Below are positions 1 to 64,000 of a stretch of DNA of 64,000 nucleotides, piece after piece. Each line of letters opens with the position of its first letter. Within the stretch, counting starts at the first letter, position 1. Below the pieces are notes generated by a model. The model saw nothing but the letters and a program-made list of their open reading frames with translations, was not told the DNA's origin and did no database searches. The DNA comes from Terriglobia bacterium (GTDB lineage Bacteria; Acidobacteriota; Terriglobia; 2-12-FULL-54-10). Made by a program: the position numbers and the translations under genes. Location: assembly GCA_963666975.2 (NCBI GenBank), contig CAXVYR010000003.1:160001-224000 (forward strand), written 5' to 3'.

Positions 1-282
1 CAGCAGCAGTGATGGTGCCGTTATTCTCATCACAGCTTGTGTTGACTGTTGCCGAGCCAGCCAGGATGGCTGTCCCATAATCCAAGGTGATTTCCGAAGC
101 CAGCACGATGGTTCCCGTACTGTTGGCAGCGAACGCTACGGCCCGACGGCTTCCGTGGTTCCTTCAGACCGTAGGGGTCGCGCGCCGCTGGCGCTGACAA
201 AGAACTGTATTTGCGCAGAAGCGGCGCTCACTCCAACCGCAATCAGAGCAAGTGCAAAGAAAATGTTCTTAAGTTGTTTCAT
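1..282 (-). pseudogene. Exported S-layer-like protein, N-terminus only, with an apparent 1-nt frameshift at ~140-145
   Basis: AAGGAG RBS and ATG at 282. Reads MKQLKNIFFALALIAVGVSAASA (signal peptide) QIQFFVSASGARPLRSEGTTEAVGP to TAG at 138-136. Adding one G gives ...VGAVAFAANSTGTIVLASEITLDYGTAILAGSATVNTSCDENNGTITAA, open to the window edge. Absent from the ORF track. Confidence 0.7.
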
Positions 283-529
283 CTAGGTCTCCTTCGTAGT
301 CTTTAAAATCTTTCTGTGGAATTGTTGAGGTTGAAGCGCCGCCGTAAGGAGCGCGCCTGCTTCGTTAAACTGCAAAAAAACTTCGTGGCCGAGCCGCCCG
401 AAGGTTGCTGCCGCCCGAATGTAGATCCGGATGGTTGCTTCTCAAGTGTCGCGCTCGCCACCACCTCCTCGGTATGAAAGTTTTCGATACCTTTTAGGAA
501 TGCGAGGGAACGAGAGGAAATGACCCCTT

Positions 530-585
530 GTGGGACAGGCATTCCTGCCTGTCTGCTCAGCACAGGCCTGGAGGCCTGTGCCCAC
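530..585. repeat. REP-like inverted doublet
   Basis: GTGGGACAGGCATTCCTGCCTGTC (530-553) and CACAGGCCTGGAGGCCTGTGCCCAC (561-585), each a short hairpin. Related halves at 2091-2115 and 2651-2662. Confidence 0.7.
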
Positions 586-619
586 GAGAGAACACTTGTG
601 ATTGGCGAGCGCAACATCA

Positions 620-2068
620 GAGGGTGTCCCATACATAGTTGAAGGTTGAACGGCGGTTCGGCCCGAATCGAATAGAATCGGGCCAAGCCTAAATCCTATA
701 GAAGGAGAACCGCCGAATGAAGGGAAAATATCACGTTTTGGAACTGGGTTCCAAGGGAGCCGAAGAAACCATCCAGAAGTTTTGCCAAACCAACGGACAG
801 ATGCTGTTGCCGGTGGTGGATCTGATCACGGAGGCGCGTCTGGCGGTGGATGAGGTGATTGATCGGGCCGGGCGAGGTTTGATTGAAACGATTCTGAGCA
901 TGAGCGCAGAGCAAATCGCGGGGCCAAAGAGTCCCGGGAAGGCGAGCGGAGAGGTGCGCTGGCATGGCCGGCAATTGGGGAGGGTGAAACTGGCCGATCG
1001 CCAGCTGCGGGTGGAGCGGCCCCGGCTGCGCCGGAAGGGCGGAGGGGAAGAAGCGGTGCCGGCCTACGAAGCACTGCGGAAAAGCGAGAAGACGGGCGAG
1101 GAGATGTTCGAGGCACTGTTGAAAGGGGTTTCGACGCGGAACTACCGCGAGGTGATCCCGGAGATGGCCAACAGCGCTGGGGTGTCGAAGTCTCAGGTGA
1201 GCCGGGAAGCGGCCGAGCAAGGAGCGCGGCGGCTGGAAGAACTGTTGGCGCGGCGCTGGGAGGAGGTCGAGATTCTGGTGATTTACCTGGACGGAATGCG
1301 GTTCGGCTCCCACCACGTCATCAGCGCCGTGGGCGTGGACATCGAGGGCCGCAAGCATGTGCTGGGGATTCAACTGGGCGCGACCGAAAACGCCGCTGCG
1401 GTGAAAGACCTTCTCACCCGCCTGCGCCAGCAAGGTTTGCGCACGGATCAGCGCTATCTGTTTGTGATCGACGGCGCCAAAGCGCTCCGCGCGGGGATCG
1501 AGGAAGTATTCGGCAGCAATCAGCTGGTGCAGCGTTGCCGTACTCATAAGCTGCGCAACGTGGCTGAGCGGTTACCAAAGGGCGACAAAATGCTGGCGAA
1601 TCAGGTGCGGTCGCTGATGCGCGCCGCCTGGCGATTGCCCCAAGCCGAGGAAGGCATCGTGCGCATAAAAAAGCTCGCTGGGATGATCGAGTGCGATCAT
1701 CCGGCAGCAGCCGCCAGCTTGCGCGAAGGGTTGGAGGAGACCTTTACGATCAATCGAGCCGACGTTCCTCCCAGCCTCCACCGCTGCCTGGCAACCACGA
1801 ACCTCATCGAGAGCCCGCAGTCGGGCGTGCGGAAAAAGACTGGCAATGTTTGCCGCTGGCGCGACGGCGAGATGACGTTGCGCTGGGTGGCAGGAGCGTT
1901 TCTGCTGACCGAGAAGAATTTCCGGAAGATCATGGGTTATCACGATCTCTGGGCTTTGGCATCGATTCTCGGCCGAAGTCCAAACGCTGCTTCCTCTCAC
2001 AAGGAGAAAGTGGCGTAATATGAACTCAACCCGCCGTCCCAACCTGCAACTGAGTTTGGGACACCTTC
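620..2068 (+). mobile_element. IS256-family insertion sequence, 1449 bp
   Basis: IRL GAGGGTGTCCCATACATAGTTGAAGGTTG versus IRR(rc) GAAGGTGTCCCAAACTCAGTTGCAGGTTG (24/29 identical). 8-bp direct repeat CAACATCA at 612-619 and 2069-2076. Confidence 0.93.
717..2018 (+). CDS. IS256/mutator-family DDE transposase
   Basis: 433 aa; motifs GVSTR, IYLDG, VIDGAK, QRCRTHKLRN, TTNLIES; AAGGAG RBS. Confidence 0.95.
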   Translation: MKGKYHVLELGSKGAEETIQKFCQTNGQMLLPVVDLITEARLAVDEVIDRAGRGLIETILSMSAEQIAGPKSPGKASGEVRWHGRQLGRVKLADRQLRVERPRLRRKGGGEEAVPAYEALRKSEKTGEEMFEALLKGVSTRNYREVIPEMANSAGVSKSQVSREAAEQGARRLEELLARRWEEVEILVIYLDGMRFGSHHVISAVGVDIEGRKHVLGIQLGATENAAAVKDLLTRLRQQGLRTDQRYLFVIDGAKALRAGIEEVFGSNQLVQRCRTHKLRNVAERLPKGDKMLANQVRSLMRAAWRLPQAEEGIVRIKKLAGMIECDHPAAAASLREGLEETFTINRADVPPSLHRCLATTNLIESPQSGVRKKTGNVCRWRDGEMTLRWVAGAFLLTEKNFRKIMGYHDLWALASILGRSPNAASSHKEKVA

Positions 2069-2172
2069 CAACATCAATTCTGTTCTGCTGGACAGGCAAA
2101 AATGCTTGTCACTACCTTATCTGCTTCCATCACCTGTGTTGCAACAAACTCCAGGGTCAATTTAACACTTTA

Positions 2173-2213
2173 ACCGCGAGGTGATCCCGGAGATGGCCAA
2201 CAGCGCTGGGGTG
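2173..2213 (+). repeat. Exact 41-bp copy of transposase-internal sequence 1144-1184
   Basis: ACCGCGAGGTGATCCCGGAGATGGCCAACAGCGCTGGGGTG occurs at both positions. Confidence 0.9.
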
Positions 2214-2250
2214 CTCTTTGCTCTATGCGGATCTACCGGGAACAGTAGGG

Positions 2251-2280
2251 AAAATAACACTTTAAGTTTCGCCAAGTCAA
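2251..2280 (-). promoter_or_regulatory. Candidate sigma70 promoter facing the IS and S-layer-like gene
   Basis: TTGACT-N18-TATTTT with an extended -10 TG on the minus strand. Confidence 0.4.
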
Positions 2281-2366
2281 CCTTTTTCACTTCCAGCTCA
2301 AGCCTTCCCCGTAATCACTGCGGTTCAAACAGTCGGACAGACAATTGGGGTCCATAACCGTTCTTA

Positions 2367-2395
2367 ATATTAATCGGCCCAAAATTGGAATGCAA
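2367..2395 (-). promoter_or_regulatory. Candidate sigma70 promoter facing the IS and S-layer-like gene
   Basis: TTGCAT-N17-TAATAT on the minus strand. Confidence 0.4.
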
Positions 2396-2472
2396 GAGTT
2401 TTTTGAAGTTTTTTTTGTGCTTGTTTAGGACCTGCCTTCCTGCCGTTGGCTCGGGCTGGGGGAGCGGTTCTC

Positions 2473-2634
2473 TAGGGCACTTCCACAGTTATTGTCTAGT
2501 CAGAGCCGCGCGCGCCAGCAAGCGGACCCCGAACGCCAAGCAGACAACAAAAGCTGAGTTGACCGCTCCCTCACGGTCGCGGCTCGGATGGATTCATCTG
2601 CAACGCCCTAAACAGAAAACACGAAAGTGCCCTA
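2473..2634. mobile_element. MITE-like element carrying a REP doublet
   Basis: 27-bp imperfect terminal IRs at 2473-2499 and 2608-2634 (19/27; outer TAGGGCACTT perfect) enclosing GAGCCGCGCGCGCCAGCAAGCGG...CCGCTCCCTCACGGTCGCGGCTC. Confidence 0.6.
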
Positions 2635-3233
2635 AGGATGCGGCTTGAATTGCCTGTCCCACTATCACTTTAAGTTGCAGATTACAAAGAGAAAAGCTGT
2701 GGATTGTTGAACAGAGGGAGTGTTTGTCTTAATAGGTGGGCAAAGAGGGACCAGCGGTTTTCCCGCATCCATATACATACTATTGTTCAGAGGGTATGGG
2801 GTGGGCTCGACCCGGGGGGCTTGGAAAGGGCTGTTTTCCCCAACGTCATACAGCGTGAGAGTGAAAGTTGATGCCTTAGGACAGGCTCAAACCAAAGCCT
2901 CGTACCTGAAAAGATACGGCTTGAGATTCCCTGGCTTGCTGGACGACCGGGTAGCGGTTCGGCAGATCGTGCCAGGGTGCCCCGTGCGTAAGATCCAAGA
3001 ACACTCCGTTCCACAACTGCCGGCGTCGCGCTTGCATTTTCAAGTGCGCCAAAATACAGGTTCATCACACGGAAATATTAAGGTTGCCGCCATCGATCCC
3101 GAGGCATCTGACTCCCGATCTGGAGGCAGGCATGTGGCTAAACTAACATCCGAGTTGATATAATTTTGGTGGGAGCAGGTCAAAATGCCGCTGACAGAAC
3201 AGACACCTGTGGGCCGCGAGCTCAATTGGGAAT

Positions 3234-3308
3234 TGTCCCATACATAGTTGAAGGTTGAACGGCGGTTCGGCCCGAATCGAATAGAATCGGGCCAAGCCTA
3301 AATCCTAT
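3234..3308 (+). repeat. Exact 75-bp copy of the IS256 left end (625-699)
   Basis: TGTCCCATACATAGTTGAAGG...GCCTAAATCCTAT is identical at both sites; the outermost 5 bp of IRL are missing. Confidence 0.9.
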
Positions 3309-3388
3309 CGAAGCTTCAGAGGGCCCCAGGCAACCAGGATGTCTGGCTCCATGGCTACAATGATTTCGGGCCGCACTAGGGGTGGTGG

Positions 3389-5580
3389 ATGAGCGCAGCA
3401 CGCAAGGGGAGGCGGGCCAATCGAACCGCGGACCAGTCCAAGCACCGCTCCGTCCGAGGCCCGTCTTCGGTCTCCACTCCGAGCCCGCCATCCGGCTCTC
3501 AACTTCCCATCGCAAAGTCGGCCTTCTCCGGGCGGGCTCTGTGGGTCGCCCTGGCCCTGATTGCGGTCACCGTGGTCGTGTATGCCCCAGTGTGGCATCA
3601 CGACTTCGTAAATTATGACGATCCCGAATACCTTAGCGAGAACCCACAAGTCTCCGCTGGACTGACGTGGCACGGTGTGTCGTGGGCATTTACGACCGGA
3701 CACTTCTCCAACTGGCATCCTCTGACTTGGCTGTCCCACATGCTCGACGTTCAGGTCTACGGCTTGAACGCCGGCGGCATCCTCTGCACCATCTCACCAA
3801 CATGCTCCTTCACATCGTCACGACCCTCTTGCTGTTCGGGCTGCTGCATCGGATGACGGGGGCGCTGGGACGGAGTGCGTTCGTGGCCGGGTTGTTTGCC
3901 GTCCATCCCCTCCACGTGGAGTCGGTGGCCTGGGTGGCGGAGCGCAAGGACGTCTTGAGCACGTTGTTCTGGATGCTTACCCTCTGGGGATACGTGTGGT
4001 ACGTGCGGCAGCCTCGGCTGGGTCGATATCTAGTGGTGCTCGTGCCCTTTGCGTTGGGATTGATCACGAAGCCGATGCTGGTAACGCTTCCCTTTGTGCT
4101 CCTGCTGCTGGACTTTTGGCCCTTGGGCCGTGTGTCGCTCGGAGCCGATCCCCCGGACCATTCGAGATTGGCGCCTCCCAGGGATCAATGGTTCGCCGGG
4201 CTCCGGCTGGTGTGGGAAAAACTTCCCCTGTTTGCCCTTACCGTCGCGTCGAGCATCGTGACCTTTGTGGTCCAACAGCGAGGGGGAGCTGTAGCCGGAC
4301 TAGATGAGATTCCGTTGAGCCTTCGCGTGGCAAACGCGCTGGTGTCGTACATCGCCTACATCGGCAAGATGCTGTGGCCCACGCGGCTGGCGGCGTTCTA
4401 TCCCTATTTCCAGCCGCTACCATGGTGGGTGGTCGGAAGCATCCTGGGTCTGATCGGTGTTTCCGTCGTTGTGATTCGGGCGGCCCGGCGCCACCCCTAT
4501 CTTCCCGTGGGATGGCTGTGGTATGTGGGGACACTGGTGCCGGTCATCGGGCTGGTTCAAGTGGGAAGCCACTCAATGGCGGATCGCTACACCTATGTCC
4601 CGCTCATTGGGTTGTTCATCATGGTGGCGTGGGGGATTCCCGACCTCCTCGCCCGCTGGCCGTATCGGAGCATTGCGCTTCCCACCGCGGCGGGGCTGGT
4701 GATTTTGGCGTGCACGATCACCGCATGGGGCCAGGTCCAGTATTGGAAAAGTAGTGTCGCGCTCTGGGCACACGCGCTGGAAGTAACCGCAGAAAACTAT
4801 ATCGCCCACAACAACCTGGGGTTGGTTCTGGCGAACCAAGGGAGATTCGACGAAGCCATCGCGCATCACACCGAGGCCCTGCGCAGCAAGCCCGATTTCG
4901 CCGAGGCGCACTACAACCTGGGGGGAGCTCTGAAAGACCAAGGGAGAGTCGACGAGGCCATCGCGCACTACACCGAGGCCCTGCGCAGCAAGCCCGATTT
5001 CGCCGAGGCGCACAACAACTTGGGGGTTGCGCTGGCAGACCAAAGCAGGGTCGGCGAGGCCATCGCGCACTATACCGAGGCCCTGCGCAGCAAGCCCGAC
5101 TATGCCGAAGCGCACTACAACCTGGGGGGAGTGCTGGCAGACCAAGGCAGGGCTGGCGAGGCCATCGCGCACTACACCGAGGCTCTGCGCAACAAGCCCG
5201 ACTATGCGGCGGCGCACAACAACCTGGGCCTTATCTCGGCGGCCCAAGGGAGATTCGACGAAGCGATCCCCTACTATTTCGAGGCTCTGCGCATCCAGCC
5301 CAGCTTCGCGGCGGCGCACAACAACCTGGGCCTTGTCTTGGCAGCACAAGGGAGATTCGACGAGGCGATCCGCCACTACACCGAGGCTCTGCGCCTCCAG
5401 CCCGGCTCCGCGGCGGCGCACAACAATCTGGGGATTGTCCTGGCGAATCAAGGAAAGATCGAGGAGGCTGCTCGTCATTTCGAAATCGCATTGACGCTCA
5501 ACCCGAGCAATCAAGGGGCTCGGCGTGCATTGGACGATCTGACGAGCCGAGGCAAGAGCTCCGGGCCTGGCACTCAATGA
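3389..5580 (+). pseudogene. TMTC-like GT-C membrane glycosyltransferase with C-terminal TPRs, frameshifted at ~3779-3786
   Basis: ORF 3389-3856 carries FVNYDD and NWHPLTWLS; ORF 3667-5580 carries HHLTN, HPLHVESVAWVAERKDVL, MADRYTY and TPRs. Removing 8 nt joins them as GLNAGGHHLTN. Confidence 0.85.
4798..5511 (+). repeat. Seven 102-bp TPR-coding tandem repeats
   Basis: 34-aa units AxAH(N/Y)NLGxxLxxQGRxxEAIxHYxEALRxxP; units 1-4 are near-identical at DNA level. Confidence 0.9.
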
Positions 5581-5728
5581 GCGTACGAGCAGGCAGGGCT
5601 CACGAGCGTGGTGCCGCGCGTTCTATTTTATAGTTCTTGCATACTACAGCCAGCTAGCTGGCCGACCGGGTCCCGCAGTGAGGAAAAAATTTTTCTCGAG
5701 TGTTCCTGTTTTACTCCTGGTTTTGGTC

Positions 5729-8092
5729 CTATGAGGCAGAAGGCTGCGGCTGGCCGCTATTTTCTTCCCGCTGTTCTTTTTCCATTTCTTCTTCCTTGTC
5801 CTTCTCCTCTTGCATAATCCTCTGCAACTCTTTCAGCTTATCTCGCAGCTCCGTTGTGGCGCGTTGCGCCTCCAAAGAGTTGCGGATGACGGTCGGCGTC
5901 AGCAGGATAATCAACTCAGTCTTCTGGCTGGAGAGGGAGGTGTTTCCGAACAGCAGCCCCAGGTAAGGAATGCGCCCTAACAGGGGAATGCGGTTTGTGG
6001 ACAGGGCGCGGGTTTCCTGGATGATTCCGCCGAGAGCGATGGTCTCGCCGTCTTCGACCACCACCTGCGTGGAAATGGACCGCTTCTGAATGCTGGGCGA
6101 CTGGATGCCACCCGCGAAGGGAGCCAGCGGCGCGCTGACTTCCTGCTGGATTTGCAGGTTCACCAGGCCGGAGGAGTTGATCCGAGGGGTGATGTTGAGC
6201 AGCACTCCGGTGTCGCGATTTTGGATGGTATTGGTAAACAGGCTCGTGCCCCCTACCTGGCCTCCTCCCACTAGAGCCTGCGAAGTGAGGATGGGGATTT
6301 CGGTGCCTACACTGATGCTCGCCGCAACGTTGTCAATGACGAGAAGTGATGGAGCGGAGATCACCCGCGCCTGGCTGCGGACCTCGGCGGCATTGAGAAA
6401 CAGCAGCAGTTCCCGCGTTTTGCCGATCAGCGTTCCCACGGAAACATCCAGCGCCGTCGCAAAGCTGGCAAGCGGCTTCCGCTCGGCATCCGTGCGGTTT
6501 TGCAAGAATGCGCTGACTCCAGCCGACAAGGCCCCGCTGAGGTCCACCTCATACACTTTGGCTTCGATCATCACCTGCCGGGGAATGATGTCCAAATCCC
6601 GGAGGGTCTGCCGGATCTGCTCGTACTCCTGGGCCGTCGCCTGGATTACCAATTGATTGTTCACCGGGTCCGGAACAATGCGGATGTGAGAAAGCGCTGC
6701 AGAGTCTTCCGCTGCAAAGCCCATGCCCGGGAAATTCCCTCCAGGGATGGTCAATTGCGGTTGCATCGCCCCTCCCTGGAAAAGGGATGCTGTTCCGGGA
6801 ACTGCTCCTGTGCCGGCGAGCCCAACCTGGGGGTAAGGAATGCTTCCATGCAGTTGGGACAAAATACTTGCCAGGTCTTCGGCCTTGCCATTCTCAACCT
6901 TATATATAAAGTTTCTGATCCCCGCCTCCTGAAAAGGAAAAGGCTGGTCCAGTCGCTCCATCCATTTTTGCACTTCGGGATACAGTCCAGGATTTCCTGT
7001 CACCGCCAGGATGGAGTTGATTCGTTCGATAGGAACGAAGCGGATGGGTGAGGCTGCCTCCGAGAGCGCGTAGGCGGAGAAAACTTCGTCCAACTCTTCT
7101 GCCAGCCTTCCCGCTTCGCTGTTCGTTACGGGGTAGAGCCTGGCCCGCTGGCCTGTGAAAACCTCGGTGTCAAACATGCCGACCAGTTCCAGCACTCTTC
7201 TCATGCTGCGGCTGCTGTCGGTGATCATCAGGATGTTGCCTTGCTCCTGGCTGAACAGATGTCCTCCTTCCGAGAGGAAAGGCGTCAGAATCCGCGTCAT
7301 ATCCGCCGCCGAGACGTACTGCAGCGGGACGATGTTCATGACCATCCGGTCATCCACCGGCAGGCCGGCTGCGGCCGGGTCGACCAGAGGCGCCAGCGGC
7401 AGCCTCTGCACGTCCTGCAAAGGAACGATCCGGAAAAAATTTCCGGTTTCGATGGCGGTGGCGCCGTTGATCCGCAGGATCATCTGCAGCAGAGGGAACA
7501 GGTCCTCGCGTTGCAACTGGCCGAGGGTATTGATGTTCACCGTGCCTTGCACCTGCGGGTCCACCACATAGTTCATTTGGAGTTCCGCGGCGATAATGCC
7601 GATTACCTGCAGGAGTTCGGCGTTTTCCAGATGCAGGGCGATGGGAACTGCTGGCGAGGCTTGCGGCGCCTGGGGCGCAGGCGTTGGGGCGGGAGGCGTT
7701 TCCTGCTGCTCTGACAAGGCAGCGGGCTGTTGCGCAGCCTCCACAGGGGCGGCAGGAGGAGCAGGGACGGCAACCGGCGGGACGTTCTCCTCTGAAGCAG
7801 GCTGTGGTTCGGAAGACTGCTCTTGCCGCTGTGGTAGCGAGCTTCGGGGAATACGGTATCGTTGGATCCCAAATGGTGTCTGTTTTTCGACCTCGACAAA
7901 TTCTTCCTCTGGCTGGGGTGAAGCGTTTTCCCTGGTCTCCTGTTCAGCGGCTTCCCCTTCTTGCTGCCAGGCGGCGAGGCCGGCTGGCGAGAGCAGATAG
8001 AAAATGACGATCCCGGTCGTCCATATGCTGGACCATGTTCTGATCCACTTTCTGATTCGCGTTTTGATCCATTTGCCTTTCAACGGTTCCAC
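5729..8092 (-). CDS. gspD: Type II secretion secretin GspD
   Basis: N0/N domains, QVMIEAKVYEVDL, VGTEIPI, DGETIALGGII, IPLLGRIPYLGLLF, KTELIILLTP. Confidence 0.93.
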   Translation of the reverse strand: MEPLKGKWIKTRIRKWIRTWSSIWTTGIVIFYLLSPAGLAAWQQEGEAAEQETRENASPQPEEEFVEVEKQTPFGIQRYRIPRSSLPQRQEQSSEPQPASEENVPPVAVPAPPAAPVEAAQQPAALSEQQETPPAPTPAPQAPQASPAVPIALHLENAELLQVIGIIAAELQMNYVVDPQVQGTVNINTLGQLQREDLFPLLQMILRINGATAIETGNFFRIVPLQDVQRLPLAPLVDPAAAGLPVDDRMVMNIVPLQYVSAADMTRILTPFLSEGGHLFSQEQGNILMITDSSRSMRRVLELVGMFDTEVFTGQRARLYPVTNSEAGRLAEELDEVFSAYALSEAASPIRFVPIERINSILAVTGNPGLYPEVQKWMERLDQPFPFQEAGIRNFIYKVENGKAEDLASILSQLHGSIPYPQVGLAGTGAVPGTASLFQGGAMQPQLTIPGGNFPGMGFAAEDSAALSHIRIVPDPVNNQLVIQATAQEYEQIRQTLRDLDIIPRQVMIEAKVYEVDLSGALSAGVSAFLQNRTDAERKPLASFATALDVSVGTLIGKTRELLLFLNAAEVRSQARVISAPSLLVIDNVAASISVGTEIPILTSQALVGGGQVGGTSLFTNTIQNRDTGVLLNITPRINSSGLVNLQIQQEVSAPLAPFAGGIQSPSIQKRSISTQVVVEDGETIALGGIIQETRALSTNRIPLLGRIPYLGLLFGNTSLSSQKTELIILLTPTVIRNSLEAQRATTELRDKLKELQRIMQEEKDKEEEMEKEQREENSGQPQPSAS

Positions 8093-8201
8093 CCCCTGTC
8101 ATTGCATGCTGTATGGCGCGGAGTCATCAGGCCGTCCTGCTGATTGCTCCCGGCCGTATTTGAATATCGCGGTGCATTGTTTCGTATGCAGTATTCATTG
8201 T

Positions 8202-8927
8202 TTATTGTTCGATGTTCTCGTACCACACCTGCGGGCCAAACGGAGTCTGGCGCTCCAGCCTCCTGCGGTTTCCCTCTATGGTGACCCGAACCCCGGGGTC
8301 GGAACTTTGCTGGGCAGGTGTTGCGCGAGAAGCAGGCCGCTGCGCCGTGCTCCGCTGCCTGGAGGGCGCAGGCCTCGCTCCGCTTCCTGCCGTCTCCACT
8401 ACCGGAGCGGCAGGCTCGGCGCTGCGCGCCTTCTGCCGGGCAACGCTGTTGGCAGACTGATATACGTCCAGTGTCGTCCTTTGTCCCTGCAGCTCAATCA
8501 CTACCTTTTCGTCTTGAATCTCTACCACCGTGTATGCTCCCAAGCGCTGGCCCGTTTTCACGCGCTGGAACTTGCGGGTTGCCGCCTCGCTTCTTTCCGC
8601 CATCAGGGCTTCATAGGTTTCGCCCAGATGGATGGTCCCAAAGACCACGGGAACCTGGAGCGATGCCGGCTGCGCGGTTTCCTCCGCTTGGATCAGCATG
8701 CTGTTTCTGTCAGCGCTGAACAGGTTCTTCTCAACAATCACCCGGGTGGCTGGAACAGGGCGCGCTCCGCTGACCGGCGGCAAATACGCCGGAGCATCCT
8801 CCGTTTGCCGTTCCAGAGCCGCATAACGCAGATTCGCGCTTCTCCATTCTCCCGCCAGCCGGAAGATCAGCAGGGCGGCGGCGATGGACAGTACAACGTT
8901 GACGAGCAATAGTTGCCGGCGATTCAC
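8202..8927 (-). CDS. GspC-like inner-membrane protein (TM plus HR-like domain)
   Basis: N-terminal TM, IVEKNLFS.DR, beta-rich GxRLGxYTVVEIxxxKVVI segment; lies between gspM and gspD; GAGGAGG RBS. Confidence 0.65.
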   Translation of the reverse strand: MNRRQLLLVNVVLSIAAALLIFRLAGEWRSANLRYAALERQTEDAPAYLPPVSGARPVPATRVIVEKNLFSADRNSMLIQAEETAQPASLQVPVVFGTIHLGETYEALMAERSEAATRKFQRVKTGQRLGAYTVVEIQDEKVVIELQGQRTTLDVYQSANSVARQKARSAEPAAPVVETAGSGARPAPSRQRSTAQRPASRATPAQQSSDPGVRVTIEGNRRRLERQTPFGPQVWYENIEQ

Positions 8928-8952
8928 GAAAACCTCCTCAGCGTGCAGAGCC

Positions 8953-8994
8953 CTCAGCTCTCAACTCTCATCTGTCATTTGCCATCTGTCATTC
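8953..8994. repeat. Degenerate 7-nt tandem repeat, six units
   Basis: ctcagct ctcaact ctcatct gtcattt gccatct gtcattc. Confidence 0.6.
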
Positions 8995-9564
8995 CGGCCT
9001 CTGTTCGTCAGTGGCAGCAGGCCGCATGATTCCGGCGACGTTCATATTGACGCTAATCAGTTTTTTCCTGGCGTTAGCCGTCTGCAGCGCTAAACTGGAA
9101 ATAGCCAGACGCTTCGGACCTCGTACGATCTCTTCCAAAAATCTCGCCAATTGGTCCAGGCTGCAGTGGAACTGTAATCCGAGAGGCACTTGCAAATAGT
9201 CGTCGCCGAGCGGTCTCGCCAGAAGGAAGGCGCTCGAACGAATTTCAATCGATTGCGCCGCCATAAGCTGCTTCACCAATTCCTGCATCTCCGCAGAGGC
9301 GAGCGCGGCTGTCTCGCTCGCAAGCAGGCCCGCTTCCGCTTCCCGCAGCTGCGCTTCGAGCGAGGAGATTTCCGCCCTCCGGACCTCTGCCTCCTGAATC
9401 ACTTCTCTGTACTTTTCCAACGTTTTTTGCCGGTCCGGCAGATTTGCACTGGCTTCTTGCAAAAGGTCCCAGGCCGGGAATATTCCGAACCGGAATAACA
9501 CAAACAAAGCCAGGGCCGCTCCCACCGCCCACAATGCCCTTTTGTCTCTTTGGTTGATCTCCAT
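8989..9564 (-). CDS. gspM: GspM/PilO-like protein
   Basis: Start revised to MEINQRDKRAL; TM, coiled coil, ferredoxin-like C-terminus. Confidence 0.75.
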   Translation of the reverse strand: MEINQRDKRALWAVGAALALFVLFRFGIFPAWDLLQEASANLPDRQKTLEKYREVIQEAEVRRAEISSLEAQLREAEAGLLASETAALASAEMQELVKQLMAAQSIEIRSSAFLLARPLGDDYLQVPLGLQFHCSLDQLARFLEEIVRGPKRLAISSLALQTANARKKLISVNMNVAGIMRPAATDEQRPE

Positions 9565-9607
9565 AATTGTTCCCAAAATGTTCCTGGTCGCTCTCTTCTC
9601 GCTCTTT

Positions 9608-11068
9608 CTAACGGGTTCCTGTTCGGAGCCCGACCCCAATTCGGAAAATCTCCGTCCCATCCGGTGTTCTGGTGATGGCCGACAAAAATTGCGGGCTTTC
9701 AAAATACTCGGAGCGCGCCAGAATCTGTAACAGCCCGTAAGCCGACGCCGCGTTTCCGGTCAGGGTCAGAGAATCTCCTGCGTATCGCATCTGCTGCAGC
9801 CACACGTCGTCCGGCAGAAGCCGTGTCAGCTCGCCGAGGATCTCCAGGGGCAAGGCGGCGGTGTTGCTCGCGCCATCGAGAAGCTCCAGCCGCGCAGCGA
9901 TTCGCTGGCTTCTGTTTCGGGCTGTTTCCACCTCCTGCAATTGCGGCTGCAGGGTCAGGATTTCCCGCTCCATGTAACGGTTCAACAACCCGTCCTGGAT
10001 GGTTCCCCGCATGCCTGTCATCACCGCCAGCAACACCACAAGTCCGGAAAGGGCGTAAGTGGGGAAGCGAACCATCGGAGACCGGTACGCCCGTTTTTCT
10101 TCCGGCAGCAGGTTAAAGGAAAGAGGAGGCCGGCGGTCGAGCGCCGCGAAGGCCGCTGCCAACCCGGTGATGTGTTCCCGCAGCCGGAAGTTCGTTGTCC
10201 CCGCGTTCAGGGAAGGGAAAAGCTGCTCGACTGGGGTTACGTTGAATCGCAGATCTTCCGCGATGGGCGGCAAGGTTTTTCCGCAAAGAACCAAAGGCAG
10301 GCGCTCCTCCGGCTCCAGGCGCAGTTCCGAGCGCGCCAGTTCCATCTCTCGTGTTACGGCAAGCTGAAGGTCCCGGTCCTGTTCGGCTCCGCCGCCCGGC
10401 ATGGCAATCTCCCTGGAGACCAGCGCCATGCCCGGTGAGTAACCGATCAGCTCGAAGCTTTCAGCGCCTCCCTTCAGAATAAAGAGCCCTCGGCGTTTCC
10501 CGGCTTCGGTTTCCAGACGCGGCCAGAGTGCCGCGAACAATGCGGCGGTGGTGACGGTGAACTGCGACACGGCAATTCTCGCTTCTTCAAACCAGGATGC
10601 CAGTTCTTCCACAACCTTCTTTTCCGTAATGGCCAGCCTCACTTCCAGGTGCCCCAATCCTGTTGCCCCTTCCTGCGCTGCTATGCCGCCCCACAGGGTC
10701 TTCTCCTCCGGCTTCCACACGGAGTAATCCCAACAGACGCTCTCCTCCTCGAAGGGATGCAGCGCGTCCAGTTGATATCCCACGGCATTCGCCAAGTCCT
10801 TCTCCGCAGCCTGCGGAAGACGCAGCGAGCGAAGCAGCACTGCGGAGCGGGGCAGGGCAACCACCGTCCAGGGAACTTCCAACCTGTTTTTTCGCAGAAA
10901 CTCGCGATACAGTCTGCCGCAGTCCTGAGGTCCCAACTGCTTGTATTGGGGAATTTCCAGGCGGTCTGCCACATGAATGCGATTCCATTGCAGCTTGACG
11001 CAGGTGGCCTGAAGGCTTCCTTCAGAAAAATCGATTCCGATTCCGCTTCGGGGCATGGACCAATTCAT
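9608..11068 (-). CDS. gspL: GspL (actin-like PilM domain, TM, PilN domain)
   Basis: GIGIDF, FNLLPEE, LTRLLPDDVWL, LTLTGNA; start at the ATGA overlap with the gspK stop. Confidence 0.8.
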   Translation of the reverse strand: MNWSMPRSGIGIDFSEGSLQATCVKLQWNRIHVADRLEIPQYKQLGPQDCGRLYREFLRKNRLEVPWTVVALPRSAVLLRSLRLPQAAEKDLANAVGYQLDALHPFEEESVCWDYSVWKPEEKTLWGGIAAQEGATGLGHLEVRLAITEKKVVEELASWFEEARIAVSQFTVTTAALFAALWPRLETEAGKRRGLFILKGGAESFELIGYSPGMALVSREIAMPGGGAEQDRDLQLAVTREMELARSELRLEPEERLPLVLCGKTLPPIAEDLRFNVTPVEQLFPSLNAGTTNFRLREHITGLAAAFAALDRRPPLSFNLLPEEKRAYRSPMVRFPTYALSGLVVLLAVMTGMRGTIQDGLLNRYMEREILTLQPQLQEVETARNRSQRIAARLELLDGASNTAALPLEILGELTRLLPDDVWLQQMRYAGDSLTLTGNAASAYGLLQILARSEYFESPQFLSAITRTPDGTEIFRIGVGLRTGTR

Positions 11069-12153
11069 CGGCGAATTCCACTCCTTGTTCCGGGATCGCT
11101 CCGTTCCGTTTGGTGCGAGCCGCTCTCGAAAGGCCAGTTGTCCCACCAAGCCAGCACCTGGTGATAGAGCGGCAGGGCGGGTCCAATCCGCACAAGCGCG
11201 CGAACCGAGCGGCGCACGCCGGATTCCGGCAAAGTTCCCGTAGCCGTCAGCGTGTAGATGGGGCCCTGGGCCAATGTCAGTGGCGCGAGGCCGGTGACGG
11301 TCGAAGTCTCCGGGACGGCCAGATGCAGATCCTCCAAGGAGCGAAACGGGGCGGCAGTCCTGGCCTCCACCACAACAGCCGCCATCGAATCGTTCCAGCC
11401 GCGGAGCACTCGCAGAACTTCATAGGGGGCAAAGTTTGGATTTACAGCGAAACCGATGTTCTGTGCCGTCAGCAGGTCTGCCAGCGGAGGCATTCTCAGC
11501 AAGCGGTCTTCCGGGCTGTATTCCACGCGGCCAAAAAACAAGGACCGGCTCATACCCTTTACCGGCAGCAACTCTGCCAGCCGCTCCAGGGGCGCATGCC
11601 GGGCCGGGTAAGGCCGGGGTAAGTTGGCGTAGTGGGAGTCAAAGAGACTGCCCACGTCGGAAGTGCGCGGCGTGCGCCAGTCCACTATGGCGGCTGCCAT
11701 TTCCAGACTGTGGTTGACTGGCAGACCCAGCGAAAAAAATAATGCGGCCAATTGCTCGGCGGAAGCCAGATTGACATTCAACTTGGCATTTTCCGGCACG
11801 ACTTCCACTCGGGAGAATCCGCTGGGGAATTCCTCGCTTGGAAATTGATAGTCCAGCCATCTTTGCCCGGGGCGATAGTCAACCGACCCGTCGTCAGCCG
11901 CACGACCCGTGGCTGGAGCCACAGCGGAGCGGACAATGGAATAAATGGCGGCTTCGATGCCTCCCCGCGCCAGATAGTAGCTGCGCTGGGATTCGATCTG
12001 GTTGCTGACGGCCTCCACCTCGGTGCGAACCAGATAGGAGGTGGTCATGCCCATAAAACTCAGAGCAATGGTCAGCCAGAGGACTGCGAGCAGCGCTACT
12101 CCCCGCTGCTTCTTCGCTCCGTTTATTTTCTTTACCCCGAGTGATCTCTTCAT
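11065..12153 (-). CDS. gspK: Minor pseudopilin GspK
   Basis: QRG|VALLAVLW, KLNVNLAS, AIVDWR, ELLPVKGM; start at the ATGA overlap with the gspJ stop. Confidence 0.9.
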   Translation of the reverse strand: MKRSLGVKKINGAKKQRGVALLAVLWLTIALSFMGMTTSYLVRTEVEAVSNQIESQRSYYLARGGIEAAIYSIVRSAVAPATGRAADDGSVDYRPGQRWLDYQFPSEEFPSGFSRVEVVPENAKLNVNLASAEQLAALFFSLGLPVNHSLEMAAAIVDWRTPRTSDVGSLFDSHYANLPRPYPARHAPLERLAELLPVKGMSRSLFFGRVEYSPEDRLLRMPPLADLLTAQNIGFAVNPNFAPYEVLRVLRGWNDSMAAVVVEARTAAPFRSLEDLHLAVPETSTVTGLAPLTLAQGPIYTLTATGTLPESGVRRSVRALVRIGPALPLYHQVLAWWDNWPFESGSHQTERSDPGTRSGIRR

Positions 12154-12866
12154 TCCGGCCTCAGAGAAAAATCCCGGATAGCGGAGGTAATAGACACCGG
12201 CGTCAGCTCGCTGGAATCCGAGGAGGCTACGGCGCGGATGGCCATGCTCCTCGGCAATTCCTCGTTGAAGCTTGTCCACTGATCCGTCCAAACTCCGGGT
12301 TCCGACGAACGATAGCTGTAATATTCAAAGTGGCATTCCTCCAGATCATCGAGCAGCACCACTGTTTGAGGTCCGCGCTCGAACGGCGCAAACTGCAGGA
12401 TTCTTCCCCTGGGGTTTACCTCTGCCCCCGCAATGAGGGCTCCCAACTCTTCTTTGCTGTTTACCGGAAATTCATTCAGCAACAATTGCTTGGTTCCTCC
12501 CGCTTGCTCCGTTATCTGATACTCGATGCGGTAAAGACCCGAACGCGCACGGCTTGTCAGAGAGTAACGGCTAAGAAAGCGGGCTGCCTGCGGCTCCCCT
12601 TGAAAAAAGAATTCCTGGCCGCCCTGCCGGGTGCGTGCCCGGTAGGGGACCATGGAGGCCATCTGTTGCTGCAAGAGATGATGGGTCGCCAGGACCTTCC
12701 GGTCCTGGGAAAGGCGGCTGTTCGCCCTTTGCCACGCCGAGGTAGCGATCCTCCATCCGAACAGGATGATCGTCGCCAGCAGGGAGACGATGGTGATCGA
12801 GATGAGAAGTTCGAGCAACGTAAAGCCCCCGGCCCGTCGGGTTCTCAGTGAGAGGTTTTTTGTCAT
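12150..12866 (-). CDS. gspJ: Minor pseudopilin GspJ
   Basis: G|FTLLELLIS prepilin motif; operon position. Confidence 0.8.
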   Translation of the reverse strand: MTKNLSLRTRRAGGFTLLELLISITIVSLLATIILFGWRIATSAWQRANSRLSQDRKVLATHHLLQQQMASMVPYRARTRQGGQEFFFQGEPQAARFLSRYSLTSRARSGLYRIEYQITEQAGGTKQLLLNEFPVNSKEELGALIAGAEVNPRGRILQFAPFERGPQTVVLLDDLEECHFEYYSYRSSEPGVWTDQWTSFNEELPRSMAIRAVASSDSSELTPVSITSAIRDFSLRPE

Positions 12867-13327
12867 CGTAGCGTTCTCTGCGGTTCCCTGCGAAGCTGAT
12901 AGGTCTCAAACGACAGCTTCTTCTCTTCATTTTCCGGGCCGGACTCCCAGAGCACGTCCAGCTCGACGCGCACCAGGATGGTCTCTCCTGGCGCCGGTTC
13001 CGTAGAGGAGCGGAAGCGGGTGCTGCGTGATTCCCAGCGGAACCGCTCGTCCCAGCGCCCTTGAATCTTTTCATCTAGCGGTGTTTCTGCCATGACCCCG
13101 TCATCGGTTTCAAAACCCGCTGCCAGCAGTTCATTCAGCTTGCTCGGGCCGAGCAGCAACGCCTGTTCCGGCGCTTGGAGCCGGCTGAGGTTGCCGAGCG
13201 CGCCGGAAAGCAGCCCGAACAAAGCCGCAACGGCGGTTCCCAGGATCGCGGTGGCAACCAGGACTTCGAGCAATGTGAAGCCCTTCTCCAACAACGGCGA
13301 CGGATTTTTTCGGTCCGTGAGTTTCAT
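12863..13327 (-). CDS. gspI: Minor pseudopilin GspI
   Basis: G|FTLLEVLVA prepilin motif; operon position. Confidence 0.8.
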   Translation of the reverse strand: MKLTDRKNPSPLLEKGFTLLEVLVATAILGTAVAALFGLLSGALGNLSRLQAPEQALLLGPSKLNELLAAGFETDDGVMAETPLDEKIQGRWDERFRWESRSTRFRSSTEPAPGETILVRVELDVLWESGPENEEKKLSFETYQLRREPQRTLR

Positions 13328-13836
13328 AGGCCGGTTACTTTCGGGAAGCCGGTCAAGGGGTCGGTTGATACCTGCACCTTCCGGCGAGGGTTTTCCAGCA
13401 CGACTTGGAATGGCTCCGAGCCTCCGTCGGGCGAAAACAGAAACCGCCGAATCCGTGAAGGAGCATCCTCCTCGTCGGGGAGAATCTCCCCGATACGGAT
13501 CGCTGCCGGAAGCTCAAAGCTTCGGCGACTGGCACCGCCGCTTTGGCCGGTATTGGTGGTATCGTCCATATCCATATCCATGACGGAGATCGTCCCGGTT
13601 TCCGTATCGATCTCCAGTTGAAAAAAGCTTTGACGGTAGATGGCCTGATCGCGGGCGTACTTGGCTGCGGCAGCCAGCCGCCGTGCCGAGGAGCGCAGCT
13701 CCAGCGTGCTGAGCCCGGAACGAACGGAAGGAAACACCACGGCCAGTAAAATGGAGGCTAGTGCAGCGACCACCAGCAACTCCAGCAAAGTAATCCCGCG
13801 CTGTGGGGTTTTCTTGTTGTTCACCGGTATAACCAT
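13324..13836 (-). CDS. gspH: Minor pseudopilin GspH/FimT-like
   Basis: G|ITLLELLVV, ARDQAI, FSPDG, DPLTG. Confidence 0.8.
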   Translation of the reverse strand: MVIPVNNKKTPQRGITLLELLVVAALASILLAVVFPSVRSGLSTLELRSSARRLAAAAKYARDQAIYRQSFFQLEIDTETGTISVMDMDMDDTTNTGQSGGASRRSFELPAAIRIGEILPDEEDAPSRIRRFLFSPDGGSEPFQVVLENPRRKVQVSTDPLTGFPKVTGL

Positions 13837-13873
13837 TGTGTTTGTGAAAACTCCCGCTTGCCGCCGCCGCTTC

Positions 13874-14350
13874 CTATCGAGTGCTCCAGCTTACGATGTC
13901 GGCATCTTCTTCTTCGCCGCCCGTTCGCCCATCCGCTCCCAGAGAAATGATGTCCGGCTCATCGCCGTGTTCGCCTGGGAACTGGTAAACGTATTCATTG
14001 CCCCAAGGGTCCAGGGGAATCTCCTGCGGCAGGTAAGGGCCGTCCCATCGATTTACTTCCTCCGGCGAGGTCCTCAATGCCTCCAGCCCTTGTTCGGTTG
14101 TGGGAAAACGGCTGGTGTCCAGCTTGTAAATGCCCAGCGCGGTTTGGAAGGAACTGATCTGCGCACGCGCCGCCGTGGCCCGTGACCTGCCCACCTGCCG
14201 GAAGAGGCGCGGACCCACCAGCGATGCGAACAGCGCAATGATGGTCACCACGACGAGCAGTTCAATGAGGGTCACGCCTGCTTCGCGATTGCGGCCTCTC
14301 CATGGGGTAACAGGTTGTCTTTTTTCCGCTTTGCGACTTGCGCTTTGCAT
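13874..14350 (-). CDS. gspG: Major pseudopilin GspG
   Basis: G|VTLIELLVV, YKLD, WDGPYL, DPWGNEY, SLGADG; start revised to ATG 14350 (GAGGT RBS). Confidence 0.93.
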   Translation of the reverse strand: MQSASRKAEKRQPVTPWRGRNREAGVTLIELLVVVTIIALFASLVGPRLFRQVGRSRATAARAQISSFQTALGIYKLDTSRFPTTEQGLEALRTSPEEVNRWDGPYLPQEIPLDPWGNEYVYQFPGEHGDEPDIISLGADGRTGGEEEDADIVSWSTR

Positions 14351-14363
14351 CGTGCACCTCACA

Positions 14364-14423
14364 CTTGAATGGGACATCCTAGAATGGGACGTCCTGGAAC
14401 GGAACATCCTAGAACGGAACATC
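14364..14423 (-). repeat. Four 15-bp tandem repeats of the gspF 3' end
   Basis: gatgttccgttctag / gatgttccgttccag / gacgtcccattctag / gatgtcccattcaag. Confidence 0.9.
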
Positions 14424-15668
14424 ATTGATGCTGGTGATGGCCAGCAACAGGGAAAGCACGATCACTCCGACCGTGAGTCCCATGCCCAAAATCACTACCG
14501 GTTCAAACAACGCGGTGAGCCGCCGGATGGCGACGCGCGTTTCATTCTCATAGATCGTTGCCAATCTTTCGAACATGCTGTCCAGGTGTCCGGTTTCTTC
14601 GCCCACCCGCAGCAGGTGTCCCGCCAGCGGAGGAAAGGCGCCGGACTTGCCAACCGGAGCCGCGATGCCCTCGCCGCGTTTCACAGCCTGAGCCACACTG
14701 CCGAGCGACCGCGCGATCACGGTATTGGCAATCATCTCCTTCACAATGCCGAGCGATTGCACCAGGGGAACACTGTTAGCCACCAGCGTGGACATAGTCC
14801 TGGCGAAGCGGGCCGTTTCCGCCTTCCGAAGCAGCTCGCCCACCACGGGAAGGCGGAGCTGGAAGCGGTCCCAGCGCTCGCGGCCAGCCGGCGTGCGGAT
14901 TGCGCGGCGAAAGAAAAAAATCCCTGCGACGGCAGCCAGGAGAGCTACAACGCCATATCGCTGGAGCATCTCGCTCGCTCGCAGCAGCAGGTAAGTAGGC
15001 AGCGGCATCGGCAATCCGGTGGATTCAAAAACCTGGGCGAAGCGGGGAATCACAAAGTTCATCAGCACCAGAATGGAACCGATCGCCACCAGGCTCAGCA
15101 TCGCGGGATAGATCATCGACGAGATCAAATGGCCGCGCCATTCCGCCGCCGATGATTCAAACTCCGCCAGCCGCTCAAAAACCAGATGCAATGCGCCGCT
15201 GGCCTGCCCCGCGCGCACCATGTTGACGTATAGCTTGGAGAAGACTCTGCCCTGCGCCGCCAAGGCATCGGCTAGCGACTTGCCCGACTTCACCTCGCGC
15301 AGCACGCCGGAGATGATCTCCCGGAAGGCCTTGCTTTCGGTGAGTTCTAAACAGATCGACAAAGCGCGATCCAGCGGGACGCCGGCGTTCAGCAAGGTGG
15401 AAAGTTCTTGCGTGAAGCGGAGGCGGTCATGGCTTGTTACGCGCCTGCCAACCAGGTTGCTCCAGGATTTGGTCCCGATGGAATTCAGAAAGGAACTCAG
15501 CCAGCTCTCGCTCCGTGTGGCGGAATCCCCTTGCGACAGGCCAACGTACACAGGCACAAGCCCCAGAGCTTGCAGTTCCCGGGCAACACCTTTTTCTGAG
15601 GCGCCATCCTGCACTCCTTGTTCCATACGGCCGGCGGAGGTTACAGCCCGATAATAATAGGTAGCCAT
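14409..15668 (-). CDS. gspF: T2SS platform protein GspF
   Basis: LSTLLNAGVPL, NMVRAGQASG, YPAM, GEETGHL, FEPVVI. Confidence 0.93.
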   Translation of the reverse strand: MATYYYRAVTSAGRMEQGVQDGASEKGVARELQALGLVPVYVGLSQGDSATRSESWLSSFLNSIGTKSWSNLVGRRVTSHDRLRFTQELSTLLNAGVPLDRALSICLELTESKAFREIISGVLREVKSGKSLADALAAQGRVFSKLYVNMVRAGQASGALHLVFERLAEFESSAAEWRGHLISSMIYPAMLSLVAIGSILVLMNFVIPRFAQVFESTGLPMPLPTYLLLRASEMLQRYGVVALLAAVAGIFFFRRAIRTPAGRERWDRFQLRLPVVGELLRKAETARFARTMSTLVANSVPLVQSLGIVKEMIANTVIARSLGSVAQAVKRGEGIAAPVGKSGAFPPLAGHLLRVGEETGHLDSMFERLATIYENETRVAIRRLTALFEPVVILGMGLTVGVIVLSLLLAITSINDVPF

Positions 15669-15720
15669 AATTGTTCTGTTCTTCCGCCCGGAATGCAAAC
15701 GGGTTGCCTGCCCAGCTTCG

Positions 15721-17400
15721 CTAGAACTCCTGTGTCACCCGCAAGATCTCTTCAGGAGTGGTGATTCCGGCGGCCACCTTCTGCTGCCCGTCCTCGCGCA
15801 GGGTGCGCATGCCTTGGGCGCGCGCGGCGCGGGCCAGAGTGCCGGCGTCGGAGTTAGCCAGGATCATCTTGCGGATTTCCTCGTTGAGTTCCATCATTTC
15901 GAAAATTCCCACGCGAGATCGAAAGCCTGTGTGCGAACAGGCTTCGCACCCTGCGCCGCGGCAAACCCGATATTCACCCTCCGGGGCATCAAAACCCAGC
16001 GAGCGCAGCCAGTCTCCCGCGACAGTCTCTTCCTGTTTGCATTCCGGGCAGTTCACCCGGACCAGCCGCTGCGCCAGAACGGCGACCAGCGACGAAGTGA
16101 GCAGGTAGCTTTCTACTCCCATATCCGTCAAGCGGGTAATGGCGCTGGGGGCGTCGTTGGTGTGCAGGGTGCTGAAGACCAGGTGCCCGGTCAGGGCGGC
16201 GCGGATAGCGATTTCCGCCGTCTCGCGGTCACGGATTTCCCCCACCATGATGACATCCGGGTCCTGGCGCACGATGTGCCGCAAGCCGGAGGCGAAGGTG
16301 AGCCCGATCTGGGTGTTGACGTGAATCTGGTTGATCCCGTCCATCTGGTATTCGACCGGGTCCTCGATGGTAATGATTTTCCGGTCGAGGGTGTTGATCC
16401 CCTTCAACGCGCTGTAGAGGGTTGTGGATTTGCCGCTGCCGGTGGGACCCGTCACCAAAAAAATTCCATACGGGCGGGAGGAAAAATGCTCCATGCGCGC
16501 CAGCAAGGCGTCGGGAAAGCCTAAACGCCCCAGCTCGTAACGGTCGCTTTCGCTGCGGTCGAGCAGGCGCATGACCACGCCCTCACCGTGAAGAGTGGGC
16601 AGCGTGGAGACGCGCAAATCCACGTCCCGGCCCAGAATCTTCAGTTGAATGCGGCCGTCCTGTGGCAGGCGGTGCTCGGCAATGTTCAGCTTGGCCATCA
16701 GCTTGACGCGGGATAACACCGCCGATTGCAAGGGGCGGGGAGGCGCCTCCACCGGATGCAGCACTCCGTCCAGGCGGTAACGGACCTGAAATTGTTTCTC
16801 GAGCGGTTCCAGATGGATGTCGCTGGCGCGCCGCTCCACCGCATGGGCAATCAAGTTGTTGACCAAACGAATGACGGGAACCTCGCTGGCCATATCCCGC
16901 AGATGCTCGATGTCTTCCTCGGACTGGGGGGGTGTCTCTGCCGTGGCAGTGCGAGGCGTTTCCGTTTCTGTTTCGGGATAGTATCGCTCGATCGCCGCCA
17001 GGATTTCCTGTTCGGAGCAGAGCAGCGCCTTCACCTCCATTTGAGTGGAGAGGCGTACGGCCGCGATCGTCTCGAAATCGAGCGGGTCCGACATGGCCAG
17101 GGTAATCTCTGAGTCTTCCACCCGAACCGGCACAAAATGAAATTGGCGCATAAACCGCAAGGAAATGCCGCCCGGCTCGGGAGCGACGGCAGGGAAGTCC
17201 CGGGCAGTCGTCAGTGGAATTTCCAGTTGCTCGGAGAGCGTTGCCAGAACGTCGCGCGAGGAGACAAACCCCATGTCCACCACAATGCGTCCCAGTTTTT
17301 CCTGCCGCTCGCGCTGGAGGGCCAGCGACTTCTCCAGTTCGTCCGCCTGAAGCAGGTTTCGCTCCATCAACATTTCACCGAGCCGTTTTCGGGAAGCCAT
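15721..17400 (-). CDS. gspE: T2SS ATPase GspE with N-terminal MshEN
   Basis: GPTGSGKST, TIEDPVE, RQDPDVIMVGEIRD, tetracysteine motif; tandem RLG...Q motifs at the N-terminus. Confidence 0.95.
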   Translation of the reverse strand: MASRKRLGEMLMERNLLQADELEKSLALQRERQEKLGRIVVDMGFVSSRDVLATLSEQLEIPLTTARDFPAVAPEPGGISLRFMRQFHFVPVRVEDSEITLAMSDPLDFETIAAVRLSTQMEVKALLCSEQEILAAIERYYPETETETPRTATAETPPQSEEDIEHLRDMASEVPVIRLVNNLIAHAVERRASDIHLEPLEKQFQVRYRLDGVLHPVEAPPRPLQSAVLSRVKLMAKLNIAEHRLPQDGRIQLKILGRDVDLRVSTLPTLHGEGVVMRLLDRSESDRYELGRLGFPDALLARMEHFSSRPYGIFLVTGPTGSGKSTTLYSALKGINTLDRKIITIEDPVEYQMDGINQIHVNTQIGLTFASGLRHIVRQDPDVIMVGEIRDRETAEIAIRAALTGHLVFSTLHTNDAPSAITRLTDMGVESYLLTSSLVAVLAQRLVRVNCPECKQEETVAGDWLRSLGFDAPEGEYRVCRGAGCEACSHTGFRSRVGIFEMMELNEEIRKMILANSDAGTLARAARAQGMRTLREDGQQKVAAGITTPEEILRVTQEF

Positions 17401-17444
17401 AGCGTGTGCTGTTTCTTTCTCCGGGAATCTTTAATACTCCAGAG

Positions 17445-18098
17445 CTAGAACTCCAGAAAGGATTCCTTTTGCCGAAAGTCTTCGGCTGTCAGGCGGCGTG
17501 CCTGATAATCGAGCAATTTTTGGCGGCGGATCGTGATTCCCACCTGCATCGGCAAGCCTTCGTTCTCTTCTACCGGAAGATTGAAGAGGTGAACCACGAC
17601 CGCGAGGTTGTCTTCGGGGCGCATCGCGTTCAAGCTTCCGCCATACCCCAGCACCAGATCGCTCAGGGTATTTTTGAGTTGCTGAATCCGTTCTTCCTTC
17701 GATTCCTGCACTTTTTGCAGTTCCTCCGGCGTGTAGGGCCGGAGGTCGAAAGGCGAGATCAGCCGCATCGGGTGCAGGTTGACTTCCAGGTGGAAGGCCA
17801 CGCCAAAACCCGGCAGAACTATTCCTTTGGCATCCTGCAGCAGAGAAAAAGGCCGTTCAAAGGTCTGTTGGATGCTGCGGTTGAGGACATCCTGAAAGAT
17901 TTGCATTTGATTTTTCAAGGCGTGCCGGTCCATCTCTGCTGGGAGAGACGCACTTCCGCCCGCCTGGCCGGAGGAAGCGTTCCGGCTGCTGCGCGGCATC
18001 AGAGCGTTGCTTCCACTTTCCATTTGTGCGAACGAAAGTGAGTTTACCCACAAGCTCGCAGCGAAAAGAAAACCGAAAATTCGCAGATTCTTTTTCAT
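17445..18098 (-). CDS. Exported hypothetical protein
   Basis: Signal peptide MKKNLRIFGFLFAA...SFA; GIVLPGFGVAF segment; lies between the anti-sigma gene and gspE. Confidence 0.75.
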   Translation of the reverse strand: MKKNLRIFGFLFAASLWVNSLSFAQMESGSNALMPRSSRNASSGQAGGSASLPAEMDRHALKNQMQIFQDVLNRSIQQTFERPFSLLQDAKGIVLPGFGVAFHLEVNLHPMRLISPFDLRPYTPEELQKVQESKEERIQQLKNTLSDLVLGYGGSLNAMRPEDNLAVVVHLFNLPVEENEGLPMQVGITIRRQKLLDYQARRLTAEDFRQKESFLEF

Positions 18099-18156
18099 CC
18101 GATCCCTCCCCGAAGCGCACCCCCGGAGCGTATCCAAAGATGCGCCGGTAGTCTGT

Positions 18157-18840
18157 TTATTGCTGTACGGGCAGCGCCGACCCGGCTTGGCGCACCAATG
18201 CTCCCATCATGTATTGGCTCTGCACCTGTTCTTTCCACATCATGGTTTGGGTGGCCTGGAAATAACGGACGCTCTCGGCCATCTCCCGGAGGTCGCGACG
18301 CCGCTGCTGTTCGGCTTGTTGTGCAGCCGCTTCCACGAGCAGGGTGGCGTTGTTCTGTTGGCTGGTTTCGCTGGCGGCCACGGCCTCGGCGATCAGTTCG
18401 AGAGCTTCAGCACGCGAAAGAGCGCGAGAGTCTGCCGTCGCCGGAGTTTCATTAGCCGAGGTCTCCGGGGAAGTGACGGCTGCCGGAACGCCGAAAGCAA
18501 TTTGGAAACTTCCCTCTTCGTAGGAAATGGTGGTCCGGAACAGCGCCAGCAGCGCGATGGCGATGCACAGAAGCCCTCCTCCGGCCATTGCCAGCCGGGC
18601 CCCGGCAGGCCAGAACGCCCCCCACCGGCTGACGGGCTCCGCCACCACGGCAATCTTTTGGGGAATCGCCTCGGAAGCTTCCCCGCGAACCAGCAGAGCC
18701 ATTGTCTGCTTGAGCTGGGCAAACTCTTCCGCGCAGGCGCCGCAGTCCTGCAAATGGCGTCCGATTTCTTCCCGGTCCTTGCCGGAGGTTTCCTCCAGCA
18801 GGTATTCCACCAAAACTAATTTGGCTTGCTCGCAGTTCAT
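18157..18840 (-). CDS. Zinc-finger (ZAS) anti-sigma factor, single TM
   Basis: MNC...HLQDCGAC (HxxxCxxC), TM, coiled-coil periplasmic part. Confidence 0.85.
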   Translation of the reverse strand: MNCEQAKLVLVEYLLEETSGKDREEIGRHLQDCGACAEEFAQLKQTMALLVRGEASEAIPQKIAVVAEPVSRWGAFWPAGARLAMAGGGLLCIAIALLALFRTTISYEEGSFQIAFGVPAAVTSPETSANETPATADSRALSRAEALELIAEAVAASETSQQNNATLLVEAAAQQAEQQRRRDLREMAESVRYFQATQTMMWKEQVQSQYMMGALVRQAGSALPVQQ

Positions 18841-18957
18841 CTGGAACTCCTTTGAGAACGCAGCGGACGGGGAATTTCCTGCGAGAGCAAAAAAGTTTTG
18901 CCCTGTTTCCCCGGATTGCTTACGTTCCGGTTAACCGTTCGAATCAACTGGGGAGTC

Positions 18958-19569
18958 TTACCGCCGGCGCTCGAAAACAGCAGGTGTTGTTCGATGGGGT
19001 GTCAGCACGGTCTTGAGTTGCGCAAACCCCGCGTAAATTCTGGATTTTACCGTGCTCACCGGGCAGGCGAGGATCTCTGCGATTTCGGCAAACCGGAACC
19101 CGTGATATACCTTCAGCACGATCGCTTCCCGCTGTTCCGGTGTCAGAGTTTCCAAAGCCTTCCTCACCGTGAGCTCCAGTTCCAATCCGGCCACCGACCT
19201 TGCCGGGCCGATTGGAATCGCGGAGGTCTTCGATTGGAAAAAAGCGCCTTCCCCATCTTCTTCCGGCCAGCTTTCCGCACGCTCCAAAGGGGTCCTGCTC
19301 CGGAAGTGCGAATTGGCCAGATTGTGGGCGATTCGAAAGAGCCACTGCGGAAACTTTTCTGAATCTGCCAGGGTACCGAGACTGCGGTACGCTTTCAGGA
19401 ACGCTTCCTGGCAGAGATCCAGGGAATCCTCCCGGTTGCCGAGCAGGCGAAGCAGATAATTGTAGAGACGCTTTTCCCAGCGCGTGACCAGCGCGTTGAA
19501 CGCCTCTACATTGCCGTCGCGTGCTCTTGCCACCAAACGGGCATCCGGCTCCTTGCGAAGAAACAACAC
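18958..19569 (-). CDS. ECF RNA polymerase sigma factor
   Basis: Region 2 DLCQEAFLKAY...WLFRIAHN; region 4 FAEIAEILACPVSTVKSRI. Confidence 0.93.
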   Translation of the reverse strand: MLFLRKEPDARLVARARDGNVEAFNALVTRWEKRLYNYLLRLLGNREDSLDLCQEAFLKAYRSLGTLADSEKFPQWLFRIAHNLANSHFRSRTPLERAESWPEEDGEGAFFQSKTSAIPIGPARSVAGLELELTVRKALETLTPEQREAIVLKVYHGFRFAEIAEILACPVSTVKSRIYAGFAQLKTVLTPHRTTPAVFERRR

Positions 19570-19784
19570 CCGACTCCCAATAGGAAAGACGCCAGAGGAC
19601 GAGAAAAAGTCTGGACGTCTGAAAAATTTCTTTCACTATAGCATAGGAAAACGGTCCCTCAGAGGTAACTCAACTGATGCGCTGGACAGTCGCCAGTCCG
19701 AGCCGTGCTGCTTGGCCAGGCTTTGCCGAAGGGTGCGTCAGCGATCTAATCGCGGCTCGCAGAGCTGAGACAGCTAGGAGACAA

Positions 19785-19813
19785 TTGACAATTGTCAGTA
19801 ACCACGCTACCAT
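19785..19813 (+). promoter_or_regulatory. higBA promoter with operator palindrome
   Basis: TTGACA-N17-TACCAT; perfect palindrome TGACAATTGTCA at 19786-19797; start codon 6 nt after the -10. Confidence 0.75.
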
Positions 19814-19819
19814 CGGTTC

Positions 19820-20098
19820 GTGATCCAGAACTTCCGGCACAAAGGGCTCAGACGGCTGTTTGCGAACGGCGAGTCGCAGGGAATCCGGGCTGATCTAGTG
19901 GAGAAGGTAGAGAACATCCTCGCCGTGCTGAACCGTGCGCGAGTACCGGCGGTCATGAACCTGCCAGGCTTTCGACTGCATCGGCTCAAAGGCGACCGGA
20001 AAGGTTTCTGGAGCATTACAGTACGGGCCAATTGGCGCGTGACCTTCCGTTTCGAAAACGGAGAGGCTTACGACGTTGATTTAGTGGACTACCATTGA
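19820..20098 (+). CDS. higB: HigB-family toxin
   Basis: MIQNFRHKGLRRLF...LHRLKGDRKGFWSITVRANWRVTFRF...DYH. Confidence 0.93.
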   Translation: MIQNFRHKGLRRLFANGESQGIRADLVEKVENILAVLNRARVPAVMNLPGFRLHRLKGDRKGFWSITVRANWRVTFRFENGEAYDVDLVDYH

Positions 20099-20110
20099 GG
20101 AGGAACCGCG

Positions 20111-20410
20111 ATGCGCATGAAGAACCCACCCCACCCGGGCCGGATTGTGCGGCAGGAGTGCGTCGAGCCGCTGGGGCTTACCGTTACCCAGGCCGCACGC
20201 GCTTTGGGCGTGACCCGACAGGCCCTTAACAACCTCGTGAATGGCAAGGCCGGGGTTTCCCCGGAGATGGCCATCCGGCTTTCCAAGGCCTTCGGCAGCA
20301 GCCCCGAAGTATGGCTCGGGATACAGATGGAATACGATCTGGCGCGGGCGGAAAAGAAAGCCGGACACATCAAGGTCAGGCGGATCGAGCCAAAACACGT
20401 TGCGACCTAG
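20111..20410 (+). CDS. higA: HigA antitoxin (HTH)
   Basis: PPHPG, HTH, SPEMAIRLSKAFG...WLGIQMEYDL; GAGGAGG RBS. Confidence 0.93.
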   Translation: MRMKNPPHPGRIVRQECVEPLGLTVTQAARALGVTRQALNNLVNGKAGVSPEMAIRLSKAFGSSPEVWLGIQMEYDLARAEKKAGHIKVRRIEPKHVAT

Positions 20411-20556
20411 ACCGGGAGCAACCGGCGATGTCCATGTATAATTACGACCGTGAGGGCGTGACTGCGGCAGACCGGCGGTTTCACTTTAGGATGACCGGCT
20501 GTCGGTTTATCCAAGTCACCCTAAACAGAAGTTAGCTGAGCCTAAGGATCACCGAC

Positions 20557-21596
20557 ATGAAGATTCCCGACTCCGTTCCTTGGCGTTCCACGGGCAGGAC
20601 CCTCGGCAGTGGGGGGCAGGGCGATGTCCACCTTGTCACCCGACGCGACCAGCCGGAAGGCGCACGGTACGCCCTGAAAGCGCTTCGAAATGTGCAATCG
20701 CGCCAGGCGAGAGAGCGCTTTCGGCGAGAGATCGAGGCTGTGAAGCACCTTGATCATCCGGCCATCGCCAATATCATTGATCAATCAGAGCCAGACGATC
20801 CCTTCCAGTTCTACGTGATGGAATATTATGAGGGGGCCAAAACGCTCGCCAGTGTCATTTTCTCCGACTTGAATCCGTATCGTGGAAAGGCGATAAAATG
20901 CCTCTACCTGTTCGAGCAGATCGTGCTTGCCATCCGTGCTTGCGAACAAGCCTCACCGCAGGTCATTCATCGAGACATCAACCCCAAGAACATCCTGCTC
21001 CTACCTGACGGTACTCTTCGCGTGATTGACTTCGGCGTCTGCCAGTTCCAGGACGGACAGATCGTGACTCTCGTTGATGAGGACGTTGGCGCTCGGAACT
21101 ACGCCGCTCCGGAGTGCGAGGCCGGGAATGACGCCCAAATCGGAGTCCATTCCGACCTGTACTCCGCTGCCAAAGTCTTGTGGTCGGCGGTTACATCCCA
21201 GAGAGCGTTCAGCCGAGAGGAGCCAGCGTTCGGTAGCAGGTCGATGTGCCAGTTGTTTCCGACACAGCCTACCATTGGCATCTGACTCTAGTGTTCGAGA
21301 AGACCATACGGGCCAACCCAGGTGACCGGTTTCAGACTACAGTCTCCTTATTGAATCTGCTGGAGGAAGTACGATACGTGGTTGAGCGAGGTTATCCGCC
21401 GCTCGAAGAGGTGGCCACACGATGTCCTTCCTGCGGGTGGCAGAAGCTCGAAAACTTCCCTTCGGGACATGTCGTCTTCGGTAACCCCAATCCTTCTGGC
21501 GTCGTTTCGCTCATCTGCTCATACTGCGGCTTCGGTTTCGTCAGAAACATGAACTACATTCATGATAATAAGAAGCGCCTACAGAGTCTGAAGTGA
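20557..21596 (+). pseudogene. Hanks-type Ser/Thr kinase with C-terminal Zn ribbon, frameshifted at ~21270
   Basis: GSGGQG, ALK, HRDINPKN, DFG, YAAPE. The second frame supplies ...NPGDRF (subdomain XI) and CPSC...CSYC. Confidence 0.85.
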
Positions 21597-21702
21597 GGGC
21601 GCAGCGGGTAGTCCCTCCGAGCGCTATTTGTCGCCGTGGACTTTTTTTGGATTTACGAACCCACTACCACGCCCCTCGGTCTGTTCGGTGGGCAGCAGTC
21701 GA

Positions 21703-21783
21703 AGCCGCGTGTGTAAGCAGGCGGGCAATTGACCGCTCCCTCACAGCCTGCCAGAGCCTGTCGAAGAGGTCGCGGCTCGGATG
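21703..21783. repeat. REP doublet related to 2500-2590, with a 23-nt insertion
   Basis: TTGACCGCTCCCTCAC[AGCCTGCCAGAGCCTGTCGAAGA]GGTCGCGGCTCGGATG; uninterrupted copy at 2559-2590. Confidence 0.85.
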
Positions 21784-21790
21784 TAGCTTC

Positions 21791-22996
21791 CTACTCCCCT
21801 AGCGCCAGCCGGGCGTCAGCCTGTGTTTCCCAGGTGGCAAACTGCCCGGCCTGGAATTTAGGGAAGGCGGCGGCTGCAATCATGGCGGCGTTGTCGGTGG
21901 AGAGGCCGGGGCGAGGGAAAAACACCGGCGGCAGCCGGCCCGCAATTCCCCGGAACCGTTCCCGCAACAGGGAATTTGCCGCCACTCCGCCGGCGACGAA
22001 AACGGAATTAACATCTTCGGTTTCCGCTGCCGCCAAACAATGCTGCAACAATTCCTCCACGACCGTTTTCTGGAAGCTGGCCAGCAGGTCCAGAGTTTTC
22101 GGGGAAGTATGAGAAAGCAGTTCTGTAATTCCCGCTTCGGGGTGCTGTTTCCGGAAGGCAGCCCGTTCGGCGCTCTCCGCGCCCAGTCCGTGGGTTTGCA
22201 CGTAGCGGAGCACGGCGGTCTTGATGCCGCTGAAGCTGAAATCCAGCGAGTTGCCCTTCATTTTTGCTTTGGTAAAGGCAACTGCATCGGGGTTGCCATG
22301 CCGTGCAAGCTGGTCGAGCACAGGCCCGCCCGGATATCCCAGTCCCAGCAGTTTGGCTACTTTGTCGAATGCCTCGCCGGCGGCGTCATCTCGGGTTCGT
22401 CCGACAATGCGGTGGGAAAACAGAGGAGCAAGCGGGCGAGCTTCGGTGGCCGGGCTGGAGATTTTTTTCGTAACCTTCTGCGCAACCTGCTGAGTGACAG
22501 CGAGCAGTGTATGTCCCCCGCTGACCACCAGGGAGAGGGCGGGGAACTCGGGTTCCTCGTGTTGCTGGAGATGCTCTTCCAGCAACACCGCGTAAATATG
22601 GCCTTCCAGATGATTGACCGCGACCAGCGGTTTGCCCAGAGAAAGCGCCAGTGACTTGGCGTAGGTGAGGCCCACCAGCAGAGCGCCTACCAGTCCCGGC
22701 CCCTGCGTGACGGCGATGGCGTCCAATTGCGGGTACTCCAGGCCCGCCTGCTCGACCGCCTCCCGCACAACCGGAACGATGTTGCGCAGGTGCTCCCGGC
22801 ATGCCAGTTCCGGCACGACGCCGCCGTACTTCCCGTGCGTCGCCATCTGCGAAGCCACCACGCTCGAAGCAATTCGCGCACCGCTTTCCACGACGGCCGC
22901 CGCGGTCTCATCGCAAGAGGTCTCAATGCCCAGGATTCGGACCGGGGCCGGATGGATAGCTTCTTCTTTTTTGTCTTCCATTGAGGGGGTTTTCAT
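21791..22996 (-). CDS. tsaD: tRNA N6-adenosine threonylcarbamoyltransferase
   Basis: [42 protein letters not shown]. Confidence 0.96.
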
Positions 22997-23934
22997 TGTT
23001 TATACCGGCGTACCACGATCTCGTCTCCCACCTCGAAGCTCATCAAATCCTCTCCTACCGCTAAGGGCCCGCTGTAAGTTATCCGTGTGGGAATAATAAA
23101 ATCTTCCGTCTGTGCTGCGGCAGGAACAATGTGGGAATATACCGCCAACTTCGGTTTTACGCGCGCGAAAATTTCTCCCGCCTGCTCCGGCGTGGTGTGA
23201 TGCGCGATGATGGTTCGCGCCCGCTCCAGGGGATACCCGAGGGATAGGAACCGATCTTCTCCAGCGGCCACCTCGTGGATTAACAAATCTGCTCCCTGCG
23301 CGAACCGAATCAAATTTTCCGAGGGACGGGTATCTCCGGAGAGCACCACAGACCGCCCCGCATAGTCGATACGGTATCCGAGCGCAGGCTTGATCGGACG
23401 ATGGTCCACGTCGAATGCTGTCACCTTCACCCCGTTTTGCTCATACACCACGCCTTCGGTGATGTCGTTTGCGAGAAAGAGCACACCCTGGGGCGGCGGT
23501 CTTGTGTCATACAGCCGGATTCGGATATCGAACCGGTACGCCTGATCGAGGTGTGACATCATCTCCACAGTTCCCCTCGGCCCCCAAACACGAAACGGAA
23601 CCTCCCGCCGCCCGGCCGTGACCCACCCGGTCAGCCACAGATCCGGAATTCCAACCACATGATCTGAATGCAGGTGTGTAAGAAAAAGGGCATGCACCGC
23701 TCCCAACGGTATTTTTAACTGGTAGATTCGTTGAACGGCCCCCCGGCCGCAATCAAACAAAAGTTTTTCTGTTCCGGCTTCCACCAGGATGCTCGGCCCG
23801 AACCGGTCCATCACCGGGGTGGGGCTGCCTGTGCCGAGCAGCGTCACCTTGAGGCTTTGCGCCGGCGCGAGAGCTGGCGCGAGCAGGAGCAACACCCCTG
23901 CAATTCCTTTATAGATCACGGCGGGCACTTTCAT
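22993..23934 (-). CDS. Exported MBL-fold hydrolase (RNase Z/arylsulfatase-like)
   Basis: Signal peptide, LLGTGSP, DCG, THLHSDH, SGDT, HE, HHTTP, YSH. Confidence 0.88.
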
Positions 23935-24151
23935 TTTCCTTCCTCCTCTTTCGTTCTCCCGTTCTCCCCATAGCTGTCAGGTTTGCTTGCCTATGTGGAG
24001 AATTGTGACCGGAGACATCTTTCATCCACCATCCACCATCCGCGCTGCGATTGTCCTTATTGTAGCCGAAACGCGCATAGACACCAGAGCTGCCCGTTGT
24101 GCTGGTCTTTCCAACCCGGCAAATGGCAAAAAAGGAAATTGCCAAATCTTC

Positions 24152-24180
24152 TTGCCGGGCGTATGAAGATTCTCTAAAAT
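24152..24180 (+). promoter_or_regulatory. Candidate sigma70 promoter for the PilZ gene
   Basis: TTGCCG-N17-TAAAAT; the -35 lies in the right arm of an inverted repeat (24115-24159). Confidence 0.45.
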
Positions 24181-24280
24181 GAGGCTTCGCTTTCAATCGG
24201 CGGCCGGTATGGAGCCCCATACGGGGCGCAGGTGTGGGATGATGATATCGCGGAGCAAGCTCGACGGCAGGGAGGAACGC

Positions 24281-24617
24281 GTGGACGAAAAACGACGGAG
24301 TAAACGAATCGCGCAAATGATTACCATCCAGGTGATCGGGATGCAGCAATGATTACCATCCAGGTGATCGGGATGCAGGGGGATCCTCGGCGGTGGGCCA
24401 GGCAGCCGAGACCGTGGAGGTGAACAACCACGGCGCTCTCTTGAAAGCACGGTCCAAGTTTGAACCGGGAGCGGAGGTCATGATTCACAATACCAAGAAT
24501 TTGCAGAACGGCCTGTTTAAAATCGTTTGGTCAAAACCTTCGCCCGCCGGGTCAGCCTGGAATGTCGCGGTGGCATACCAGGATGGCGACGCAACCGAAT
24601 TTTGGGGAATCCAGTGA
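24281..24617 (+). pseudogene. Stand-alone PilZ domain protein disrupted by a 31-bp tandem duplication
   Basis: GGAGG then GTG; RRSKR (RxxxR) in the first frame, TVEVNNHGALL...AVAY in another; duplicate units at 24316-24346 and 24348-24378. Confidence 0.75.
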
Positions 24618-24765
24618 AGGACTGCCGGTTGCTGTCCGGATTGAAAGCGCCGCGATATCCGCAGCAAAAGTGAGCCTGTTGCCGGCAACCTGCGAACACC
24701 CGCACCACGGCACCACTGATTTTCGTGAGTAATCCTTCATCTGCGGAATCCTGCCGGAATCTGCA

Positions 24766-25035
24766 ATGACAACAGCCAAATTGTATTTTGTGGAAGGACG
24801 AGTGCAAGGCGTAGGTTTCCGCTTTTTTGTGGAAAGAGCCGCTGCGGAATTGGGACTGAAAGGGTACGTGCGAAACTGTGCAGACGGCCGCGTGGAGGTG
24901 TACGCCGCCGGGAAGGAGGAGGCGCTGGCGCAATTGCGGGAGCGGTTGGAGGCCGGTCCCCGGGCCGGCCGGGTGGAGAGATTGCAAGAGCAGGCAGCTC
25001 CATTCAGGCAATACAAAAATTTTTCGATCCAATAA
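24766..25035 (+). CDS. acyP: Acylphosphatase
   Basis: [21 protein letters not shown]. Confidence 0.95.
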
Positions 25036-25078
25036 TGCTTCCGGGCATGTTCCGGTGAAGCGCACACGAGGAAATACT

Positions 25079-25600
25079 GTGGAAGAACTGAAAAAATTAA
25101 TTCGCGAAGTTCCGGATTGGCCTAAGAGGGGAATTCTTTTTTACGACATCACCACACTGCTCAAGGACAAAGCCGGCTTGAAACAGCTCATCGATGCGCT
25201 CGCGGCACAGTATTCCGGCCAGCAGATCGATCTGGTGCTGGGCATCGAAGCGCGCGGCTTCATCTTCGCTCCGGCGCTGGCCTGCCGGCTGGGAGCGGGA
25301 TTTGCGCCGGTCCGCAAGCCGGGCAAGCTGCCGGCGGAGACGGCGAGCGTCACCTATGAGTTGGAGTATGGAACCGACTCTCTGGAGATGCACCGCGATG
25401 CGATCCAGCCCGGACAGCGCGTGCTGATTGTGGACGACCTGCTGGCGACGGGAGGAACCGGAAGCGCTTGCGTACGGCTGGCGCGAGAACTGGGAGCCGA
25501 GGTGGCCGGCGTGGCCGTAGTTGTGGAGCTGGAATTTTTGCGCGGGCGATCCAAGCTGGATGGCGTGGATGTTTTCTCGCTGTTGCAGTATTCAGCATGA
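25079..25600 (+). CDS. apt: Adenine phosphoribosyltransferase
   Basis: [39 protein letters not shown]; start revised to GTG 25079. Confidence 0.95.
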
Positions 25601-25833
25601 AAATCTGCCGGGACAATGCTTATAAAAGAAAGCAAAGCATTGCTGCGCACGCTAGTCGTTCGGCGCAACGCGCCGGGCAAGGTATCGAGATTGATACTGA
25701 GAAATGCGGGGCTCCGGCGCTTTTCGGAAGGCCGGTGCCCGCGTATCACAAGCGTCGCGCATTGATCGCGACTGTGACGGCGACCTGTTCGCAAAATGAA
25801 AACTTTTCGCCGTCGCTCACAAAGATTTTTTTC

Positions 25834-25862
25834 TTGACATTTATTTTCCCAATCCGTATACA
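25834..25862 (+). promoter_or_regulatory. Candidate sigma70 promoter for the Lys-rich microprotein
   Basis: TTGACA-N17-TATACA with a T-rich upstream tract. Confidence 0.6.
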
Positions 25863-25940
25863 TTAAGAATCAACAAGCGGCGAGGTAGACGAAACGTTCG
25901 CCGTGAAAGAAAATTTGATACGAAAGGGAGAATGGAAACG

Positions 25941-26006
25941 ATGAAATGCGCAACTAAGAAAGCTAAGAAGAAACCCGCCGCCAAGGCCAAAAAGAAAAAG
26001 AGATAG
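25941..26006 (+). CDS. 21-aa Lys/Ala-rich microprotein MKCATKKAKKKPAAKAKKKKR
   Basis: AAAGGGAG RBS 10 nt upstream (alternative in-frame ATG at 25932); flanked by a promoter and a terminator; too short for the ORF track. Confidence 0.7.
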   Translation: MKCATKKAKKKPAAKAKKKKR

Positions 26007-26031
26007 TGACGGCGGAGCTTCCGGGATTGAG

Positions 26032-26064
26032 GGGGGACGAAAATTCGTCCCCCTTTTTGTTTTT
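26032..26064 (+). terminator. Intrinsic terminator
   Basis: GGGGGACGA-AAAT-TCGTCCCCC followed by TTTTTGTTTTT. Confidence 0.85.
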
Positions 26065-26095
26065 CTGGAGACTCCGCTGATTTTGCTCGCGAGGG

Positions 26096-26455
26096 TTACT
26101 CGTCCAAATGCAGGGGCGCCAGCAGGGACTCGATATTGGAGGCGCTGACGCGGATGCGGGCCAGTTCTTCCGGCCGGCTGCTTTCATCGAACGCGCTGAA
26201 CAGCCGCATCTTCGCAGCGGCGTATTTTTCCGTGTCCCCGAGCGGACGGTCGTGGCTTTTCTCCCACCGAGCCACGGCTGATTCTTCCACCACCACTTCC
26301 ACCACAAAAGAAGTTTTCCGGTCGCTGGAAACGCTAAACAAAAAACTGCTGCTGCTCCGTCCGAGAAGACGGCGCCGGGTGCGCGACTGTAAAAAGTAAT
26401 ACTGATAAACGACGCCGCTGTCTCCGGAGTAAGTTTTCATGCGGCGGACCGGCAT
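26096..26455 (-). CDS. Hypothetical protein
   Basis: 119 aa, protein-like composition (RRMKTYSGDSGVVYQYY...EKYAAAKMRLFSAFDE); follows the GT2 gene on the same strand. Confidence 0.7.
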   Translation of the reverse strand: MPVRRMKTYSGDSGVVYQYYFLQSRTRRRLLGRSSSSFLFSVSSDRKTSFVVEVVVEESAVARWEKSHDRPLGDTEKYAAAKMRLFSAFDESSRPEELARIRVSASNIESLLAPLHLDE

Positions 26456-26501
26456 GGGTTCAATGCCTTTGAATCGTGGATGGAAGGTGGCCGGGACCGC
26501 G

Positions 26502-27485
26502 TTACAGGATGCCGGCTTTTCGGGAACGCCCGATCACCTGCGAGACTGCGTAGATGCGCCGCTGCTGACCCTCGAAGTAGATTCGCGTGAGAACCTCTCC
26601 GATCAAGCCGGTGGAGACCAGTTGAATTCCCGCCAGCACAAAAACGACCGCTGCCAGCAAAAGCGGTCCGTGTTCCAGGAAGATGGCATGTCCGCGCAGT
26701 TTTTCGTAAAGCAGGTATGCCAGAGCCGCAAAGCCCGCCGCAAAACAGCCGAGGCCCAGCTTGCCAAAAAGATGCAGAGGGCGCGTCAAGTAACGAAGCA
26801 GAAAGCGGACGGTCAGCAGGTCAAAGAAAACGCGCAGCGTGCGGCCCAGCCCGTAGTGGGATTGTCCGGCGGTGCGAACCGTGTTCCGAATGGGAACTTC
26901 CGCGATGCGCGCTCCCTGCAAGCTGGCCAGGGCGGGGATAAAACGGTGCAGTTCTCCGTAAAGGTTCACGCTGCGGATGGTCTCGCGGCGGTAGGCCTTG
27001 AAGGTGGTTCCGAAGTCGTGCAGCGGAACCCCCGACAGAAGGCGCATGACCCAGTTGGCCACCGCCGAAGGAAAACGGCGGGTGATGAAATTATCTACCC
27101 GCTGTTTTCTCCATCCGCTGGCGATATCGTACCCCTGATGAATTTTTTCAATCAGCAGCGGCAGGTCCGCCGGATCGTGCTGGAAGTCGCCATCCATCGC
27201 GACAATCACTTCGCCGCGGGCGTAATCAAATCCTGCGGCCAGCGCCGCGTTCTGGCCGAAGTTGCGGCGCAGCCGGACCACCACGACGCGCGAGTCCAGC
27301 GCGGCGATCTGTTCCAACAAGCCGAACGAACCGTCCGTGCTGGCGTCATCCACAAAGATGATTTCAAAATCCCAATTCAGCGTCTCCATGGTTTCCACAA
27401 TCTTGGCAAACAGCGGGATGAGGTTCTCCTCTTCGTTGTGCGTGGGAATCACAATCGAGTAAACCGGAGACTTTTCTTTTTTCAT
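26502..27485 (-). CDS. GT2 polyprenol-phosphate glycosyltransferase (GtrB/ArnC-like)
   Basis: SIVIPTHNEE, VDDASTD, RRNFGQ, MDGDFQHDP, two C-terminal TMs. Confidence 0.9.
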   Translation of the reverse strand: MKKEKSPVYSIVIPTHNEEENLIPLFAKIVETMETLNWDFEIIFVDDASTDGSFGLLEQIAALDSRVVVVRLRRNFGQNAALAAGFDYARGEVIVAMDGDFQHDPADLPLLIEKIHQGYDIASGWRKQRVDNFITRRFPSAVANWVMRLLSGVPLHDFGTTFKAYRRETIRSVNLYGELHRFIPALASLQGARIAEVPIRNTVRTAGQSHYGLGRTLRVFFDLLTVRFLLRYLTRPLHLFGKLGLGCFAAGFAALAYLLYEKLRGHAIFLEHGPLLLAAVVFVLAGIQLVSTGLIGEVLTRIYFEGQQRRIYAVSQVIGRSRKAGIL

Positions 27486-27849
27486 TTTACTCTCCACCGG
27501 CTGACACAGGGACGGCCGCCAAGGGCTTCTGTGCCCTGCGCCCTGGTTCCCAGGGAAGATCACTGAACCGCGTCAGGACAATTCCTCGCTCCCTCATTTG
27601 GTCCCACAAGGACCCATCCACGACTGCTTCGAGTTCGGCTTCCCGGTTCCGTTTCAGCCGGGTCGGCGAAGATTGTGGAAATGGACAGGTGCCGTAAACT
27701 TCTATTATACCCTTCTTTCTAAGCCACAGCCTGAGTCGGAGGGTCGTGAGTCAGTTTCCGCGTCAGGGCACGGTTTTAACCTCTGTGCATAACGAAAGCT
27801 GACCCACTACCAGCCGGGGGAGATTCCTCGCCGCTCTTCCGCGCTCCAG

Positions 27850-27877
27850 GATAAAAGGGAAATGATAAAAGGGAAAT
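27850..27877. repeat. 14-bp perfect tandem duplication
   Basis: GATAAAAGGGAAAT occurs twice, downstream of leuB. Confidence 0.8.
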
Positions 27878-27918
27878 AGCGTTGGATATAGAAGCGACCG
27901 GCAGGCAGAGACTGGAGA

Positions 27919-28977
27919 TCAAAGAGCTTGGAGAACAGCCTTGCCCAATTCATCTGTGGAGGCAGTGCCCTTCAGGTCTTGCGGGCGCAGCCCGGAGTCG
28001 ATCACCTTTATCACAGCGGCTTCCACCGCAGCCGCCTCTTGTTCCAGGCCGAAGCTGTGCCGCAACATCATGGCCGCAGAAAGGATGGTTCCCAGAGGAT
28101 TGGCGATTCCTTTCCCGGCAATGTCGGGTGCGGAGCCGTGGACCGGCTCATACAAGCCGGTATGCTCGCCCAGGGATGCCGAGGGCAGCATTCCGATGGA
28201 GCCGGTCAGCACAGCGGCCTCGTCACTGAGGATGTCGCCAAACAGGTTTTCGGTGACCACTACGTCGAAGCGCCGCGGATTTTGGACAATCTGCATGGCG
28301 CAGGAATCTACGAGCATATGTTCGAGTTGAACATCCGGAAATTCCGCGGCCCCCAGTTGGGTGACCGTTGCTCGCCAGAGCTGGGAATTTTCGAGCACGT
28401 TGGCCTTATCTACACTCACAACGCGCTTTTTTCTGCCGCGAGCCAGCTTGAAGGCCATGCGGGCAATCCGCTCGATCTCAGAACGGCTATAGGCCATTGT
28501 GTTCACAGCTCTCGGCTCTCCGCTCTCCTGGCTGACGCCGCGAGGAGTGCCGTAGTAAAGTCCTCCGGTTAGTTCCCGCACCAAGAGCAGGTTGGTTCCA
28601 TGCACGATCTCCGGACGAAGAGGAGAAAAGCTCTCGAGCGCCTGGAAGCAGATGGCGGGACGCAAATTGGCAAAGACATGAAGCTCTTTGCGCAGACGCA
28701 GCAATCCTTTTTCCGGCCGCTTCTCCGGAGGCAGGGCATCGAACTCCGGGTGTCCCACCGCTCCCAGAAGGACCGCGCCGGAGGACTTGGCCAGCGTCAG
28801 CGTCTCGGGCGGCAGCGGGTCGCCGGCGGCACGGATGGCCGCAGCGCCGATCAGCCCGGAAGCGATCTCCAGTTGATGCGAATGATTTCGGCAGACCGCC
28901 TCCAGGACGGCAACAGCCTGCGCCGTGACTTCCGGTCCAATTCCATCACCTGCCAGCAATGCGATGCACAGTTTCAT
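27919..28977 (-). CDS. leuB: 3-isopropylmalate dehydrogenase
   Basis: [47 protein letters not shown]. Confidence 0.96.
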
Positions 28978-29222
28978 CGGAAGCGGTCTCCTTTGGAGGG
29001 CCCCGGCAATACCGGGGCGCGCGTGAGATATCAGAGTGTCAACGAGCCGTCATTGTAGCAAGCTTCAGAAGGTTTAACAGAGGCCACATGGGAGAGAGAT
29101 TCTTAGGGATAAATTTCCCTTTAGTGAACAGCAATGAAGATCGCCAACGCCGTTACCGGGTTGGTTTCCCCGCGCCCGCGACGGCACTGCCCTCGTGCCG
29201 GCAGCCGTTTTTGCCGCATCGG

Positions 29223-31037
29223 TCAGTGCGTGTCAAAGGCCGCCTGATACTGAGCTATCTTGGCCCGAATCCCGTCCAATTCGGGTTGGGTCGGATTGTC
29301 AGGATCAACCGCCGCCGGGAGGCTGCCGAACTTCATCAGGCAAGCCATCAGGAGGAGGCGGGCCTTGGTAGGGGTGAGATTGTTCCCCTCGATAAAGAGA
29401 TCGCCGGGATCGGTAGGCGTAATCCCCCCGTGGTTGCCCCGGCCCACACGGACTACAGGCATCCCCTTCAGGACTGCCAGCGTCAGGGCCGCCTCTGACG
29501 GCTCGTTCAGAAAGCCGTATGGCGCGTTACCCTCGAGCACAAAGCCGGAAAGGGGGAACGCCTGCAGATTTTTTTCAATGCGGGACAGAATTTCCACCTC
29601 GCTCACGGCCTCGTCAGAATAGCTATGAGAGGCATATCTTGAATATTTAACGAAGCTTATCTTGGGAATAGCTGTCGGGAGCAGATCTCCCTTCGCATCC
29701 TTGATGGAGACCCGCACGGTTGCGACCCCATCCCCGGCTCGCTTCACGCCCTGGACGGTGGTGGGCAGCCTCTTCATGTTGAATTCGGAAGAATAGGTGT
29801 GTTTCTTCGTCGGCAAAAAAGTAAGGGCAATCGGATTGAGGCCGCCGATAATGCCTCCGTGCCCGCCGGTCGCAACGTAGCCGCCTGGCCGATCGTCTCC
29901 CTTCTGGACGTCACGAGATGTGAAGAGCTGTTCTTCCTGAATCATGATTGCGCCGACTTGGTCCAATCCGTTCGCGTCCTTCCAGATGCCGGAGACGATG
30001 TAGTCGACCGAGTCCACGATGTTGCGGTCCCCATCGTTGCTCAGCATGCCGTGCATTCGCTGCGAGGCGTTGCCCACGATCGGCACGGTGGTGTCGATCA
30101 GCAGGTTGAGCCAGTACACCGATTCCTCCGTCGTCGGACTTCCCTCCAGCCAAATGGCCCCCGCATACTCTCCCTGTGCCATGGCCCGCTGCACCATATT
30201 GGTGAGTCGAGCCAAAGTGGACATCGTGGGTTCCTGTCGGAAAGGTGTATAGGTAAAGAAGTCTTCCCCCCAGGTTTCTTTCCGGATGTCGCCCTCTCCT
30301 ACATCCGTGCGCTGGCCGGCCGGCAGGCCTTTTCTGTATCCACCCGACGGAGCAGGCCGGTAAAAATGGAAATCGGCTTTGGAACTCAGCAAATTGTTGG
30401 TCGCCCCGCCGCCGAGCCCGAAGCGATCGATCTCCTCGAAGATCCGGAATGCATCCGGGTAAAACGGCACGCGACACTTTTCAGGAGGCGCCTCCGGGGA
30501 AGCGCAACTTCCCTCCCAGGCTTCCCCGCCGGCCTGCCGAGCCATATAAGGCAGCAAGTACAGTCCGTCCTCTGGGCGCAGAGTGACTTCGTAAACCGGG
30601 ATGTCGTCCGGCGACTGACGTTGCTTGCTGAAAGCTGCGGTTCCGGAGTTGATGTACCCGTCCGGCCGTGCGTAAAGCTCGCTCACGTCTTGCTCCAATG
30701 GATGGGCAGTGAGAGCTTGAACGTACACCGTCACCGGCGCCGCCAGACGTTGGGGCCGAAGGGCGCCAAACCGCAGGGGAGTGCCGTCTGGGTTGGTCAG
30801 GAGCGGAAGTCCATACTTTGCCCTCGCCTTGTTGCTGGTGATCAGAGGTGCGTTGTTTTGTATGGTGGCCGTTGGCCCCGAGAACACAGCGATTTTGGGT
30901 TTCGCATCGCTGGCGGCGCCCGGCAGAGCGCCCCCCGCGAACATCAGCGCGAGTGGCAATGCGGGAACAGAAAAAAGCAAAGAGCGACAGCGAATCCCAC
31001 TCGAGGAAAGGCTGCCTTTTCTGCCATTCTTTAGCAT
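29223..31037 (-). CDS. Exported divergent asparaginase-fold protein
   Basis: Signal peptide; IAVFSGPTATIQN, WLEGSPTTEES, PIVGNASQR, SNDGDRNI, C-terminal GMPVVRVGRG...NLTPTKARLLLM. Confidence 0.75.
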   Translation of the reverse strand: MLKNGRKGSLSSSGIRCRSLLFSVPALPLALMFAGGALPGAASDAKPKIAVFSGPTATIQNNAPLITSNKARAKYGLPLLTNPDGTPLRFGALRPQRLAAPVTVYVQALTAHPLEQDVSELYARPDGYINSGTAAFSKQRQSPDDIPVYEVTLRPEDGLYLLPYMARQAGGEAWEGSCASPEAPPEKCRVPFYPDAFRIFEEIDRFGLGGGATNNLLSSKADFHFYRPAPSGGYRKGLPAGQRTDVGEGDIRKETWGEDFFTYTPFRQEPTMSTLARLTNMVQRAMAQGEYAGAIWLEGSPTTEESVYWLNLLIDTTVPIVGNASQRMHGMLSNDGDRNIVDSVDYIVSGIWKDANGLDQVGAIMIQEEQLFTSRDVQKGDDRPGGYVATGGHGGIIGGLNPIALTFLPTKKHTYSSEFNMKRLPTTVQGVKRAGDGVATVRVSIKDAKGDLLPTAIPKISFVKYSRYASHSYSDEAVSEVEILSRIEKNLQAFPLSGFVLEGNAPYGFLNEPSEAALTLAVLKGMPVVRVGRGNHGGITPTDPGDLFIEGNNLTPTKARLLLMACLMKFGSLPAAVDPDNPTQPELDGIRAKIAQYQAAFDTH

Positions 31038-31261
31038 CTTTTCGGTTGCCTCCTTCGGTCAAATTTCGCGACGAGCATTACTGTGAGGGGACAAATGCCG
31101 GGGTGGTTCAGGATCGAAACGGCTCATGCTTTTCGCCCGAAGCGCTGGCTCAGAACCGCGCGGTCGACAGCCCGTATTTTCTCTGTGCCTGTCCCTGCGT
31201 CTCTGTGTCTCAAGGGCACAGTCATTGGTTCGGGGAACCCGCCGCCGAGAGGGTTCCGTGG

Positions 31262-31300
31262 AAAAAAAGTGCCACAGCCGATGGAAACTCCCGACTTGGC
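31262..31300 (-). terminator. Probable intrinsic terminator after leuA
   Basis: Minus strand GCCA-AGTCGG...TCGGCT-G-TGGC followed by a T7 tract. Confidence 0.55.
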
Positions 31301-31348
31301 GCAAACCACGGCGGTTTTAACATAGAAATTGGGGTCAAAAACAAGAAT

Positions 31349-32521
31349 TCAGATGACGCTCGGAAGAGACTGCTCCATGTGATGGACCATCCGGATCAAG
31401 TCTTCGTCGAGGATCATTTTCTTGCGGTCGGCCAGTTCGGTAAAACGCCGGTAGAGTTCGCCCAACTGCCCGGCATCCAAATGGACCCCAAGCTCCTCAC
31501 AGCGCCGCTGCAGCGCGTGCCGCCCGCTGTGTTTTCCCAGCACCAGACGGTTGGCGGGCACGCCGACCGACTGCGGGGTCATGATTTCGTAGGTGAGGGC
31601 GTGTTTTATCACTCCGTCCTGATGAATGCCGGCTTCGTGAGCAAACGCGTTGCGGCCCACAATCGCCTTGTTGGGCTGCACGGGAACATCGATGGTCTGG
31701 CTTAGAAGCTGGCTGGTGGGGTAGAGCAACTCGGAGCGCACGCCGGTAACATGCGGAACCAAGTCATGCCGGACGCGCAGCGCCATGACGATCTCCTCCA
31801 AAGCAGCGTTTCCGGCCCGTTCGCCAATTCCATTGATGGTGCACTCCACCTGCCGCGCGCCGCTCTCGACAGCCGCCAGCGAATTGGCTACGGCCAGTCC
31901 CAGATCGTCGTGGCAGTGCACGCTGAGCGTGGGCCCTTCGCCCACCGCCTGCCGCACGTCCCGGATAATCTCGGCGTACTCGCGGGGCATGGTGTAGCCC
32001 ACCGTGTCGGGGATGTTCAGCGTCGTGGCTCCGGCCTCCACCGCCGCGCGGAAGCATTCGCACAGATAGGTCCGCTTGGTTCGGGTGGCGTCCTCGCAGG
32101 AAAACTCCACGTCATCTACAAAGCTGCGCGCCAAGCGCACCGACTCTGCAATCTGCTCCATCGCCTGTTCCGGCTTCAGCCGCAGTTTGTGCTCCAAATG
32201 AATGTCGGAGGTAGCCAGGAATACATGGATGCGGGGATGGCGGGCGGGCTCCAGCGCCGCCGCGGCTCGTTCGATGTCGGCTGGCGCGGCGCGTGCCAGG
32301 GCGGCAATCGTCACAGACGGGCCAGCCGTGGCGGCCACTTGGCGGACAGCTTCAAAGTCCCCCGCGGAGGCAATTGGAAACCCGGCTTCGATGATATCCA
32401 CGCCAAGCTCTTCCAACTGCCGGGCCATCGTTATCTTTTCCGCCGTATTCATGCTGCAGCCGGGGGACTGCTCGCCGTCGCGAAGAGTGGTATCAAAAAT
32501 CTTTACTCTGTCTTCGCTCAC
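31349..32521 (-). CDS. leuA: 2-isopropylmalate synthase, short form lacking the regulatory domain
   Basis: [41 protein letters not shown]; 390 aa. Confidence 0.9.
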
Positions 32522-32762
32522 CGCTCACCTCCCGCCGGGATTCCCGATGCCGGTAAAAAAATCGGGCTATTCTCCCGGCTTGGTTGCTCCCAAGTCCCGC
32601 CTCCGATGGAAGCATGCAATTATTCGGAAGTATAGCAAACGGCTTGCATGCAAGGCAAATTTATAGTTTAGAAGGTTATATCAATCCTGTTAATATCAGA
32701 TATCCGTAAATTACTGAACCATAAATCACCGAACCGCTAGCCACGGGGGGCGGACAAAAAGC

Positions 32763-33644
32763 ATGGAACTCTCCCAATTGAGCATATTTTTGACGGTGGC
32801 GTCAGAAAAAAGCTTCTCCCGCGCGGCGCAGAAGCTGGAGCGGACGCAGCCGGCCATCAGCCTGGCCGTGCAACGTTTGGAGGCTGAGCTGGGGGAAAAG
32901 CTTCTGGACCGTTCTTTGAAGGACGGCACTCTGACCGACGCCGGGAAGATTGTTTCCGAATATGCCCTGCGAATTGAAAACATCCGCCGCGAGATGGCGA
33001 ATGCCTTAACCGAATTGCGGGATAAACAAACGGGCAAGCTCACCATCGGCGCGAACGAAAACGGCGCCCTCTACCTGCTGACCTTTATCTATTCGTTCCG
33101 CCATCTCTACCCGCGAGTGAAGGTGGAGGTGCGCCGCTCCTTGTCCCGCAATATTCCGAGCGAGGTGCTGGACAATTCGATGGACCTGGGCGTGGTCAGC
33201 TACAAGCCGGGAAACAAGAATCTGCACTCCCTGGTGATCTATCATGACGCGGTCGCTTTCATCGTGCATCCCCAGCACCGCTTTGCCGGGCGAAAGCAGA
33301 TATCCATTCGCGACCTGGGCGCGGAAACCATCATCGCCCACAACATCGCCTCTCCCTACCGCCAAATCGTGCTGGACGCATTTCAAAAGCATCAAGTTCC
33401 CCTGCACATGGATATTGAGATGCCCACCGTTGAGACCATCAAGAAAATGGTGCAGAACAAGATGGGCGTGGCCTTCGTGCCCCGCATGTGCGTGCAGACG
33501 GAGCTGACAGCCGGCGAATTGGCGGAAGTTCCCGTGCGGGAGCTCCCGGTGGCGCGGAAAATCCGTCTGGTCCATCCTGCTCATCGGCACGTCTCGCACG
33601 CCGCCCGTGCCTTCCTGGACCTCGTCAAGAGTTCCGAGAAGTAA
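32763..33644 (+). CDS. LysR-family regulator divergent from leuA
   Basis: SFSRAAQKLERTQPAIS HTH plus substrate-binding domain. Confidence 0.93.
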   Translation: MELSQLSIFLTVASEKSFSRAAQKLERTQPAISLAVQRLEAELGEKLLDRSLKDGTLTDAGKIVSEYALRIENIRREMANALTELRDKQTGKLTIGANENGALYLLTFIYSFRHLYPRVKVEVRRSLSRNIPSEVLDNSMDLGVVSYKPGNKNLHSLVIYHDAVAFIVHPQHRFAGRKQISIRDLGAETIIAHNIASPYRQIVLDAFQKHQVPLHMDIEMPTVETIKKMVQNKMGVAFVPRMCVQTELTAGELAEVPVRELPVARKIRLVHPAHRHVSHAARAFLDLVKSSEK

Positions 33645-33660
33645 ACTCTCTGCCAGCCAT

Positions 33661-34089
33661 TCAGTTTTTTTTCGAAATGTCTTCGAGCAGCAGGCGGATA
33701 CGCGCTGCCAAGTCCTCCCGCACCCTGCGGAAGACCGCCATTCTTTGCTCCTCGGTGCCCCGGGCCGCTGCGGGATCGGGAATGCTCCAATGGATATTTT
33801 GGGATGCGTCGGGGAAGGCGGGGCAGGATTCCTTGGCATCATCGCAGAGTGTGATGAGGTAGTCGAACGGTTGCCCCAAAAACGGGTCGAGCGGCTTCGA
33901 GCGCTGGGAGGAGATATCCACGCCGATTTCGCTCATGCTCCCGATGGCGTCTGGATGGACCTGTGACGGCCTCGTCCCGGCGCTGGCGACTTCCACCGCG
34001 GCCTGCCCCAGATGGCGCAGCAGCCCCTCGGCCATTTGCGAGCGGCAGGAATTGCCCGTACAAAGAAAAAGGACCTTCACCGGCGGCAT
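33661..34089 (-). CDS. arsC: Thioredoxin-type arsenate reductase (LMW-PTP fold)
   Basis: CTGNSCRSQMAE, LCDDAKESCP, HWSIPDP; start revised to 34089. Confidence 0.85.
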   Translation of the reverse strand: MPPVKVLFLCTGNSCRSQMAEGLLRHLGQAAVEVASAGTRPSQVHPDAIGSMSEIGVDISSQRSKPLDPFLGQPFDYLITLCDDAKESCPAFPDASQNIHWSIPDPAAARGTEEQRMAVFRRVREDLAARIRLLLEDISKKN

Positions 34090-34090
34090 C

Positions 34091-35482
34091 TTAATTCTCT
34101 CTTCGCGCCGGGATGTCCGCGGCGTATTCCCAAAACTTCGCGACCGCGCGGACTCCGTCAAAGAAATTTTGCAGGTGGAATTTTTCATTGGGAGAATGCA
34201 GGCGGTCATCCGGCAGGCTGAAGCCCATCAAGACCACGGGGACCTGCAGCGTTTCTTCACAGCGCGCCACGATGGGAATGGAACCGCCGGAGCGGATATA
34301 GACGGTCGGCTTGCGGAAGGTCTCGCTCAGAGCTTTCGCTGCGGCCTTGACCAGCGGATGAGTGGCCTCCATCGCGACCGGCTCCGCGCTGCTGAGGTTG
34401 CGGACCTCGATGCGAAGGCCGGGAGGAGTGAGTCTTTCCACTTCCTTCTGAAAGGAAGCGAAAATTTTCTTCGGGTCCTGGCGCGGCACCAGGCGCATGC
34501 TCACCTTGGCCGAAGCCCTGGCCGGAATCACCGTCTTGGCTCCTTCGCCCGTAAAGCCTCCCGCGATTCCGTGCACCTCCAGCGTGGGTCTCGCCCAGAG
34601 CCGCTCCAGGACGGCAAAATCTTTTTCCCCAATCAGGCTGGTTGACCCGACCTCTTCCCGGAGAAATTCCTTTTCGTCAAAAGGAAGCCGCGACCAGGAG
34701 GCTTTTTCTTCCGGGGAGGGAGCCTCGACCTCATCGTAGAAACCCGGCACCAAAATCCGGTGTTCCGGGGAGACTAATTGGGAGATGATCCGGATGAGCC
34801 CCGTCAGGGGATTCGGCGCGGCTCCACCGTAGACGCCGGAGTGCAGGTCCTGGGCCGCGCCCGTGGCCACCAGTTCGGTGTAGACAAGCCCTCGCAGCCC
34901 GATGCAGAGGGTCGGCAGCCCCGGCGCAAACATCTCGGTGTCGGAGACGAGCACCACGTCAGAGCGCAACGGGCCGGGATTCTCCCGGACATAACGGTCG
35001 ATCGCTTCTCCGCCGACCTCTTCCTCTCCTTCAATTAGGAATTTGAGATTGACCGGCGGCGCGCCGCGCGTCTTGAAAAACGACTCCGCCGCTTTGAGGT
35101 GGATATACATCTGGCCCTTGTCATCGGCGGCTCCCCGCGCATAGATATTGCCGTCGCGCAGGGAGGGCTCAAAAGGCGGCGTGATCCATTCCTCCAGCGG
35201 GTCCGGCGGCTGCACGTCGTAATGGCCGTAGCAAAGCACGGTCGGCTTTCCGGGAGCGCCCATCCATTCCCCGTACACCAAGGGGTGCCCCTCGGTCGGA
35301 ATCCGCTTTACCTTCTTGAGGCCGGCCTCCCGCAACTTTTCCGCTACGAATTCGCTGGCCCGTTCGATGTCCGGCTTGTGCTGGGGCAGGGTGCTGACAC
35401 TGGGGATTGCCAGGAAAGCCTTCAACTCTTCAAGAAAACGGTCCTTGTTTTTTTCAATATAGGTCTCCACAGGCATGCTCAT
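34091..35482 (-). CDS. M20-family dipeptidase
   Basis: YGHYDVQP, RGAADDKG, EGEEE, DLHSG, HSPNE. Confidence 0.92.
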   Translation of the reverse strand: MSMPVETYIEKNKDRFLEELKAFLAIPSVSTLPQHKPDIERASEFVAEKLREAGLKKVKRIPTEGHPLVYGEWMGAPGKPTVLCYGHYDVQPPDPLEEWITPPFEPSLRDGNIYARGAADDKGQMYIHLKAAESFFKTRGAPPVNLKFLIEGEEEVGGEAIDRYVRENPGPLRSDVVLVSDTEMFAPGLPTLCIGLRGLVYTELVATGAAQDLHSGVYGGAAPNPLTGLIRIISQLVSPEHRILVPGFYDEVEAPSPEEKASWSRLPFDEKEFLREEVGSTSLIGEKDFAVLERLWARPTLEVHGIAGGFTGEGAKTVIPARASAKVSMRLVPRQDPKKIFASFQKEVERLTPPGLRIEVRNLSSAEPVAMEATHPLVKAAAKALSETFRKPTVYIRSGGSIPIVARCEETLQVPVVLMGFSLPDDRLHSPNEKFHLQNFFDGVRAVAKFWEYAADIPARREN

Positions 35483-35645
35483 GAAAATGGCTCCCCGGCA
35501 GGAAATTTTTCAGAGAGGCAGTATAGCTTGAAACGGCTGTCGCGGGCAGGTCCTCCGGCTGGCATCTTGGTTTGGGGGGCGTGTGGCAAGGGAGTCACCC
35601 GCTGCTTTCCGTTGTCATTGCCGGGGGAGAGGAAAGGAGTCTACT

Positions 35646-36590
35646 ATGGGAAGAAGAAAAGGGGTTGCCACGGACGTCATGCGGTTATCACGACAGGCAA
35701 ACAGGCTCGGGCTGCGGAGATATTGCGTAATTACGGTGTTGGGAGCGGTTTTCTTTCTGGCAGGCTTCGCCGGAGCAGCAGATCAAAAGCTGGTGCTGCA
35801 AGATGGCAGCGACCAACTGGTCCGTTCCTACGAGCGGAAAGGCGACCGTGTTCGCTACTTCAGCACCGAACGCCAGCAGTGGGAAGAGATTCCGGCTTCG
35901 CTCGTGGATTGGGAAGCGACCGAGGATGCCAGGAGGGAGATGGAAAAAATCCCCGAGGTCGCGCTGGAACCGGAGCCAGCCGCTCCCGAGCGATTTGCCG
36001 TTGCGCCTGGTGTCCATTTGCCCGAAGGGGAAGGCGTCTTCGTTTATGGCGGCGGAATTCTAAGAAGCTTGGTGCAATCCCAGGCGACGGTCCGGAACGA
36101 CCGGAAGAGATCCATCCTGGGCGCGATTATTCCGATCCCGGCGATCAAGGCCAAGTCCAAGGTGGAACTGGAAGGCCCCGCCGCAGCAATCTCCATTACC
36201 GCTTCCCATCCTGTCTTTTATTTGCAGATCAGGCAGCCTTCCCCGGCGGGGTTCGGGCTGGTACGGCTCGAGCAGAAAAAAGACAGCCGCGCCGTGGGCG
36301 AAATTCTGGTGAATCCTCTTACACGAAATTCTTCCCAATCGCAAAACGTGGTGCCGTCCGACTTGCAGGAAGTGCAGGCAGGCCCAACCGGCAGAGGCCC
36401 TGCCGTCATTCGCCTTTCACCTCGCGAGCCGCTCAGCGAGGGCGAGTATGCTGTAGTCGAGTTTATCGAGAGCGGCGAATTGAACCTTTTCGTTTGGGAT
36501 TTTAGCTACCATCCCTCGCCGGAGGCCCGGCTGCCTCGCGAAAGTCGGCCAAAACCCGTGCTGCAAGGGGAGAAGCAAAACAGGAGGTAA
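35646..36590 (+). CDS. Exported hypothetical protein
   Basis: AAGGAG RBS before ATG 35646; signal or TM segment; LQDG...VDWEAT; PREPLSEGEYAVV. Confidence 0.7.
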   Translation: MGRRKGVATDVMRLSRQANRLGLRRYCVITVLGAVFFLAGFAGAADQKLVLQDGSDQLVRSYERKGDRVRYFSTERQQWEEIPASLVDWEATEDARREMEKIPEVALEPEPAAPERFAVAPGVHLPEGEGVFVYGGGILRSLVQSQATVRNDRKRSILGAIIPIPAIKAKSKVELEGPAAAISITASHPVFYLQIRQPSPAGFGLVRLEQKKDSRAVGEILVNPLTRNSSQSQNVVPSDLQEVQAGPTGRGPAVIRLSPREPLSEGEYAVVEFIESGELNLFVWDFSYHPSPEARLPRESRPKPVLQGEKQNRR

Positions 36591-36591
36591 G

Positions 36592-37749
36592 ATGAAACAG
36601 ACAATCAATGTGAAGGCGACGCTCCTTTCCCTTATTTTTGTTCTGGGGATTGGGAGCGTCCCAGGCAGAGCACAGCAATCGCATCCCCGTCTATCGGATG
36701 CGATGATCCGAACCATGCTGGAGCACCGGCTGATGGACCAGATGGTGCTGCGCAACGACAACATTCAGGTTTTGGTGCGAGATGGCGCCGTCACCCTGGA
36801 AGGAACCGTGCGCAACGTGGCGGAGAAGAAACGGGCGGAATGGTCGGCCCTCGGGATTGACGATGTTTCCGGCGTGCGGAATGATCTGTTCATCGAGACA
36901 ACCGACCGTTCCGACCAGCAGATCGCCGATGATCTCGCCGGGGAAATCCGGGGCTTTGTGTTCTATGACGTCTTCGACTGGATCGAGGGTGAGGTTCGGA
37001 ACGGCATGGTTGCCTTGAAAGGGTGGGTGAGGGAACCGTGGCGCAAAAATGATTATCAGAGTCTTGCGGAACGGATTGTAGGTGTTCGCGGAGTGGACAA
37101 CTTGATCGAGGTCCTCCCAGCCTCTGCGTATGACGATCATCTGCGAATTTCCGCAGCGCGGTCCATCTATGGGGACCCGCGATTTGTGCGTTACGCCAGC
37201 CGGACGCTTCCACCGCTTCACATTGTCGTCGATAACGGGAAGGTCATCCTCGAGGGAGTGGTCGGCAGCCAGTTGGAGCGGCGGCTAGCCGAATCGATTG
37301 TGCGTCTGGGGGTGATGGCTCAGGAGGTGGAGAATCATCTGCAAGTGGATGAGGAAATGCTCCGCGCTGTCCAGGGACCGCCACCTTTGCCCGGCCAGCG
37401 GTTGTCTTCCAACGAAAACGATCCCAGACGCTACAACATCAACAATCGCTCCGGAAACTTTGAGTTTCGCGGCCGGATTGACGGCGAAGCGGTTTTCCAC
37501 ATTCGCGGCGATGCGGTCGCGGTGGAAGCGATTCAAGGAGGCCCTGTCCGTGTAGAGAGGTTCCAGTTTTCGCAGCCCATTCCGAGCCAGCCGCTAACGG
37601 GTTTCCAGTTGCGAAAGCGCGACGGACGAGGTCTGGTGGAGTTGCTGGAACAGCCCAGTCCCGATAACGGTTTTACGGCGGTGATCCGGGTTTTGGATGA
37701 AAGGCGCGGCGATGACCGCTATCACTTTGAGCTAAACTGGCGCCGCTAG
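36592..37749 (+). CDS. Multi-BON domain protein with an extra C-terminal beta domain
   Basis: Signal peptide; three V.L.G.V...V.N.L BON-like units; tail GRID...GRG...EQPS..N...D...G...Y.FEL.W. Confidence 0.85.
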   Translation: MKQTINVKATLLSLIFVLGIGSVPGRAQQSHPRLSDAMIRTMLEHRLMDQMVLRNDNIQVLVRDGAVTLEGTVRNVAEKKRAEWSALGIDDVSGVRNDLFIETTDRSDQQIADDLAGEIRGFVFYDVFDWIEGEVRNGMVALKGWVREPWRKNDYQSLAERIVGVRGVDNLIEVLPASAYDDHLRISAARSIYGDPRFVRYASRTLPPLHIVVDNGKVILEGVVGSQLERRLAESIVRLGVMAQEVENHLQVDEEMLRAVQGPPPLPGQRLSSNENDPRRYNINNRSGNFEFRGRIDGEAVFHIRGDAVAVEAIQGGPVRVERFQFSQPIPSQPLTGFQLRKRDGRGLVELLEQPSPDNGFTAVIRVLDERRGDDRYHFELNWRR

Positions 37750-37789
37750 AGTGGATTCACCGGCAACGGACTTTACCCCAACTTTGAAA

Positions 37790-38509
37790 CTAAGCAGATG
37801 CGAAAGAAAGCAGGAAGCTCTTTTCCCGTCCCGCCCCGGCTGTGGTCTCTCGGTTTGAAAGGTAGGAGTACAAGCGGGCAGGACGCCGCCCGCGCCCGGA
37901 GGCAGTTTGCCCGTTGCTAGTCAGAATGTTCAGCGATAAAAATTTCTTGCGAAAATTGCGTTTGTCGAGCGAACGGCCCAGTATCCGCTCATAGGTCATC
38001 TGGAGTTCCGACAGGGAGAACTGCGGGGGCAAAAGGTGAAAGACAGCGGGTGTGTACTGAATCTTGTTGCGCAACCGCTCCAGAGCGTAGCCGACTGTCT
38101 CAGCCGTTCCCGGAGATAGAGCGGGGAGCTTGACCGGCAGGAACCAACGGCCCCGTTCCCCGCCAATGCCTGCTCCAGGACCAACCAGCACCAGGTAGGT
38201 CACTGCGATAGTGGAGGGATGTCTCCGAAGAGCCTTTCTTGTGAAGGTATATAGCTGCTCCATGTACAACCCCCGGCTGCCGGACCACTGTTTCAGCTTC
38301 CGTCGCGCCTCTGCATCGAGCGCGGGCACCGGGCTAATGAGGCTGCCGGGCAGCTTCCATCTTCCCGTGACAGACGGCGGCCCCGCCTTGGGTTCCAGCC
38401 AGACTTGGAGCTGCTCGGCCTCAACCCGGAGAATCACCAGCTCCAGCGAGACCCTGGAGAGATGTTCCTCCCCGCGTTTGTCCGGAACAGGTTTGCGAAA
38501 GGCTGCCAT
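37790..38509 (-). CDS. nrtR: NrtR-family NAD regulator (degenerate Nudix plus wHTH)
   Basis: WKLPG, EQLYTF, FSLSELQ...DKRNFRKK, RPARLY; co-oriented with pncA and pncB. Confidence 0.88.
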   Translation of the reverse strand: MAAFRKPVPDKRGEEHLSRVSLELVILRVEAEQLQVWLEPKAGPPSVTGRWKLPGSLISPVPALDAEARRKLKQWSGSRGLYMEQLYTFTRKALRRHPSTIAVTYLVLVGPGAGIGGERGRWFLPVKLPALSPGTAETVGYALERLRNKIQYTPAVFHLLPPQFSLSELQMTYERILGRSLDKRNFRKKFLSLNILTSNGQTASGRGRRPARLYSYLSNRETTAGAGREKSFLLSFASA

Positions 38510-38578
38510 CTCGGTTTTCCTCCCGGCGGCGCGCTGCCAGGCTTTGTTCTCGTTGACGCAGCTCTTCCGCCTTCTCCG

Positions 38579-39220
38579 CTAACTGGCCGCTGGCACTGTC
38601 TGCCGGAGAACCTCTTGTGTTCGCAGAAGCCGGGCGCCGGCGTTTTGCATCTCTTGCAAAGCGGCTTGGCCGCTGCCCGCCTCAATTTCCCGGACGGCGT
38701 CCTCCACTACCGTGACCGGACGACCTTGCCGCAACAACCCCAGCACAGCCTCCCGCACGCAATATTCGGTGGCCACTCCAAAGACGACATACTGCCCGGC
38801 GTCAATTTTTTCAAACAAGAAAGCCGCATGGACATTGGTGAACAGGTCAAACTTCTGTTTTTCCAAGATCCATTGCCGGCAGCGGGAAATCTCCGCCGCC
38901 GCCGGTTCCGGTTGCCGCTCGTTTGGCAAGACCGCCCATTGCGCCAGGAGGGTTTCGGGAAGCTTTTTTTGTCCGGCGGTCCCTTTCACGCAGTGAGGAG
39001 GAAACTGCTGAAATTCATCGTCTGAGAGCGAATGCGCATCCACGCTGGAGATGACCGGCACATCGTGGTCGCGGGCAAATTCCACCAGCCGCGCCAGGTT
39101 GGGAATAATCCGCACCGCTCCCGTCACGTACAGACTTCCCGTGGGCAGCATAAAGTCCGCCTGTGTGTCCACGTCTACAAAAACCATATTGTGCTCTGGC
39201 ATGGCGCTTTCTCTATACAT
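38579..39220 (-). CDS. pncA: Nicotinamidase
   Basis: VDTQADF, DAH, PPHCVKGT, GVATEYCV. Confidence 0.88.
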   Translation of the reverse strand: MYRESAMPEHNMVFVDVDTQADFMLPTGSLYVTGAVRIIPNLARLVEFARDHDVPVISSVDAHSLSDDEFQQFPPHCVKGTAGQKKLPETLLAQWAVLPNERQPEPAAAEISRCRQWILEKQKFDLFTNVHAAFLFEKIDAGQYVVFGVATEYCVREAVLGLLRQGRPVTVVEDAVREIEAGSGQAALQEMQNAGARLLRTQEVLRQTVPAAS

Positions 39221-39249
39221 CTTGGGACGCCCTGAAGGAGGGTTGGCCG

Positions 39250-40641
39250 TTAGGAAGATTTCCCCTTGCTGCCTGCTCCTGTTGGCAAGAGCGTATAACG
39301 GCTGCGCACCTCCTCCAGTAGGTTTTGTAAAGCAGAGGACTTCTCCACCGGAAACGTGTCGCTGCCTTCCAGGCGGCGAAAATTTTCCGGCAATCGGGAC
39401 AGGTTCTTCGCCGCACGATCCCGGATCTGGTCCAGAGCGTGTGGTGGAGACACGCGCTTCCCGTTTTCGAGCACGGGTGTCAGCAGGCCCTCCGCTTCGG
39501 GAAAATCCTCAGAGGCCAAACCCAGCACGTCCCGCGTGTATTCTCCTTCCGGTCCTGAGAATCGGTAGACCTGCTTTTTGCCGGGATAGCTGATTTTGGA
39601 TTCGCTGAACTTGGCGGTATAGCGCACCCGTCCGCCGCTTTCGATCTCGGTGAGCTTGTAGACGCCACTCAGCGCGGGGGCGTCGCGGGAAGTGACCAAT
39701 TCCGTGCCGACTCCGAACAGATCGATAGGCGCATTATTATCGACCAGTGTTTGGATGGCATATTCATTCAGGTCGCTGCTGGCCAGGATCTGGGCGTCCG
39801 GGCGGCCTCCTTCGTCCAGTATTTTCCTTACCTGGCGGCTGTTTTCTAAAAAGTCGCCGCTGTCCAGGCGCACGCCACGAAAGGGCAGTCCCAGATGAAG
39901 CGCCTTGCGCGCACCCTCTGCCGGGTCGTAGGTGTCGATCAACAACACCGTCTTCGGGCCGTAGATTTCGGCGAATCGGCGGAAGGACTCTTCTTCCTCT
40001 TCAAACGACATGGTCCAGGAATGTGCCGTGGTGCCGTAGATGGGAATGCCAAGCTCGAATCCGGCGAGCGTGTTCGAGGTCCCCAGGCACCCTCCAATGT
40101 AGCTGGCCCGCGCAGCCAGCAAGCCGGCTTGGGGGCCGTGAGCGCGGCGCGTGCCGAATTCCACAACCCCCCGGCCGGTGGCCGCCTGCACAATGCGCGC
40201 GGTCTTGGTCGCCACGGTGGTCTGGTAGGTCAGCATGGCGAGCAGGTACGTTTCGGCGATCTGCGCTTCGACGATAGGCGCTGTCACCCGCAGCAAAGGC
40301 TCCTCGGCAAACACCACCGTGCCTTCGGGCGCCGCCCACAGCGTGCCCGTAAAGCGAAGCTGGGCCAAGAATTTAAAAAACGCCGGGCTGGCTCCCTCAA
40401 AGGCTGGATGCTTCCGGAGAAAGTCAATCTCGTCTGCTTGAAACGAGAGTCCTTGCAAGTATTCCACCGCCTGCTCCAGCCCTGCGGACAGCAAAAAAGA
40501 ACGTTGCGGCGGCAGGGTCCGTACGCTCAGCTCAAAAGTCGCCACGTCTTGAGACCTGCCGCTTTCAAAGTAGGCAGCCGCCATGGTCAGTTCATAGAGG
40601 TCGGTGAGTAATCCCAGACGATCCAGGGGAGAAGAGATCAT
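39250..40641 (-). CDS. pncB: Nicotinate phosphoribosyltransferase
   Basis: TDLYELTM, EFGTRR, GTTAHSW, IDTYD, VRLDSG, GVGT, VYKL. Confidence 0.95.
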   Translation of the reverse strand: MISSPLDRLGLLTDLYELTMAAAYFESGRSQDVATFELSVRTLPPQRSFLLSAGLEQAVEYLQGLSFQADEIDFLRKHPAFEGASPAFFKFLAQLRFTGTLWAAPEGTVVFAEEPLLRVTAPIVEAQIAETYLLAMLTYQTTVATKTARIVQAATGRGVVEFGTRRAHGPQAGLLAARASYIGGCLGTSNTLAGFELGIPIYGTTAHSWTMSFEEEEESFRRFAEIYGPKTVLLIDTYDPAEGARKALHLGLPFRGVRLDSGDFLENSRQVRKILDEGGRPDAQILASSDLNEYAIQTLVDNNAPIDLFGVGTELVTSRDAPALSGVYKLTEIESGGRVRYTAKFSESKISYPGKKQVYRFSGPEGEYTRDVLGLASEDFPEAEGLLTPVLENGKRVSPPHALDQIRDRAAKNLSRLPENFRRLEGSDTFPVEKSSALQNLLEEVRSRYTLLPTGAGSKGKSS

Positions 40642-40701
40642 TTTAGCGCGCTCCGCATGGCAGAATGGCTCCTGTTGGGGCTTCGGGGCAGGACTACAAC
40701 G

Positions 40702-40752
40702 ATAGTGTATGTCTTACACTTGTATTATATCCGACGGCGGCCCAGCGGTCAA
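40702..40752 (-). promoter_or_regulatory. pncB promoter and NrtR operator
   Basis: TTGACC(40752-47)-N17-TATAAT(40729-24) on the minus strand; palindrome AGTGTA-TGTCT-TACACT (40704-40720) with a GT-N7-AC core. Confidence 0.8.
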
Positions 40753-41018
40753 GATCGTCGGCGCTCCTGCGCGATGTTAGAAGCCGAAGAGGTACGGGGC
40801 ACTGACGCCTTGCTCCCGGCGTTGTTGGATTTAATTCTGAAAGTAATCGTCAAGAGAGACTGACGTCATTCATCCAAGCAAGACTCCTCAGTAGTTGCTT
40901 GATTGATGATGGAGGAAGGAAACCGTGAAGAAGAACCCCGTTTCCGGAATGGATGTTTCCGCTTCTACCTGACTCGCAGCGGACTACACGAACGTCCGGC
41001 GGGTTGGCGCAACGTCCG

Positions 41019-41861
41019 TCAACTAGCTGCTTTCCACTCGCTCCAATCGTCGGAAGCGGAATGGAGAGGGTTGCTTCCGTCATCCAGTAGATGTTGGATT
41101 TGCTTCAGAATGTCGCTGGCCGTATCCAGGCTGAAGGAGCTGAAGCTATGCAAAATGAGCTCCGGCCGGGAAGTTGCCTCAAAGCGGTTCTCTAGCCATT
41201 TTTCCAGTTCCTGCTGGACACGGTGCTGGATGGTGGGGAGTTCGTCCGGGGAGATATCCGAGAGCACGAGAAGAAAGGAATCCGGTGACCACCGCAACAG
41301 AGAGTCCAATGGACGGCAGAGTCGCTTGAGTTGTCCGATCAGTTCGACCCACCGGTTTTCGACTAGCTTTGCGGGGATTAACTGGCTGGGCATATCCTGG
41401 GGAAGTTGCGCCAGATTGTGAAGAGTTATCTCCACAATCGAGAGAGGAACCTGCTGGCGTTTGGCCTGGCTGGCTTGGCGAAGCAGGATATCGCGGCAGA
41501 CGTCGGGGTGGTGGAATTGCGTGACGGGGTTGAGCCGCTGCACGCGGGCGGAGAATTCTTTCTCCAGCAGACGATCCAGGAGCCCGCGTTGCAAGCGGCT
41601 GGTTGTCCTGATCTTGCCCACCAGGTAACCCGCCGCCAGCAGCATGAGGAAGGCAAAAGCGCGCAGCAATTCAGATGTGTTTTCGACTGCGTCCGCCAGG
41701 GGACCTCCTTGCCGCAGTTGGCCATAGACAATTGCAACTATTCCCGTCGAAAGAACTGCAATGATTACGGCTGCAAAGATTCGCAGGTGGAGGTTTGCTT
41801 TTAGCAAGCTTTCCCCGGTCAATGCCTCGGAGTGGTTTTCTTGGCTCATCATTTCGCTCAT
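41019..41861 (-). CDS. Two-TM protein with a degenerate GGDEF domain
   Basis: Two TMs, NPVTQFH, RPLD-SLLRW-SPDSF in place of RxxD-x5-GGDEF. Confidence 0.7.
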   Translation of the reverse strand: MSEMMSQENHSEALTGESLLKANLHLRIFAAVIIAVLSTGIVAIVYGQLRQGGPLADAVENTSELLRAFAFLMLLAAGYLVGKIRTTSRLQRGLLDRLLEKEFSARVQRLNPVTQFHHPDVCRDILLRQASQAKRQQVPLSIVEITLHNLAQLPQDMPSQLIPAKLVENRWVELIGQLKRLCRPLDSLLRWSPDSFLLVLSDISPDELPTIQHRVQQELEKWLENRFEATSRPELILHSFSSFSLDTASDILKQIQHLLDDGSNPLHSASDDWSEWKAAS

Positions 41862-42062
41862 CCTGGCCTTCCTTTCCTTACAGAGGGAGGAGAAGTCTTC
41901 TTCTGTCCCCTCAGCCAGCCGGGGAGACGAGCTTTCGCACACCGGCAGGTATCTTCCTCCGCTTTCGAGTCATACTATCGGCAATAACATAGCGGTTGCT
42001 TTAGCTGCCTGCATGAGAACAAGCTTAATTCCGATTGAATGAACGCATGATCAGGTCTGGGG

Positions 42063-42104
42063 GACCGATGACCGGTGCGAAATGACCGATGAGTAATGAG
42101 CGAT
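42063..42104. repeat. Degenerate 7-nt tandem repeat, six units
   Basis: gaccgat gaccggt gcgaaat gaccgat gagtaat gagcgat. Confidence 0.55.
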
Positions 42105-42149
42105 AATCGGCGAGAGAGACAGTGCGCAGGCGGCTCCAAGTCCCACGAT

Positions 42150-45100
42150 CTAGCTAATAGCTTGTCCTGGATTCCCCTGCGTGGACAATGGGTTGGAGAG
42201 GGATGCGGCAGCGTTGTTCGGAGCGAATCGCCAGTAAACCGCTGGAATCACCACCATGTTCAATGCAGTCGAGGAAAACAATCCGCACAGGATCACCATG
42301 GCCATCGGCGCTTGAATTTCGCTCCCCGCCTGTCCCGCCTGGAGAGTGATTGGAATCAGCGCCAGGCCAGTGGTGAGCGCGGTCATCAAAATCGGCGTCA
42401 GGCGTTCGGAAGCGCCCCGCAGGATCGCATGACGGAAATCACGCACGCCTTCCTCCGTCCTCAAATGCTTAATGTGCGAGATCAGCATGATGCCGTTGCG
42501 GGTGGCGACCCCGAACAAAGTAATGAACCCAATCATCGAGGCGACAGAGAGGATGCCACCGGAGATAAACACTCCAGCCACGCCTCCGATCAGGGCGAGC
42601 GGCAAGTTGCACATGATGATCATGGCTTCCGCGAATGAGCGAAACGCAGTGACGAGGATCATCAGGATCCCCAGAATGGCGGCAATCCCCAGCCACAGCA
42701 GAAGACTGGACGCTGCCGCCTCGCTCTCAAACTGCCCTCCATACTCGATGCGGTACCCTGCAGGCATCGGAACAGCAGCTCCCACCCGCTGTTGGATTTC
42801 GTTGACCACGCCACGCAAGTCCCTGCCGGCCACGTTGCACATCACGACAATCTTGCGCTGTCCGTTCTCGCGACTGATAAAGTTCGCTCCCCGGTCCTCC
42901 CGAATGTCGGCCACACTGGAGAGAGGGACGAGGGCCCCCGAAGGGGTGTCGATCATCGTCTGGCGAATCACTTCCAGGTCAGCTCGATTCTCATTCGGGT
43001 AGCGCACCACGACGGGGAACGCCAACTGTCCTTCGAAAACCCGGCCGACCTCCTTGCCGACAAAGGCCGTTTGCAACGCCTCGGCTGCCGAACCGGCCGG
43101 CAGCCCATAGCGGGCCAGCGCGGCGCGGTCAAAACGCACACGGACAGTGGGGATGTCGGTCTGCTGTTCCGTGGATAGATCGACTACTCCCGGCACGTCT
43201 CGCATGGCAGCTTCGACCTGCTGGGCGAGGCTGCGAAGGGCGTAAAGGTCATCGCCGAATATTTTCACGGCAATGCTGGCGCGTGTTCCGGAAAGCATGT
43301 GATCGATCCGATGGGAGATCGGCTGGCCGATCACGACGTTCATGCCGGGCAGGAGCGTCAACCGGTCCCGCATTTCCGCCAGCATCTCTTCCTTGGAGCG
43401 GTCTCCCATCCTCAAACCGACGTCGATTTCAGCCGATTCCACGCCTTGAACGTGCTCGTCCAGTTCCGCCCGCCCGGTGCGACGGGCGGTGGCGCTCACC
43501 TCCGGAATGGTATGCAATATCTGTTCCAGATTTCTTCCGAGCTGGTCGGATTCCGCCAGGCTGGTCCCGGGAACCGTCACCGCGCTGATCGTCAGAGTCC
43601 CTTCGTTGAATTCCGGCAAAAATGCGCGGCCCATACGAGCAAAGCCGGCCAAGGAGGCAATCAGAAGCAAAGCCGCGGCCACCAAGACGAATCCCGTACG
43701 ATCCAGTGTCCAGTTCAGGAACTTCTCGTACCAGCGCCTCAACCAGCGAATCCAACTAGGCTCTTGTCCTCGCAGCACCGCTTTGGCGCGCGGCAGCAGA
43801 AAGGAACACAGAACCGGTGTCACCGTAAGCGCCACCACCAGAGAAGCAAACAATGCCGTGATGTATGCGAAGCCAAGCGGCCTCAGCAACCTCCCTTCCA
43901 CTCCGCTCAAAAAGAAGATGGGCAGAAAGACCAGCATTACGATCAGCGTAGCAAACACAATGGGATTAGCAATCTCGCTGCTTCCCCGGTAGACCATCTC
44001 CAGTGTCGGCAGCCGTTGTTCCTGAGGCTTGCGTGCGTTCTCGCGAAGCCTTCGAAACACATTCTCCACATCGATAATGGCGTCGTCCACCAACGCTCCG
44101 ATGGCGATCACAAGACCGCCGAGCGTCATACTGTTGATCGTCGCGCCTGCCAGTTTCATCCCGATGAAGGTGGCCCCCAAAGAAAGTGGAATGGCTACCA
44201 GCGTGATGACCGATGCGCGCAGGTTGGCGAGGAAGAGGATTACGATGATTACTACCAGGATACCCCCGTCGCGCAAAGCGTCCAGCAAGTTCCGTGTCGC
44301 TGCTTCAATGAAGTCTGCCTGCCGGAAGATGTTCTTGTGAATCTCCATTCCCGGCGGCAGCGACTGCTGGATCTCGTCGAGAACAGCGTCCACACGGCGC
44401 GTCAGCTCCAATGTGTTTGTGCTGGGCTGCTTTTGAATCCCCAGTACGACCGCAGGATTGCCGTTGTGCGAGCCTTCGCCGCGCTTGATGGCTTCCCCGA
44501 TGCGCACCTCCGCCAAATCCCGCACCAGCACGGGGCGGGCATCCCGTGAGACGACTACCGTTTGGGCAATCTCCTGTACGCTTTGCGCGCGGCCGATCCC
44601 TTGAATCAGATACTCCTGGCCGCCGGCGATACGGAAACCCGCCGAGGTATTCTGGCTGCCCCGACGCACCACTTCCTCCACCTGAGCCATCGAGACGCGG
44701 TAGGCTTTCAGCCGCTGCGGATCGACAATTACTTGATACTGCTTGCGGCCGCCTCCAATTGCGATTACTTGCGACACGCCAGGGACAGCCAGCAACCTGC
44801 GCCGGAGCACGGTGTCGGCCACGGCCCGCACTTCGAGAGGTGAATGCCGGTCCGATTCAATAGCGAGGAACAGAATTTCTCCCATGATCGAAGAAATGGG
44901 AGCCAGATACGGTTGGCCGACCTCCGGCGGGAGAGAACCAGCAACCCGGCTCAGTTTTTCCGTGACGGTCTGTCTGGCCCGGTAGATGTCCTCTCCCCAA
45001 TCGAACTCCGCCCAGATGACAGCGATGCCTACCGCGGTGGCCGACCGGACACGGCGGATTCCTGCGGCTCCATTCAACGCCGCCTCGATCGGAAACGTCA

Positions 45101-45293
45101 CCAAGGATTCCATCTCGGTGGGTGCCATGCCCTGTCCTTCCACCAGAACAGTGACGGTGGGGGCCGTCAGATCTGGAAACACGTCCACCGGAGCCGTCGA
45201 AACGAAGTATCCACCCCATGCAAGCAAAGCGGCGGCAAGCCCCAGAACAAATATCCGGTTGCCGAGCGACCAGCGAATCAAGGCGTCAATCAT
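42150..45293 (-). CDS. CusA/CzcA-family heavy-metal RND permease
   Basis: 1047 aa; VDVFPDL, GALVDDAIIDVEN, FLPEFNEG, RLTPILMT. Confidence 0.93.
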   Translation of the reverse strand: MIDALIRWSLGNRIFVLGLAAALLAWGGYFVSTAPVDVFPDLTAPTVTVLVEGQGMAPTEMESLVTFPIEAALNGAAGIRRVRSATAVGIAVIWAEFDWGEDIYRARQTVTEKLSRVAGSLPPEVGQPYLAPISSIMGEILFLAIESDRHSPLEVRAVADTVLRRRLLAVPGVSQVIAIGGGRKQYQVIVDPQRLKAYRVSMAQVEEVVRRGSQNTSAGFRIAGGQEYLIQGIGRAQSVQEIAQTVVVSRDARPVLVRDLAEVRIGEAIKRGEGSHNGNPAVVLGIQKQPSTNTLELTRRVDAVLDEIQQSLPPGMEIHKNIFRQADFIEAATRNLLDALRDGGILVVIIVILFLANLRASVITLVAIPLSLGATFIGMKLAGATINSMTLGGLVIAIGALVDDAIIDVENVFRRLRENARKPQEQRLPTLEMVYRGSSEIANPIVFATLIVMLVFLPIFFLSGVEGRLLRPLGFAYITALFASLVVALTVTPVLCSFLLPRAKAVLRGQEPSWIRWLRRWYEKFLNWTLDRTGFVLVAAALLLIASLAGFARMGRAFLPEFNEGTLTISAVTVPGTSLAESDQLGRNLEQILHTIPEVSATARRTGRAELDEHVQGVESAEIDVGLRMGDRSKEEMLAEMRDRLTLLPGMNVVIGQPISHRIDHMLSGTRASIAVKIFGDDLYALRSLAQQVEAAMRDVPGVVDLSTEQQTDIPTVRVRFDRAALARYGLPAGSAAEALQTAFVGKEVGRVFEGQLAFPVVVRYPNENRADLEVIRQTMIDTPSGALVPLSSVADIREDRGANFISRENGQRKIVVMCNVAGRDLRGVVNEIQQRVGAAVPMPAGYRIEYGGQFESEAAASSLLLWLGIAAILGILMILVTAFRSFAEAMIIMCNLPLALIGGVAGVFISGGILSVASMIGFITLFGVATRNGIMLISHIKHLRTEEGVRDFRHAILRGASERLTPILMTALTTGLALIPITLQAGQAGSEIQAPMAMVILCGLFSSTALNMVVIPAVYWRFAPNNAAASLSNPLSTQGNPGQAIS

Positions 45294-45302
45294 GGGAACC
45301 TC

Positions 45303-46868
45303 TCAGGAATGGGAACAGTGCACGTGACCGTGTGCCGGGATCTGTGTAGAAAGTGCAGCCAGACGGACCAGATAAGCGCCGAGCGTTACCACGCGCTCCC
45401 CCAGCTCCAATCCCTCCAGCACGTGAACGTACCCGGCTTCCCGCACACCCAGCCGGACCGGCCGGCGAGCGAAGGATTCTCCCGTGGTCTGCACGAAAAC
45501 AACGGGCCGGCCTCCGTCATCCACCACGGCGGAGTCCGGCACAGCCGGAGCTTGGACTCGTTTTGAAGTGAACAGGCGTAAGGAAACGGCTTGCCCCACG
45601 GCCAGCAGTCTGGCAGGGTTCTGTACTTCGTAGATCACGTTCAGAGTGCGCGAAACGGGGTCCACAATGCGGCCCACTGAGATCAGGCGGCTGGGAGAAA
45701 AACGGGTCTCCATGCCAGGCGCCTCAATCTCTGCGCCGGAGAGGCTGCGCAGTTGCGGTGCGTTCGCCTCCGGAACGGCTGCGAAAACATGAACAGGGTG
45801 CAGGGATACAATTCGGAACAGGTTCTGGCCCTGCTCCACGTTCGCTCCGACGGTGGCGTGTGCCTCGGCCACAACGCCGGAGATCGGAGCCCGAAGAAGG
45901 AATGAAGCGCCAAGAAACGGGGAATTGTCGGTGGAGGTTCCGTCGGCGCGTTGCCATGACTCCAACTGGGCCAGCCGTGCCTGCGCGGCTTTCCGCTTTG
46001 CCTCCAGCGTCGTTTCCCGGGTCCGGGCTTCGTCGAGCCGCCGGGCCGGCACCGCGCCCGCCTCCAGGAGGCGACCCAGCCGTTGCGCGTTCTTGCGGGC
46101 CAGGGACAATTCCGCCTCCGCCTCAGCCACCGCGAACTCCAGGGCGGCGCGCTCGGAAGGGCTGCTGGTCTTGGGGACGAGAGAAGCCAGCACCTGTCCC
46201 TCATCAACCGTTGTTCCAAGGGTCGGCAAAGCCGCCGTCGCCGCCAAGCGTCCTCCAAAAGGCGCGACGACCTCCGCTTCGCCTCCCGTACGCGGACGCA
46301 CTTCCCCAGGCACCTGAATGCTCTCTCGCAGGGATTGCTCGGTGACCTTCTCAGTGCGAAAATCGAGCGTCCACTGCTGCTCCTTGAGGAAGGAGATTCC
46401 TTCCTCCGCTTCCTCTTCCGGAAGCGCCACTTGTTGGGAACCGGCGGAGACAGTGACCGACTCCAAAATATGAACATCCTCCAGCTCTCCCGAGAGAACT
46501 CGGATGGACATGGTGTATGTGCCCGCCCGTCGGGGAACGATGTCCACGCCGAAAATTCCCGGGCGCGAAGGCGACTCGGCTCGGAATTGCTCCCCTGCGG
46601 TTCCGTCCCGGCGCAGCTCCACTGTGGCCTGTCCCGTGGTCAGAGGCCGGAACGTGGCGAGATCGGTCAGGTGGATCGCAAAGCGTGACGTCCGTCCGGC
46701 GGCGAGAGACGGGTACTCCAGAAACAGTTCCGTCTTTTCGCTCCAGCGGGTGACGTTAATGGTTGGGATTTCCGGCTCCGCTTCAGATTCCAAGGTCGCG
46801 GGGAGTTCTCTCTGGCAGCCCGTTGCCAAACCAAGCAACAGCGCCGCTGCTATCCATATTTTCCTCAT
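45303..46868 (-). CDS. RND membrane fusion protein (lipoprotein)
   Basis: LATGC lipobox, LRAPISG, VDPVSRT, C-terminal HGHVHCSH. Confidence 0.9.
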   Translation of the reverse strand: MRKIWIAAALLLGLATGCQRELPATLESEAEPEIPTINVTRWSEKTELFLEYPSLAAGRTSRFAIHLTDLATFRPLTTGQATVELRRDGTAGEQFRAESPSRPGIFGVDIVPRRAGTYTMSIRVLSGELEDVHILESVTVSAGSQQVALPEEEAEEGISFLKEQQWTLDFRTEKVTEQSLRESIQVPGEVRPRTGGEAEVVAPFGGRLAATAALPTLGTTVDEGQVLASLVPKTSSPSERAALEFAVAEAEAELSLARKNAQRLGRLLEAGAVPARRLDEARTRETTLEAKRKAAQARLAQLESWQRADGTSTDNSPFLGASFLLRAPISGVVAEAHATVGANVEQGQNLFRIVSLHPVHVFAAVPEANAPQLRSLSGAEIEAPGMETRFSPSRLISVGRIVDPVSRTLNVIYEVQNPARLLAVGQAVSLRLFTSKRVQAPAVPDSAVVDDGGRPVVFVQTTGESFARRPVRLGVREAGYVHVLEGLELGERVVTLGAYLVRLAALSTQIPAHGHVHCSHS

Positions 46869-48100
46869 GGAATCATCTCCTTCCCCACTGCCCGATCCAG
46901 TTCAATTCCGGCCTTCCTGACGGCCTCGAGCAACTCAACGGATCTCAGGCGCGCGAGCAAGCCAACCCGATAGGCGTCCAGCAGCTCCAGAATCCCCATC
47001 TCACCCTCATGATAAGCAAGCTGCGCAATGTCGGCCAATTGTTGAGTTCGGGCGCCCGACTGGCTGGTATGCTGCTCCGCCATGCGGCGCTGGAACTGGA
47101 CGGCGGCGTAGGCGGCTTTGGTCTCGGCCTCAATTTCGACGCGCAGTCCCTGAAGCAGCGATTCGGTTTGTTGGGTGCTCGCTCGCAGCCGCGCTACTTC
47201 TGCCTGGCCGCGATTGAATATCGGCAAAGGCACGCTGACACCGATGGTGTAGCCCACGTCTGAAAATCCGGAGGAGCGGAAAGTCTTTGTTCCTGCAGAT
47301 ACCGATGGTTCCGGGATACGAAGGCGCTCGGCTGCCCTGCGTTCGAGTTGCAGTCGCTCCAGCCGCCGTTGCTCCGCCTTGTAATCACTCCGGTTGTGGA
47401 AGGTTTGCTCCAGAAGTTCATCGAGAGACGGTAGCGGGCCCTGATGCGTAAGCCGGCCTCTCGCCGTCAAGCTGCCCGGCTCGGTGCCCAGGCGGAAAAA
47501 CGCCGCCAGTTGGGCTTGTACCTGTGCGACCTGACCGTCGGCTTGAATGCGTGCCGTCACGGTATTCGCCAGCTCCCGCTCAGCGCGCAGGCGGTCAAAT
47601 GTTGAACCTTCCCCCTCCCGTTCCCTCTCTTGAAGGATGCGCACCACTTCTTGCAATTCGCCGAGGCCGTTGCGCAAAACGTCTCTTCGTTCCTGCGCTG
47701 CCAGCAAGGAATAAAAGGCCAGGCGCAGATCAGCCCGCAGTTGGAATATAAGGTACTCCGATTGCTCCCGGGCCGCATCGACCGCAGCATCCCCTGCGCT
47801 GCGCAACAGACCGCGCCGTCCCGACAGAGGAATTCTTTGTGCCACTGTGAAAAAGTCATCGCTGTTGCGATTGACGCTTTCCCGGAGACCTGTGACCGTC
47901 GGGTTTGGAACCAAGCTCCAAGCGCGGGTTTCGGCGCGGACGACCGGCACGCGGGAGCGCGCTTCGCGCGCGCGCGGGCTGCCTTCGGAAAAACGCCGGA
48001 GCGCTTCCGTTTCCGTCAGCTCCTCGGCAACCGCTCCGGACACTGCGGCTCCCAGCAGAGCAAAAATCAGGAAGAATGTTCTCCCCATGCACACAAACAT
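46865..48100 (-). CDS. TolC/CzcC-family outer-membrane factor
   Basis: Signal peptide, PNP, VSVPLPIFNR, YHEGE..LELLDA. Confidence 0.9.
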   Translation of the reverse strand: MFVCMGRTFFLIFALLGAAVSGAVAEELTETEALRRFSEGSPRAREARSRVPVVRAETRAWSLVPNPTVTGLRESVNRNSDDFFTVAQRIPLSGRRGLLRSAGDAAVDAAREQSEYLIFQLRADLRLAFYSLLAAQERRDVLRNGLGELQEVVRILQEREREGEGSTFDRLRAERELANTVTARIQADGQVAQVQAQLAAFFRLGTEPGSLTARGRLTHQGPLPSLDELLEQTFHNRSDYKAEQRRLERLQLERRAAERLRIPEPSVSAGTKTFRSSGFSDVGYTIGVSVPLPIFNRGQAEVARLRASTQQTESLLQGLRVEIEAETKAAYAAVQFQRRMAEQHTSQSGARTQQLADIAQLAYHEGEMGILELLDAYRVGLLARLRSVELLEAVRKAGIELDRAVGKEMIP

Positions 48101-48207
48101 GATGCTTCACCTCAAAAGGAACTTCTCGGCTTGAACTCGCAATTTGAACTATTGTTACGGGAATTACGCCAATAGCTGCGCCATGCAGGCGCACGCCAAC
48201 GGAGGGC

Positions 48208-48636
48208 TTACCGAGGAGGGGCTCGCGGACTGAACGCACCGAGGACGGGTGGATCGTGTGTCCTCGGCGCCGATTCCCGGTTCGCATAGCCGGAATAGGG
48301 CTCGGCAGTGACAGCTATATTTTGTGCGAGAACAAAAGCCTGAACCAGATGGTTTTGCTTGATGAGCCGGAAGACATCCAGCGACTTGCCGTCGTGATCC
48401 GCCTCCCGGATGGCCGGCCCGCTGCCGCCTTGCAGTGGCGCCCGTGCGGGAGAATCAATCCCATGCGCATGAACGAACGGAGCGTCAGCGTGGCTGTGCC
48501 GCTGGTCCGGCTTGTCATGGCCGCCGGGGCCGCCGTCATGACGGTCATGCCGGTGGAGAAGCGGAGCCTGGTACAGCGCCAGGATCATGGCCAGGATTAT
48601 GGCCAGCGATAAATGAATAGCCAGGAAGCGTCGCAT
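48208..48636 (-). CDS. His-rich exported leader protein ending in RAPP
   Basis: N-terminal hydrophobic segment, HRHDRHD...HSH...HAH, C-terminus SPRAPPR. Confidence 0.8.
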   Translation of the reverse strand: MRRFLAIHLSLAIILAMILALYQAPLLHRHDRHDGGPGGHDKPDQRHSHADAPFVHAHGIDSPARAPLQGGSGPAIREADHDGKSLDVFRLIKQNHLVQAFVLAQNIAVTAEPYSGYANRESAPRTHDPPVLGAFSPRAPPR

Positions 48637-48643
48637 TGTCCCG

Positions 48644-48673
48644 ATTCTAAGGGAGAGCAGTGGGAGGTGTCAA
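48644..48673 (-). promoter_or_regulatory. sigma70 promoter, probably giving a leaderless mRNA
   Basis: TTGACA-N18-TAGAAT, 7 nt before ATG 48636. Confidence 0.65.
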
Positions 48674-48771
48674 ACAAAGACAGTGCCGCGTGGTGGGGTC
48701 GCTCTTCACATCCACTCGCCGTAGCAGGGCGGGGAAGGGAGAGCCGGGCGCTCAATTTTTGCGCGGCTTGT

Positions 48772-49662
48772 TCATTGCTCGGTCACCTCCACCCCGGCAA
48801 GGGTTTCAAGCAGCGTGATGGCAGCGGCGAAATCCTCCTCGCCATGCCCCATCGCCACCGAGGCCCCAAACAGCTCGTGGACCAGGGCGGTCGCCGGGAG
48901 CGGGACGTTCAGCTCGTGACCGGACTCCAGCATGAGTCCCAGGTCCTTGTGCATCCACTTCAAGGAAAAGTTCGGTTCAAAGCTTCGCTTCAGCACCTGC
49001 GGCAGCTTGGCGCCGATCATGGGATTGCTGGCCACGCTGGCCTGCAGGACCTCGAGAACCAAAGAAGGAGAAAGCCCGGCCTTCTGCGCCAGCACAAAAC
49101 CCTCGGCCATGGCCTGGCAGGTAAGCGCCCCGATCAGGTTCTGCGTCAGCTTGAGTTGCAGGCCCATGCCCTGCGCGCCGATGTAAAAGATTTTTTCCGC
49201 CATGACCGCGAGATACGGCTCGACGCGCTGGAAAACTTTTTTGTCGCCCCCGACCATGAAGGTCAGCGCGCCGTTGATAGCGCCCTGCTTGCTTCCGCTG
49301 CAAGGAGCGTCCAGAAAGCCGGCTCCGCGGCTGCGAAACTGCTCCGCCACTCTGCGGCTGACCGAAGGAGAAATCGTAGTGCAATCGACCACCACCGAAC
49401 CCGGCTGTACGCCTTCGAGCAGGCTCTCGGTCACCTGACAGACGGAGTCTGACCCCCCGACACAGAGGAAGATGACTTGCGACAGGCGGGCAACCTCGGC
49501 TGGCGAACCGGCGACTTTTGCGCCACGGCTCGCCAGTTCCTCCGACTTCTGCCGGTTGCGGTTGAAAACAGCAACGGAATAACCAGCCTTCAAGAGACTC
49601 TCCGCCATGGGAAGGCCCATGATCCCCAAGCCGATAAAACCTAACTTTTCCAGTTCCGACAT
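48772..49662 (-). CDS. Beta-hydroxyacid dehydrogenase (3-hydroxyisobutyrate DH/GarR-like)
   Basis: GFIGLGIMG, FLDAPCSG, LKLTQN, F.L.WMHKDL. Confidence 0.9.
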   Translation of the reverse strand: MSELEKLGFIGLGIMGLPMAESLLKAGYSVAVFNRNRQKSEELASRGAKVAGSPAEVARLSQVIFLCVGGSDSVCQVTESLLEGVQPGSVVVDCTTISPSVSRRVAEQFRSRGAGFLDAPCSGSKQGAINGALTFMVGGDKKVFQRVEPYLAVMAEKIFYIGAQGMGLQLKLTQNLIGALTCQAMAEGFVLAQKAGLSPSLVLEVLQASVASNPMIGAKLPQVLKRSFEPNFSLKWMHKDLGLMLESGHELNVPLPATALVHELFGASVAMGHGEEDFAAAITLLETLAGVEVTEQ

Positions 49663-49804
49663 CTTTTACTTATTTCTCCCTGAAGTGAAATGACGACGGC
49701 GAAGCGCCCGCGCCGTTCCTCAGGATGACCGCGAAGGGGCTCGGAATCTCGCAGCAGCGTGGGTGGCATCCATGCTGAAATTATTCTAACTGTTTCGCGG
49801 CTTC

Positions 49805-51277
49805 CTACTTTTCGGCCGGTTTTTTCTTCCTCTCGCGCAGCGCGGGCTCGAGAACTTTCACCTTGTTCTCTTCCTGTGACTTCTTGCTTGCTTTGCTTTT
49901 TCGCTCCGTGACCCAGCCGAGCTTGTTGGTCTGGCGCGAGCGGGCGATGCCGAGCGAGTCTGGAGGGACCTCCTCGGTGATGGTGGAGCCGGCGGCGACA
50001 TAGGCGTTTTTACCCACGCGAACCGGGGCAACCATCTGCGTCCCGCTGCCGATGAAGACGTTGTCTTCAATCACGGTGGTGTGCTTTTTTTCTCCGTCGT
50101 AGTTGCAGGTGATGGTGCCCGCCCCGACGTTCACATTCTCCCCGACCACGGTGTCGCCCAGATAGGTCAGATGCTGCGCCTTGCTCCCGCGTCCGATGCG
50201 GGTCTTTTTGACCTCGACGAAATTACCGATCTTCGCTCCGGGGCCGATCTCGTTGCCGGGCCGGAAGTGCGAGAACGGCCCGACGCTGGCCCCGTTTGCG
50301 ATCCGTGCTTCGGCGATCACACAGAACTGCTTGACGGTGACATCATCGGCCAGCTCGGATTCGGTGATGACGGAAAAGGAACCGATCCGGCAATTCTCCC
50401 CCACGCGGGTCTTGCCGGCCAGCGTGACGCCGGGTTCGATCACCGTGTCCGGCCCCACCTCCACGTCCATGTCGATCATCACGGTTTCCGGCCGCAGGAT
50501 GGTGACGCCTGCCAGCATCAGCGCCCGAGCTTTTCGTCCTCGCAGCAGAGCGTCCACCTCGGCCAGCTCCGCGCGGTTGTTGATGCCGATGACCTCGGAG
50601 GCGTCGTCCATCCGGCAGGGATGCACCTTCTTTCCCCCGTGGGTAAGCAGGCCGATGACGTCGGTCAGATAGTATTCTCCCGAGATACCGTCACGGGGAA
50701 TGCGGTCCAGTTCGGCGAGCAGGTGCCGGGTCTCGAAGCAGTAGATCGCGGTATTAATCTCGCGAATGCGGCGCTCGTCGGGGGAAGCCGATTTTTGCTC
50801 GACGATGGAGGCTACGCCGCCATCCGGCCCGCGCAGGATGCGTCCATAGCCGGTGGGGTCCTCCATCTCGGCCGTCATCACGCTGGCCGCCGCGCCGGAG
50901 CCTAGGTGGGAGTCGATAAACCGTCGCAGGGTTTGGGCCGTGATGAGAGGTGTATCTCCGCAGTAGACCAAAAGGTGCTGACCCGCTGTTTCCAATTCCC
51001 GGCGGGCGCACTGCAAGGCGTGGCCCGTGCCCAACTGCTGCTCCTGCCGGACAAAGTACAGCCCCTGTTGAGGCAAACCCTTCAAAGCGCCGGTCACCGC
51101 TTCGGCCTGGTGGCCGACGATAACAATAATATTCCCCTCAGAAACCTCTCTCGCCGTGCGCACGGCGTGTTCAATCAGCGTCCGGCCCGCCACCGAGTGC
51201 AGCACCTTGGCGAGCTTGGACTTCAACCGCGTTCCCAGGCCCGCGCCCAGAATGGCGATGGCGATCTGATCTTTCAT
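49805..51277 (-). CDS. glmU: Bifunctional GlmU
   Basis: GAGLGTRLKS, QQLGTGHA, EYYLTD, GNFVEVK, HLTYLGD, NYDG. Confidence 0.96.
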   Translation of the reverse strand: MKDQIAIAILGAGLGTRLKSKLAKVLHSVAGRTLIEHAVRTAREVSEGNIIVIVGHQAEAVTGALKGLPQQGLYFVRQEQQLGTGHALQCARRELETAGQHLLVYCGDTPLITAQTLRRFIDSHLGSGAAASVMTAEMEDPTGYGRILRGPDGGVASIVEQKSASPDERRIREINTAIYCFETRHLLAELDRIPRDGISGEYYLTDVIGLLTHGGKKVHPCRMDDASEVIGINNRAELAEVDALLRGRKARALMLAGVTILRPETVMIDMDVEVGPDTVIEPGVTLAGKTRVGENCRIGSFSVITESELADDVTVKQFCVIAEARIANGASVGPFSHFRPGNEIGPGAKIGNFVEVKKTRIGRGSKAQHLTYLGDTVVGENVNVGAGTITCNYDGEKKHTTVIEDNVFIGSGTQMVAPVRVGKNAYVAAGSTITEEVPPDSLGIARSRQTNKLGWVTERKSKASKKSQEENKVKVLEPALRERKKKPAEK

Positions 51278-51365
51278 CTGGTTATCCTCATTACTCTATT
51301 ATCCTGATCTACAGGAACAGTGTGTATGGTGGCCGCTTCTTCCGTTCTCGCACGGACAATGCAGC

Positions 51366-52502
51366 TCAGGTCCTGGCGAGGCGGCGTTTCTTGAGGAGCC
51401 TGCCGGCGCCAAGCCGTGACGGAACTCCGCCTGCCTTGCGAGCCAAATTGCGATGGCGGGTGGCGATTTCAAGAACCTTCTTTGCCAGGCGGTCGGAATG
51501 ATGCCGCACCTTCTGCGCGGTCGATGCCCCCGTTCGCTCCTCCGACAACAGATTGCCGGTTACCAGGCGCACTCCCAATTTCTCCAGCTCGGCGGCGTCC
51601 ACCTCCACGGGTTTCGATCTTTGGGATAGATACCGCCTCCGCAACCCGGGCGAAGCCGGTTTGGTGTTCAATAAAGCATAATCAAAGACGGGCAAGCCGC
51701 AATGATCGTAGATTGCCCGGATGTGGTCGGCGGCGGAGTAACCGGCGGTCTCTCCGGGCTGGGACATCAGGTTGCAGATAAATATTCTGGCGGCGGGAGC
51801 GCGCGCCATTCGTTCCGCCACGTCCTGCACCAGCAGGTTCGGAATCAAGCTGGTAAACAGCGAGCCGGGTCCCACGGTGATGGCGTCGGCCTCGTCGATG
51901 GCCTCCAGCGTCTGCGGCAGCGGATGGCATCTGGAAGGCACCAGGCGGATGCGGGCGATCCGGGCGCGGCTCCGGGAGATGAGCGTCTCGCCCCGAACGA
52001 TGCGGCCGTTCTGCATCAAGGCTTCCAGAGTGACGTTGGAAACTGTGGAGGGAAGGATGCGGCCCCGAATGGCGAGCACTTCGCTGGTGACTTTAACCGC
52101 ATCCTGGAAATCTCCGGTGATGCCGGTCAGCGCGGTCAAAAAAAGATTGCCAAAGCTGTGCCCCTTCAGCCCCCTTCCGCTGGTAAAACGGAATTGAAAG
52201 AGCCGGGAAAGCAGTCCTTCGTCTTCCGAGAGCGCTACCATGCAGTTGCGGATGTCGCCGGGGGGCAGAACCTGGAACTCCCGCCGCAGACGTCCGGAGC
52301 TGCCGCCATCGTCGGAAACCGTGACGACCGCGGTGAGATCGCTCAAGCGGGCGGGATCCGTCCGGGAGAGCGCATCGGAAAACGGCGTCGCGTTGTCCCG
52401 CTCGTCGTTCCACTCAGTGACCCACTCATCCCGAACATGCTTCTTCAGGCCGTGCAGCAGGGCAGAAAGTCCGGTTCCGCCGCCCATCGCGACAATTTTC
52501 AT
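51366..52502 (-). CDS. yvcK: YvcK/GlmR (CofD-like) protein
   Basis: GGGTGLS, DDGGSSG, PPGDIRN, GHSFGNL, GPGSLFTS, NLMSQPGET. Confidence 0.92.
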   Translation of the reverse strand: MKIVAMGGGTGLSALLHGLKKHVRDEWVTEWNDERDNATPFSDALSRTDPARLSDLTAVVTVSDDGGSSGRLRREFQVLPPGDIRNCMVALSEDEGLLSRLFQFRFTSGRGLKGHSFGNLFLTALTGITGDFQDAVKVTSEVLAIRGRILPSTVSNVTLEALMQNGRIVRGETLISRSRARIARIRLVPSRCHPLPQTLEAIDEADAITVGPGSLFTSLIPNLLVQDVAERMARAPAARIFICNLMSQPGETAGYSAADHIRAIYDHCGLPVFDYALLNTKPASPGLRRRYLSQRSKPVEVDAAELEKLGVRLVTGNLLSEERTGASTAQKVRHHSDRLAKKVLEIATRHRNLARKAGGVPSRLGAGRLLKKRRLART

Positions 52503-52539
52503 GCCCCCCAACCCCTGCCAGTATGCATTCCTGATGCCT

Positions 52540-53229
52540 TTATATGATCGGCTTTTCCGGATAGATCAACTCGGTGAAGCGGGGGTCCTCTTCGAGTTTG
52601 GAAAAATCCGAATCGTTCCGTGCCATATACCGGTTCCGCTCATTGAGTTGGATTGCTTTTTGCAGATGCTCCAGCGCAGCCTCAACATGCTCCTGGAGGG
52701 CAAACGTGGAGGCCAGAGCATAATAGATGTAGTCAGACTTCGGGGCGAGTTTCAGCGCCTTAGCCAGGTAACGCTCCGCTTCCTGCTGGTTCCCCTCGTT
52801 TGCCATGCTCACACCATAGTTGTAAAAGTCCTCGGTGGTTTTCAGGCGCGGACTGAGATGACTGAGACGCTGATTACAAATGTTCAGATAGACTTGAGCC
52901 CGTTCGGCTAAGTCCCGAGTGGGGAGGTTCGCCAGGCGTTCAAAAATGGGGCGGGCCTTTGCAAACCCATGCCGGTTGAACTGCTTCACTCCATTTTCAA
53001 ATTGCGTCACAGAGTTCCTATATTGGATTTCTTCCGGAGTTAACTTCCGCCGGAAGACGGGAGCCGCCTTGGACTTGGAAGATTTCTTCCCTTTTGCTTT
53101 CAAATTCTTAGAGGCAGAGCCCTGGGCCTTTTTGGACGCAGCCAAGCGCGCGGTTCCGGCAGGCCGTTTCTTTTTAGCTGGCCGGTTCTTTTTAGCTGAT
53201 AGTGTCTTTTTAGAAATAGGTTTCTTCAT
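52540..53229 (-). CDS. TPR protein with a Lys/Ala-rich N-terminal tail
   Basis: About 60-aa KKxxxKK tail, TPR helices, ARNDSDF..L..DPRF C-terminus. Confidence 0.8.
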   Translation of the reverse strand: MKKPISKKTLSAKKNRPAKKKRPAGTARLAASKKAQGSASKNLKAKGKKSSKSKAAPVFRRKLTPEEIQYRNSVTQFENGVKQFNRHGFAKARPIFERLANLPTRDLAERAQVYLNICNQRLSHLSPRLKTTEDFYNYGVSMANEGNQQEAERYLAKALKLAPKSDYIYYALASTFALQEHVEAALEHLQKAIQLNERNRYMARNDSDFSKLEEDPRFTELIYPEKPII

Positions 53230-53503
53230 TCCAGAACCGCCTCCTAGGGCACGACGCCTTGAGTCATTGGGGCATCAGCGGCTAATTCATAGCATTCTAT
53301 TCACTTATAGCAGAACAGAAAATTTCCAGTCAAGGGAAGGGAGCCTTGGGCGGTGGGAGGATACCAATCGGGGTAGAGGCTGTAAACGCCGTTTGCCGCT
53401 TGCTGCTATTCAATAAAAGCAGTCCTGCCGGCCTCTGGCATCTGCCCTGGCCAAGGAAACCACAGCCACACGATAGCCGTCTCCGCTCCAAGCCCACCCA
53501 TCC

Positions 53504-54574
53504 CTATCGGGAAAGACGAGCGGCTCTGGGACGGTAGCCGCTCCGAGCCCGGATGCGGAAATCTTTCACGTGATCTCCCACCAGTTTCACAGTAATGTCC
53601 CGCCAGCCGCGGTTCGGATTCGGTTGCGGATAGTAGCTGAGCGCATAAAGATGTGACAGGTCATCCCGGATTAAGGAAAAGGCCTTCTGCTGATCTCTCC
53701 AGTTTTTGGCAAAATACGCTTTGCCCCCCGTGCTGACGGTAATCCGCTCAAATACGGCGGTCGAGACCGGATCGTGTTTCGCCTCGCGCGTGCTGATCAT
53801 GTAAATGGGGATGCCCGCCGCTTGAGCCAGCTCCCGAACCGCCTCGGGAGAAACCACGCTGGCGTTGTCCGGACCATTGGAGAAAACAACCACGACTTTT
53901 CTTCCGGAGAGATCCGCCGCGTCTTTGAGGGTCATCAAGAGGCCGTTATAAAGAGCCGCGTCATCCCCGGCGACAGTGGAGCGCACGCCGCGCAAAACCT
54001 CCACGCGGTCGGAGGTGAGCGCAGCGGGCCGCGAAAAGTTGCGGCTGTAGGAATACAGCGCGACCCGGTCGGCGGCATCTAAAGAGCGGACGAATTCGGA
54101 AATGGCGTCCTGCGCAAACACAAATCCCCGGTACATGTAGTTGCTGGTGTCGAACAAAATGAAAACATTGGCTCCGGCCACCAGAGAAGCAACGCTCTCC
54201 GGCGTGGCCTGCGGGAATTCCTGCGGATTCCCGTTGCGAAGCCGGGCAGGCCCGCGGGAGTAAAACGGCCGCACCACCCGTGGCTGGCTCTGCCCCGGTA
54301 AAAACTCTCCCAACCGGCGCGGGGCGGCGCTGCCTTCGGCGAAGGTAGCCACCTTCTGCTGAATGCCATCCTCGTACAGTTCAAAGTCCCAGGGATACAG
54401 GGCTGTTATATAGTTGCCCTTCTTGTCTGTCACGGCCACATTCAACAGCACCATGTCGACTTCGACCCGGAAGACGGCCGTGCCGGGCTCGGCTTCCTGC
54501 GCCGTGCCGGGGATTAGGCTGCCGGGGAAAATACCGAGCAGCATCAGAAGCAGAAAGAAACATTGCCTGTTCAT
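53504..54574 (-). CDS. Exported Acidobacteria-type VWA domain protein, degenerate MIDAS
   Basis: Signal peptide, FRVEVDMVLLNVAVTDKKG, YEDG.Q, TGG.AY, Y.LSYYP, RARSGY; start revised to 54574. Confidence 0.88.
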   Translation of the reverse strand: MNRQCFFLLLMLLGIFPGSLIPGTAQEAEPGTAVFRVEVDMVLLNVAVTDKKGNYITALYPWDFELYEDGIQQKVATFAEGSAAPRRLGEFLPGQSQPRVVRPFYSRGPARLRNGNPQEFPQATPESVASLVAGANVFILFDTSNYMYRGFVFAQDAISEFVRSLDAADRVALYSYSRNFSRPAALTSDRVEVLRGVRSTVAGDDAALYNGLLMTLKDAADLSGRKVVVVFSNGPDNASVVSPEAVRELAQAAGIPIYMISTREAKHDPVSTAVFERITVSTGGKAYFAKNWRDQQKAFSLIRDDLSHLYALSYYPQPNPNRGWRDITVKLVGDHVKDFRIRARSGYRPRAARLSR

Positions 54575-54657
54575 AGATCCATCTCCCCTCGGTTGCGAAA
54601 TTCCACTGCTTTCCGTAACAGAACTGCTTTTGTCCGTCCCGCATGCAGCGGGAAATT

Positions 54658-57600
54658 TCAACCTTGGCCGGCAGCCGGAGGCTTCGGCAAAGAGGTTACC
54701 TGCCCGCTGCGAAACTCCTCTCCGGTTTCCCGCAAGGCGCGGAGCACAGCCGACCAGTCCTCCAGGTGAGTGGCGAAAATCTTCTCGATCATTCGGCGGG
54801 TCAGCTCGGGAATCATGCGGTGCAGCATGGCCGGCGCATAGCCTGCTTCGTCTGCCAGCCGTGCCCAGTACAGATTGTGAGAGTCCCAGCTCTCGGCCAG
54901 CAAACGGCTGGAATAGCCCAAGAAGGTGGGAAACGGTTTCCCCGGCAACAATTCTCGCGCGTGGGTGTTGGCCAGGGCAGGGTGGGGTACGCCGAAATCG
55001 CGGGAGATGCGCTCCCAGCTGACCTCCTCCGGGTAGCGCTGCTCGAGAGTTTTCAGTTCGTCTCCGGCCACGCTCCACTCTGCGGCCTGGCCGGGATATT
55101 TTTTCCGAAACTCGGCTGCCAGGTAAAAAAGCTCCGCCGGCATCAACTGGAAAAGAGCTTCCTCCAGATGCGCCGTGCCCAGGGCCTTTTCTACTTTCTC
55201 CAGGCGCCTCGGGAGCATGCGGTCGAACAGGATATCCGAGACTCTGCGCCGCGTGGCCTCATCACCCGCGGCAGCCGCCAGGAGGTCTTCTCCCAGGCTC
55301 TGGTAGAGAGCCACGGCGTGCATCTCGTTCCGGGTAACCCCCCACCAGCGGGGCAGGACGGCGCTCGCCAAAATCGTCGGCGCCAGATCCGCCCAGATCA
55401 ACGATTGAGTGTTTTCCGGAACGAGGAAGTCCTGTTCTATTTGTGCGAGCACGTAAGGCAGGTTGGCGAGCGAACCCGCCAGGTAGGCCCCGCCGCTCGC
55501 CGTCCAACCCCTGCCGAACAGGCGCGGTGTCTGCCATGCTTCTTCTCCCGTTGTGGTCATCCGCCCGGAAAAATCATGGGAACGGACGAAGAGCGAATTG
55601 TTGTGGAGGATTTGAGCGCCCGGCGGCTCGTAGTATGCATAGTTCAAGCCGACCAGGGTGTCCCGCAGGAACGGAGTGAGCAGGCCGCGAACCTCATCCA
55701 TCTTACGCGGCGAATTGGCTGATTGAATCTCCTTGGTCAAATCGGTGCGCGCCTGCAGGGCGGTATGCGGGTTATTGATGAGTCCGGAGGCCCATTCGCT
55801 TCGTTCTCTGCGGCTAAAAATGGGCAGGGGCATCTCGAACTCCCGGAGCTGTCCCGCTAGACGAACCAAGGACTCCGAAGCAGCTCCCCCTGGCGCCATT
55901 TCATCCATGCCGGCGCGCAGCCCCAGCAAGGTATCCAGGGGGACCAGACGCTGCGCATCCAATATTCCGTGGATTCTTTCAGCCAGTTCCTGCCGCGCTT
56001 GCTGTCCTTCCGGACTCGCCTGGGAGGGGCCAGCCAATAGCGCCACGATTTCATCCTGGGAAAGTTTCGGTGTGCCCCTGACGAATTCCAGCATTCCTTG
56101 CAAGGAGGCCTGGGCGGCTTCAAAGATCTCAACCGGGGAGCTGATACCGGAGAAGGGATGGACCACCTTCTGGAAGGAATAATTCAGCATGTTTTCCGGA
56201 ATTTGTTCTTGTCTTGCCAGTATCTGCCAAAGTCCGACGTTCGCCTGAAACAGGCCCATCGCATCGGCCCGCACCAGGTGTTTGCGAATGTGGTCGATGC
56301 TCTCGGCTGCGTGCAGGAAGCGGCTGATCGAATCATTGTCCAGGCTGCTCCACTCGGAGAACAGCAAGTACTGATTTTGGAGGCGCGAGAACTTCTCCGC
56401 CAGCAACCGGACCGTCTGCGGGCTCAGCCGCCCGGCAGGAGTGCGGTAGCGGTCGATTTCGATCAATGCCAGATAGGTTTGCAGCGGCCCATCTTTCCCC
56501 GGGTCGCGGGAAAGGGAAACCAAGGCTTCCAGTAATTCTTCGGGCTTGTCCCAGCCGTTTGAGCGCTTGGCCAACTCCCGGACTAATTTGGAATCGCTTT
56601 TCCTGCGGAATATCTCCTTCCACACTTCTAAATTGCCCGGGACGTGCGGTTCGCCGTCCGGCTCCAGATAGAGACGGCTGACGAGCAGCAGGAGCCCTGC
56701 ATTGGGCCGAAAAACGGGCCGGGCGGGATTGGGAAGGTTTTTGTTGCTCTTCCCCCGCAGCGCTTCATAGAGGCGACTCAACCGGCGAGGTTCGGTGAAG
56801 TACGCCTGCTGGGCCCGGCTGACGCGAGAGAGCGCATCAAAATAAACTGCCACCCAGCCCGTATCTTTTTCGAGCAACCGCATTACAAATTCTCCGGGTG
56901 AGCCCGGGTCGGCGCCCACCAAGCTTTTCCAGGCCGATTCCGAACGGGCTCCTCCGGGAACGAGGACTCGCCCGGACCGGATTGCAATATGGCTGCCATA
57001 AAAGTCCAGAACGGGTGCCAGCGGGACCAGTGTCTTCATTCCAGGGTCCCGCCGCAGGGCCGTTCGGGTTTCTTCGTCCAGCCGGGATAAGGCCCAGTAG
57101 AGGCGGGACAGTTGCGGGCTTTGCATGAGAGTGTCGACGACATCTTCCTCGCCCTCCACCCAATCGTTTGGATTAAACAGCGCCGGCACCTGGGAACTGG
57201 CGTAGGATTGGGCGAACGGCTGGCCAGTTCGAAGCGCTTCCTCCAGCTCCACCAGCGGGAATCCGGAATCAATGGTGAGGAAAGCCCTTTCCGGATCGGT
57301 GGTCTGCAACACAGCGTTGGGGCCGCAGGATTCCCGGAAACGATAACCAAGAATCGTGAGCAGCGGCTGGACGTCGCTGCAACCGGATACTCGCAGGACC
57401 CCGTCCAGGCCCGCCAGTTCGCGCAGATCTCTGGCCTGTTCCGTGTAATTTATTAACAGCTTCAGATACTCGGTGGGTTTGCCGGATTTCTTGCCGCTCC
57501 AGAAGTGATATCCTTCCACCACCACGTTGCGGGCCAGGAAAGACAGCACGTCCCTTGCCGGAGCCTTCTGGCTGATGGCAGCCATCCGCAAGAAAGAACG

Positions 57601-58125
57601 CAGCGGGCCGGGTATGATTGTAGTGGCGGGGAATCCAGACGGCATGGTCTGTTCCAGCGCCTTCTCCAGATCGGGCAGGTCTTTGCCTCCTTTTTCGCGG
57701 TAAAGTGCCAGGTATTCCCCTGCCTTTTCCCGGTTCCCTTCCAGAAGTTCCAATTCCACCAGCCGCCGCGTCACGGCCGCATGCCCGCCGGGTTGTTCCA
57801 TCTGTTCGGCCATGCGCTCGCCCTGCGACAGCAGTTTCAACCACTGCTCGTAAGCTTGCTTCCGTCCGGATTGGCCATAGCGGTCTAACAGCTGAGCAAA
57901 GGCGCGTGCGATCTCCGGGTCCTCGGGATACAGTTGTAATCCTTCGGAAAGGAGCGTCCTGGCCTGGGCCATCTGGCCGGATTCTTCCGAAGACAGCGCC
58001 TGGGCCAGCACGTCATCGGGGGAAGCGGGGTCGGCGCTCCAAGCTGGGCGCAGGAGCGAAGCATTTCCTCCAAAAATAAGCAGCAGAAAAAGACCCGACA
58101 GGGAAAAAGCGTGTTTCATGACCAC
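54658..58125 (-). CDS. Large exported alpha-helical hypothetical protein
   Basis: 1155 aa, signal peptide, TPR-like N-terminus, no catalytic motif recognised. Confidence 0.85.
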   Translation of the reverse strand: MVMKHAFSLSGLFLLLIFGGNASLLRPAWSADPASPDDVLAQALSSEESGQMAQARTLLSEGLQLYPEDPEIARAFAQLLDRYGQSGRKQAYEQWLKLLSQGERMAEQMEQPGGHAAVTRRLVELELLEGNREKAGEYLALYREKGGKDLPDLEKALEQTMPSGFPATTIIPGPLRSFLRMAAISQKAPARDVLSFLARNVVVEGYHFWSGKKSGKPTEYLKLLINYTEQARDLRELAGLDGVLRVSGCSDVQPLLTILGYRFRESCGPNAVLQTTDPERAFLTIDSGFPLVELEEALRTGQPFAQSYASSQVPALFNPNDWVEGEEDVVDTLMQSPQLSRLYWALSRLDEETRTALRRDPGMKTLVPLAPVLDFYGSHIAIRSGRVLVPGGARSESAWKSLVGADPGSPGEFVMRLLEKDTGWVAVYFDALSRVSRAQQAYFTEPRRLSRLYEALRGKSNKNLPNPARPVFRPNAGLLLLVSRLYLEPDGEPHVPGNLEVWKEIFRRKSDSKLVRELAKRSNGWDKPEELLEALVSLSRDPGKDGPLQTYLALIEIDRYRTPAGRLSPQTVRLLAEKFSRLQNQYLLFSEWSSLDNDSISRFLHAAESIDHIRKHLVRADAMGLFQANVGLWQILARQEQIPENMLNYSFQKVVHPFSGISSPVEIFEAAQASLQGMLEFVRGTPKLSQDEIVALLAGPSQASPEGQQARQELAERIHGILDAQRLVPLDTLLGLRAGMDEMAPGGAASESLVRLAGQLREFEMPLPIFSRRERSEWASGLINNPHTALQARTDLTKEIQSANSPRKMDEVRGLLTPFLRDTLVGLNYAYYEPPGAQILHNNSLFVRSHDFSGRMTTTGEEAWQTPRLFGRGWTASGGAYLAGSLANLPYVLAQIEQDFLVPENTQSLIWADLAPTILASAVLPRWWGVTRNEMHAVALYQSLGEDLLAAAAGDEATRRRVSDILFDRMLPRRLEKVEKALGTAHLEEALFQLMPAELFYLAAEFRKKYPGQAAEWSVAGDELKTLEQRYPEEVSWERISRDFGVPHPALANTHARELLPGKPFPTFLGYSSRLLAESWDSHNLYWARLADEAGYAPAMLHRMIPELTRRMIEKIFATHLEDWSAVLRALRETGEEFRSGQVTSLPKPPAAGQG

Positions 58126-58322
58126 AGCCCTTTCTACGAGTTTTAGAAAAGCGATGGATACTACCCGCAGGCAGCACAGCCGGGAAGCCGGCTCTGTCCT
58201 CTTGATTTACCCGTCTTCAAACTGACTATGGAGCGTCCATAAGAATAAATCATCTTGCAATACAATCCAAGTCTCCGGTCCACCCAAAAACAAGGTACAG
58301 GCAGATAACCTCGAATTATAGG

Positions 58323-59741
58323 CTAGGTTTTCTTGGTTTTGAACATTTTTTCTGCCATCTTGCGGACCGTGTCGGGGACGTTCTTGTTAGTCGAGAGGGA
58401 GCGGAGATCGGTCACAATGAGGCGGTTGAGCAGCGGCAGACCTACATCAATGGGCAGACGGGGATTATTGACCAGATTCTTTAATACTACATAGTTTTTC
58501 ATGAACTTGCGGTTCATGGAAATGAGGCGCAACACGTCCTGGCTCACGTTCTTCAGGGCGGCGAAATTCTCCGCTTCGCCGTCGGTTAGCTTGGGAGAAC
58601 TCAACACGCCCCGTTGGATCACTTTACTTCCGTCACGAATTAGAAAACCCCGTTCTTCTTTGGTACCCAGCAAGGCCAGCTTCAGGCGCTGCGCGACGGT
58701 CATCCTGGCGATTTTGCTGACTAGGCCCTCTGGTTTGGAAGGATCGGCGGGGGCCGCCGCTGTTTCTTCCTCTGCGGTCGGGGGAGGCGGGGGAGTTTCC
58801 GACTGCATCTCCTCAATCAGCATATCAAGCAAATCTACTTCCAATACAAGGCCTTCGGCAGGCGGGTCTTTCTGCCAGCGCTCGTGGGTCGGATTGTCCT
58901 TCAGAGCTATCAGCGCCGGGGTCTGCAGCAGATCCAGTTCTTCCAAAAGCACTTGCAATACTTCCGGACCCGCATTCGCGGCCAGGACTGTAATGGCATC
59001 CAGCGGCGAGGCGGGATTGGCCAGAAGAGCCGGCAACAGCACCGGACGGACGTGGGCGAGATCGAGAAAGTAGCGGGCGACGGATTCGGGTAACGTCCAA
59101 GACGCCAGTTCCGCGACGCATTGTTCGTCCTGGAGGCGGCTTAGAGTCTGATGGGCGGCACGGCATACTTCCGGGTCGGCGTCTGCTGTGAGCGAAACCA
59201 AAACGTTGAGTAGCTGATCGGCCGGAATCTCCATTTCGCCGCGAGCCGCCTGGAGTTTTTCTTCTGGGGCCAATTCAACGGTTTCGGCAGACGGTTCTTT
59301 CCGCCAACCTTCGTGGAGCGGATTGTTTTTCAAAGCTGCCAGCACAGGCGGCTTCAACAGGTCCAATATTTCCAGAAGCATTTCCAGCACTTCCCGGGTC
59401 GACTTCGCGGCCAGAACGATGATGGCGTCCTGTGGAGAGGCGGGATTGGCCAAAAGAGTCGGCAGCAGGGCCGGACGGGCGTGGGAAGGATCGAGAAAAT
59501 AGCGGGCGACGGGTTCCGGCAGAGTGGGCGCCGCCAGCGCCGGGACACATTGTTCGTCGGGAAGATGTTGGAGTGTTTCCTGGGCCGCGCCGCTTACCTC
59601 CGCGTCGGTGTCGGCGGCGAGCACAACCAACATATTCAGTAGCTGGGGGGCGGGAACCTCTGCTCCCCCCATTTCTCCACGGGCAACCTGGAGTTTTTCT
59701 TCGCGCGACAGTTCCCCGGATAACAATTGCTGCGGTAACAT
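58323..59741 (-). CDS. Helical-repeat hypothetical protein with an internal ~145-aa duplication
   Basis: Two units EEKLQ.ARGE...ARYFLD...LLANPASP...NP; acidic Pro linker; basic C-terminal domain LIRD...SPKL...LVNNP; GAGGT RBS. Confidence 0.85.
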   Translation of the reverse strand: MLPQQLLSGELSREEKLQVARGEMGGAEVPAPQLLNMLVVLAADTDAEVSGAAQETLQHLPDEQCVPALAAPTLPEPVARYFLDPSHARPALLPTLLANPASPQDAIIVLAAKSTREVLEMLLEILDLLKPPVLAALKNNPLHEGWRKEPSAETVELAPEEKLQAARGEMEIPADQLLNVLVSLTADADPEVCRAAHQTLSRLQDEQCVAELASWTLPESVARYFLDLAHVRPVLLPALLANPASPLDAITVLAANAGPEVLQVLLEELDLLQTPALIALKDNPTHERWQKDPPAEGLVLEVDLLDMLIEEMQSETPPPPPTAEEETAAAPADPSKPEGLVSKIARMTVAQRLKLALLGTKEERGFLIRDGSKVIQRGVLSSPKLTDGEAENFAALKNVSQDVLRLISMNRKFMKNYVVLKNLVNNPRLPIDVGLPLLNRLIVTDLRSLSTNKNVPDTVRKMAEKMFKTKKT

Positions 59742-59751
59742 GATGCAAACC

Positions 59752-60600
59752 TCACGGAGCAAGTTCAGAAAGTCCGCTGGCGGAGATGGTAAACCGTTTC
59801 ACTTCCCCGTCGTTACCTGCAGGCGGCAACGGGTTTCCGTTCAGGGAGAGGGTCACACCGCCCGCATCCCCGACGTGCATTTGGATGGCCTCGTTTGCAC
59901 GAACCCGGCGTGTTTGCTGCGGCTGCAGGAAGCCTTCCCACTCCGCTTCGCCGTCCGCGATGATCGAGAGCCAGACTTCACGGCGACTGTCGATCTGCAA
60001 CAAAAACGATCCAGCCACAGGTTCAGGACTGTTCACCCGTCCCTGCCGTGTCTCTTGCATGGCAGCCGCCAGCGCCGGAGCCTTTTCCAGTTGGGTCTGC
60101 GCAGGGGGGGCGGAAGAAGCGCCGGTGGCGGTCTCCGTCCGCGAGGACGTCCTGGAGGAAAGGTTTCCGGGAGCGGCAGAGGCCATTGCTGCCGGGGAAT
60201 CAGAGGCCGGTTCCCGGTCGGTGAACCGGTAGATGGCGTAAGCGATCCCGATGACGATTGCACCCAATGCGATAGCTGTCAAAACCAGAGGGATGTACCC
60301 AGTCATGGACGGCGCCATCGCGTCGCTCGGCGGAGCCGCCGTCTGCCGGTTTGTATCGTCCAGGCCTGCATTTACCTCCTCAAAATATTCTGCAACCGTC
60401 CGTTCCTGGTCCAGCCCTAAATAGCCGGCGTAATGGCGCACAAAACTCTTGTTGAAAATGCCACCGGGGAGCAGATCCATCTTTTCTTCCTCAATTGCTT
60501 TGAGGAAGCGCACGCTGATCTTAGTGTGCTCGGAGATATCGCGGAGGGAAATTCCCCGCGCTTCCCGTTCGACCCTCAAGTTTTCACCGGCGGAACCCAT
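59752..60600 (-). CDS. rodZ: RodZ-like protein (HTH, TM, DUF4115-like)
   Basis: GENLRVERE, TKISVRFLKAIE, LPGGIFNKSFVRHYA, TM, GDAGGV.LSLNG. Confidence 0.88.
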   Translation of the reverse strand: MGSAGENLRVEREARGISLRDISEHTKISVRFLKAIEEEKMDLLPGGIFNKSFVRHYAGYLGLDQERTVAEYFEEVNAGLDDTNRQTAAPPSDAMAPSMTGYIPLVLTAIALGAIVIGIAYAIYRFTDREPASDSPAAMASAAPGNLSSRTSSRTETATGASSAPPAQTQLEKAPALAAAMQETRQGRVNSPEPVAGSFLLQIDSRREVWLSIIADGEAEWEGFLQPQQTRRVRANEAIQMHVGDAGGVTLSLNGNPLPPAGNDGEVKRFTISASGLSELAP

Positions 60601-60637
60601 ATGGTTTCTTATGGATAGCTAAATAAGAATGCGGTTT

Positions 60638-60667
60638 ATGATAGTGGGGGAGCCTAAAAACTGTCAA
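60638..60667 (-). promoter_or_regulatory. Candidate rodZ promoter
   Basis: TTGACA-N18-TATCAT on the minus strand. Confidence 0.55.
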
Positions 60668-60762
60668 ACATTAATTGAGGCTTTTTCTGAGTCCCATCTG
60701 TGATTATAATGTGAGGGGTTTTACTTTGTGCCGAGTCTCTGAAATCCGCCCCTGCTTTCATT

Positions 60763-61821
60763 ATGGAAGATAACGAGAAGCTTTTAGATTTAGAGAAAAG
60801 GATCAAGGAACTCTCCGTGTTTCACGAGGTGGGAAGGACCCTGACTTCCACCCTCGACCTGAACCAAGTCCTGCAAACGATCATGGAGAAGATCAGCAGC
60901 TTCTTCCGCCCGGACACTTGGTCCCTGCTGCTGGTTGATGAGGAGACCGGCGAACTCTACTTTGAAATCGCCATCGGCGAGGCAGCCGAGTCTCTCAAGC
61001 AGGTACGGCTCAAGCCGGGAGAAGGCATTGCCGGATGGGTGGCCCTGCATGGCGAGCCTTTGATGATATCGAATGCCTATGAGGACAAACGCTTTGCCCC
61101 CCGGCTGGATGAGTTGACCAAAATTCAGACCCGCTCGGTTGTTTGCGTTCCAGTGCGCAGCCGGGACCGCGTTTTGGGGGTGATTCAGCTCATCAATTGC
61201 GTGTCGGAGATGAAGCTGGATGAGGACGAGTTGTTCCGGCTCCAGGCGCTGGCCGATTATGCCGCCATCGCCATTGACAACGCCCGGTTCGTCCAGCGGA
61301 TTCACGAGCTGACCATCACCGACGATTGCACCAAGCTCTACAACAGCCGGCATCTGCATTCCGTCCTGGAAGCGGAAATCTACCGCTCGCTTCGGTATCA
61401 ATACGAGTTTTCGCTGATCTTTATCGACCTGGACTACTTTAAGAGAGTCAATGACCGCTACGGCCACCTGGCGGGAAGCAAGCTGCTCGCCCAACTGGGC
61501 CAGCTCATCAAACGATACTTGCGGCTGATTGATTACGGTTTCCGCTATGGCGGGGACGAGTTCGTGGTGCTGCTTCCGCAAACCCCGCAGCGCAGCGCGC
61601 TGAACGTAGCCCGCCGCCTCCATCAGTTGATTGCTCAACACACCTTTCTCCAGCAGGAAGAGATCAACATCTCGATCACCGCCAGTTTTGGGGTCTCCTC
61701 GTTCCCCGGCGACGGGCAAACCCGCGAGGAGTTGATCCGGCTGGCCGACGAGGCCATGTACCTGGTGAAGAAGCACTCCCGCAACAACATTGCCGTAGCC
61801 AACCAGGGATTGCTGGTTTAG
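60763..61821 (+). CDS. GAF-GGDEF diguanylate cyclase
   Basis: GAF (GEGIAGWV), DLDYFKRVNDRYGH, RLID I-site, GGDEF. Confidence 0.93.
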   Translation: MEDNEKLLDLEKRIKELSVFHEVGRTLTSTLDLNQVLQTIMEKISSFFRPDTWSLLLVDEETGELYFEIAIGEAAESLKQVRLKPGEGIAGWVALHGEPLMISNAYEDKRFAPRLDELTKIQTRSVVCVPVRSRDRVLGVIQLINCVSEMKLDEDELFRLQALADYAAIAIDNARFVQRIHELTITDDCTKLYNSRHLHSVLEAEIYRSLRYQYEFSLIFIDLDYFKRVNDRYGHLAGSKLLAQLGQLIKRYLRLIDYGFRYGGDEFVVLLPQTPQRSALNVARRLHQLIAQHTFLQQEEINISITASFGVSSFPGDGQTREELIRLADEAMYLVKKHSRNNIAVANQGLLV

Positions 61822-61901
61822 AGGCGCTCTTTTTTAGAAAGTGAGCAGTTTCGCTGCATTGCCCTCAGGATCGCTTGCCTGCTGGAATGAATTTCTACTA
61901 G

Positions 61902-62660
61902 ATGATGAAAGGTCAGACAAGTAAAAATTGCCCCACCTGCGGCGGCACCGGCTGGCGTCCCCTTGAAAAGGACGGCCTGCGCGCCGTGGAGATTTGCGAC
62001 TGCCGCCGCCAGCAGCGGGACCGGCGATTGCTCGAACGCGCCCGGATTCCCCGCCGCTATAGCCAGTGCGACTTTGACGGCCTTAACGTCTTGAGGGAGC
62101 AAGAAAGCCTGTACTTTGCGGTGGGCAAAGCGCGCCGCTTTGTGGAAGATTATCCCCTCGTCGAGAAAGGCCTTTTATTCCTGGGAAACCCGGGTGTGGG
62201 CAAGACTCACCTGACTGTTGCCATCTTGAAACAGTTAATGGAGCAAAAAGGGGTCGAGTGCCTTTTCTGTCCTTACCAGGAGCTGTTGAAGCAAATCCGC
62301 GATAGCTACGATCCTGTCTCGCTGAGCACGGAGTCGCAGGTCCTGCAGCCGGTTTTGCATACGGACGTAGTGGTCATTGACGACCTGGGGGCGAATCGCG
62401 TCTCCGATTGGGTGGAGGACACCATAACTTATATCCTGAATCACCGCTACAACGAGCGAAAGATGACGCTGCTGACCTCGAATTTGCCCGATACCTCAGA
62501 AGAGGTCCCGGGACGCAGTCCCAGTGGCAAATACCGCATAGGTGACACGCTGGAGGACCGCATCGGCAAGAGAGTGCGCTCACGGCTTTATGAAATGTGC
62601 GAGGTAGTGAAAATCGAAGCCAACGATTATCGACAGGCAGTCCTGGACCACAGCCGCTGA
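61902..62660 (+). CDS. DnaC/IstB-like AAA+ ATPase with N-terminal Zn finger
   Basis: CPTC...CDC, GNPGVGKT, IDDLG, TSN, RVRSRLYEM. Confidence 0.88.
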   Translation: MMKGQTSKNCPTCGGTGWRPLEKDGLRAVEICDCRRQQRDRRLLERARIPRRYSQCDFDGLNVLREQESLYFAVGKARRFVEDYPLVEKGLLFLGNPGVGKTHLTVAILKQLMEQKGVECLFCPYQELLKQIRDSYDPVSLSTESQVLQPVLHTDVVVIDDLGANRVSDWVEDTITYILNHRYNERKMTLLTSNLPDTSEEVPGRSPSGKYRIGDTLEDRIGKRVRSRLYEMCEVVKIEANDYRQAVLDHSR

Positions 62661-62789
62661 GCAGGTTCTTGCCCCCACGTTTCGCCCAACCCCTCAAATT
62701 GAACCGGTTCGCCGCCGGAAAGATTTAACGCACCAGGCAACGCGGCGGCTCTTTTCCCATATCTAATATGAATGAGGGGTAATGCGTTA

Positions 62790-62805
62790 TGGCATGCGTC
62801 TTGCA
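62790..62805 (+). promoter_or_regulatory. sigma54 -24/-12 promoter
   Basis: TGGCAT-GCGTC-TTGCA, 37 nt upstream of the ytxH-like ATG. Confidence 0.7.
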
Positions 62806-62842
62806 AGCGAAGACAGTGAATTGTGAGAGGAGGGGTTCTAAA

Positions 62843-63106
62843 ATGGGTAGACACAAAGGATACGGATTTGTCTGGCTGGTAGCTGGCCTGGGCCTGGGAG
62901 CAGGGGTCACTTATCTGTTTACGTCCAAGTCGGGGAAAAAGGCCCGCTGCTACGTCTCTCGCATGGCCGAGGACGGACGCGAGCGGCTGGCCGAGAGCGG
63001 CCAGGAAGTGCTGGAGCGCGGCAAGGGCCTCTACGAACGCGGCAAAGAGATGGCCGATGAGGCCATAGAGTTTATTGACCGCAGCCGGCGCGCCATTCAA
63101 AAGTAA
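62843..63106 (+). CDS. YtxH-like small membrane-anchored protein
   Basis: GAGGAGG RBS; GLGLGAGVTYLF.SKSG followed by an amphipathic helix. Confidence 0.8.
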   Translation: MGRHKGYGFVWLVAGLGLGAGVTYLFTSKSGKKARCYVSRMAEDGRERLAESGQEVLERGKGLYERGKEMADEAIEFIDRSRRAIQK

Positions 63107-63145
63107 ACGCTACGGCTGTTCGCAAGGTCTCTGGTTCGTTCGCGC

Positions 63146-63739
63146 CTAGTTCGTCCTCTCAAAGTGGACGAAGTCGATCAAAAAGACCGCCCCGAGCAGG
63201 ATGCTCTTGGTTTCGCCGTCCTTGCCCGGGGGCATCTCGACGGCGAAGTTGTCCGCGTCGGTAAACGCCTCCTTCGTCAGGCCGCTCCACTTCTTGGTGA
63301 TCTTTCCCACCTGCCGGTCGTTCTCCCGAATCTCGAAGGTCCAGGGGTGGAGCAGAGGCCCGTACAGCCGGCAAATCTCCATTCCCATGGAGTTGGAAAT
63401 CCGGTAGAGCCGCCGCAACACGGAGAATTCCCGCTCAATCGTTCCCAGCAGTTTCCCCTGCGCGTCCCGCACATCCAGTTTATGAAAGTAGAAACGGAAG
63501 GGCCGCTCCAGGTTCAGGACGGTGGAACCGTCGGCCCGCGCCACGATGATTTCGAAGGGCCGCAGCGCTTTCAGAAACAGCCTCAGAAGAACGGAACTTT
63601 TCTCCGCCGCGTAGTAAAGTTCATTGCCCATCTCGGAGAGCACCACGTAGCGGTTCTTGGTCTCAAACCCGCTCAGGATTTCTCCCCACTCTTTTTTCTG
63701 GCTGACGATCAGGGTGCTGGCAGAATCAAGCGCGTTCAT
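63146..63739 (-). CDS. Phospholipid scramblase/tubby-fold protein
   Basis: GFETKNRY, RPF, GKITKKWSG...EAFTDADNF, LLGAVFLIDF..FE. Confidence 0.85.
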   Translation of the reverse strand: MNALDSASTLIVSQKKEWGEILSGFETKNRYVVLSEMGNELYYAAEKSSVLLRLFLKALRPFEIIVARADGSTVLNLERPFRFYFHKLDVRDAQGKLLGTIEREFSVLRRLYRISNSMGMEICRLYGPLLHPWTFEIRENDRQVGKITKKWSGLTKEAFTDADNFAVEMPPGKDGETKSILLGAVFLIDFVHFERTN

Positions 63740-63827
63740 CAGTGCCTCCCGCAGTAGCTCTCGGAGTAGCTATGGCGATGCATCCAGGAATTATATACCG
63801 ATTGCGGCGGTCAAGGAGCGGTCCGAA

Positions 63828-64000
63828 CTATCGAGGGAACCCCCGGATTGCGGCCAGAATCTTTTGCGCCAGCTTCCCCTCGCGCGCCAGCCTTTCCAGC
63901 TTCCGGTAAACATCCAGCTTCGATTGGGGAAGGCGCTTGCCGACGGCGGCAACGGCTATGGTTTCCGTGTCCTCCCATAGCATAAAGATGATTCGATAGT
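63828..64000 (-). CDS. RelE/ParE-family toxin, C-terminal part (truncated by the window edge)
   Basis: Translated by hand: YRIIFMLWEDTETIAVAAVGKRLPQSKLDVYRKLERLAREGKLAQKILAAIRGFPR*. Confidence 0.6.
   Translation of the reverse strand, partial: YRIIFMLWEDTETIAVAAVGKRLPQSKLDVYRKLERLAREGKLAQKILAAIRGFPR

Follow-up and report, generated by a model that had tools for sequence, protein, structure and literature searches.

A stand-alone transcription unit encoding a 21-residue oligolysine peptide

We describe a short transcription unit from a Terriglobia bacterium (Acidobacteriota) that encodes a 21-residue peptide composed almost entirely of lysine and alanine, and comparison with related genomes confirms, at the level of sequence, that this unit is a real gene conserved across many Acidobacteriota. 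Its open reading frame (ORF) is most likely a translated protein-coding gene, as suggested by a conserved Shine-Dalgarno (SD) site and ATG, by variation at third codon positions and by the avoidance of long A runs. The unit lies in a 64,000-nt stretch of genomic DNA, hereafter the window. An earlier reading of these letters without database searches (the sequence-only reading) had picked out a TTGACA-N17-TATACA promoter, a 5' hairpin, the site AAAGGGAG, a 21-aa ORF with 11 K, 1 R and 1 Cys, and a terminator, all of which we find at the positions it gave:

25826..25833, + strand: T/C-rich stretch directly 5' of the -35 hexamer, with a T run at 25826-25832; possibly an UP-like element
25834..25839, + strand: -35 hexamer TTGACA, invariant in the same-family alignment
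25857..25862, + strand: -10 hexamer TATACA, 17 nt spacer from the -35 hexamer
25877..25904, + strand: 5'-proximal mRNA stem-loop with arms GCGGCGA (25877-25883) and TCGCCGT (25898-25904), seen in the fold
25923..25930, + strand: Shine-Dalgarno site AAAGGGAG, read directly
25941..26006, + strand: coding sequence of the 21-aa oligolysine peptide (ORF 25941-26003, stop TAG 26004-26006)
26029..26066, + strand only: intrinsic terminator, a stem at 26029-26056 (12 pairs, 7 of them G-C) followed by a T run

The transcript probably starts near 25869, and the GGGAG of the SD site is followed, after a gap of 10 nt, by the ATG at 25941. A product of 24 aa would result if translation began at an alternative in-frame ATG (25932), yet as this codon lies only 1 nt past the SD site and is absent from the orthologues, we take 25941 as the start. 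The ORF from 25941 to 26003 specifies MKCATKKAKKKPAAKAKKKKR, with 11 K, 1 R, 1 C and a net charge of +12, in which lysine triplets are separated by two to three small residues (A, P, T, G). No second ORF like it exists in the genome: of the 36 Lys-rich ORFs found there (10-70 aa, at least 35% Lys), it alone combines a length of at least 20 aa with an SD site. The stem of the terminator is not preceded by an A run and hence does not form a canonical terminator for the convergent gene on the other side. Between the stop of apt and the promoter of the micro-ORF lies a non-coding gap of 225 nt (25601-25825), within which there is an inverted repeat, CAATGCTT...AAGCATTG, near 25614-25644.

Taken alone, the window makes a weak case, and chance would be a possible explanation. 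Promoter pairs of this type were seen 17 times in the 4.23-Mb genome, where approximately five would be expected according to our base-composition estimate, and the fold of the whole transcript is ordinary (z = -1.35). A consensus promoter scan reports no promoter at this locus because its rule demands T as the last base of the -10 hexamer. It is the conservation of the unit's sequence, described below, that settles that the gene is real. Outside the window, a near-identical pair of promoter-like copies (TTGACT, 16 nt, TATACA) is found at G000:C4:1102757 (+) and C4:1309601 (-), 207 kb apart on opposite strands and with identical upstream 12 nt.

The architecture of the unit recurs in related genomes

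When 61 related genomes were searched at the DNA level, 8 of the 13 from the same family gave a match over the 251-nt unit or the greater part of it, with 68-94% identity; for four other families the match was confined to the segment comprising the SD site and the ORF (query positions 97-182). The ORFs at the matching loci begin with M-K-C/L/Y-A-T/A-K-K or M-A/P-T-K-K and continue with K, A, P, G and T only. The full architecture, consisting of promoter, hairpin, SD site, ATG, K/A/P ORF and terminator, recurs in 24 related genomes from at least five families. These 24 units were extracted by rule, and one is truncated by a contig end, so that the promoter was judged in 23. All 23 have the same layout, namely a T/C-rich stretch, TTGAC(A/T), a spacer of 17 +/- 1 nt and TATA(C/T/A)A, and in each of them a T run and then C/T stand ahead of TTGAC. 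An SD site of the form (A/G)GGAGA lies 8-10 nt upstream of the ATG in 24 of 24 units, and the stop directly after the last basic residue is kept throughout. A simple promoter rule recovered the motif in 32 of 51 rows, the 12 rows from family f4 all being without it. Our terminator rule places a hairpin and T run behind 40 of the 41 micro-ORFs of at most 35 aa in other genomes. The earlier claim of a complete transcription unit absent from the ORF track is thus borne out by the 24 genomes: the unit is independent and is overlooked by gene callers, and nine exact forms of the peptide (21-82 aa) are absent from a collection of 15 billion proteins. The gene escapes callers and homology tools alike because it falls below their length limits and is of low complexity.

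The 5' stem-loop has also been maintained within the family of the window. In 13 same-family sequences, 91.2% of the cells of the 7-pair stem are paired and four of the seven pairs show compensatory changes, as compared with 16.5-53.8% pairing in slid controls. A 5' stem-loop is present near the same place in other families, with a sequence unrelated between families.

In one of 14 same-family genomes (G009; L011 1300-1560, - strand) the promoter, the hairpin, an SD-like site and the terminator are kept, the ATG has become AGG and several Lys codons are altered; BLAST found no second copy of the micro-ORF in this genome. The sequence-only reading had counted loss of the start codon in homologous loci against its own proposal. 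Such loss, seen in this one genome of the 14, means either that the peptide is dispensable there or that the RNA matters.

A hint of transcription comes from metatranscriptome run X3, which contains a 109-nt contig whose nt 1-79 are identical to 25891-25969. This is a single, unstranded contig, and RNA libraries can contain DNA. The whole stretch is present in a DNA run that carries the organism label of X3. Nucleotides 80-109 of the contig match 25891-25920 a second time, forming a junction from 25969 to 25891 that may be an assembly or cDNA artefact. In RNA runs X1 and X2 no contig covers the unit itself, and contigs of this kind cannot prove absence, strand, transcript ends or level; the word shares of X1-X3 are small and do not count here as evidence of habitat.

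Coding signature of the micro-ORF

In a codon alignment of 23 units, from which the 53-aa form described below was left out, pairwise differences at codon positions 1, 2 and 3 numbered 684, 524 and 1717, and Ala, Thr and Pro codons differ solely at the third base. Differences at the third position, where the synonymous AAA/AAG variation proposed as a check by the sequence-only reading would fall, dominate, although this test is blind to strand, since one antisense frame has the same wobble position as the sense frame and fits equally. That antisense frame turns Lys, Ala, Pro and Thr codons into Phe, Ala, Gly and Val. It is the promoter, the SD site, the ATG, the position of the stop codon right behind the final basic residue and the terminator's T run that decide the strand, since they are features of the forward strand.

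Among 44 distinct peptides (785 residues), K accounts for 56.9%, A for 26.6%, T for 5.0% and P for 4.2%. D, E, F, W, I and Q do not occur at all in these peptides, Met is found solely at the start, and the charge ranges from +7 to +19. The absence of acidic codons, with AAG only one transition away from GAG, points to a decoded product. Long A runs are avoided as well: the sum of longest runs was 250, as compared with 300.5 +/- 10.2 when Lys codons were shuffled within each ORF, and none of 1000 shuffles gave a sum that low. Lysine is encoded by AAG 376 times and by AAA 146 times. As the relatives are not independent of each other, the codon and A-run figures overstate significance.

Distribution across the phylum

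The range of the family was gauged in 151 evenly sampled genomes of the class with two strict patterns, each combining the SD site, its spacing, the ATG, a motif at the N-terminus and a Lys triplet further on. The M-K-x-A-T/A-K-K pattern matched in 21 of the 151 genomes, including 7/13 in family f1, 8/19 in f6 and 5/7 in f11. The M-A/P-T/A-K-K pattern matched in 33 (f1 4/13, f4 12/20, f5 10/19, f8 2/4, f9 5/20), counts that include G483, a genome flagged as unpublished. Reversed patterns, used as a control on the same 151 genomes, gave no match for either. Neither pattern was found in f2 (0/6), f3 (0/20) or f7 (0/19); the patterns miss known carriers (G001, G036, G474, G020, G052 and G037) and hence underestimate the range. 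Since units found in this way were chosen by SD site and ATG, the presence of these two elements in them is no independent evidence. In most cases the unit is present in a single copy per genome.

Outside the class, 10 of 362 genomes in a sample of the phylum match the strict patterns. ORFs of 14-34 aa are present in six of the ten, three of which carry two copies; one has a 49-aa form, together with a separate 122-aa false positive; one has a 176-aa H1-like protein, and two have false positives only. A scan of the whole collection for the exact codons of M-K-C-A-T-K-K-A returned 13 matches, of which six are true, in records titled Acidobacteria, Terriglobia or Solibacteraceae, and seven are chance N-termini or short ORFs.

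Among the false positives of the patterns, the one in G302 (L106 1171-1533, - strand) is a 121-aa protein with a Lys/Ser-rich N-terminal half followed by a DUF6496 domain, and the one in G377 (L125) was put in the same group on its sequence alone. These proteins (121-128 aa) share the Lys/Ser-rich half and open with the same M-A-T-K-K motif as the micro-ORFs.

Length variation and repeat expansion

The 53 distinct coding sequences range from 11 to 34 codons, the commonest length being 20, and the form found in the family of the window is mostly 20-21 aa long. In G001, a genome of the same genus, the orthologue (L003 1615-1776, + strand) reaches 53 aa by means of K-A/P repeats and has the same neighbours, promoter, hairpin and terminator as the 21-aa unit; by comparison of the two loci, the 53-aa form is a repeat expansion that occurred in situ. 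In family f4, nine of the 12 matches are 45-82 aa long and carry lysine-triplet pentamers behind the same N-terminus, and the other three are 18-19 aa long. The long and short f4 forms adjoin different genes and are at most putative orthologues. As judged from composition and repeat structure, the 21-aa peptide is the minimal end of an H1-tail-like series of lysine repeats that extends from 11 aa to 45-82 aa. The description of the product as an H1-tail-like microprotein in the sequence-only reading thus holds, with a conserved coding micro-ORF of H1-tail composition and repeat-expanded forms at orthologous or similar loci. Such free variation in length fits binding by charge and not a fixed binding pocket.

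Genomic neighbourhood

The unit stands alone, without an operon partner and without a link to a ribosomal-protein operon. The sequence-only reading had suggested synteny downstream of apt, and this is correct inside the family of the window, the only one where apt and an acylphosphatase gene lie upstream; beyond it the wider neighbour is a convergent 119-aa ORF (26096-26455, - strand). This ORF is the most widely conserved neighbour and is found, as a single copy, in 68 of the 151 class genomes, a count that includes G467 (flagged as unpublished). The micro-ORF faces it in convergent orientation at 21 of the 30 loci examined, made up of 12/14 in f1, 6/6 in f11 and 3/4 in f8, with 0/6 in f6, f9 and f10. 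More generally, as far as crude ORF picks can tell, 36 of 41 loci have their biggest downstream ORF on the opposite strand. In other families the neighbours differ by family (Methyltransf_28, RlpA-like, MoaA, VWA, RmuC, LemA, MerR) and have no common theme.

The 119-aa ORF has no match in Pfam, and its best NCBIfam row (E = 0.069) scores 13 bits against a cut-off of 101; in the Atlas it occurs in Acidobacteriota hypothetical clusters only. Its AlphaFold model is confident (pLDDT 88.8) and predicts a four-strand sheet plus helices. Foldseek found no match to this model at E <= 0.001, and the best VIA-align match, a DUF1488 structure with Z = 5.9, is within the range of noise.

Comparison with known families

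No Rfam 15 family reached its gathering score, the best being 19.6 bits against 60 and 18.9 against 75 (best E = 0.12). The 21-, 24- and 53-aa forms match no family in Pfam or NCBIfam at E up to 10. For HC2 (PF07382, cut-off 40) the best score was 10.4 bits (E = 0.72) and for NF038053 (cut-off 80) it was 14.6 bits (E = 0.03), both on the false-positive 121-aa protein of L106; the true 45-82 aa forms score at best 8.5 bits with HC2 and 12.7 bits with NF038053 (best E = 0.11). A profile built from 17 peptides found nothing in the window's own genome and missed even the query itself; low complexity defeats HMMER, which makes profile searches useless here. A homologous-protein search with the 53-aa orthologue scored 1495 candidates, none of which passed. 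As no family model matches, the likeness to H1 is one of composition only, homology being undemonstrable for sequences of this kind. Searches of open-access full text, together with the sORFdb paper, turned up no account of oligolysine micro-ORFs that stand alone.

Nearest in kind are the bacterial proteins with H1-like lysine repeats. In PMC9239181, the KPAA tail of AlgP is described as having H1-tail composition, and both KPAA tails and peptides made from them bind DNA; chlamydial Hc2, according to PMC2848022, varies in size by lysine-rich pentamers. With Hc2, with the KPAA tails of AlgP and PhaF and with NF038053 (hist_H1_lk_Burk), the peptides share a K/A/P(T) low complexity and short, periodic lysine repeats. 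Like Hc2 they change size by repeat number, which in Hc2 proceeds by pentamers and here goes from 20-21 to 53 aa at one locus. They differ from the H1-like repeat proteins in being 5-15 times shorter (11-34 aa) and in having no structured domain.

Proposed function and alternatives

Starting from a gene whose reality, conservation, coding signature and composition are established, we tentatively favour a translated polycation whose charge lets it bind nucleic acid, with the chromosome as the most likely target; its high expression, its binding target and its physiological role are the inferred parts of this proposal. A near-consensus promoter of the sigma-70 type would give a transcript of ~190 nt, which the 5'-proximal stem-loop may stabilise. 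The strong SD site and the 21-codon ORF, with an intrinsic terminator of its own, would then lead to an unstructured peptide, presumably at a high level. As a genetically encoded polycation, this peptide would bind nucleic acids non-specifically by charge, and its main target would be chromosomal DNA, in the form of nucleoid coating or compaction. Against such a role stand the four HU/IHF genes that the genome already has, and the loss of the ORF from G009 with its RNA signals kept. Polyphosphate is unlikely as the target: searches of the genome, which is 98.9% complete, turned up no PPK1 and no PPK2.

Provided that the peptide is made, the known minimum size for a conserved bacterial gene product other than a leader peptide would drop to 11-21 residues, and a minimal, experimentally tractable model would become available for H1-tail-like lysine repeats acting on nucleic acids. 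The micro-ORF, whose expression signals are among the best conserved in its genome, occurs repeatedly across a major phylum of the soil, and genes of this class, missing from current catalogues, are within reach of composition-aware scans for SD site, ATG and terminator. A broader reading, which we regard as speculative and rather unlikely, would be that Acidobacteriota possess a hidden, phylum-wide family of 11-34 residue oligolysines serving as bulk 'protein polyamines' that neutralise or organise RNA and DNA, possibly as an unseen, integral component of ribosome or nucleoid, with copy number and repeat length adjusted in each lineage. If this were true, the genes would rank with the shortest stand-alone protein genes known to be conserved.

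An alternative that we consider unlikely, albeit the strongest competitor of the charge-binding polycation, is a lineage-specific component or factor of the ribosome in the manner of bS22, bL37, Thx or eL41, seated in an rRNA pocket or at a subunit bridge. According to PMC10618245, tiny and very basic ribosomal proteins often go unannotated and are found only by cryo-EM, examples being bS22 (61% K/R) and bL38 in Borrelia. A niche of this kind could be free in the genome studied here: a six-frame search with COX24_C/bS22 (PF08213) at E up to 1 gave no match in the genome and did match control genomes, and the best genome score for Thx (PF17070), 14.7 bits against a cut-off of 29.7, is located elsewhere, the peptide itself matching no family. 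The strong promoter and SD site and the mostly single copy per genome would likewise suit a ribosomal protein, and the peptides resemble bS22, bL37, Thx and eL41 in being very small and strongly basic, in having a stand-alone gene and in often being missed by annotation. However, those proteins are Arg/Lys mixtures with hydrophobic anchors, whereas the peptides described here are variable in length, rely on lysine and have nearly no arginine, aromatic or hydrophobic residues. Site-specific ribosomal proteins hold their length and sequence, in contrast to a range of 11-34 aa with free in-frame indels and an expansion to 53 aa at the same locus. Free variation in length and repeats, combined with the lack of an anchoring residue, makes us prefer binding by charge over a fixed ribosomal site. 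A ribosomal role is also difficult to reconcile with neighbours that vary by family and include no ribosomal-protein operon, with the loss of the ORF in G009 and with the blank result of the strict patterns in three well-sampled families.

The sequence-only reading had also allowed for a small RNA. In this alternative, which we judge improbable, the RNA itself is functional, or acts together with the peptide as a dual-function sRNA, and its AAG/AAA tract binds Hfq or pyrimidine-rich targets. Hfq binds A-R-N repeats, and the genome encodes Hfq. Within the family the whole transcript is conserved, including the covarying hairpin and the 3' region, and in G009 the RNA signals persist without the ORF. 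Across families, however, solely the SD site and the ORF can be aligned, and there is no Rfam match. The coding signature disfavours an RNA-only gene in several respects: the ATG, the SD spacing and the stop after the last basic residue are always retained in the intact units, variation in Ala, Thr and Pro codons is confined to the third base, acidic codons never appear, and the avoidance of A runs fits fidelity of decoding or of transcription.

We consider it very improbable that the unit serves through translation of the lysine run as such, with the peptide as a by-product. The ORF would then sense the state of lysyl-tRNA or of the ribosome, and read-through of the terminator would produce an antisense RNA to the 119-aa gene. 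Convergence with that gene is kept in three families, and the micro-ORF is similar to an attenuator leader peptide in being very short and rich in one amino acid, with a terminator close behind. Attenuator leaders, on the other hand, precede a gene on the same strand, and here the next gene is convergent, as is the rule at the loci in general, and the unit has its own promoter in every family. In four other families the micro-ORF stands beside unrelated genes. In addition, the terminator is strong, the fold displays a terminator only, with no alternative anti-terminator pairing, and slippery A runs are avoided rather than exploited.

Finally, a minus-strand gene for a hydrophobic, Phe/Leu/Ala-rich peptide resembling a type I toxin (49 aa, window 25841-25990) would share the wobble position and thus explain the third-position signal equally well, but can be dismissed as highly implausible, given that this antisense ORF varies from 5 to 147 aa over 51 units (19 aa or less in several), starts inconsistently and mostly with TTG/GTG, has an SD site in just 4 of the 51 units, and that promoter, SD site and terminator T run belong to the + strand.

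A further comparison is provided by HU proteins of the mycobacterial HupB type, which consist of HU with a lysine/alanine/proline tail. The peptides have the same composition as that tail, and differ from it in being a free product with its own promoter and terminator and without a DNA-binding fold. One of the four HU/IHF genes of the genome has a fused K/A/P tail. The frame of the HU homologue at C4:1204890-1205156 (+), outside the window, extends to approximately 1205200 as a K/A/P-rich C-terminal tail.
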